32,000 bases of DNA from Candidatus Saccharimonadota bacterium (GTDB lineage: Bacteria; Patescibacteriota; Saccharimonadia; Saccharimonadales; UBA4665), in contig CP064992.1 in the NCBI GenBank assembly GCA_016699935.1, positions 840,001 through 872,000 of the forward strand, written 5' to 3'. Shown here in pieces: positions 1 to 32,000 of this stretch (position 1 is the stretch's first letter; every line of letters begins with the position of its first letter). Position numbers and translations under genes: made by a program. Below the pieces are notes generated by a model. That model had not been told where the DNA came from. It saw only the letters and a list, made by a program, of their open reading frames with translations, and did no database searches.

Positions 1-1480
1 TAGAGTGAGTGGTTTTTAATCCAGCCGTGGGCTCCCCGGGTTATGCCATTAGTATTGCCTGTTTTGCCTGACTCTGCAAGTGTAGCGTACGGCAAGACGG
101 TAAACGTGAAGGTACTACCCTCGTCTACCTTGCTGCTGACCGATATTTGGCCGCCGTGTGCCTGAACAATGGCATGGCTAAGGTATAGGCCGAGCCCAGT
201 GCCGCCTATCTGGGCGCGGTTGCGATGATTTCGGTAAAATTTTTCGAAAATGTGTGGCAAGATAGTTGTGTCTATGCCAAGGCCGAAGTCTTTGACACTG
301 GTTTCGACCATACCGGCGGCATTGAGGGTGGCGTTAAGGTGAACTTCTTTGGTACCTTTGGAATATTTGATTGCATTGTCGAGCAGGTTGGCGACGACTT
401 CATAAATGCTGTATCGGTCGACGCCAACGCTTGGTAGGTCTCGGGCGACGGTGGCTTTGATGGTGACACCGCGCACGCCAGCTCGAAGCCGCAAATCATT
501 TATGACGGAACGGAGGACGTCTTCCCATTTCTCTTCTTTGAGCTGGAGTGTGAGCTGGTTGTCCTCTATTTTGGCAACGTTTAAGATGTTGTCGACGAAT
601 GCGGCGAGCTGCTGAGCACTGGCATCCATTTTTTCATAAAATCTTTCAATTCGGCACTTAGGCTGGGTCCAAGCTCTTCATCGAATACCTCTATATATCC
701 GCGAAGAAGCGTTAGAGGTGTGCGTAGCTCGTGGACGGTCAGCGCTACAAAGCTCATTGCCTGGTCGTCTTGGCTGTAGACCTCAGTGTGGTCAAAAAGT
801 ATGAGGAGCGTTTCGTAGCCCATAGGGTTGTCACTGTTGAAATGTGCGGCGAGGTCGAACTGTTTTGTGTCTTTTTGGCCTGGCAGACCAATCCGGACGC
901 GCTCCCAGCGCATACTGGCAGTCACGCTCGATCGCCGAACAGTTTGTAGCCAGCTGTGTAAGGTTTGATCGTCGGAAAACGCCATATCGAGAGCGGTGTA
1001 GAGGTTCTTGGTCTCAAGCTCGTCGACCGGCCGTGCGAAATATTGTATGGCGGCTTCATTGGTGTAAACGATATTGTCGTCTTTGTCCAGTACGACCACA
1101 GGTAATGGCAGTGAGTTTGCGAGAAAATTGGCGTGAATATCTTGGATTTTCTTAGCATTTGTCTTTTCGACGTCACTTACAACACTCGCCATCTGATAGA
1201 CATGATTGACAAGGTTGGAAACGAGCTCGCGACCGTACTGCAAGCTATCGATGTTTGGTGATGGCTGGGGTTCGCCGTGCGGTGCAATGTGTTGGACGGC
1301 CTGCCAGATCATGTGGATAGGTTCGGCACTTGCATGGCTGGCGAAGCGAGCAAACAGGACACTGCCACATACCGAAAGAACATACATTGCGATAAGGATG
1401 GTGGTCGTTGATACAGTATCTCTGGTGGCAAGTAACCAGCCTGTTCCAATGACTAATGCCTGAAACACAAACATAATCAA
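1..1480 (-). CDS. Sensor histidine kinase (TM, PAS-like, HisKA, HATPase_c). The C-terminus runs off the window at position 1, and the frame is broken once inside the gene.
   Basis: ORF 581..1480 carries the H-box HELRTPLTLLRGY. My own translation of the complement of 1..629 gives MDASAQQLAAFVDNILNVAKIEDNQL...LDNAIKYSKG...DFGLGIDTTILPHIFEKFYRNHRNRAQIGGTGLGLYLSHAIVQAHGG, which contains the HATPase_c N, G1 and G2 boxes. This part is absent from the ORF track because it has no in-window stop. The two parts join across the T6 run at 629-634, which is one base short of in-frame. A possible true ATG at 1525-1527 (MDFFSKYRRQL...) is also one base out of frame, across the A5 run at 1518-1522. Confidence 0.85.
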
Positions 1481-1559
1481 TACGAGCTGGGTCGTGAGCT
1501 GCCGGCGGTATTTGCTGAAAAATCCATAATCTACTGGTATGCTAAGCGGTCTGTGCCAC

Positions 1560-2876
1560 TTAGGAGGTTATCCATGTTTGGCCGGGGTTGAGTGAGAGTG
1601 GTTTGCCGGCGCCGTCAGTGAATGTCAGGGGTGCGGCGGTGTCACTCTTGCTCCAGGTGCCAGTGGTAACGGTACCATCCTGAAACACAAATGCCTGGCC
1701 ACTACCTAGTACGTCGTACTGGGAGTGTTTGTCGCTGGCAACACTGTAAGTCGTGATGATAGCAACGACAACCTTCGGGTGTAACTGAGTTTGTGCGCCC
1801 GTGCTGTCCACGACCATGTGTGCTGCCCCACCTTGGCTGCGGTTGTATGTGTTGCTGGTGGTATCGTAATCGAATCGAGCATTGTATTGCCCGCTTGAGA
1901 TATTGAAATTGATACCGGTGGCGGGTGTGCGTGTGTCAGTTGTGGCAGTTTGTTTCTGATTTGGTGTGGTAGCTGCTGGCGCCTTGTAGGGCTGCTCGTT
2001 TTTACGGGTGAAACCGGTAAACGAAGCGGCGCCGTAACCCTTGCTGGCTGCGAGTTCACCGAGCTTGGGTATGCTGGTGTAGAGATTGTGTGGCGCGTAG
2101 CGGCCAGATATACGCCAGAAAAAGCCCTGCGTGTCATTGAGATCTTTTGTGCCCCATGCGCGGATGTCAGCGAGCGCTTCAGGGCTGCCACCGGCATGGG
2201 CGTAGGCGCAGTCAAAACTCATGCACCACTGCACATAGTATGGTCGAGCACTACGTACTGGGCCGATATAGTCGGGCTGAGTATCTTGGTAGAGCGTGAG
2301 AAACCGGGTAATACCGCCTTCGGCGATTGCCTCAAACACCACGCCTGCTTTGTCTATACCACTCTGTGGCCTGGCGTCTGGGTAGTGGTTTTCGACCATA
2401 ACCCCAAAGACTGGTCGCTGGTTGACGCTTGGGTCAACCTGTAAGCCACTGAGGGTGCTCGCGACGGTTGTAATTTTGGGGACGGGCTTAGACGGGTTTT
2501 TGCTCTGGTACACTCCGCCCTTTACGGTTGGGCGTGTCAGGAAGTACGCAGTCGCTCCGCCACAGCCAATGAAGAGTATCGTAAGGATCATTGTAGCAAT
2601 AGTCCACTGCTTGTTCAGTGTCCAGCGGGGCGAGAAAAACCCGGGGCGTGTCTTTACCTGGGATGGCATATCTACAGGGTTGGTCACCACCTCATTTGCT
2701 GTTTCGGCGATTTCGTCGGGTGGAACGAATGCGGGTTCTGGGGGTGTTTGCTCGCTCGCATCATGCTCGGCAGCGAGGTCGTGGATAGACCGCTGCGGTT
2801 CTTTTTCGAGCGGTTCAATGCGTTTTGGTTTACGGCGCGGCTCATCCGCCCCAAGAAAATCATCAATCATAAGCAC
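1560..2876 (-). CDS. DUF3048 (YerB-like) membrane-anchored protein
   Basis: 438-aa ORF with one TM segment (WTIATMILTILFIGCGGATAYF). It continues FGVMVENHYPDARPQSGIDKAGVVFEAIAEGGITRFLTLYQD...IGPVRSARPYY...AHAGGSPEAL, the motif set I recognise from DUF3048 proteins. Confidence 0.7.
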   Translation of the reverse strand: MLMIDDFLGADEPRRKPKRIEPLEKEPQRSIHDLAAEHDASEQTPPEPAFVPPDEIAETANEVVTNPVDMPSQVKTRPGFFSPRWTLNKQWTIATMILTILFIGCGGATAYFLTRPTVKGGVYQSKNPSKPVPKITTVASTLSGLQVDPSVNQRPVFGVMVENHYPDARPQSGIDKAGVVFEAIAEGGITRFLTLYQDTQPDYIGPVRSARPYYVQWCMSFDCAYAHAGGSPEALADIRAWGTKDLNDTQGFFWRISGRYAPHNLYTSIPKLGELAASKGYGAASFTGFTRKNEQPYKAPAATTPNQKQTATTDTRTPATGINFNISSGQYNARFDYDTTSNTYNRSQGGAAHMVVDSTGAQTQLHPKVVVAIITTYSVASDKHSQYDVLGSGQAFVFQDGTVTTGTWSKSDTAAPLTFTDGAGKPLSLNPGQTWITS

Positions 2877-2958
2877 TATTGTACCAGACCATCGTTTGTT
2901 GCAGAAACAGCTATAGAGGGGTTACACTACATGATTACTAAGGAAAAGTGCGACAGTA

Positions 2959-3777
2959 ATGACTAGACCAGAAGAAATAGCACCTGGCGATGACCAACAT
3001 TATGTGGCGCCGGAAGAAACCATGGAAGCTATGCGGGCCTTGCCGGGTGCGGTGGCAGTAGGCGCAGCCGCGGTCCTCGCATGTTTACTGCATATGCGGA
3101 ATAACAGCCCGGGTTACCAAGTGCCAATAGATGAGATGCAGAAGGCTATATTAAGGGTTGGACCGGAGGCCGAAACAGGTGAGCTTAATAGTGTTTTCGA
3201 TGCTATTCATAATGCTAGAGTGCCAGGGGTTAGCTTGGCTTTTCGACGTGATAGGGGGTCTGGTAGCACCATTTTAAGGCTTAGAGGTCAACATAGTATC
3301 GTATCACCAGAGGTTTTGGATCTGTTGCGCGAAGAATTCCCGTCTGTCATGGCCGCGCTGGATTATGCCGATAGTTTGGGACGGGCATCTGTAGAAAAAG
3401 ACGAAAAACCTTCAAGATTTCGACATTCAGAAATGATAGAAAGACTGCTCATAGGTAATCCCGGAGTAGCGATTGGGTCACGCTTAGCTGAGCAACATGC
3501 TCTAGGTTATCTTCAGTCCTTACAAAACGCGGCTACACTTCGAAGGGTTGTACCTAAGTTGGCCATAGGGAGCGCAGATGCTTACTATCAGCTTATTTTA
3601 GTAATACATGCGCATAGAGGCGAACGCGTTTTCTATGCTCGTCAGGGATCTGACGCTCCGGTACTTGTAGACGGTAAAACGTATCCGTTTACGACTTTGA
3701 GCGGCTTAAAGCTAGATTTGGTAGTATCGCGGCGTTATCCTAGCGTTTTGACAGACCATGGGGCTATAAACGGCTGA
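2959..3777 (+). CDS. Hypothetical protein (272 aa), no recognisable domain
   Basis: Long clean ORF and the only plus-strand gene in a minus-strand block. The sequence is visibly more AT-rich than its neighbours. Its 3' end overlaps the gltX stop by 14 nt (convergent). Confidence 0.5.
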   Translation: MTRPEEIAPGDDQHYVAPEETMEAMRALPGAVAVGAAAVLACLLHMRNNSPGYQVPIDEMQKAILRVGPEAETGELNSVFDAIHNARVPGVSLAFRRDRGSGSTILRLRGQHSIVSPEVLDLLREEFPSVMAALDYADSLGRASVEKDEKPSRFRHSEMIERLLIGNPGVAIGSRLAEQHALGYLQSLQNAATLRRVVPKLAIGSADAYYQLILVIHAHRGERVFYARQGSDAPVLVDGKTYPFTTLSGLKLDLVVSRRYPSVLTDHGAING

Positions 3778-5288
3778 GAGTCCTGTCTTTACCCAGGAGG
3801 GCGAGGGTGGCGGGGAGCTCGGGGCTGAAGGGTGCCCAGGTGGTGTAGATGCGGATGAGGCTAAAGAGAATGCCTGGTTTTTGACCGGTTTCTTCTAGCA
3901 GTTCGTTTAGGGCGGTTTGAATGTGCTCAGCGTCCCAGTCGGTCACCTGCTCGAGTTTGTCGTGGGTGGCGGCGATGAGCTGGTCTATTTCACTTCGTTC
4001 GAGTTTGCCCAGCTGTTTGTTCTCTGTTATGAGTGAACGGTCTTCACTTGGTTCGGCAAAAAAGTAGCTCGTTAACGCCGGCAGATCCTGAAGAGTTTTG
4101 AGTCGTTCTTGCGCAAGAGCCAGCACCTGCTTCTTATGATCGACATCGGCATCAGCTGCTGTAGCAGGCCAAAATGATTCAACGCGCGCATACAGATCAT
4201 CGAGGGCAGTTCGCGGATAAACTGACCGTTGACCCACAGTAAACGCTTTTCATCGAAGCGGGCGCCACTGCGTTGGACCTTAGAGAGGCTAAAGCGCTTT
4301 ATGAGCTCATCGCGAGTGTAGAGTTCTTGCTCGGTTCCGTCATTCCATCCCATGGTGGCGATAAAACTCATCATGGCTTCGCCGAGATAGCCGTCACGAA
4401 TGTAGTCAAGGACATCCTTGGCACCATCACGTTTACCGAGCTTCTTGTTTCCCTGTTCGTTCATAATGTGTGGCAGATGCGCAAATATCGGAAGAGGGGT
4501 TCGCTCCTCTATTTGCAAATGACCTGAATTCGTTTGCTGCGCCTCTCCCCAGAAGCTCGGGCTTCTCCCTTGTGTTTTTCATCGGCGTTTGAAGCAAAAG
4601 CGCCTTCTACGTTGAATCCGAGGGCTTCATAGAGGTTGAGGTAGTTTGGCATGCTACTTATGAACTCTTGCCCGCGCATGACGTGGGTAATCTGCATATC
4701 GCGGTCATCGATGATGTGGGCGAAGTTGTAGGTTGGGTAGCCGTCGCTTTTAATGAGAATAAAATCATCTACGACCTCTGTACCGGTATGAATATCTCCC
4801 ATCACTTCGTCGTGCCAGTCGTACGCCCTAGGATCAGATCTAAACCTGAGTGGTTGCGTGCCATCCCAAGCCGGTGGATGCGATGGCCGATGGTCTCGAT
4901 ACAAGAACGGCTTTTTGGCGGCTTGCGCCTCTTCGCGGAATTTCTGTACCTCTTCTGGGCTGTATGGGTCGGCGTAGGCTCTTCCCTGTTCAATGAGCTG
5001 CTGGGCGACCTCTTGGTAGCGGTCGAGCCGCTGGCTTTGTATGTATGGCTCGTAGGGGCCACCTATGTCGGGACCCTCGTCGTAAGTGAGACCGATGGCT
5101 TTCAGGCTAGCGATCAAATGCTCGGCACTACCGGCAACCTCTCTTTTTTTATCGGTATCTTCGAAACGAAGAATAAACTGTCCCTCGGCCTGTCTGGCAA
5201 CGAGATAGGCGAATAAGGCCGTACGAATACCACCAACGTGAAGGTAGCCAGTTGGACTTGGCGCAAAACGCGTTCGTATCGTAGACAT
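3764..5288 (-). CDS. gltX: Glutamyl-tRNA synthetase, split into three ORFs (4509..5288, 4072..4518, 3764..4237)
   Basis: N-terminus RFAPSPTGYLHVGGIRTALF (HIGH motif). The middle ORF has FAHLPHIMNEQGNKKLGKRDGA (a KMSKS-type loop). The C-terminal ORF is the anticodon-binding region. The break at 4204-4206 is a single-base homopolymer problem (C3 in gene sense), giving RLLWVNGQFIRELP|LDDLYARVE. The break at 4492-4610 is a roughly 110-nt non-homologous insertion (see findings). Confidence 0.9.
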
Positions 5289-5334
5289 ACTGTCAGTATA
5301 TCAGATATACCAGAGTAGATTTAATGGGTTGCGG

Positions 5335-6384
5335 CTAGCTGTTCGTGGCGAGGGCGGTGAGCTGGGCGTCGGTGAGCGGTTGTTTGCCATGTACCTGGTA
5401 CCAGGTACCGTCTTTTACCCAGGTGGCATGGCTGTCGCTAAACTTATAGATAGTCACAGTTCCGGCGGCAAGTTCGGTGTAGTTTGGTGCGCCGTTCGCC
5501 TTTACAGACGAGACCTGACGAATCATCTGTGCTCCGTTCCAGTTGGTCTGCTGCTCTACGAGTTGATAGGTGGCAAGTTCACTCCGAAACGTATAGGTAA
5601 GGCGTTCATTGTGAGCAGAAACACCCTCGTACTTGAAACCAGCGGCCGTGAAATTTGGCATACTGGTTGATACGCCGGCGACAACACCAGCCATACGCGC
5701 TTGCAGGCTCGGTGTATTGCTGTAGGTAAGAAAACTAGCTATTGCCAGCAAGGCTGCGATGCCGGCTGTCATGGTAACGAAATGGCGGCGGGCTTTCTTT
5801 TTGAAGTGCTTCTTGTGAGCAGCAATATCAACGAAGTGCGTCGCATTTGCAATTGCCTGTTCGAATATGTCGACTGGATTTGAGCTTTGGATTGGCGGTG
5901 CTTGGATAGGTGGTTCATGTAAAGAAACACTTTGTGGGGCAGCCTGGACAGCGACGTGAGTGAAAGTTACGGGGATTTGTGCTGGGCTATGAAACCGATG
6001 TACCTGCTGGGCTTTTTCTATTTGCTTTGCTCGTCGCGCCCGGGCGGTATCGACGTGCGCCGCTACGTGTTTGACTGGTATGGCGTGTTCTCTAGTGTGA
6101 GCAAGTTCTTGCTGAACATGAAGTTGTTTCTTGAGCCCTGATTGAGGTTTCTTGACGGCGCGGCGCATGAGTGTTTGAGCCGATTGAGGTGCGTGACGTT
6201 TTGCATGCGTTGCGGTAGTGTGGGCGGGTTGTGAATGTACTGACGGCTGTTTTGTTACGGTAATTTGTTTTGGCTTTGGGGCTTGTTTAACCTGTTTGTG
6301 CGCAGGTGCGATGATGTCAGTAATCCGCCTACCCGTGACAGCATCGTAGGACTTGCCATTCACTTGCACAACCATTTTTTCCAT
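5335..6384 (-). CDS. Membrane-anchored hypothetical protein with a basic low-complexity N-terminus, one TM and a DUF4367-like C-terminal domain
   Basis: 349-aa ORF with TM FVTMTAGIAALLAIASFLTY. The C-terminal part (...ATWVKDGTWYQVHGKQPLTDAQLTALATNS) resembles the end of DUF4367/LolA-like domains. This is a recognition-level call only. Confidence 0.5.
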   Translation of the reverse strand: MEKMVVQVNGKSYDAVTGRRITDIIAPAHKQVKQAPKPKQITVTKQPSVHSQPAHTTATHAKRHAPQSAQTLMRRAVKKPQSGLKKQLHVQQELAHTREHAIPVKHVAAHVDTARARRAKQIEKAQQVHRFHSPAQIPVTFTHVAVQAAPQSVSLHEPPIQAPPIQSSNPVDIFEQAIANATHFVDIAAHKKHFKKKARRHFVTMTAGIAALLAIASFLTYSNTPSLQARMAGVVAGVSTSMPNFTAAGFKYEGVSAHNERLTYTFRSELATYQLVEQQTNWNGAQMIRQVSSVKANGAPNYTELAAGTVTIYKFSDSHATWVKDGTWYQVHGKQPLTDAQLTALATNS

Positions 6385-6628
6385 ATTGTTTGCTTTCCCT
6401 CGTCAGCGTTGCTCTTTCAAGTACATAATACCGCTTTTGCTTCTGTAAACGCAAGTAGTTTCTCCTGGTGAGCAGCATCTACTCGACGTACACGGGAATT
6501 CCCACTGCCCCAGCCTATCTCAGTAGAGCCCGCATGCTCTTTTTTAAGTCGTCAGTGGAGCTTTCGGCTCTACTTCCTTAAAGACAAAGGAGCTTCTACA
6601 ATCACTCCTAGACACGGCTGATGAAAGT

Positions 6629-6654
6629 GCGATTCCCGCGTAAGTCGAGTATAC
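6629..6654 (+). promoter_or_regulatory. Conserved motif GCGATT-N3-GCGTAAGTCGAGTATAC upstream of the alaS fragment; probable promoter (TATAC[T/G] as -10)
   Basis: The 17-mer GCGTAAGTCGAGTATAC at 6638-6654 is identical to 18178-18194 upstream of pyrH. GCGATT precedes it in both copies. The motif ends 8 nt before the alaS ATG at 6663. Confidence 0.4.
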
Positions 6655-6662
6655 TGTTGAAC

Positions 6663-7016
6663 ATGAACGCACAAGAAATACGCATAACTTACCTGAAATT
6701 TTTCGCTGACCGTGGCCACGTGGTGATTCCACGGGCGCGATTGGTGCCAGATAACGACCCGACGACACTTTTTACAGGCAGCGGTATGCAGCCGCTCCTA
6801 CCGTTTTTACTCGGTGAAGCTCATCCTGATGGCGTACGGCTGGTCGACAGTCAAACCTGCCTACGTGCCCAAGATATCGAAGAAGTCGGCGATAATCGCC
6901 ATACCACGTTTTTTGAGATGCTCGGGAATTGGAGCCTCGGCGACTATTTCAAAGCTGAGCAGCTACCTTGGTTCTGGGAGTTTCCCGATTTGACTACCCG
7001 TACTTTTCCCGACTGA
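6663..7016 (+). pseudogene. alaS: Alanyl-tRNA synthetase, N-terminal fragment only (about 117 codons of an expected >850)
   Basis: MNAQEIRITYLKFFADRGHVVIPRARLVPDNDPTTLFTGSGMQ...HTTFFEMLGNWSLGDYFKAEQLPWFWEF matches the AlaRS catalytic-core N-terminus. Similarity stops at about 6990 and no frame continues it. Confidence 0.8.
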
Positions 7017-7090
7017 GTTAAAAACCACGAAAATAGCGTCGTTTACGAGCCAGCTTAGTTTTATCACTCAGAGCCAGGGTCAGGCGTTGG

Positions 7091-8147
7091 TTGGTAGCTA
7101 CAGAACTGAGCCAGCCAGGACGGCTGCAAGTATTTGATCTGAAAAGCGCCCAGAAGCCCGCTGCAAAGGTAGTCTTACTACAAGCTGGTGTGTTAACGAC
7201 TGCAGAAAGTGTAGAGTCATGGAATGTGCTCGAATGGTCGGATGACGAGCGACATTTTCTGACCCAGCGCTTTTCACGAACGGTGGGGCGAAAGCGCAGG
7301 AATACATTTTGCTTGACCGTCAAGATGGCGCACAGGCTAGGAATCTTACCCGTGACCTCGCTCTCTTGCCGGCAGACCAAATCCAGTTATTTAACAAGAA
7401 GCAGAATCAGTTTTATATCTATAATACAGAAACAAAGCTACTTAGGACTGCACAGTTGGGTGCGAACCCACCAAATGCACTGCGGCTTGAGCGAGTTTTA
7501 GCCTATAAATCTTACGGTGATAACACGGTTCTTTACGTAACCGACACACCTTTGGGAAGTAAAGCAATCCCAGGGATTGTTTCGGTCGTTCTGCAACAGG
7601 GTACGCGTACGAGTGTGCTGAAGCGCTTGCCCGTAGCAGAAAAGTACCTTATTGATATCGCCGGCTTTGATGGTGACTGGTACGTAGTCGCTGGTTCAAG
7701 CGCACTTAAGGGGTGTATATATTCCGGAATCCCCTCGATGCCGTGCTCGCGAAACCAACAGATATTCCATCACCGTTTCGGTTCTTAAAAATTATGAACC
7801 CACAGTACGTCGCGTTTTCGGCAAATGCCCAGTTTATTTTGGCAGCTCGTGGTGTGGATCAGGCGGTGTATGATATTGAATACCAAGATGTCTATCACTA
7901 CACGACTGAAGGTCCTCTGGATGCTCTGCAGGAACACGTGAAGTGGATGGATGGCTACCGTTTGGCGTATGTTTCGGCCGGCAAATTGGTCGTGTATGAC
8001 TACGATAGTACCAACCGTCGGACGCTGTCAAATGCCTCGCCACAGTACAGTATGTTTTTTGCCCCGAACTACCGCGTTAGCTACAGCTTGACTCAAGCGG
8101 CGGATGGCATCCCCGCACTTACTCAGACATCCTTGACGACCCAGTAG
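7091..8147 (+). pseudogene. C-terminal portion of a conserved hypothetical (possibly PEGA/beta-propeller-type) protein. It is read from three overlapping ORFs and lacks an N-terminus.
   Basis: ORFs 7091..7501, 7309..7788 and 7713..8147 join into one sensible sequence if one G is added at the G4 runs 7285-7288 (..RTVG|AKAQEYILLDRQDG..) and 7711-7714 (..SSALKG|VYIFRNPLDAV..). No start or signal sequence lies upstream, and the frame opens only at 7037. The family assignment is memory-based. Confidence 0.45.
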
Positions 8148-8166
8148 CAATGTAACTCTAGGGCTA

Positions 8167-9543
8167 TTAATTCCAGAACTGGATGCCGCGCCACATACGC
8201 GTCCAGAGGGTTGGTCCATTACTGGTGATTTGTTGAGGTTCAGCTACGCTAGGTTGAGTGGTCGGTGTATTGTTTGATGCGACACTTGGACTAATTTGTT
8301 TACCCCATACCACCAGTCTGTTTGTACTAAATCCAGGTGGGTCACAGGTAATGAGTACGGCAGTTGCTTGCTCGCCTTTTGTGTCGGTAAGCACGCTGAC
8401 CTGTGATGGTGGTACGATTTCTTTGGCGAAAACTTCGTACGAATAGACTTTACCGTTATAGAGCACGGTAAACACATCTCCAGTAGTTAGCTCGCGGAGG
8501 CGTACAAAGGCGAACTTAGCTTTGCCGTTGTTGAAGATATTTTGGCTGGAATGCCCAAAGTAGGCACTATTGCCATTTTCTCCAGGCTTTACTGTGCTGG
8601 GGTAGTGCACAACCCCGTTTTCGAGTGAGCTTTGAATGGTTGCCTCGTCGCTGCTGATGAGGTTGAAATCTACGGGCATCTGGATGTTGATCTTTGAAAC
8701 AATTACCGTTGGGTTGGCGGCTTGTTCGGGTGAGATATTACTGACGATGATAGGTATGCCTGCCACCTTGCTGCTTGGCTGTATGAAAGGCGTGATGATG
8801 AACTCATTAAAAAACCCGAAGAGCAATACTAGTAACATAACTGCGCCCACGCCGAACCCGAACAAGAGTGATTGTAGGTGGTGGCGGGCTTTTAGTTTCC
8901 CGCCTGCGCTGACTTTATGCTGAATTCGGTGTTTTATGCGCCTGGTTGCTTCAGCTGTCTGGGAATCTAGTACTCTTTTGCCAACTTTTGTTTTCCGGAC
9001 TGCTTGTCCTGCTCGTTTTTTCGTCTTGGCCAGACGGTTTGGTTTCACCGGTCTGACACGAGGGATTGGTTTCAGAGGCGTGTGGTCTGCTATAGTCACG
9101 CCAGCTTCGCTGGTGATGACTCGGGGTGATGTATCTGCTACGGTGCTTGTGGTTTCAGGAGCGGATGCTGCTAATCTGGAGCGCGACGCTACGGGTGTCT
9201 GCTTTTGAAAGAGTTTCTGGTACGGCGTGTGCTCATTTGCCGCGTAAAACTCCTGCCAGACCTCATGCTTTTCAGCCTCTGGGAGTCTCGTGTAGTACGC
9301 GTGCCACTCGGTCTGGATCTCTGCAAGACCTTTCCCTGCCGCAGCCAGTTGCTGCAAAAACACCTGGTGTTTACTCAGTACTCGTTCGGTCTCAATTTCT
9401 TGCAGCTCCTGCGAGGCCAAAGGCTCTTCGCCGAAGGCTTTGGCGACCTTACTACGAATAAGCTCCACAGCAGCGCTATCGGCTGGTTCTGGCCGCAAGG
9501 GATTATCGGGGAAAAGTGGATTGGTGCTCATATGCGTTACCAC
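8167..9543 (-). CDS. Sortase-domain protein with a long N-terminal cytoplasmic region and one TM
   Basis: C-terminal half: ...GVVHYPSTVKPGENGNSAYFGHSS...FVRLRELTTGDVFTVLYNGKVYSYEV...ATAVLITCDPPGFSTNRLVVWG. This contains the catalytic His region and the L-I-T-C sortase motif. TM: LLFGFGVGAVMLLVLLFGFF. Confidence 0.75.
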   Translation of the reverse strand: MVTHMSTNPLFPDNPLRPEPADSAAVELIRSKVAKAFGEEPLASQELQEIETERVLSKHQVFLQQLAAAGKGLAEIQTEWHAYYTRLPEAEKHEVWQEFYAANEHTPYQKLFQKQTPVASRSRLAASAPETTSTVADTSPRVITSEAGVTIADHTPLKPIPRVRPVKPNRLAKTKKRAGQAVRKTKVGKRVLDSQTAEATRRIKHRIQHKVSAGGKLKARHHLQSLLFGFGVGAVMLLVLLFGFFNEFIITPFIQPSSKVAGIPIIVSNISPEQAANPTVIVSKINIQMPVDFNLISSDEATIQSSLENGVVHYPSTVKPGENGNSAYFGHSSQNIFNNGKAKFAFVRLRELTTGDVFTVLYNGKVYSYEVFAKEIVPPSQVSVLTDTKGEQATAVLITCDPPGFSTNRLVVWGKQISPSVASNNTPTTQPSVAEPQQITSNGPTLWTRMWRGIQFWN

Positions 9544-9634
9544 GCCAGCAGGCCACCGCCCACTCGCGTTTCATTGAGTAGTATAGTACAATACACCTCT
9601 GGTGACCATGGGTTATACTTATGGTTGCATATCG

Positions 9635-9661
9635 GGGCGAGTGGTGAAATTGGTATACGAC
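9635..9661 (+). other. tRNA-Leu-like 5' fragment F1 (acceptor plus D-arm only)
   Basis: GGGCGAGTGGTGAAATTGGTATACGAC compared with the intact gene's GGGCAAGTGGCGGAACTGGTATACGCG. No anticodon or T arm follows. Confidence 0.5.
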
Positions 9662-9691
9662 TCACTTCGTTCGTTGAAAAATAGATATGAC

Positions 9692-9716
9692 GGCGCAGTG
9701 AATGGAATTGGTAAAC
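9692..9716 (+). other. tRNA-Leu-like 5' fragment F2 (acceptor plus D-arm only)
   Basis: GGCGCAGTGAATGGAATTGGTAAAC retains the type-II D-loop core GGAAYTGGTAWAC. Its acceptor strand GGCGCAG is 6/7 complementary to the orphan 3' strand CTGCGGC at 9920-9926. Confidence 0.45.
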
Positions 9717-9753
9717 TATTCGCTAAAGCTGAAACGGGTCTAGCTCTTATGGG

Positions 9754-9838
9754 GGGCAAGTGGCGGAACTGGTATACGCGCACGACTCAAAATCGTGTTC
9801 CTTACGGATTGAGGGTTCGATTCCCTCCTTGCCCACCA
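9754..9838 (+). tRNA. tRNA-Leu (anticodon CAA), 85 nt, type II, CCA encoded
   Basis: Hand-folded: acceptor GGGCAAG/CTTGCCC, D stem GCG/CGC, anticodon stem CACGA/TCGTG with loop CTCAAAA, 13-nt variable arm, T arm GAGGG-TTCGATT-CCCTC, discriminator A, then CCA. Confidence 0.9.
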
Positions 9839-9857
9839 TAAGCTCTAGACACCGCTC

Positions 9858-9929
9858 GGGCGCGCTACGCGCACGATGTCTAAAATCATGTGTCCGTACG
9901 TGCCGATTCAAGTCCGGCCTGCGGCACCA
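9858..9929 (+). pseudogene. 5'-truncated tRNA-Leu-like pseudogene (collapsed D-arm through CCA)
   Basis: CGCGCACGA-TGTCTAAAA-TCATG-TGTCCGTACGTG-CCGATTCAAGTCCGGC-CTGCGGC-ACCA is colinear with the intact tRNA-Leu from the D-stem 3' strand onward. The anticodon loop is an aberrant 9 nt, each stem has one mismatch, and there is no 5' acceptor strand. Confidence 0.55.
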
Positions 9930-10044
9930 AATCTATACTTCACGCTACACTGCGCTCGCCTTTGGCAAGCTTCCCCGCAAAAATCATCTTTTCAAAACCA
10001 TAAAGCACTATAAGGCCTCATTATTTTTACGCTCATAGGGTCTA

Positions 10045-10674
10045 TTATGACGCGGCAGCTTCTAGGCTGGGCGCGTAGGGGTTTAGAACAAGTTCCATCG
10101 GACCGAGAGCAACAGTTCCCTGGTATCGAGTAACTTTTGCCATAAAGATTTCTATGAGTTCATTATATTTAGTAATATCCACGCCAGCTATGAGTCGGAT
10201 AGTTCCCTCAGTTTTGAATTGTGTATTTCTCGTCGCCGAGCTATTGTTTACTTGTAACTGTAGGCGATCTCGCTCTGCAGATAGTGACCGAGCATCTCTT
10301 CCGGTTAAGCGAATGCATAGATCAACAAGGCCTTCATCTGAACTGGGTAAAACCACAGGCTTCCCAGATGCAGTGAATTCTTTGAGCCCCGTACCGCCAT
10401 TTGCCCAACCGCTTAATGTTCGTTCTATGTCCTCTATTCTTCTTCCTTTTAACGCAAGCGAGGCTTGAATTGCCGCTACGACGTCTGTTACACCTAAGAC
10501 TGTAATTGATTGTTCGGGAATACCATAAAAATCTATTTCCGTACGAGTTTTAGCACTATACTCAGCCAGCGCGTCGCAGGCTAGCATATCCAGACTATGT
10601 TGTTCTGGGAGAAGCGGTCTAACCAAAACTAATTCTGGCCTGACCACGCAAAGGTGGCGTTCTGGAGTAGACAT
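10045..10674 (-). CDS. Hypothetical protein (209 aa)
   Basis: Clean ORF in an AT-richer block just downstream of the tRNA-Leu locus. No motif I can name; I looked for 2H-phosphoesterase HxT motifs and did not find them. Confidence 0.5.
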   Translation of the reverse strand: MSTPERHLCVVRPELVLVRPLLPEQHSLDMLACDALAEYSAKTRTEIDFYGIPEQSITVLGVTDVVAAIQASLALKGRRIEDIERTLSGWANGGTGLKEFTASGKPVVLPSSDEGLVDLCIRLTGRDARSLSAERDRLQLQVNNSSATRNTQFKTEGTIRLIAGVDITKYNELIEIFMAKVTRYQGTVALGPMELVLNPYAPSLEAAAS

Positions 10675-10745
10675 ATTATCTTATTAAAGCACCTTACAAG
10701 TAAAAAAGCAAATCTATGCAACCTCGAGAACAAGCCACGTGGTGC

Positions 10746-11015
10746 TTAAATGTTCTGCAAACCGTAAGCTAGAAGAATACCAATAGTATTGAAGGCTATA
10801 TCAGATAGCGAATTGCGCCAGGTCTCGTAGCCAAAAGTAATCCCTAGTTTTGCGAGAACAGGCGAAAGTATAAAAATCTCAAATGGCTCCCACAGCGTTA
10901 CGATTATAAACGCCGGCAAAGGCCCAATCAACCACGCCAGCGCCCCACTGCTCACCACATGCACCAAGCTCCATTTATCAAAAAGTTTGTCATTCCGTTT
11001 GTGTTTCTGCGCCAT
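10746..11015 (-). CDS. Small membrane protein (89 aa, about 3 TM)
   Basis: Hydrophobic segments VVSSGALAWLIGPLPAFIIVTLW, IFILSPVLAKLGI and IAFNTIGILLAYGL. Confidence 0.5.
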   Translation of the reverse strand: MAQKHKRNDKLFDKWSLVHVVSSGALAWLIGPLPAFIIVTLWEPFEIFILSPVLAKLGITFGYETWRNSLSDIAFNTIGILLAYGLQNI

Positions 11016-11052
11016 TGCATAAGTGTATCAAATGCGAATGTAAAGAAAAGGG

Positions 11053-11889
11053 CTAGGCGGCCTTCGTAAGCATACACCGATCCTTTACTTTTGGAATCCT
11101 GGATGGCGGGTGTTTTCTCAGAGTGGTCAGCAGTGTGTCAATCCGTCCCATGCGGAGTACACCTTCCTTAATGCTTGAGGGTATATTGGGTAATATGCCA
11201 CGCGCAAAATCAATAAATTGCTCACGCGGTACGTGGTACGCATCGGGCGGGTTAGCGCACAACAGGACAATATCCGGATGATAATCATAAGATGCAGACG
11301 AGTTGAATTTAATCTGTGCGCGGTACCTCTTTGTCTTGCCGTGCGCTCGCCAACGGACAAGCGCATCCATTGCAAATAACTTCCCTTCATATTGGAAGCC
11401 CATATTTTCTCGACCTAAACAGGGGATCGATAACACGTTATTGCGACACAACCCAATATTTACAAAGGCTTCAGCGGCGGCACCTATGGCATGTGCGTCC
11501 TTCGTTTGAGCATTTTCGCACGCATCAAACAACCTATGGCTTCGACGATAGACTTCTTGCCAACGTTTGCCAACCGAATCGCCGAGGCCAAGTACAACTG
11601 GCAAGAATACGTGTGCTAGGGCAGTCGTAGTATCCGAAAGGTTCATGAGTACAGTCTTCGGAAAAAGAGCTTCATCGGTTTCTTGCCGTAGTCTCTGGTA
11701 CAGTATCTTTTCAGATATCGGGACGTCGGGATGAAGTATAATTTCGGTTTGAATATCAGCTCGGCGGGTCAAAGACCCGCGCGACTCATCAGAATTTTGA
11801 GCTTCTTCGAACCGGTGTAGTGTAGAAAGGTCGAGAAATTCCAGAGACGGCGACACCTGATAGAGGTGTGGGTGTCTGGTGAGGACCAT
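11053..11889 (-). CDS. Hypothetical protein (278 aa), possibly nuclease-like
   Basis: Long ORF. The segment FAMDALVRWRAHGKTKRYRAQIKF could be a D...(Q/E)xK element of a PD-(D/E)xK fold, but this is weak and based on pattern only. Confidence 0.4.
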   Translation of the reverse strand: MVLTRHPHLYQVSPSLEFLDLSTLHRFEEAQNSDESRGSLTRRADIQTEIILHPDVPISEKILYQRLRQETDEALFPKTVLMNLSDTTTALAHVFLPVVLGLGDSVGKRWQEVYRRSHRLFDACENAQTKDAHAIGAAAEAFVNIGLCRNNVLSIPCLGRENMGFQYEGKLFAMDALVRWRAHGKTKRYRAQIKFNSSASYDYHPDIVLLCANPPDAYHVPREQFIDFARGILPNIPSSIKEGVLRMGRIDTLLTTLRKHPPSRIPKVKDRCMLTKAA

Positions 11890-11950
11890 ACTATTGACTA
11901 TATAGCTTTTGTTATGCTGCGAAATGTGATTTATGACACAAAGCTTGTGG

Positions 11951-12853
11951 TTAGGGCTTCAAAGGGTTTTGCGGGGTTTGGAGCCACCAGGTGGCGGCGG
12001 AGGCGGCAGCGGTGACTCGCCAGATGGGTTTTTCACCTGGGATGGCTGATGTAGCGATGTTACCTTTTACCGCGACGACGTAGTGGTCATGGTGGCGGGT
12101 GAGTATATGGAGGTTTGGATACGCCGTTGTGCAATCGTGCAGAAGCTCCACCAACTGCATGAGGCCGAGGTCGCTCGTGAAGGCGTATGGGAGGTGCAGC
12201 GATTTGCCGAGTTTTTGGAGTTGTCCCAGGCTGAGAACGAGAACTGTCTGGTTTTTGTCATCCTGAGCGCTAGCGAAGGATCTCTGGCTTGGATTATCCG
12301 ATAGCAGCGAAGATTCTTCACTTCGTTCAGAATGACGAAGAGTTCGCCCTAGGAGTGACTGCGGCTGCGTGCAGAAAAAGTCGGCTGCATCTTTTGTGAT
12401 GGTTAGCTGGCCGCCGTATTTGCTAGCGAAATTTTCGAGCATAGCATATGTTTCGCTGTTTCGTCCCAGGTCGCCGGCTAGTAGCACGCCGTCGGCCCAC
12501 TGCCCTGCTGCCAGGACTTCGGCGAGTGCACGCATGGCAAAACCGCCACTGGGATTACTCGGGGCAAATTCGGCAGCTGGGAAAAGTCTGCCGACGGTCT
12601 TTTCTAGACAATCCGGCAGTAGCACACGCACAGTGCCGATGCCTGCCCTTTCGGCGCTCGCGTAGGCTTCGGCGGCCGCAGCAAAACTTTGGGCATGGCC
12701 ACCTACAATCAGCAACTTCCCAGCGGCACTTTTCACCTCGGGTCTTGCCCATAACAGATCCGGAAACAGCGCCTTTTCACCTTGTTTGTGCCAGTAGGAC
12801 ATGGAATGCTGTTTGGCGAATGATGAATGAGGCATGGAGCTAGGGTCTTTCAT
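11951..12853 (-). CDS. YjeF C-terminal / carbohydrate-kinase family protein (NAD(P)HX dehydratase-like) carrying an in-frame repeat insertion
   Basis: AAGKLLIVGGHAQSFAAAAEAYASAERAGIGTVRVLLP and VLLAGDLGRNSET resemble the YjeF_C fold motifs. Residues ..LRHSERSEESSLLSDNPSQRSFASAQDDK.. are encoded by the repeat pair at 12257-12336. Confidence 0.55.
   Translation of the reverse strand: MKDPSSMPHSSFAKQHSMSYWHKQGEKALFPDLLWARPEVKSAAGKLLIVGGHAQSFAAAAEAYASAERAGIGTVRVLLPDCLEKTVGRLFPAAEFAPSNPSGGFAMRALAEVLAAGQWADGVLLAGDLGRNSETYAMLENFASKYGGQLTITKDAADFFCTQPQSLLGRTLRHSERSEESSLLSDNPSQRSFASAQDDKNQTVLVLSLGQLQKLGKSLHLPYAFTSDLGLMQLVELLHDCTTAYPNLHILTRHHDHYVVAVKGNIATSAIPGEKPIWRVTAAASAATWWLQTPQNPLKP
12257..12336. 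repeat. Inverted pair of GTCAT-type hairpin repeat units inside a CDS
   Basis: 12257-12284 is GTCATCCTGAGCGCTAGCGAAGGATCTC. The reverse complement of 12309-12336 is GTCATTCTGAACGAAGTGAAGAATCTTC, identical (28/28) to 28209-28236. Confidence 0.8.
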
Positions 12854-12870
12854 GCATTATTCTCCATTCT

Positions 12871-13743
12871 TCATACATCATTCTTCTGCCCCAGTTTGTA
12901 GACGACGTTTTTGCGTTCGACTATGATGGGCCAGTTATGTTCTTTCGCTATGCGAAACAGGTTTTGGTCGGGGCTGAAGGCTATGGGGTGTGTGACGGAT
13001 GCTAGCATAGCAGCGTCGCTGGCGCTATCTCCTACGGCATAGCTTTCATCATAAGTAGCGTTGTGTTTGGCAACTAGTAAATCGAGGGCGGCCTTTTTAT
13101 CGAATATTGGTGTAGTTGCTTTGCCAGTAAAGTGCCCATCTAGTCGTTCAAATTTACCCCCTACCCAGTCGTCAAATCCGTGGTGTTTGGCCAGGAGCTC
13201 GATGACTTCTTGCGGTGAACCACTGATGGCAAAAAGCAAATAACCCCTGCCTTTTAGCTCGGCCACAAGGTCGCGGGTGTAGGTGAAGATTTGGTCTTTG
13301 TACTCATCAAACACCTCCTGTACCACCTGGTCGTATACTGCTGGGTCAATCTGTGGGAGGGCGGCTTTGAACTTTTCAACAAGTAGCTCTTCGTAGCCGT
13401 GGAATCCTTCATTCGTGCGTCGGTTTTTCCACTCCATGCGTGCAGTGTTTATAGCCTCGAAATCACCAGGTGCAAGCTGCCCTGCTTTGCCCAGTTTGTG
13501 GACGACAGCGTGGTAGAGCTGCCAGCGTATGAGCGTACCATCTATGTCAAAAACCGCGAACTTCTGGCGCGCATGCCGGTCAGCCTGCTTGTCGGCGGAG
13601 CCGCCAACTCCACTGACCTCTTCGGCTCCTGCCTGTTTTTCGCACGTACTTCCTCTCTCACCGTACTTCTGTACGGCTCGGTCGGTCGTTCGGCGAGAAA
13701 ACAGCCATGAGCTCGAAGCATGCGCTCCAGAAGCCCTCATTGT
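12871..13743 (-). CDS. HAD-IB family hydrolase (phosphoserine-phosphatase-like)
   Basis: FAVFDIDGTLIRWQLYH (motif I DxDxT), ...LFAISGSPQEV..., ...YAVGDSASDAAML (motif IV). I place the start at the ATG at 13741-13743, just after the upstream gene's stop at 13751. The longer tracked ORF (to 13881) overlaps that gene and is low-complexity. Confidence 0.7.
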   Translation of the reverse strand, partial: TMRASGAHASSSWLFSRRTTDRAVQKYGERGSTCEKQAGAEEVSGVGGSADKQADRHARQKFAVFDIDGTLIRWQLYHAVVHKLGKAGQLAPGDFEAINTARMEWKNRRTNEGFHGYEELLVEKFKAALPQIDPAVYDQVVQEVFDEYKDQIFTYTRDLVAELKGRGYLLFAISGSPQEVIELLAKHHGFDDWVGGKFERLDGHFTGKATTPIFDKKAALDLLVAKHNATYDESYAVGDSASDAAMLASVTHPIAFSPDQNLFRIAKEHNWPIIVERKNVVYKLGQKNDV

Positions 13744-13750
13744 GCAGTGC

Positions 13751-14506
13751 TTATACTTCAAGTAACAGCTCCTTTGCTTTGGCGAGGCAGGCTTCGGCGA
13801 GGTGGCGGGCTTCGGCTTGGTTGCTGGGTTTTTCACCGCGGATGGCACAATCGACAGAGGTGGCGGCCACCCGGATATCATCTAGCGGGTTAATGACCCA
13901 GCTGTGGTCTGGGTTCGTTTGTGCCAGCGACCAGCTGAGGCTATCGGCCGCTTCGTTGAGTCGTGCCTGACGGTGCTGATGTCCTGGTGGAAAACGCTCT
14001 TCGAGGCGATGTAACCACACCTCGGGGGTAGTCACGACCGAAAATACACGGAGCTCGCCGAACCCCAACTGGCGAAACCCATCAATAGAGCTCGAAAATA
14101 TGTCACCGAGGTTATAAGCATATGGATAATCATCTATTTCGCTGCCGTACATAATGAGTGTGTACGGGTTGATGTTGTACTGCAGGTTTTCGTGCTGGGC
14201 AATTTTTCTCAGGATTGGCGCAAGTCCAGCATCTGAGTGCTCATAATAATAGTATCGCTTGGGGTCGTCATCTGCGCGTGGTGGTCGGGACGTAAAGTTG
14301 CGCGTTTTGCCATAGCGCGTTGGATCCAGTGCAACCAGGGCATCCATGAGCGTTGTTTTACCCATGCACGTAGCTCCGACAAAGCAAAGCATGCGAATGA
14401 AACGCAGTTGTTCTAGTACGACATTTGTCGGTTTATATGTCGGCTGTGCTGCAAGTAATTCTTGCAGCCTCTCTTGTGTCCTGGCCGATATCTTGCCTCC
14501 ATTCAT
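13751..14506 (-). CDS. P-loop kinase, guanylate-kinase-like family
   Basis: FVGATCMGKTTLMDAL (P-loop) followed by TRNFTSRPPRADDDPKRYYYYE, which resembles the guanylate kinase TTRPPR...Y-F segment. Confidence 0.5.
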   Translation of the reverse strand: MNGGKISARTQERLQELLAAQPTYKPTNVVLEQLRFIRMLCFVGATCMGKTTLMDALVALDPTRYGKTRNFTSRPPRADDDPKRYYYYEHSDAGLAPILRKIAQHENLQYNINPYTLIMYGSEIDDYPYAYNLGDIFSSSIDGFRQLGFGELRVFSVVTTPEVWLHRLEERFPPGHQHRQARLNEAADSLSWSLAQTNPDHSWVINPLDDIRVAATSVDCAIRGEKPSNQAEARHLAEACLAKAKELLLEV

Positions 14507-14694
14507 ATCCTTAGTCTAACTCCACCCCTGTTTCCATACAACCACAAAATAAACCGTACGGCCATACAATTTAAAACGACCATAGAAGACATCAGACACT
14601 ATTAACTGGGTAAATAATCATGACTGGTTGTATATAGATAGATATTTGCAAAGTATATTTACTAGCATAATTAGTGAGTGACGATCAATAAAAT

Positions 14695-14716
14695 AAACCG
14701 TACGACCGTACGGTTT
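14695..14716 (-). terminator. Perfect 10-bp palindrome AAACCGTACG-AC-CGTACGGTTT; possible rho-independent terminator for the 14911..15480 gene
   Basis: On the minus strand the hairpin is followed by ATTTTATT. A degenerate direct copy of the same about 30 nt lies at 14546-14575. Confidence 0.3.
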
Positions 14717-14851
14717 AAAAATGATGCGGTACATGAGAGTAGGTTGATAGTGGTGGGAGCGAGGCGGGGCTATACGATGCTGGGCTGGCAAGGTTGTTGC
14801 CATATTGAACCTTGTATCACCCCTCACCCTTCATTCGGGCTGGGTAGCTTT

Positions 14852-14928
14852 GGTCTATGGTCTATGGTCTATGGTCTATGGTCTATGGTCTATGGTCTAT
14901 GGTCTATGGTCTATGGTCTATGGTCTAT
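14852..14928. repeat. Perfect heptanucleotide tandem repeat (GGTCTAT)x11
   Basis: Counted directly: 77 nt with no interruptions. The last copies encode the C-terminal LIDHRP and the stop of the minus-strand ORF 14911..15480. Confidence 0.95.
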
Positions 14929-15480
14929 GAGGTCGAGGTAGCGGTCAGGGTTGCGCCAGCAATCATCGTGATCGCCACTTATGAAGACAAGCTCCTCTAC
15001 TGGCAAAACAGCTGGGTTGTACCATGAGCGGTCGTCTCCTTGGGTAATGATCGCCATAGTGCTGAAGCGCTTCGGTCGATAGTTTGGGTGGCGGATGCGG
15101 CGATACATCTTGATTGCTGGGATTGGTCGCGTCAAAGTATACACACAGTTCCACCAGGTTTTCCAGCCGTAGTACTGCAACTGACCATTGCCAAGGATGT
15201 GCACCAGGTCGTACCAGACATGACGAAAGGCATTGTCAAACACATGCCGTCCGGTGTTGCATGATGCGTCGATGATGAGGTATGTTTGACCTGATCTGGG
15301 CAGCTTTAGTAGCAAATGTGCTCCAGAGTGGGCAATGACCAGGTCGGCGCGACGTGGATGTTTGATAATGGTGTAGCCATGGTCTACGAGCGATTGTTGC
15401 ATGCGTTTCCCATGACGTGGCCCCTCTGCAAATCCGTAGACAATGCAGGCGGTTTTACTCAACACTACTTTCCTTCGCAA
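14911..15480 (-). CDS. Putative alpha/beta-fold serine hydrolase (189 aa)
   Basis: LVIAHSGAH is a GxSxG-like nucleophile elbow, and there is a C-terminal ISGDHDD (His) segment. The size fits the small YdeN/RBBP9-type hydrolases. Pattern-level call. Confidence 0.4.
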   Translation of the reverse strand: MRRKVVLSKTACIVYGFAEGPRHGKRMQQSLVDHGYTIIKHPRRADLVIAHSGAHLLLKLPRSGQTYLIIDASCNTGRHVFDNAFRHVWYDLVHILGNGQLQYYGWKTWWNCVYTLTRPIPAIKMYRRIRHPNYRPKRFSTMAIITQGDDRSWYNPAVLPVEELVFISGDHDDCWRNPDRYLDLIDHRP

Positions 15481-16383
15481 AGATGTTTATAGATAAGGCG
15501 CTTGGTGGTCACATTTTCGTGCTCGTTTTTATGGCCGGCAACTGTCCAGGTGAGATGGGCGTTTGGTGCCTTTTGGCTGAGTTCATACGCCGTCTTTGGC
15601 GGACAAACAAAATCGTATCGCCCCTGTACGATGTATAGTGGCATTTTGAGTTTATGCGCATTTTTTAAGATGAATCGGTCTGGCAAAAACACCGTTTTGC
15701 AAGGTAGCGTATTTCTATTTGCATGCTGGTGGGGTCAAAATTGACCGGGTTTATTGGCAGGTAGCTGTCGTCAAGACTCACGACACCACTTTCAAGCTCG
15801 GCATAGGCAAGCGTTGAGGCGACTGCCAAGTCAGCGTCGCTCCCGAGAGCATTAGCAGTATGGTATGCGCCTGGGTTTTTGGTGCTGTTTTGGGGTTGCT
15901 GCAAGATAGCGCTCCCAGACATCAGGAAAATGGGCTTGAAACAGACCTTCATCTAACCAGTCGATCTCGGCTTGTGAGCCAGTAAATACGCCACCGACTA
16001 CAAGTGCACTGACGCGACGAGGTTCACAGATAGCATAGTACAGTGCGAGGCATGAACCCCATGACTCTCCAGTGAGGATAAATGTATCAACTTTAAGGTA
16101 ATCGGCGATGCGTGTAATATCAGCCGCAAGTTCTTGGGTGTTATTGTGATGCCAGCGACCAAGCGGCGTACTTTTGCCACAGCCCCGTTGGTCAAAGAAA
16201 ATAACTCGTTGAGTTTTTGGGTCAAAGCTCAATCGATGTTTGTCTTTCGTGCTGCTACCCGGGCCGCCGTGGAGGAAGATGATGGGCTTTTGGCTTTTTA
16301 TTGCCCCAATCTTGGATGTAGAGCGTGTGGCCATGGCCAACATCTAACATGTGCTCGTCTATGGTGTATGCGTCTGGGTTCAT
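15465..16383 (-). CDS. pip: Proline iminopeptidase / alpha/beta hydrolase, broken into at least 4 frames
   Basis: IIFLHGGPGSS, FFDQRGCGKS and the GESWGSCLALYY nucleophile elbow, with C-terminal LYIVQGRYDFVCPP...HLTWTVAGH. The pieces are 16383-about 16297 (MNPDAYTIDEHMLDVGHGHTLYIQDWGNK), 15852..16343, 15665..15952 and 15465..15692. The junctions lie at the T5 run 16295-16299, the T5 run 15876-15880 and about 15684-15700. Confidence 0.8.
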
Positions 16384-16402
16384 ATAAAAGTGTAGCAATT
16401 AT

Positions 16403-16503
16403 CCTGTCACCTGTCACATAGGATTATCTATTACCCTGTCACGATTGAACCCAATAGATACATGTGACACGGTAATTTTACGTGACACGTTACATGTGAC
16501 AGG
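16403..16503. promoter_or_regulatory. Array of six TGTCAC/GTGACA motifs (3 forward, then 3 reverse) upstream of pip
   Basis: TGTCAC at 16405-16410, 16412-16417 and 16437-16442. GTGACA at 16464-16469, 16482-16487 and 16496-16501. The outermost pair extends to CCTGTCAC / GTGACAGG. The array lies between the HD-gene stop (16514) and the pip start (16383). Confidence 0.5.
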
Positions 16504-16513
16504 CTCATCAAAA

Positions 16514-17176
16514 TTATTTTTCGGGTTTCCAGTCGCCGCCATTGACGCGGTTTTTGGGCGAACCAGCGTGCCAGTGGTCTGGGTCGGTAGCCTGAATCTC
16601 ATCCCACATACGACGTGCAGTTTCGGTGTATAGCTTCGTGTTTGCGACGAGAAGGCGGTTGGCTTGCCAGGTTTTGCGCAGCGCATTACCCTGCATGGCT
16701 TGTTCGCAGAGCTCCATGTCGACATCCAAGTTGTCGGCGTCTTTGACGATCTGGGCCTCGATGCACTCTCGTTTTTCGTACTCTTCTAGCAAGGCGATGA
16801 ATTCCTGGCCCACACTCGTGTCTTCCATCATATCCTTGGCAGCTCCAGCTTCGTCTTTCGTGACGTACTGGCGAGATAAATAGTCAACGTCGCCTGTTCG
16901 GCTTTCGGCTATGTCATGTACCAGCGCCATTTTTACGAGCTTCCCGGTATCTATTTTGCCACCTTCACGGCCAGCAATCACCAGCGCGATCCAGGCCACC
17001 CGGAAATGATGATCGGCTAGGTTAGCAAAATTGACGCTATGAAACCGCCGCCATTGCCGGTCTATCAGACGCAGAGCTCCCAGCTCATACAAAAATCCAC
17101 ATCCCTGTTCATAGGCTACAGTGTAGCATTTTGCATATGACATATAAACAGGTAGCAGAAATTTAGCAGGTGGCAC
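16514..17176 (-). CDS. HD-domain phosphohydrolase (YfbR/5'-deoxynucleotidase-like)
   Basis: ...NLADHHFRVAWIALVIA...MALVHDIAESRTGDVDY... matches the H...HD...D metal-binding pattern of the HD superfamily. The start could be an internal Met (MSYAK..., 17143). Confidence 0.7.
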   Translation of the reverse strand: MPPAKFLLPVYMSYAKCYTVAYEQGCGFLYELGALRLIDRQWRRFHSVNFANLADHHFRVAWIALVIAGREGGKIDTGKLVKMALVHDIAESRTGDVDYLSRQYVTKDEAGAAKDMMEDTSVGQEFIALLEEYEKRECIEAQIVKDADNLDVDMELCEQAMQGNALRKTWQANRLLVANTKLYTETARRMWDEIQATDPDHWHAGSPKNRVNGGDWKPEK

Positions 17177-17221
17177 TTGTCATAGGTGTCGCTTCCCTGC
17201 GACCTGCTATATGTATTTCTG

Positions 17222-18014
17222 CTAAATCTCTATGCTCACCGGACAATGGTCGGAGCCCATGACTTCGGGGTGGATTTGGGTGTTTTTACCTGATGTGCAA
17301 TGTCTGAGCTAGCGAGCCAGTAGTCGATGCGCCAGCCAACATTGCGAGCCCGGGCATTGGCCCAATGTGTCCACCAGGTGTATTTTTCGGCTGCAGTGGG
17401 ATTAGCCGCCCGAAATGTATCGGTGTAGCCGGCATCCAAAAACGCTTGGAACCCTTTCGTTCTTCATCAGTGAAGCCGTGTTTACCGACATTGGCTTTCG
17501 GATTGGCAAGGTCGATTTCCTGATGAGCAACATTCATATCACCGCAGTACAGCACAGGCTTGATCTTCTCGAGTTCTTGTAAGTACGCCAGGCAGGCTTT
17601 ATCCCAGTGGTCGTAGCGAAGTTTCAGCCGGCTCAGGTCGCCTTTGCTGTTGGGCGTGTAGCATGTCACCACCCAATAATTCTCGTACTCCGCGGCGATG
17701 ATACGGCCTTCTAAATTTGGGTCACCGTAGCTGTCACCTGTGACAGCGAATTGTTCGATGATTTCACCTGGGAAGCCATCTATGTATCTGATAGGTTTCA
17801 CTTTGCTGAAGATTGCCGTGCCGCTATACCCTTTCTTAACAGCGCTAAAAAAGTGTTCATCGTACTGTGGTAAATCGAGTACAAATTGTCCTCGTTCGGC
17901 CTTTGTTTCTTGTAGACACAGCACATCAGGGTCGTGTTCGTCGATAAACTTTTGCAACAGCCCCTTCCCTAAAACCGCCCGTATACCATTCACATTCCAA
18001 CTGTATAGTTTCAT
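17222..18014 (-). CDS. xth: Exodeoxyribonuclease III (AP endonuclease family), with two frame breaks
   Basis: MKLYSWNVNGIRA...LCLQETK...CGDMNVAHQEIDL...RIDYWL. The true C-terminus IHPEVMGSDHCPVSIEI* is read in a third frame ending at 17222. The breaks are at 17460-17461 (..ERKG|FQAFLDAGYTD..) and about 17275-17289. Confidence 0.85.
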
Positions 18015-18169
18015 TATGAATAGTATACTGCGACTTACACAAAACTCTTGCCACCCCAGTCTCACCAGGACCGTCCAGAAGGCACTTTTCTGTCGTCATT
18101 GAACCTACGGGTTCACTTCCTCCAGATAAAGTATCTTCTGAATCATTCCTGGATGAGCCTGGATATGGC

Positions 18170-18194
18170 GCGATTTTGCGTAAGTCGAGTATAC
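18170..18194 (+). promoter_or_regulatory. Second copy of GCGATT-N2-GCGTAAGTCGAGTATAC, upstream of pyrH
   Basis: See 6629-6654. Here the motif ends 73 nt before the pyrH ATG. Confidence 0.4.
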
Positions 18195-18267
18195 GCTATA
18201 GCACAGTAATTCCGGGCTGTAGCTCATTGACTTGACGACCATCTCTTGAAAGGGCTATGCTTCCTAC

Positions 18268-18972
18268 ATGTATAAACGAATTTTACTCAAACTTTCAGGG
18301 GAACAACTACAGGGTGATAAAGAAGGCGGTTTCGACGCTGAGCGGGCAAAGTGGATAGCTGGGCAGATAAAATCTGCGGTTGATGCTGGGTCGCAGGTGG
18401 CAATCATCGTCGGTGGTGGCAATTATGCTCGCGGTGCACAACTCATGGGCAATGGCATAGTGGATGTTACGGCGCACAATGCCGGTATGCTGGCAACTAT
18501 TATCAATGCGATTACACTTGCTGATGTCTTCAATGCGGTTGGTCTCGAGACGCGCGCGTTGAGCAATATCGAGGTCAATCAGTTTATAGATAGCTACACC
18601 TTCCGTCGTGCCGTCAGTCACCTAGAAAAAAACCGAGTAGTAATAATTGGTGGTGGCACTGGCCGGCCGTTTGTAACAACCGATACTGCAGCAGTAAACT
18701 TGGCGCTTGAACTGAAGTGCGATGCGATCATCAAAACCACCAAGGTTGACGGCGTGTACGACAAAGACCCAATGAAGTTTGAAGATGCTCGTAAATTCGA
18801 TACCCTTAGCTATGACGAGGCACTTAGTAACGGTGATATACAAGTGATGGACAAAGCTGCGCTTGGTATGGCGCTAGAGGACAAAAAGACGCTCATAGTC
18901 TGCGACCTTCTCACCGAAGGCAACATCGCCCGCGCCGCCGCTGGCGAGGCTGTCGGGACAATAATCACCTAA
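18268..18972 (+). CDS. pyrH: UMP kinase
   Basis: YKRILLKLSGEQL...IIVGGGNYARG...VVIIGGGTGRPFVTTDTAAVNLALE...TKVDGVYDKDP, the canonical PyrH amino-acid-kinase-fold motifs. Confidence 0.9.
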   Translation: MYKRILLKLSGEQLQGDKEGGFDAERAKWIAGQIKSAVDAGSQVAIIVGGGNYARGAQLMGNGIVDVTAHNAGMLATIINAITLADVFNAVGLETRALSNIEVNQFIDSYTFRRAVSHLEKNRVVIIGGGTGRPFVTTDTAAVNLALELKCDAIIKTTKVDGVYDKDPMKFEDARKFDTLSYDEALSNGDIQVMDKAALGMALEDKKTLIVCDLLTEGNIARAAAGEAVGTIIT

Positions 18973-19102
18973 GCTACGTCGGAAAACCTGTGAGTGCCCC
19001 CATCATGGGACCACGTTTGGGGTTGTTGCTGAATGCGGACGCTTTGGTAAACTGAATCGTTGTGGTCCCACTCAACCATCTTTATGACATCTAAGATTTT
19101 CC

Positions 19103-19432
19103 CTACCGTTTCTTCGACTTTCCTAAAACTATGCCGGGGATTACTAACCCTTCGTGATCGATCAAGATGCTGATATCATGTTGTGGATCAGGCGATCCAC
19201 CGCCGTCATACGGACGAATAAGCAAACCAAACTCTTCCCCATCGGCGGAGTTAGGATTTTGATGATATAACGCAACTTGGTGAGTAGGGCTTGCGCCACA
19301 TGCCACACGAGTAGCGACCTCATCAGGTTTTCTTAGTATATCTGATGCGTGTGGTTTTGCCTCTTCGCTCGCCCGTGAGAGTTCGTCCAATAATAGGTAG
19401 CCAAAAGCCGTCGGTGTTTCAAAATGAGCCAT
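19103..19432 (-). CDS. Hypothetical protein (109 aa)
   Basis: I trimmed tracked ORF 19103..19540 to the ATG at 19430-19432 (MAHFETPTAF...), because the upstream 36 codons are the antisense-independent read-through of tRNA-Ser. Confidence 0.45.
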   Translation of the reverse strand: MAHFETPTAFGYLLLDELSRASEEAKPHASDILRKPDEVATRVACGASPTHQVALYHQNPNSADGEEFGLLIRPYDGGGSPDPQHDISILIDHEGLVIPGIVLGKSKKR

Positions 19433-19470
19433 ATAGAGTATTATAGCACAATATGAACTAAAAAGCAATT

Positions 19471-19560
19471 GTGGCGGAGGGAGAGGGATTCGAACCCTCG
19501 ATACCCTTGCGAGTAAACCGCCTTTCCAAGGCGGCGCCATAGACCACTAGGCGACCCCTC
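19471..19560 (-). tRNA. tRNA-Ser (anticodon GGA), 90 nt, type II, CCA encoded
   Basis: Hand-folded from the reverse complement: GGAGGGG-TC-GCC-TAGTGGTCTAT-GGC-G-CCGCC-TTGGAAA-GGCGG-(17-nt variable arm)-C-GAGGG-TTCGAAT-CCCTC-TCCCTCC-G-CCA. Confidence 0.9.
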
Positions 19561-19566
19561 CGTGAT

Positions 19567-19809
19567 TCATCGGTTAACCAATGATTTAAATGCTCGACCA
19601 CCTTTGTATGATTTGATTTGCATCTCGCGGCGGTATGCTTCTTGCTTGGTTAAGCATATTTCAGTATACACAATTTTCCACGGAAGATAAGGTTTTGTGG
19701 ACCGCGTATAACCAGAATTATGCTGATGTAATCTACGATTTAAATCATCGCTATGACCTACGTAATATCGTGAAAAGTGTACGGATTGTATTATATAAAC
19801 ATAGAACAT
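19567..19809 (-). CDS. GIY-YIG nuclease-domain protein (80 aa, UPF0213/YhbQ-like, catalytic domain only)
   Basis: FYVYIIQS...YYVGHSDDLNRRLHQHNSG...YTRSTKPYLPWKIVYTEICLTKQEAYRREMQIKSY contains the GIY...YVG motifs, the conserved R and the E...K of the GIY-YIG fold. Confidence 0.85.
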   Translation of the reverse strand: MFYVYIIQSVHFSRYYVGHSDDLNRRLHQHNSGYTRSTKPYLPWKIVYTEICLTKQEAYRREMQIKSYKGGRAFKSLVNR

Positions 19810-19824
19810 GGATTATTACTTATT

Positions 19825-19903
19825 CGCCTTTTCCCGCCTAAAGGCGGGACCCCGCCAAAAGCGGTGGCCAAGGCGGCGCCATAGACCACTAGGCGACCCC
19901 TCC
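19825..19903 (-). pseudogene. Partial tRNA-Ser copy B: exact 5' half, a 36-nt hairpin insertion after G35, then 7 nt of the 3' half
   Basis: GGAGGGGTCGCCTAGTGGTCTATGGCGCCGCCTTGG[CCACCGCTTTTGGCGGGGTCCCGCCTTTAGGCGGGA]AAAGGCG, after which homology ends 15 nt before the GIY-YIG ATG. Confidence 0.7.
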
Positions 19904-19945
19904 GTATGTACTGATGGTAATTAATTATCACTCAAAGAGCAAGTA

Positions 19946-20129
19946 AAGGGATTCGACCTACCTCCGGTAGGCCCGGAACTTCTCTGCATCAGGCACAGCC
20001 TGACCTGGAAGATTCCCCTGCGAAATGCCACAGGCATTTCTCGCCTCGATGCAGTTGCCCGCAAACCGCCTTTTCCCGCTTAAAGGCGGTGGCCAAGGCG
20101 GCATTCGTAGGCTACTAGGCGACCTCTCC
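19946..20129 (-). pseudogene. Degenerate tRNA-Ser-like copy C with a 19-nt anticodon-loop insertion and an 87-nt three-hairpin insertion in the T arm; no 3' acceptor strand
   Basis: GGAGAGGTCGCCTAGTAGCCTACGAATGCCGCCTTGG[CCACCGCCTTTAAGCGGGA]AAAGGCGG-TTTGCGGGCAACTGCAT-CGAGG[87 nt, 19957-20043]TCGAATCCCTT. The D stem can no longer pair. Confidence 0.6.
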
Positions 20130-20437
20130 GTACAAAAATATTGTACCAACATTATCTAAATGACCAAATTCCAAGCGCTAATGACCAAGCAATTTACGAA
20201 TGACTGAGCCAGACGAGCGCTTGCAAATTCCAATGTTCAAAATTCAAAAATTCACCAAGTACGTGCTATTACTATAGCTCATTTGGTAGTCGGAGCTTTG
20301 TTGTGCTTGGAACATGTGACGTGAAGATTATTATTGCCAAGCTAGGCACGATAGGATGGTGTTGCGAAAATTACTTTGGAAAATATTCCGCCTGTGGTTG
20401 CGCCTCTGTTGCTTTAAGCGGTACACTAGAATCAAGC

Positions 20438-21309
20438 ATGTCTCTGATAGAACTAAAAGACGTCAGCAAACTGTACGGCTTCGGCGATGCCACGAGTGTG
20501 GCTCTTGACGAGGTTAGCCTGAAGATAGAAAAAGGAGAATGCGTTGCGGTCATGGGTCCCAGTGGCAGCGGTAAAAGCACACTGATGAATATGATTGGGC
20601 TTTTAGACCACCCAACGCACGGGGACTACCTCTTTGGTGGGAAGCGGGTCAGTCGGCTTGCGACGAATCGTCGGGCGCGGATTCGCCGTGACAAGATTGG
20701 ATTTATATTCCAGTCCTTTAACTTACTTGGGCGTTTAACCGCAATTGAAAACGTTGCCCTGCCTCTACTCTACCGTGGGTTCCCAACCACAAAACGCAAT
20801 CACGCTGCTCGGGGATGTTGGAACGTGTGGGCTTAACCGACAGGTGCTACTACTATCCGAGGCAACTTTCTGGTGGCCAAACGCAATGTGTAGCGATTGC
20901 GCGGGCGTTGGTTAACGAACCAGAAATCATCATTGCCGATGAGCCAACTGGCAACCTTGATACCGAAAGTTCTCGCCTTGTTATGGAACTGCTCGGCGAA
21001 ATTCACAAAAGTGGCAATACCATTATTTTCGTTACGCATAACCCAGAGCTAACTCGCTATGCGACGCGAGTGGTCTATATGCAGGATGGTCTCATTAAAC
21101 ATGATGAGCAAACCAAGTTAGGCGAAGTTGGCCGCTATGTTAGCAAGTTTATGTACAAGGTGCCGACTGCAACTGAGGAAGATGACTTGGCGGGTGTGTC
21201 TGCGTTAATGAAAATACGCCCTGAGAGTACGCCTTCTGACAGTAAGATCCAGAAGAAGGCACGGAAACAAAGTGCTAAGCGCAAGGCGAAACGAAAGGCA
21301 GAGGCATGA
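20438..21309 (+). CDS. ABC transporter ATP-binding protein (MacB/LolD-type), with one frame break
   Basis: Walker [10 protein letters not shown], signature LSGGQ and Walker B IIIADEPT. ORFs 20303..20836 and 20815..21309 join if one G is added at the G4 run 20810-20813. I place the start at the ATG at 20438 (MSLIELKDV). The C-terminal tail is lysine-rich. Confidence 0.85.
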
Positions 21310-22505
21310 TAAGCATACGGAAGGGGTATCTCGGTCTTGCCATGCAAAGCCTCCGCGCCTCACGTACGCGAAGTTTTATGACTATGCTTGGGATTGTAAT
21401 TGGTGTAATGTCGGTCATTCTTGTGGTGGGGATTGGCCAAGGTGTCAAAGAGCAGATTGCGAACCAATCTGCTCGCTACGGCAAAGACGTCCTCATTGTC
21501 CGGCCAGATGCTTCGGCGAGTCCGCTCGGTGGCGTGACGAGTACGGCATTACTCGAACCTGCCGATGCTGATACGCTGCGACGGTCGCCGAAGGTACAGC
21601 AGGTCATACCGCTTAGTACCATGCGTGGTGCTATGAAGGGCGATCATACAGTGACCAACCCGCTTATTCTAGCTACAACCCCAGAGCTTGGCGACATTTT
21701 GCACCAAAAACTAGAATTCGGCGGTTTTTTCACTCCTGCGGACGGAGAAAAAGTCGCTGTGCTCGGAAAATCGGCTGCGGCACAGTTGTTTGACGATACG
21801 GCACCACTTGGCCAGCGTTTTTCCTACAGGGGTCAGGAGTTTGTGGTTAGCGGTATATTTCGCTCATTCACCGCTGCGCCTTTCTCACTTGAGGCAAATT
21901 ATAACGAAGCGGTTTTCATACCCTATGCTGCGGCGCAGTCGCTGCTTGGTTCGGCGCCACGCATGAATCAACTATTCGTGCAGGCAAAGCCAGGTGTTGA
22001 TCTCAAGACACTTGCCCCTGAGCTTCAAAAGGCTATATCAGATGTGCATGGTGGCACTGATGATGTCTTGGTTCTTGCGCCTGGGTCCAAAAAAGGTGTA
22101 GCTGAACCAACACTGAACTTGCTGAAGCTGATGACTATGTGTATGGCAGTCGTAGCGCTTGTTGTGGGGGGCGTCGGTATTATGAATATGATGCTCGTGA
22201 GTGTGACAGAGCGGATTCATGAAATTGGTTTGCGTAAGGCCATAGGCGCAACTAATAAACAGATACTACGGCAGTTTATTACTGAGGCATTTGCTTTATG
22301 TTTTGTCGGTGCACTAGTGGGTGTGCTGCTTTCGCTGGCTGCAGTTGGTGCGCTCAAAGCATATACCAGTCTTTCGCCAGTCTTGGTATGGCCAGTCGTG
22401 CTTGCGGCGCCGCTCGTTGCGCTTGCAACAGGAGTATTGTTCGGGGCTATCCCCGCCCTCAAAGCCGCCCGCATGGACCCCATCGAAGCCCTCCGCCACG
22501 AATAG
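21306..22505 (+). CDS. ABC transporter permease, MacB/FtsX family
   Basis: N-terminal TM, a roughly 220-aa periplasmic domain, and a C-terminal FtsX-type 3-TM bundle (...TERIHEIGLRKAIGAT...). There is an ATGA start/stop overlap with the ATPase gene. Confidence 0.85.
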   Translation: MISIRKGYLGLAMQSLRASRTRSFMTMLGIVIGVMSVILVVGIGQGVKEQIANQSARYGKDVLIVRPDASASPLGGVTSTALLEPADADTLRRSPKVQQVIPLSTMRGAMKGDHTVTNPLILATTPELGDILHQKLEFGGFFTPADGEKVAVLGKSAAAQLFDDTAPLGQRFSYRGQEFVVSGIFRSFTAAPFSLEANYNEAVFIPYAAAQSLLGSAPRMNQLFVQAKPGVDLKTLAPELQKAISDVHGGTDDVLVLAPGSKKGVAEPTLNLLKLMTMCMAVVALVVGGVGIMNMMLVSVTERIHEIGLRKAIGATNKQILRQFITEAFALCFVGALVGVLLSLAAVGALKAYTSLSPVLVWPVVLAAPLVALATGVLFGAIPALKAARMDPIEALRHE

Positions 22506-22549
22506 ATTGCACACAAAACTGAGTTCTTTATGCTGAAAGCTTAGTACTG

Positions 22550-23243
22550 CTCTTTTGGGTAAAAACTTTCGTTTTCTGTGAAGCTACTCTGACCATTTTC
22601 GATGATATTGAGCATATCGACACACGATTTGAATTTGAGCGCTTGGTCTGAATATTCTTTTTGTCATCCACTGTGCGTTAGCATGGGGCCAATTTTTTGG
22701 GTTTTGTCCTTCGAATCCGCTTGAAATATGATGAACAACTTATCTTCTAGAAGTTCTTTTGAATCTTCTGCATAATCTCGTTGGCGATAGAACCCACAGA
22801 AAGACACTGAAACATCGAGATTGGTCTGTTCTTTCAGCCCGCGTTTAGCTGCGTCTTCGAAATTTTCTCCCATTTAACTGGTTGACCAATAACTCCCCAA
22901 TACCAGTAGAATGGCTGTCGTAGGCGCTGGTGAAACAAATATTCTGTTTCGTTGGTCTCAGTATTTAATCTATGCAAAAAGATACTGTTGTAAGCTTGGG
23001 CTGTTTTAGTGGAGTCCGCTTTTCATAATCAAAGCGGTTGGCGAGCTCCTTTCCCTCTGGCGTCAACTCGTACTCGCCTACTTTGTTTTTCTCTGCTAAA
23101 CCCATCTCGACTATCTTGCGTAGATGAAATTTGAAGCTATCACTCGTCAATCCCGTGACGACCATCATATCTGAAAATCGTCGAGTCGGATTGTGCGCTA
23201 GCTCGCGGAGAACTGCGACTTGTAGCTTTGGTAGCTCCTGCAT
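22550..23243 (-). CDS. Winged-helix DNA-binding domain fused to a Nudix hydrolase domain, with a broken frame
   Basis: N-terminus LQVAVLRELAHNPTRRFSDMMVVTGLTSDSFKFHLRKIVEMGLAEK (wHTH). Nudix box G-ENFEDAAKRGLKEQTNL. The frame breaks at the A5 run 22976-22980 and the C3 run 22869-22871. A TGA at 22664-22666 is followed in-frame by 40 more sense codons ending at 22550. Confidence 0.65.
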
Positions 23244-23451
23244 AATATTATTGTAAGATACTGTGGCCTTTTCGTGAAGTTAGGGAAAGAAAGTACCCTA
23301 CACTTTTGCATCTTCGAAATATATAATTCCTAGCAGTGAAATATACAAAAACTCAGCTCGCAAAATATATCGTCTTTTTTCACGAACACGGTATGGTCGT
23401 GAGCTGGCAAAAGCAGCTCGGTATGACCGGTTCCGACCCGCTGGATATTCG

Positions 23452-24225
23452 GTGAGGCACTGGGAACGGCTGCTTGGACCGGATGTGAATAACCTGCGCC
23501 ACATGCGACAAACTATTGATGTCGCACTGTGGTTCGTACAGAATGAGAACGCCATCGAACCTAATAAGTTTTCAGCACAGGAGATTACGCAGTTGTATGT
23601 TACGGCAGCTCTTCATGACCAGGCAGAAGCTATCATGGGTGATATACCCCGGGGTCGTAAATCTAGACGACAAAGAAAGCTCGAGCAAGAGGTGTTGCGC
23701 GGTTACGAAAGTGAATTCGTGCCGCATATGCAATCATCAGAAAAGTATTTTTACAGAGTAGGTCGAGACGATATCGCATTCGGTAACACCCAACAGAAGT
23801 TGCCTGGTGCCTTCAGGGTTGTTGAGCTTATCGGATTTATGCAAAATGCTGCGGCCGCCGTTAGGCGACATGAGCAGCTCAGCAGCGCGTCGCTTTCCTA
23901 TCCAAAACGAGTTTTTATGGGTGTTCAAGACAAACAGATGCATACGGCAGTCAAAACCTCTCTAGAGCGTCTTGCTGCTGAAGTTTTTGGAAGCGGAGTT
24001 ATTGGTGAGCTTATACGTGCCGGCGAACGATTCCCTAGCGCTCACGTGTCTCTGCATCGACATGCCCATATCATTTCACTTGGTATGACCCGCGTACAGC
24101 TGCAGACGTTTGATTGGTACGAGACAGAGGATCCGGGTGCAACTAAGGGAGAAAAATCAAAACGTCTTCATGATTTCAGTGAGCAAAAACGTATCTGGGA
24201 TCAGTGGCGCTCGGCAAATAGTTGA
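23452..24225 (+). CDS. HD-domain protein (metal-dependent phosphohydrolase-like)
   Basis: ...YVTAALHDQAEAIMGDIP... matches the HD...E..GD signature. The GTG start is uncertain. An upstream ATG ORF (23392-23451) in another frame may be its true N-terminus. Confidence 0.55.
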   Translation: MRHWERLLGPDVNNLRHMRQTIDVALWFVQNENAIEPNKFSAQEITQLYVTAALHDQAEAIMGDIPRGRKSRRQRKLEQEVLRGYESEFVPHMQSSEKYFYRVGRDDIAFGNTQQKLPGAFRVVELIGFMQNAAAAVRRHEQLSSASLSYPKRVFMGVQDKQMHTAVKTSLERLAAEVFGSGVIGELIRAGERFPSAHVSLHRHAHIISLGMTRVQLQTFDWYETEDPGATKGEKSKRLHDFSEQKRIWDQWRSANS

Positions 24226-24272
24226 CACAGCGCACAGGCTCGGCAGCTGAAAACTTAGTTTAGAAAAATTGC

Positions 24273-24300
24273 ATTATAGGGTAATATATTGCCCTATAAT
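24273..24300 (+). promoter_or_regulatory. Palindrome ATTATAGGG-N10-CCCTATAAT overlapping a TATAAT box upstream of the Nudix gene
   Basis: 9-bp perfect inverted arms at 24273-24281 and 24292-24300. TATAAT lies at 24295-24300, 49 nt before the GTG start at 24350. Confidence 0.4.
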
Positions 24301-24349
24301 TTAAAGTATCTATGTTTTATAATTCTCGAGAATAATCAGGAGTTTTACT

Positions 24350-25231
24350 GTGAGTGGCCAAGAAGAGGTAACAAGAGAGCAATGGATTCAGCCACCACTA
24401 GGTGAGTCGCTTGGACTTCTAGCCCTCGAAGCATCTAGGAGCGCAGCATATTTTGGTGATTATGTATTCGAAGAAAACGAAGGTGTAGATAGAGATACGC
24501 TTACTCATGGTCTTGGTCGTCTTGCTGCTGAGCTGTGGGAGCTGCCAGATCCGAATTGGGGTGGATTGACAGATAGGGGTGGTTACGTAGCGTACCTAGA
24601 TCAAGTTGAAGAAGTGGGTGTCCCGAACTGTCTAGTGCCCGAGTACGGGACAACGATTGCAGATGGTGAAGCCATAATCGAAGACTACGCAGGGAAGCAT
24701 AAATTTGATCTCGTGTACGTTTCCGGTGTCACGGGAGTGAAGCAGAGTGATGAAGGCGTAACAGAAGTTTTTCTCTCTAGAACTAGTGGCAAAGACTGGA
24801 CATACCAGCCTCACGGTGGTGGTCGAACGGAGGGCGAAGGTTCCGTAGCAGCACTGCTTAGAGAAGTTGGCGAAGAAGCGGGTTGGGACGCAGCTGTCGC
24901 GCTGCTGCAGGCTCTAAAAAAAGGTACGGCGTACTATGCAGGTTATTATGCCTCACGAATTGGTGATGTTTTAGGTGAGAAGGCTAAAGGGGCGAATACG
25001 CTATTAGCCATACAATGCTTCATCGTAGACGGAAGAGCGTTGGAGGGAGTTAAGCTTAAACCAGGCTCTGACTCTGGGGGTGCTGAGTGGCTGAACGTCC
25101 ATGATTTACCTGAAGACTTTATCACGACTACTCAAATGGATTACTGGCTCAGAACATATTTTAGTGCTGAAGTCCCTAAATCAAAATACACTCACCCACT
25201 AGAAGGCTATGATGGCGTACCTAGGTCCTGA
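24350..25231 (+). CDS. Nudix hydrolase with a roughly 150-aa N-terminal extension of unknown function
   Basis: A complete Nudix box, GGGRTEGEGSVAALLREVGEEAGW (GX5EX7REUXEEXGU). Confidence 0.7.
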   Translation: MSGQEEVTREQWIQPPLGESLGLLALEASRSAAYFGDYVFEENEGVDRDTLTHGLGRLAAELWELPDPNWGGLTDRGGYVAYLDQVEEVGVPNCLVPEYGTTIADGEAIIEDYAGKHKFDLVYVSGVTGVKQSDEGVTEVFLSRTSGKDWTYQPHGGGRTEGEGSVAALLREVGEEAGWDAAVALLQALKKGTAYYAGYYASRIGDVLGEKAKGANTLLAIQCFIVDGRALEGVKLKPGSDSGGAEWLNVHDLPEDFITTTQMDYWLRTYFSAEVPKSKYTHPLEGYDGVPRS

Positions 25232-25290
25232 AATCTTACGAGCGCAAGCACCTAGCCGGTGACTATAACCTGTCGCTTTGGATAAAATGA

Positions 25291-26688
25291 TTAGAACATT
25301 GACCACAGGGCGGCGAGGCCGGCGGTGGTCATAAGGAGGGTGGTCGCCCAGCCAATGATCGTGGTTGTGCGGTGGTTTGTCCAGTGCCCCATGATTTTTT
25401 TCTGGCTTGCAAGCTTTACGATGAAAAACAGCACAAATGGCGCGACGATGCCGTTTGCCGCCGCTGAATAGATGAGCGCTTTTATGGGGTCAATGCCGAC
25501 AAAATTCAGGCCAAGCCCAACTAGCATCGATATGATGATGACGCCGTAAAAGGCGTGAGCTTGTTTGAGCGGGCTGTGCAGTCCTCCCTTCCACTTCAAA
25601 CTTTCTGACACGGCGTAGCTCGACGAGCCGGCGAGCACAGGGATAGCCAGCATACCCGTGCCGATGATGCCGATGGCAAACAGATAGTAGGTGGCATCGC
25701 CAGCGAATGGTCGCAGTGCTTCGGCGGCTTGGGCGGCGCTGGTGATATTGGTTATACCGTTTGGAAACAGTACCCAGCCACAGACGGCAATAATGAAAAA
25801 CATGACCAGGTTGCTCAGGAACATTCCGCTCCAGACATCTATACGCATGCGCTTGATTTGCTCGGGAGCCGTCGCGCTGTGCCGTTCGCGAAGCGTCGTT
25901 TTGCCCTCGAGGATTTCCTCTTCTACCTCCTGGCTCGTTTGCCAGAAAAATAAGTATGGCGATATGGTGGTGCCTAGGATGGCGCAGATGAGCAGGAGGC
26001 TGTCTTTGTTCAATGACAAGTTCGGTACGAAAGTGCTTTTGAGTGCTTCGCCCCAGTCGATTTTTGCGAGTATTGCAGACACGATATAGCTGAGTAGCAC
26101 GAGCGCGAGCCATTTGAGGTAGCGGGCGTACTTGGCATAGGGCATGAGTACTGGCAGCAGCAGGCTCAGGAGCGTGAAGCCAACCACAAGCCAGCCGAAT
26201 GAAAAGCTTGGACGGAGCAGTTGCACGGCTTTTGCCATAGCCCCGAGATCAGCGCCGATATTGAAGGCATTTGCAGCGAACAATAGCAAGGTAACGAACC
26301 GGAGCATGCGCCGGGAAAAATGGATACGGATATTGCCCGCCAGTCCCCTGCCTGTCACCATGCCGATGCGAGCGCACATTTCCTGGACGATGCTCATGAG
26401 CGGGAATGTGAAGGGTGCGAGCCATAAAAAACCGAACCCGTGCTGTGCGCCAGCTTGGCTATAAGTCGCTATGCCCGATGGGTCGTCGTCGCTTGCTCCA
26501 GTAGTTAGACCAGGACCTAAAGCGTGCCAGTAGTTTTTTGCCCGTTTCACGCCCGCTGTGGCCTGCTCTAGGGGTTTTTGCGTGACTTTATTGCCTAGTT
26601 CCAACGTTTTGTCGAGCATCACGGCTGGCATTTCCACGCTTTTTTCGAGGAGTTTGTCGGGGTTAAATCGTTTCTGTTCTGTGGGCAT
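25291..26688 (-). CDS. NRAMP-family divalent metal cation transporter
   Basis: 465 aa, about 11 TM, with N-terminal GPGLTTGASDDDPSGIATYSQAGAQHGF, typical of the NRAMP-related bacterial clade. Confidence 0.8.
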   Translation of the reverse strand: MPTEQKRFNPDKLLEKSVEMPAVMLDKTLELGNKVTQKPLEQATAGVKRAKNYWHALGPGLTTGASDDDPSGIATYSQAGAQHGFGFLWLAPFTFPLMSIVQEMCARIGMVTGRGLAGNIRIHFSRRMLRFVTLLLFAANAFNIGADLGAMAKAVQLLRPSFSFGWLVVGFTLLSLLLPVLMPYAKYARYLKWLALVLLSYIVSAILAKIDWGEALKSTFVPNLSLNKDSLLLICAILGTTISPYLFFWQTSQEVEEEILEGKTTLRERHSATAPEQIKRMRIDVWSGMFLSNLVMFFIIAVCGWVLFPNGITNITSAAQAAEALRPFAGDATYYLFAIGIIGTGMLAIPVLAGSSSYAVSESLKWKGGLHSPLKQAHAFYGVIIISMLVGLGLNFVGIDPIKALIYSAAANGIVAPFVLFFIVKLASQKKIMGHWTNHRTTTIIGWATTLLMTTAGLAALWSMF

Positions 26689-26738
26689 AATAATAAGTAT
26701 AAGCTGTTTGCCCGTATTGTATCAGAGTATCTGGTCAC

Positions 26739-27352
26739 TTAGTAGCGGGAAAGTTGGCGGTTAAAAGCACGAAGGTGGTTTTCGGAACCACTGCGCAGTT
26801 TTTCTAGCGCCAAGACAATGTCGCTTTCGGTTGCCGTAGCAAGTTGTTTGGTGATGTCCGCTATGTCCTTTTCTTCTATGGCGACGCCAACTTTATATGC
26901 CTCGGAGGCGCTTTGCCTCCCCTGGGCGATGAGTTGGTCGTAGAGGGCCTGAAGTTCAGTATTGTTGAATTTACCCAGCTCTGTTGAACGTGGATCGGGT
27001 AAACTACGAGCAGTTAGCAGCGTCAAAACTTCGCCCTGATGCGTCTGTTCGCTATTTAAAATATTGCCAAATACATTTGCGCCGTACTCATCATGCATGA
27101 CGCTGTAAACATCATGAGCAAGTTTTTCTTCCTCTATAAGATAGGCGAGTAGTTCGTTTTGGGATGATTTATTTGCTAAGGATGCTGATGAACTTGTGTT
27201 TTCTGGCTTTGTCATTTTCACCGTTTTTGGCTGGCTGTCTGGGTAGACGTCTTCGAAGAATCTGATTTCACAATTGAGTAGGTTACGCCAGCAACGACTA
27301 TAAGCAACACCACCGCAGTAAGCACAATTGGCTTGTTAAATAATATTTTCAA
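26739..27352 (-). CDS. DUF2202 (ferritin-like) protein with an N-terminal signal anchor, one frame break
   Basis: LIEEEKLAHDVYSVMHDEYG...NILNSEQTHQGEV...AIEEKDIADI...SENHLRAF. A TTG start at 27350-27352 is preceded by AAGGAGG and gives MKILFNKPIVLTAVVLLIVVAGV.... It joins the tracked ORF if one base is added at the T5 run 27224-27228. Confidence 0.65.
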
Positions 27353-27366
27353 TGGAATCCTCCTTT

Positions 27367-27775
27367 TTATTGGACGAGGGTGCCGCCGACGGCCTTTACC
27401 TCATCAAGTCCGCCGAGGTCAGTCACGACTGAGTACCCAGCATCTTTGAGAAGCGTTGTAGCTTGTGACGAACGGTTCCCACTACGGCAATATACGTATA
27501 GAGGCTGAGTTTTGGCTGAGTCTGGCAGCTTGCCCGCCTGCATATCTTGCAGGCTATGATTGACCGCGCCGGCGAAGTGACCACTGGCATATTCTTCTGC
27601 TGTACGGACATCTAGCAAGGTCGCAATGCCTTTCTCGGCTTCTGTCTTTACTGTAGCGAATGACAGTTTAGCAGCAGGTTGTTTGCTTATTTCCGGCGAG
27701 CTGGCGGGCTTAGAGACAATCATGAAGCTTCCGATAGCACCTACAAGAAGTGCGAGAACAATTATTATTTTTTCA
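27367..27775 (-). CDS. Rhodanese-domain sulfurtransferase with a signal peptide, one frame break
   Basis: LLDVRTAEEYASGHFAGAVN...VYCRSGNRS (active-site Cys loop). The upstream ATG at 27773-27775 gives MKKIIIVLALLVGAIGSF, which is in frame only if the T6 run 27767-27772 gains one base. Confidence 0.75.
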
Positions 27776-27825
27776 TACTAAACCCCTTTTCATACTTTAC
27801 TTTGTATAGTATACTCTTAAGTATT

Positions 27826-28086
27826 ATGAATCACAAAATTATCATAGACGTCCGGGAACCTTTTGAATACAAAATGGGACATGTGGAGGGTGCTATAAAT
27901 ATACCACCTTCTCGCCTGCTCAGTAATCCTCCAGAACTAGCAGATCTGCCTCGGGACGCAGAAATAGTCGTTTATTGCTTGAGCGGCAGTCGTAGCAACG
28001 CAACCATGCCCTACTTGCGGCAAATGGGCTTCACAAATGTCACAAACGGAATCAACAAACACCACGTTGAACGCAACCACCTATAG
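27826..28086 (+). CDS. Single-domain rhodanese (86 aa)
   Basis: IIDVREPFEYKMGHVEGAINIP...VVYCLSGSRS. I take the start at the ATG at 27826 rather than the tracked 27679. Confidence 0.8.
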   Translation: MNHKIIIDVREPFEYKMGHVEGAINIPPSRLLSNPPELADLPRDAEIVVYCLSGSRSNATMPYLRQMGFTNVTNGINKHHVERNHL

Positions 28087-28105
28087 TCCCTCGTTGTAAT
28101 AACTT

Positions 28106-28270
28106 GTCATTCCCGTCCCCAGCCCAGGTTGAGGATAAACACCGGCGGGAATCCACATGTCTCTTCTCGCCATGCCGAATATATTTCGGCAACCATACGT
28201 CACCGTCTGTCATTCTGAACGAAGTGAAGAATCTTCCTCGCGCTTGTCATTCCCGCGCAGGCGGGAATCC
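28106..28270 (+). repeat. Cluster of GTCAT-type hairpin repeat units
   Basis: 28106-28154: GTCATTCCCG...CGGGAATCC. 28209-28236: GTCATTCTGAACGAAGTGAAGAATCTTC. 28246-28270: GTCATTCCCGCGCAGGCGGGAATCC. There is also the hairpin GCCGAA-TATAT-TTCGGC at 28174-28190. Confidence 0.8.
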
Positions 28271-28418
28271 ATGCGCTTCCCGACGTTTGTACATACACGA
28301 AACTTTAACTATTCACTGAACTTCACTTCCACGGGTAGTTCTCGGACTGCCTGCCGACCAACTTTGGGCAGCCAAAGTTGGACAAAGCTGCCGGGGAGAG
28401 TGCAAACGACCGGCTTAC

Positions 28419-28518
28419 TTGAAATTTCTTTTGACCTGTTTGGTTCCTCTCGAAACTCCCCCGCCTTTAAGCGGGGTCAAACATTCTCGTCACGCAAGCA
28501 GTCCAAAAGAAATTTCAA
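28419..28518. repeat. 100-bp unit bounded by 15-17-bp terminal inverted repeats (MITE-like)
   Basis: TTGAAATTTCTTTTGAC (28419-28435) pairs with GTC(C)AAAAGAAATTTCAA (28501-28518), with a perfect 15-bp core. The interior contains the hairpin CCCCCGCCTTTAAGCGGGG (28458-28476). Confidence 0.6.
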
Positions 28519-28730
28519 ATCAGTCGTTATGCAGCTGCGTCCCGCAGCCCCAGAACTGCGCGGTTAGCAGCATAGCTGCACCGGAAGATTCTCTTGCGAC
28601 CCGCCACTGGCGGCTCTCACCCGGTACCCCAAGAAACGACCTCTAACAGCGTCGAGGAAAGCACGTACGGCGCATCAGTCTATGTTCTGCAATATCGCTT
28701 CGCGATATTTTGCGGCCTAACGGGCGCAGC

Positions 28731-28758
28731 TAAGCTCTAAGCTCTAAGCTCTAAGCTA
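28731..28758. repeat. Heptanucleotide repeat (TAAGCTC)x3 plus TAAGCTA
   Basis: Counted directly. The last unit contains the TAG stop (28756-28758, minus strand) of the VKOR gene. Confidence 0.85.
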
Positions 28759-29469
28759 CAAAACCGTTTGCCAGTAGTACCAGAAATGGTTGAGGATGAA
28801 GGCGATGATGGCGAGGAACCAAAACACCAAGATATCGGCGTGGTGTTTCTGGATAAATAATACCGCTTTGTTCCACTTGCCGTGCAGTCGAAAATGCTCG
28901 GCACGTAGGCCGTAGAGGAAAATGTACCAAAACCCGACGATGGTCGCGACCCAGGTGACCATGCAGTACGGGCAGAGGTGCTCAAGCACCCATATACTTT
29001 GGTAGATAAACCAATGGACAAAAACGAGGCCAGCAAACATACCGGCTTGCAGCCCGAGCCAGAACCAGCGACTGAACCGCGCTCCAGCCAGTAGTGCCAT
29101 ACCCATCGTAAGCATGATGGTAAAGGTGATGATGCCAAAGAATTGGTTTGGTATGCCGAGTAGCGCGTGTCCTTGCCAGACATCCATGGAGGGGCCGCAA
29201 CTAATGATGGGATTGAGGTCGCAGTTGAGGGGTGCGCTAGGGTTCTTCAGGTGGTGAAACTCCTCAAGCGCAAGTATAAAAGCGGCAAACAGGCCAAGAA
29301 TGCCGCTGCCAATAAGAATTGTTGGCACATGACGCTCAAGCCAGTTCAAGTGCCGCGGATGAGCCTGGCTCTTAACTTGGGGTGCGCTTTTAACAGAGGC
29401 GGTTTTCACCCGGGGCTGACTTTGCCCTTTGTCCTTTGCCCTTTGCCCTTTGCTGCTGCCTTGACTCAT
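28756..29469 (-). CDS. Vitamin K epoxide reductase (VKOR) family membrane protein
   Basis: Loop cysteines NCDLNPIISCGPS and the active-site CPYC in a TM helix (LEHLCPYCMVTWVATI), with 4-5 TM segments. Confidence 0.75.
   Translation of the reverse strand: MSQGSSKGQRAKDKGQSQPRVKTASVKSAPQVKSQAHPRHLNWLERHVPTILIGSGILGLFAAFILALEEFHHLKNPSAPLNCDLNPIISCGPSMDVWQGHALLGIPNQFFGIITFTIMLTMGMALLAGARFSRWFWLGLQAGMFAGLVFVHWFIYQSIWVLEHLCPYCMVTWVATIVGFWYIFLYGLRAEHFRLHGKWNKAVLFIQKHHADILVFWFLAIIAFILNHFWYYWQTVL
29420..29454. repeat. Imperfect heptanucleotide repeat (CTTTGCC-type) x5 inside codons 6-17 of the VKOR gene
   Basis: CTTTGCC CTTTGTC CTTTGCC CTTTGCC CTTTGCT, which encodes SSKGQRAKDKGQ on the minus strand. 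Confidence 0.8.
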
Positions 29470-29487
29470 GTAATATGCCTCTTTTCA

Positions 29488-30657
29488 TTATTCACTGCAT
29501 TTGCCAGTGCTGACAGATGCTTTTTGGTTCTGTGCGGTACGAAGGAGCTCGTGTATTTGTTCCATGGTGAGCGCGTACCCGATGTTATTGTACGTGGTAG
29601 ATGTGGCGAACACAACGCCAAGCACGGTGCCGTCACTGGCAACGACTGGACCACCTGAGTTACCGTGGACAATAGTGGTTTGTAAACTGTAAACTTCACG
29701 AGTCGTACGACTTCTGCCGTAGATATCTTTCCCAATAGCCTCAAACCGGTCAAGTACTATAGCAGGGCTCACCTGGTATTCACCGCCACCGGGTAACCGA
29801 GTGCAAACGCCGCAGATCCTGCGGCTGGATTCATGCGATTTATTGTCAGCGCAGGACGGTTGAGGCCTGGTACTCGTAGGACGGCTATGTCATTGCTTGG
29901 GTCGAACACGGTAACAGTCGTGTTGAAAGCGTCATTCCCTGCCCGGATTTTTGGGTTGCCGACGCCGGCTACAACGTGTGCGTTGGTAGCGACAAGCTCC
30001 GATGCAAACACAAAACCACTTCCGTCCACGATGCCACCGCAGCCGAGACCCTCGATTTTTACTACCGACGGCTCGATAGCGCGGAGCATGGCGGTGAAAC
30101 TCTCAGGCTTAGGCAATGTATGCCGCGCATCTGGTGAAGGTTCTCTCCCAGCAAAAACCTCTGGGGATTGATTGGGGTCTATCAGCGAGTTGAGGCTTCG
30201 GAGGAGAGTTGCAGCTGGGGGGAGTTCCCCGTTTAAGGTACCAAGGATATGCGAGTTTTTTAATTGAGCTTGGAGGCTGCTGGGTGGCGCTAGCGCGAAG
30301 AGGGCGCTTGCTAACCAAATACCCAGCAGGAGCGTGACGACTGACATTGCAGCACCGATGACATTATCCATACGCTGCACGGTGTGATTACGTACGGCTA
30401 GTTTGAGCCGAACTGCGAGTATTTCACCTACGGTCATGAACGCAAAACACGTAGTGAGCAGGACGGCCAAGCCTGCGAGTGGTTTAGAGGGTCCGCTCAC
30501 GTGATCCATGGCGAGTGTAGATAGCCATGAACCCGGAAATAGCCCAATTATGAAAGCAATCGTCGAAACAAATTGCCGCAAAAAACCGATTTGATACCCG
30601 CGTAGTAACGCTCCTATGGCAAGAAGTACAATGACAATATCGACAAGTGGTATATTC
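29488..30657 (-). CDS. MarP-like protein: CvpA-family membrane domain fused to a trypsin-like serine protease, one frame break
   Basis: MNIPLVDIVIVLLAIGALLRGYQIGFLRQF (CvpA-type). Protease His region ELVATNAHVV, Asp NDIAVLRV, Ser HGNSGGPV. ORFs 29769..30671 and 29488..29772 join (..LGYPGGGEYQVSPAIV..) if one base is added at 29789-29790. Confidence 0.8.
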
Positions 30658-30671
30658 ATAACCGCTGACAC

Positions 30672-31577
30672 CTAGTGTAGCGCGTTTTTGGCAGTTTTGG
30701 CAGAGCTTGCCCGAATAATCCGTTCTTTCGCGTGTAGACCAACGGCTAGAACAAATAACAACCCCAGAAACAGAATATAAGCTGCTCTGTCTACTAAACT
30801 TGCTGCGACAATGTCGGATGTAGCGACGCCATGGATGCTTTGCGAAAATAGCAGGAAGGCTTCGCGGATACCTATACCATCTGGAGTTACCGAAACAAAC
30901 AGCGCAAAGTTAGCTGCGCCCGTATATGACAGTGCTTGACCGAGTGAGACGTCGGTACCGCTGGCTCGAAGCGTTAGGTAAAACCTTACCGTTAGGAATA
31001 ATATTTGCAGTACGGTGAAGATGACAACGCCTGTCATGAGGGGTGCTGTGAGGATGAGGTGCTTTGATTCTGAGCTGTGTTTTTTTGAAATCGTATGAAT
31101 CACAAGAGCGCTTGATCCAACTGCGGCCATCACCGCCAGGGCTGTTTGCCACCATGGTCGTGTGCCGACTGCCAGGCAGAATGCGCTCAGTACTGCGAAG
31201 ACAGCATAGGCAACGAGGGTGACGAGTACGTACCGCTTGAGCGGTAGCCCGTGCTTAGCCTTCAAGTAGGCGGCGCGGACGCCTGGCCCGCTTTGCAAGG
31301 GTCCGAAAAAGTTCGCTATAGATGAATATATGGTTAGCAACATGTTTTCGGTAGCCGGAAGGCGGATGCCAACCATGCGGACGAGGACTTGGTACAGTCC
31401 GATGAGTGCAGCCATACCACCGATGTTTGCGAGCAGTATCGCAGCTAGCCAAGCTGGATTGGTTGCCTTGAGCTGCGTAATTTGATCGGGGTGAGTTTTA
31501 ATATACCAGATGAACGCGGCAATGGTTGCCAGCAGAACCGTACCGACTGCCCAGCTTCGCACCATTCGCTTATTCAT
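30672..31577 (-). CDS. UPF0104 / lysylphosphatidylglycerol-synthase-TM-region-like (flippase-like) membrane protein
   Basis: 301 aa, about 8 TM, with ...TIYSSIANFFGPLQSGPGVRAAYLKAKHGL... and ...VTPDGIGIREAFL..., as in the UPF0104 family. Confidence 0.65.
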   Translation of the reverse strand: MNKRMVRSWAVGTVLLATIAAFIWYIKTHPDQITQLKATNPAWLAAILLANIGGMAALIGLYQVLVRMVGIRLPATENMLLTIYSSIANFFGPLQSGPGVRAAYLKAKHGLPLKRYVLVTLVAYAVFAVLSAFCLAVGTRPWWQTALAVMAAVGSSALVIHTISKKHSSESKHLILTAPLMTGVVIFTVLQILFLTVRFYLTLRASGTDVSLGQALSYTGAANFALFVSVTPDGIGIREAFLLFSQSIHGVATSDIVAASLVDRAAYILFLGLLFVLAVGLHAKERIIRASSAKTAKNALH

Positions 31578-31622
31578 ATGCTAGTATCGTACCACTGCTT
31601 GACTGCGCTATACTACCTTGGA

Positions 31623-32000
31623 ATGAAGAAAAACCGTACCAAGCAGTTCCCCGAGGTTGTCGTGACCCTAGTCGCATCTTCGTGGTTTTGGCGGATCATG
31701 CTTGGGCTGTTTATTGTGCAAGCAGTCTACATTGCTCTTGTGGGGCGGTTTTCGATGGCGTTTGATGAGCATTTTCGTTTGGCCGCTATCCAAGAATATG
31801 CCAAAGTACTATTCCCCTGGCAGGTGACGCAGCCGCCAGGTCCAGCCGAACTGAGCGCGTTTACCGCAGATGGCTCGTACCTCTACCACTACCTGATGAG
31901 CTGGCCATATCGGTTGATGACGCTTGTGACTAGTTCGACGACCGCACACATTGTCATGATGCGACTTATCGATGTTGGGCTGGTCGTAGCAGGCTTTATG
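31623..32000 (+). CDS. GT-C-type (family 39/ArnT-like) membrane glycosyltransferase, N-terminal part; continues beyond the window
   Basis: My own translation from the ATG at 31623: MKKNRTKQFPEVVVTLVASSWFWRIMLGLFIVQAVYIALVGRFSMAFDEHFRLAAIQEY.... It is open to position 32000. The first-loop DE motif after TM1 is typical of GT-C enzymes. It is absent from the ORF track because it has no in-window stop. Confidence 0.45.
   Translation, partial: MKKNRTKQFPEVVVTLVASSWFWRIMLGLFIVQAVYIALVGRFSMAFDEHFRLAAIQEYAKVLFPWQVTQPPGPAELSAFTADGSYLYHYLMSWPYRLMTLVTSSTTAHIVMMRLIDVGLVVAGFM

What the first reader, a model, noticed from the sequence alone, without database searches (positions are those of the whole stretch)
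19471..20129. Intact tRNA-Ser(GGA) preceded by two nested partial copies of itself, with a GIY-YIG nuclease ORF exactly filling the gap
Seen in sequence: the intact tRNA-Ser is at 19471-19560 (minus strand). Exactly 343 bp upstream on the same strand lies a 38/38 identical copy of its 5' half (19868-19905 = 19525-19562). That copy covers 2 leader nt, the acceptor strand, the D arm and the anticodon stem through G35. The only coding content between the two repeats is an 80-aa GIY-YIG ORF (19567-19809). Its stop is 6 nt from the intact tRNA, and its ATG is 15 nt from the end of tRNA homology. A third, diverged copy (19946-20129; acceptor GGAGAGG, broken D stem) retains homology through the variable arm and T loop but lacks the 3' acceptor strand. 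Recombination between the 38-nt repeats would delete the cassette precisely and leave one intact tRNA.

Established knowledge: GIY-YIG is the catalytic fold of homing endonucleases. The free-standing GIY-YIG enzyme SegB of phage T4 resides in and promotes inheritance of the T4 tRNA gene cluster. Integrating elements commonly regenerate a tRNA gene by carrying a partial copy of it.

Inference: this is a minimal selfish cassette that uses the 5' half of a tRNA gene as its target or homology arm and rides on the tRNA promoter. The older copy C would be the scar of a previous round. A cassette that duplicates the 5' rather than the 3' part of a tRNA, and has no integrase, is not an arrangement I know to be described.
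Basis: partly seen in the sequence, partly recalled or inferred. Interest (0 to 1): 0.75.

Follow-up and report, generated by a model that had tools for sequence, protein, structure and literature searches.

The report
Nuclease cassette nested in tRNA gene
A serine tRNA gene in this Saccharibacteria genome carries a tiny nuclease gene wedged between a broken copy and an intact copy of the tRNA, and it is one member of a very large, apparently undescribed family of probably mobile cassettes that live in bacterial tRNA genes without destroying them.

Summary
The features are an intact tRNA-Ser(GGA) at 19472-19561 (-), an exact 38-nt copy of its 5' part at 19868-19905, an 80-aa GIY-YIG ORF between them, and an older broken copy C upstream.

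This is one member of a very large family: 6,390 protein clusters, in several CPR phyla plus Bacteroidota and Ignavibacteriota, including cultured Melioribacter roseus. Of 86 ORFs sampled by protein similarity alone, 68 abut a co-oriented tRNA, mostly Ser or Tyr. On the other side of the ORF lies a truncated tRNA copy with the same covarying double hairpin in its D, anticodon or T loop.

Eight close relatives lack the cassette at this locus; one has it. The ORF is under strong purifying selection (dN/dS about 0.11) and is a bare SLX1/UPF0213-type nuclease domain.

Best reading: a selfish, recombination-driven (homing-like) cassette that always keeps one intact tRNA. Cleavage, target choice and the hairpin's role are inferred. 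I found no prior description. The closest analogues are phage SegB, fungal mitochondrial mORFs and double-hairpin elements.

The parts
19472..19561 (-). Copy A: intact, functional tRNA-Ser(GGA) with encoded CCA
   Evidence: ARAGORN. Rfam tRNA 55 bits. 92-98% identical to the single tRNA-Ser(GGA) of relatives.
19562..19566 (-). 5-nt gap between the ORF stop codon and the tRNA 5' end
   Evidence: Sequence. In homologous cassettes this distance ranges from -47 to +48 nt, and the stop often lies inside the tRNA.
19567..19809 (-). 80-aa GIY-YIG nuclease ORF: a bare SLX1/UPF0213-type catalytic domain
   Evidence: Pfam PF01541 E = 1e-16. Catalytic residues are invariant in 27 homologues. PDB profile hits to UPF0213 and SLX1. 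AF2 pLDDT 95.8; Slx1 TM 0.76. Family dN/dS about 0.11.
19810..19824 (-). 15-nt A/T-rich spacer before the ATG, with no obvious Shine-Dalgarno sequence
   Evidence: Sequence. By eye on a subset of the loci, the module-to-ATG distance is about 13-28 nt.
19825..19831 (-). Resumed tRNA homology, nt 36-42 (aaaggcg). Pairs with the 5' anticodon-stem strand to close the hairpin module.
   Evidence: Alignment and sequence. Three-way junction fold.
19832..19867 (-). 36-nt GC-rich double-hairpin module inserted between anticodon nt 35 and 36 of copy B
   Evidence: Motif found once in the window, 0 expected. Present in 37 of 97 GIY-YIG loci and 0 of 80 cassette-free loci. Covariation: 92% of cells paired against 31-54% in slid controls; 0 of 500 shuffles reach the observed score.
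19868..19905 (-). Copy B: pseudo-tRNA 5' part (2 leader nt plus tRNA nt 1-35), 38/38 identical to copy A
   Evidence: the repeat finder D1. Coordinates. Also 36/36 identical in L188 although the ORF DNA is only 69% identical.
19906..19936 (-). Spacer between copies C and B
   Evidence: Part of the 206-nt stretch that is 96.6% identical to L005.
19937..19958 (-). Copy C: T loop, T-stem 3' strand and a degenerate acceptor remnant
   Evidence: Alignments. No complementary 3' acceptor strand.
19959..20043 (-). 85-nt hairpin-rich insert between the T-stem 5' strand and the T loop of copy C. A second, different kind of loop insert.
   Evidence: Homologous elements in L005, L007, L006 and L188 keep the first hairpin through compensatory changes. 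No Rfam match.
20044..20073 (-). Copy C: tRNA nt 36-53 (anticodon-stem 3' strand, variable arm, T-stem 5' strand)
   Evidence: 30/30 identical to the tRNA of L001, L002, L004, L005 and L006.
20074..20092 (-). Copy C: 19-nt single-hairpin remnant of the module, at the same anticodon 35/36 position
   Evidence: (D2, D3). L188 has a full 36-nt module at this position in its copy C'.
20093..20129 (-). Copy C: pseudo-tRNA 5' part with a decayed D arm
   Evidence: 68% identical to A. The D arm resembles the decayed 5' parts of L091 and L188.
20140..20145 (-). -10-like hexamer TACAAT, 10 nt upstream of copy C. Candidate promoter of the whole array.
   Evidence: By eye. Relatives have TATAAT or TATACT at the same distance from their tRNA or pseudo-tRNA start. 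The statistical test was inconclusive.

Best explanation
The feature is one copy of a widespread family of nuclease cassettes nested in tRNA genes.

A cassette consists of:
- a truncated tRNA copy whose loop carries a conserved, roughly 35-nt GC-rich double hairpin;
- an 80-aa SLX1/UPF0213-type GIY-YIG nuclease ORF;
- an intact tRNA of the same kind. All parts are co-oriented.

Most likely it is a selfish element that spreads and persists by nuclease-initiated recombination, in the manner of homing. A break is made in or next to a tRNA gene. With so small a protein, the target is probably recognised by DNA structure rather than by a long sequence. The break is repaired from a cassette-bearing copy, with tRNA sequence as the homology arm. 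This copies the ORF and duplicates part of the tRNA, so one intact and essential tRNA always remains. The interrupted copy is left as a pseudo-tRNA.

In the window, B-ORF-A is the current generation. C is an older pseudo-tRNA whose ORF is gone and whose hairpin module has half-decayed.

Shown: the anatomy, its recurrence at many tRNA genes and in several phyla, presence/absence among close relatives, mosaic ancestry of the locus, purifying selection on the ORF, and structural selection on the hairpin.

Inferred: DNA cleavage, its target, repair-mediated copying, co-transcription with the tRNA, and the role of the hairpin.
For: 1. Association with tRNA genes. In loci chosen only by protein similarity, 68 of 86 distinct ORFs have a co-oriented tRNA within 130 nt, and most are within 20 nt. 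The tRNAs are Tyr-GTA (24), Ser-GGA (14), Ser-CGA (10), Ser-TGA (8), Ser-GCT (7), Thr (3), Pro (1) and Glu (1). More distant homologues abut Arg, Gly and Ser tRNAs.
2. The far side of the ORF carries a truncated tRNA copy with the hairpin module in the anticodon loop (about 27 cases), D loop (about 20) or T loop (4). L175 has one module in each loop.
3. The module travels with the ORF: 37 of 97 GIY-YIG loci against 0 of 80 cassette-free loci. It covaries.
4. Presence/absence. L002, L004, L006-L009, L012 and L014 have pyrH, tRNA-Ser and the ABC genes with no room for the ORF. L188, from the same MAG as L003, has the full C-B-ORF-A array.
5. Mosaic locus. Window 20073-19868 is 96.6% identical to L005, while pyrH DNA is 81% identical. 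tRNA A is 97.8% identical to L007's allele but differs from the window's own copy C in the variable arm. The ORF's best match anywhere is 73%.
6. Copy B is 36/36 identical to A in both the window and L188, although their ORFs are only 69% identical at the DNA level. So B is renewed or converted rather than decaying neutrally.
7. Tandem and nested arrays occur, including the 357-nt repeat in Melioribacter roseus and split pseudo-tRNAs flanking ORF plus tRNA in L128 and L143.
8. ORFs cluster by isoacceptor (45 of 68 against 20% by chance), but with switches.
9. dN/dS has a median of 0.11 and the catalytic residues are invariant.
10. Precedent: SegB cleavage plus microhomology recombination amplifies a tRNA segment (PMC13096335). 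Fungal mORFs carry replacement gene ends (PMC3630166).
Against: - No cleavage or transfer has been observed.
- The 80-aa protein has no DNA-binding domain, so it is unclear how it would find a tRNA gene.
- The regenerated intact tRNA should still contain any target that lies within the tRNA.
- The ORF is as conserved as, or more conserved than, flanking housekeeping genes: 63-68% against 36-56% for L091 and L081. Together with dN/dS of 0.11, this fits a host-beneficial gene equally well.
- Window and L188 could have inherited the array vertically, since ORF DNA identity of 69% is close to the genome background of 72-78%.
- No copy is found in viral contigs.
- The tRNA nt 36-42 between the module and the ORF are not explained by a single simple insertion at position 35/36.
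Confidence: 0.65

Rival explanations
1. Domesticated or host-beneficial unit. The small nuclease and the tRNA-derived, hairpin-bearing RNA form a functional pair. Examples would be an RNA-regulated or RNA-guided nuclease, a tRNA quality-control or repair factor, or a decoy against tRNA-targeting toxins. The unit would be co-transcribed with the tRNA and inherited mostly vertically, with occasional duplication.
For: Strong purifying selection. The ORF is more conserved than flanking genes in the L091 and L081 comparisons. It is strictly co-oriented with, and abuts, the tRNA. The hairpin covaries like a functional RNA. Copy B stays identical to the tRNA 5' part over long divergence. ORFs track isoacceptors.
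Against: The distribution among close relatives is patchy at one locus. Tandem arrays and multiple decayed generations exist. The module lies 5' of the ORF in some cassettes and 3' in others, which argues against a fixed 5'-UTR role. There is no meaningful match to known defence components. Many pseudo-tRNA parts are decayed. This reading is not mutually exclusive with mobility.
Confidence: 0.2
2. Static arrangement: an ordinary, vertically inherited small gene that happens to lie next to neutrally decaying tandem tRNA duplicates.
For: Window and L188 share the array, with ORF divergence close to the genome background.
Against: The same ORF-tRNA-pseudo-tRNA-hairpin architecture is found at about a dozen different tRNA species and in distant phyla. 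Copy B is 36/36 conserved where a neutral sequence would have about 9 changes. Eight relatives lack the cassette. The locus is mosaic.
Confidence: 0.04
3. Scars of an integrase-type element (phage or genomic island) that integrated into the tRNA gene and duplicated part of it as an att site.
For: Relatives carry duplicated tRNA 3' ends 130-200 nt downstream of the intact tRNA (L004, L006, L007, L091, L188). These resemble att repeats.
Against: There is no integrase in any cassette. The duplicated part here is the 5' part, broken in the anticodon loop. The interval is 342 bp and holds only the nuclease ORF. The architecture is conserved as such across phyla. This reading may apply to the separate 3'-fragment elements, not to the cassette.
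Confidence: 0.03
4. A tRNA intron (group I or archaeal-type) carrying a homing endonuclease ORF.
For: The insertion point in the anticodon loop is where bacterial group I tRNA introns sit (established knowledge; reviewed in PMC3984707).
Against: No intron ribozyme or any other Rfam family matches. The interrupted copy is truncated, so it cannot be spliced into a tRNA. A complete, uninterrupted tRNA follows the ORF.
Confidence: 0.02
5. Assembly artefact that duplicated the tRNA 5' half.
For: Several relatives' contigs break inside or next to this tRNA (L001, L003, L005, L010). So the repeats do trouble assemblers.
Against: The same architecture occurs in more than 60 independent assemblies, including the finished genome of Melioribacter roseus. 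The window comes from a 1.23-Mb contig.
Confidence: 0.01

Closest known systems
Phage T4/T6 SegB and other free-standing GIY-YIG homing endonucleases
   Same: GIY-YIG catalytic domain. Free-standing, with no intron or intein. Located among tRNA genes, and phage SegB homologues are significantly co-localised with tRNAs. Cleavage followed by recombination at microhomology between the tRNA 5' region and the endonuclease gene produces repeated tRNA-containing segments (PMC2330249, PMC13096335).
   Different: SegB is a phage protein of about 220 aa (length from my own knowledge) with a DNA-binding part. The protein here is 80 aa, is cellular, has no match in PHROGs or in viral contigs, and is closer to UPF0213/SLX1. 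SegB loci have no conserved hairpin module and no obligatory truncated tRNA copy.
Fungal mitochondrial mobile ORF elements (mORFs; Allomyces atp6, Glomus atp6/atp9/cox2/nad3)
   Same: An endonuclease ORF (LAGLIDADG or GIY-YIG) inserted in a host gene brings a replacement copy of part of that gene. The gene stays functional, and the displaced native part remains as a fragment beyond the ORF. The gene ends are mosaic or horizontally acquired (PMC3630166).
   Different: The hosts are protein-coding mitochondrial genes, and the replaced part is the 3' end. Here the host is a bacterial tRNA gene, either end can be the replaced one, and a conserved double hairpin marks the interrupted copy.
Double-hairpin elements (DHEs) of chytrid and Schizosaccharomyces mitochondrial DNA
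   Same: Short GC-rich elements in AT-rich genomes that fold into two adjacent stem-loops, are described as potentially mobile, and are found in intergenic regions and inside an rRNA gene (PMC10085805, citing Paquin et al. 1996-2000).
   Different: Sequence homology was not tested. DHEs are dispersed through the genome. The module here was seen only inside tRNA-derived sequence next to the nuclease ORF: 1 hit in the 32-kb window and 0 in about 800 kb of cassette-free loci.
Insertion sequences in CPR rRNA genes that encode GIY-YIG proteins
   Same: They involve CPR bacteria and ORFs of the GIY-YIG family inside structural-RNA genes. The insertions resemble neither group I nor group II introns and lie at the tops or bases of stem-loops (PMC11270868).
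   Different: [quoted passage not shown] It does not mention tRNA genes. Whether the proteins or hairpins are the same family was not tested.
SLX1 / UPF0213 (YhbQ-like) structure-specific GIY-YIG nucleases
   Same: Best sequence and fold matches: BH0048 (1zg2) E = 3.5e-12, EF2693 (1ywl), and the Slx1 nuclease domain at TM 0.76 and rmsd 1.4 A. The domain-only size matches UPF0213.
   Different: SLX1 has a C-terminal RING/zinc-finger domain and works with SLX4 (established knowledge). No tRNA-gene association is known to me for UPF0213, and none was found in the library.
Integrative elements that target tRNA genes and regenerate them
   Same: They insert into an essential tRNA gene and compensate by carrying a copy of the displaced part.
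   Different: They use an integrase and duplicate the 3' end as an att site (established knowledge). Here there is no integrase, and the break is in a loop, usually with the 5' part duplicated.

Membership tests
GIY-YIG nuclease superfamily (Pfam PF01541) | GIY and YIG motifs plus the catalytic Arg, His/Tyr and Glu, in a beta-beta-alpha-beta-alpha fold | tested here: met
   Pfam E = 1e-16. Y5, Y16, G18, R26, H30 and E62 are invariant in 27 homologues. AF2 model pLDDT 95.8 with order E-E-H-E-H-H.
UPF0213 / SLX1-like subgroup | Closest sequence and structure relatives are UPF0213 proteins and the SLX1 nuclease domain | tested here: met
   Profile against PDB: 1zg2 3.5e-12, 1ywl 4e-9, SLX1 about 1e-4, I-TevI 5e-4. 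Foldseek: 1zg2, then 7cq3_A at TM 0.76.
SLX1 orthologue | C-terminal RING/zinc-finger domain and an SLX4 partner | tested here: not met
   The protein is 80 aa and the GIY-YIG domain covers residues 1-67. There is no further domain.
Classical homing endonuclease (I-TevI / SegB type) | Nuclease domain joined to a DNA-binding domain that reads a long target site | tested here: not met
   The protein is domain-only. No PHROGs family for P0001. NCBIfam group I intron endonuclease only E = 0.008, below its cut-off, for one homologue.
Classical homing endonuclease (I-TevI / SegB type) | Presence/absence polymorphism at a conserved genomic site among related genomes | tested here: met
   Absent in L002, L004, L006-L009, L012 and L014. 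Present in the window, L188, L091 and L081 at the same pyrH/ABC locus.
Classical homing endonuclease (I-TevI / SegB type) | The enzyme cleaves the cassette-free allele and the gene is copied into it | not testable with these tools
   Needs purified protein and a homing assay.
Group I intron in a tRNA anticodon loop | Group I ribozyme core, and a tRNA that is continuous once the insert is removed | tested here: not met
   No Rfam intron hit at E <= 10 or E <= 1 in 8 loci. The interrupted copy lacks everything after nt 42.
Integrase-type tRNA-targeting island | An integrase gene, and a direct repeat of the tRNA 3' end | tested here: not met
   The only ORF with family support between the repeats is the nuclease. 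The repeat is the 5' part. No integrase appears in any of the cassette loci whose called genes were listed.
Mobile ORF with replacement gene end (mORF-like) | Endonuclease ORF inside a gene, a duplicated gene part that keeps the gene intact, and a displaced fragment beyond the ORF | tested here: met
   Window B-ORF-A. The mirror arrangement, tRNA-ORF-3' fragment, occurs in L086, L121 and L176.
Mobile ORF with replacement gene end (mORF-like) | The replacement part is of foreign origin, more divergent than the native fragment | tested here: inconclusive
   The variable arm of tRNA A is L007-like, while copy C keeps the allele of L005 and L004. This is suggestive, but ancestral polymorphism is not excluded.
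Double-hairpin element (DHE-like) | A short GC-rich element folding into two adjacent stem-loops, with the structure conserved | tested here: met
   33 modules: 92.3% of cells paired, 24 double-sided changes against 6.3 in shuffles, 0 of 500. Folds shown.
Double-hairpin element (DHE-like) | Many dispersed copies per genome | tested here: not met
   One motif hit in the 32-kb window. None in 80 cassette-free loci. Whole genomes could not be scanned.

The most novel reading that the evidence does not exclude
The double hairpin and the minimal SLX1-like nuclease may together form a new kind of mobile system that picks its target by nucleic-acid structure rather than by sequence. The nuclease would cut loops of tRNA-gene DNA folded as a cloverleaf or cruciform, for example on the displaced strand of a transcription R-loop. 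The roughly 35-nt module, alone or with the ORF, would be copied into that loop. This would explain several observations:
- Modules sit precisely in the D, anticodon and T loops.
- The anticodon junction is at nt 34-36 whatever the anticodon.
- An 80-aa protein with no DNA-binding domain would suffice.

A sub-variant is that the pseudo-tRNA-plus-hairpin transcript acts as an RNA guide or scaffold for the nuclease. The same principle might underlie the unexplained GIY-YIG insertions in CPR rRNA genes.
Probability: 0.25. Interest if true: 0.9.

Novelty: new variant of a known kind. Interest (0 to 1): 0.75.

Why it matters
If correct, a very large and so far unnoticed class of elements shapes tRNA loci in ultra-small CPR bacteria and in Bacteroidota and Ignavibacteriota. 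The family has 6,390 protein clusters at 90% identity.

- **Biology of selfish elements.** It shows how an element can occupy an essential single-copy gene in a minimal genome without killing the host, by always regenerating the gene.
- **A minimal system.** It links an 80-aa structure-specific-type nuclease to a conserved three-way-junction hairpin module. This is a minimal system whose target rule is unknown and may be new.
- **Practical consequences.** These cassettes create pseudo-tRNA fragments and repeats that break metagenomic assemblies. Several relatives' contigs end inside this tRNA. They can also mislead tRNA annotation.
- **Link to an open question.** They may relate to the unexplained non-intron GIY-YIG insertions in CPR rRNA genes.
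- **Testability.** A cultured host with a finished genome, Melioribacter roseus P3M-2, carries a tandem array of them, so the mechanism can be tested directly.

Tried and rejected
- **Exact-sequence look-up of the window ORF**. It found nothing, apparently because the stop codon was included in the reference. The protein was later found as P0001.
- **Rfam** at permissive thresholds on the window region and on 8 loci. Only the intact tRNAs matched. There is no family for the hairpin module, the pseudo-tRNAs or the T-loop insert.
- **NCBIfam, PHROGs and PADLOC**. No meaningful family beyond the generic GIY-YIG domain.
- **Viral contig scan** with the family profile. No relatives, so I dropped a phage origin.
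- **Promoter test.** The consensus scan of the window was unremarkable. A paired comparison of -10 boxes upstream of the pseudo-tRNA against the intact tRNA in 42 loci gave p = 0.84. 'Rides on the tRNA promoter' therefore stays untested. The -10 boxes seen by eye before the pseudo-tRNA in Saccharibacteria loci are anecdotal.
- **Literature.** Eight searches found no description of GIY-YIG or UPF0213 genes nested in bacterial tRNA genes. The library lacks most subscription journals, so absence there is not proof.
- **Readings considered and rejected:** tmRNA or a permuted tRNA for copy C (ARAGORN and Rfam negative); a self-cleaving ribozyme in the module (no Rfam hit, no hammerhead core); a simple single insertion of module plus ORF at nt 35/36 (contradicted by the tRNA nt 36-42/49 lying between module and ORF, and by modules sitting on either side of the ORF).
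Full report
**1. What is in the window**

On the minus strand, ARAGORN and Rfam both find an intact tRNA-Ser(GGA) at 19472-19561. An exact 38-nt direct repeat (19526-19563 = 19868-19905, spacing 342) reproduces two leader bases plus tRNA nucleotides 1-35. It ends at the second base of the anticodon. Between the repeats lies an 80-aa ORF (19567-19809) that matches Pfam GIY-YIG at E = 1e-16. A third, diverged tRNA-like copy C runs from 20129 to 19937.

- After nt 35, copy B continues with a 36-nt GC-rich double hairpin (19832-19867). It then resumes tRNA nt 36-42 (19825-19831). Fifteen nt later comes the ATG.
- Copy C has a 19-nt single-hairpin remnant of the same insert at the same anticodon position (20074-20092).
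- Copy C also carries a different 85-nt hairpin-rich insert exactly at the start of its T loop (19959-20043).

**2. Origin and relatives at the same locus**

The flanking pyrH gene places the window in Saccharibacteria (TM7, a CPR lineage). I recovered 80 syntenic loci, and none contains the ORF by tblastn.

In eight close relatives (L002, L004, L006-L009, L012, L014) a single tRNA-Ser(GGA) lies between pyrH and the ABC-transporter genes, with no room for an 80-aa ORF. These are cassette-free alleles.

L005 has a C-like copy without the hairpin, the same spacer, and an uninterrupted tRNA. Window 20073-19868 is 96.6% identical to L005 over 206 nt, whereas pyrH DNA is 81% identical. Relative to L005, the window differs by the 342-bp cassette and by a replaced 5' patch in C.

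The closest homologue of the ORF anywhere (P0028, 73%) comes from the same MAG as L003. It sits in a complete C'-B'-ORF-A' array next to the same ABC genes, and C' there carries a full double hairpin. More distant Saccharibacteria (L091, L081) also have a cassette at this locus.

The locus is mosaic:
- C, the spacer and B are L005-like.
- tRNA A is 97.8% identical to L007's allele and differs from the window's own copy C in the variable arm.
- The ORF is unlike any other known sequence.

**3. The ORF family lives in tRNA genes**

I fetched contexts for four homologues. Every one showed the ORF co-oriented with, and 1-35 nt from, a tRNA: Ser-GGA, Ser-GCT or Tyr-GTA.

I then ran a metagenome scan with the family profile. 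It selects loci by a peptide pattern only and returned 80 more loci. Over all loci there are 86 distinct ORFs.
- 68 have a co-oriented tRNA within 130 nt. These are Tyr-GTA 24, Ser-GGA 14, Ser-CGA 10, Ser-TGA 8, Ser-GCT 7, Thr 3, Pro 1 and Glu 1.
- Most of the other 18 are at contig ends or are second ORFs in tandem arrays.
- The stop codon is typically 0-20 nt from the tRNA. In many loci it lies inside the first 15-23 nt of the tRNA.

More distant homologues (44-60% identical) abut Arg-TCT, Gly-GCC and Ser-GGA tRNAs.

A profile search finds 6,390 clusters at E <= 1e-12. The names given by sources come from Saccharibacteria, Magasanikbacteria, Buchananbacteria, Nomurabacteria and Parcubacteria, and also from Bacteroidota, Ignavibacteriaceae and Melioribacter roseus.

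The finished genome of M. roseus P3M-2 has a 357-nt tandem repeat. Each unit is a spacer, then tRNA-Ser(GCT) nt 1-21, then the module, then nt 22-35, then the ORF. There are two full units plus a truncated one, ending in the intact tRNA. A Bacteroidota MAG (L187) shows the same layout plus older fragments.

**4. The double-hairpin module**

On the side of the ORF away from the intact tRNA there is almost always a truncated tRNA copy containing CCACCGCC-N4-GGCGG-GGTC-CCGCC-N4-GGCGGGA or a close variant.

- **Specificity.** A strict pattern hits once in the window (0.00 expected). It hits in 37 of 97 GIY-YIG loci and in none of the 80 cassette-free loci.
- **Position.** The module sits in a loop of the pseudo-tRNA: the anticodon loop between nt 34-36 (about 27 distinct cases, across seven different anticodons), the D loop (about 20), or the T loop (4). 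L175 has one module in each of the three loops, and L113 has two.
- **Structure.** On 33 modules the two helices are 92.3% paired, against 31-54% when the partner columns are slid. There are 24 double-sided changes against 6.3 in shuffles (0 of 500). The closing pair of hairpin 2 occurs as C-G, G-C and U-A. With the remaining anticodon stem it folds into a three-way junction, as RNA or as single-stranded DNA.
- **Known families.** Rfam has none for it.
- **Arrangement.** The module is 5' of the ORF in 'tRNA-downstream' cassettes and 3' of it in mirror-image cassettes (L086, L121, L176). Its orientation relative to the tRNA stays the same. A fixed 5'-UTR function is therefore unlikely.
- **Split pseudo-tRNAs.** In about 7 of 54 loci the 3' part of a module-bearing pseudo-tRNA lies beyond the intact tRNA. 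The ORF and tRNA are then flanked by two modules (L128, L143, L111).

**5. The protein**

The catalytic GIY-YIG residues are invariant. dN/dS between 15 moderately diverged pairs has a median of 0.11. The AlphaFold model is confident (pLDDT 95.8) and consists of the catalytic domain only.

By sequence and fold, its nearest solved relatives are the UPF0213 proteins BH0048 and EF2693 and the SLX1 nuclease domain (TM 0.76, rmsd 1.4 A). The I-TevI and UvrC domains are more distant.

It matches no phage protein family or defence model meaningfully. No homologue was found in viral contigs.

**6. Evidence on dynamics**

- ORFs cluster by the isoacceptor they accompany: 45 of 68 nearest neighbours, against about 20% by chance. 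There are clear switches among Ser, Tyr, Thr, Pro and Glu. One pair is 87% identical at the DNA level yet sits at Ser-CGA in one locus and Ser-TGA in the other.
- Copy B is 36/36 identical to the intact tRNA in both the window and L188, although their ORFs are only 69% identical at the DNA level and the background is 72-78%. Many other loci also have perfect 35-36-nt copies. A neutral fragment would have decayed, as copy C has. B is therefore renewed by re-insertion, converted by copy A, or selected as a homology arm.
- The decayed D arm and the hairpin in C form a patch that is absent from the otherwise 96.6%-identical L005. This is what co-conversion of a donor's flank would produce.
- Contigs of several relatives end inside this tRNA (L001, L005, L010).

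**7. Most likely mechanism**

This is a selfish cassette maintained and spread by nuclease-initiated recombination. The steps below are inferred, not shown.
1. A break is made in or next to a tRNA gene.
2. It is repaired from a cassette-bearing template, with the tRNA itself as the homology arm.
3. The ORF is copied together with a duplicate of part of the tRNA.
4. One intact tRNA survives, which is essential in these small genomes.
5. The interrupted copy persists as a pseudo-tRNA.

Repeated rounds or unequal recombination would give nested generations (window C, then B), tandem arrays (M. roseus) and precise losses (L005-like alleles).

There are experimental precedents.
- Phage SegB cleaves in a tRNA cluster. 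Recombination at microhomology between the tRNA 5' region and the segB 3' region amplifies the segment (PMC2330249, PMC13096335).
- Fungal mitochondrial mORFs carry replacement gene ends (PMC3630166).

The weak points are the target rule and the hairpin's role. An 80-aa SLX1-type domain is more plausibly structure-specific than sequence-specific. The modules' strict placement in tRNA loops suggests structure-guided action, but this is speculation.

**8. Rivals**

- **Host-beneficial nuclease plus tRNA-derived RNA pair (0.2).** It fits the strong constraint on the ORF, the hairpin and copy B. It does not explain the patchiness, the arrays, the decayed generations or the two module orientations relative to the ORF. 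It could coexist with mobility.
- **Static duplication, integrase scars, a tRNA intron, or an assembly artefact.** Each is contradicted by specific tests listed in the rival section.

**9. Comparison with what is known, and novelty**

The principle is known: an endonuclease gene that occupies a gene and brings a replacement part. So is the SegB-tRNA association. GC-rich double-hairpin elements are known in fungal mitochondria (PMC10085805). GIY-YIG ORFs in non-intron insertions of CPR rRNA genes have been reported without a mechanism (PMC11270868).

Eight literature searches found nothing on four points:
- a cellular, cross-phylum family nested in tRNA genes;
- its minimal SLX1/UPF0213-type nuclease;
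- the conserved loop-seeking module;
- the rule that an intact tRNA is always regenerated.

I therefore rate this as a new variant of a known kind. The library lacks most subscription journals, so an existing description cannot be excluded.

**10. Verdict**

Interest is 0.75. The pattern is large, clean and testable in a cultured organism.

Noticed in passing
window 19959-20043 (-); L005 2349-2433; L007 7004-7125; L006 1700-1815; L188 2261-2344: A second kind of structured insert of about 85-100 nt, with no ORF, sits exactly between the T-stem 5' strand and the T loop of a tRNA-Ser pseudo-copy. Its first hairpin keeps pairing through compensatory changes (GAAATGCC/GGCATTTC, GAGTCGCC/GGCGGCTC, GGTTTGCC/GGCAAGCC). 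In L006, L007 and L188 it lies downstream of the intact tRNA and its terminator hairpin, followed by a duplicated tRNA 3' end. There is no Rfam match.
   Followed up: partly
L004 6830-6999; L091 2880-3018; L147 1990-2050; L188 3030-3170: Another conserved stretch of about 130 nt lies between the tRNA-Ser terminator and a short tRNA 3'-end fragment (atccctctccctccgcca). L004 and L091 share 'gaagcgaacgaagggttcggtgaagcgag' although their genomes are distant. It could be an att-like scar or a third type of element. Unexplained.
   Followed up: no
L002, L004, L009 versus L005-L008, L012, L014 (tRNA-Ser next to pyrH): The tRNA-Ser(GGA) gene is on the same strand as pyrH in some close relatives and on the opposite strand in others. 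T-arm-like fragments also occur on the opposite strand (for example 'agggatttgaaccc' in L091 and L081). The locus undergoes inversions as well as insertions.
   Followed up: no
window 20303-21309 (+): The ABC-transporter ATPase gene (MacB-type partner) is split into two overlapping ORFs, 20303-20836 and 20815-21309. Walker A is in the first, and LSGGQ and Walker B are in the second. Relatives encode one 274-293-aa protein. This is a frameshift near 20815-20836: either a pseudogene or a sequencing error.
   Followed up: partly
L001 (ends at tRNA nt 32), L003 (ends at pyrH), L005 (starts inside the C-like copy), L010 (ends inside the tRNA): Contigs of several related MAGs terminate inside or beside this tRNA-Ser. 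This is what repeated tRNA halves would do to short-read assemblies. For L003 the missing part is on another contig (L188) and does carry a cassette, so some apparently uninformative relatives may also be cassette-bearing.
   Followed up: partly
L185/L186 = Melioribacter roseus P3M-2 CP003557.1, about 2580418-2584017: A cultured organism with a finished genome carries a 357-nt tandem array of two full cassette units plus a truncated third, upstream of tRNA-Ser(GCT). Each unit includes a promoter-like spacer (TTGAGT..TAAAAT). This makes it a ready experimental system.
   Followed up: partly
L175 1296-1500; L113 420-545: L175 has a pseudo-tRNA carrying one double-hairpin module in each of its D, anticodon and T loops. 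L113 has a 3' fragment with modules in both the anticodon and T loops. Modules therefore accumulate specifically in the loops of dead tRNA copies.
   Followed up: partly
L100, L123, L126, L131, L133-L136, L143-L146, L148, L163-L174, L188: In many cassettes the ORF's last 3-8 codons and its stop codon are encoded by the first 10-23 nt of the intact tRNA. RNase P cleavage of a co-transcript would then remove the stop codon. This could limit nuclease expression to unprocessed precursors.
   Followed up: no
window 19103-19432 (-): About 500 nt separate tRNA-Ser from pyrH here, against 30-60 nt in L002, L004 and L005. The stretch holds an uncharacterised ORF (MAHFETPTAF...) with no DNA similarity to the corresponding interval of L007. 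This is another variable segment of the locus.
   Followed up: no
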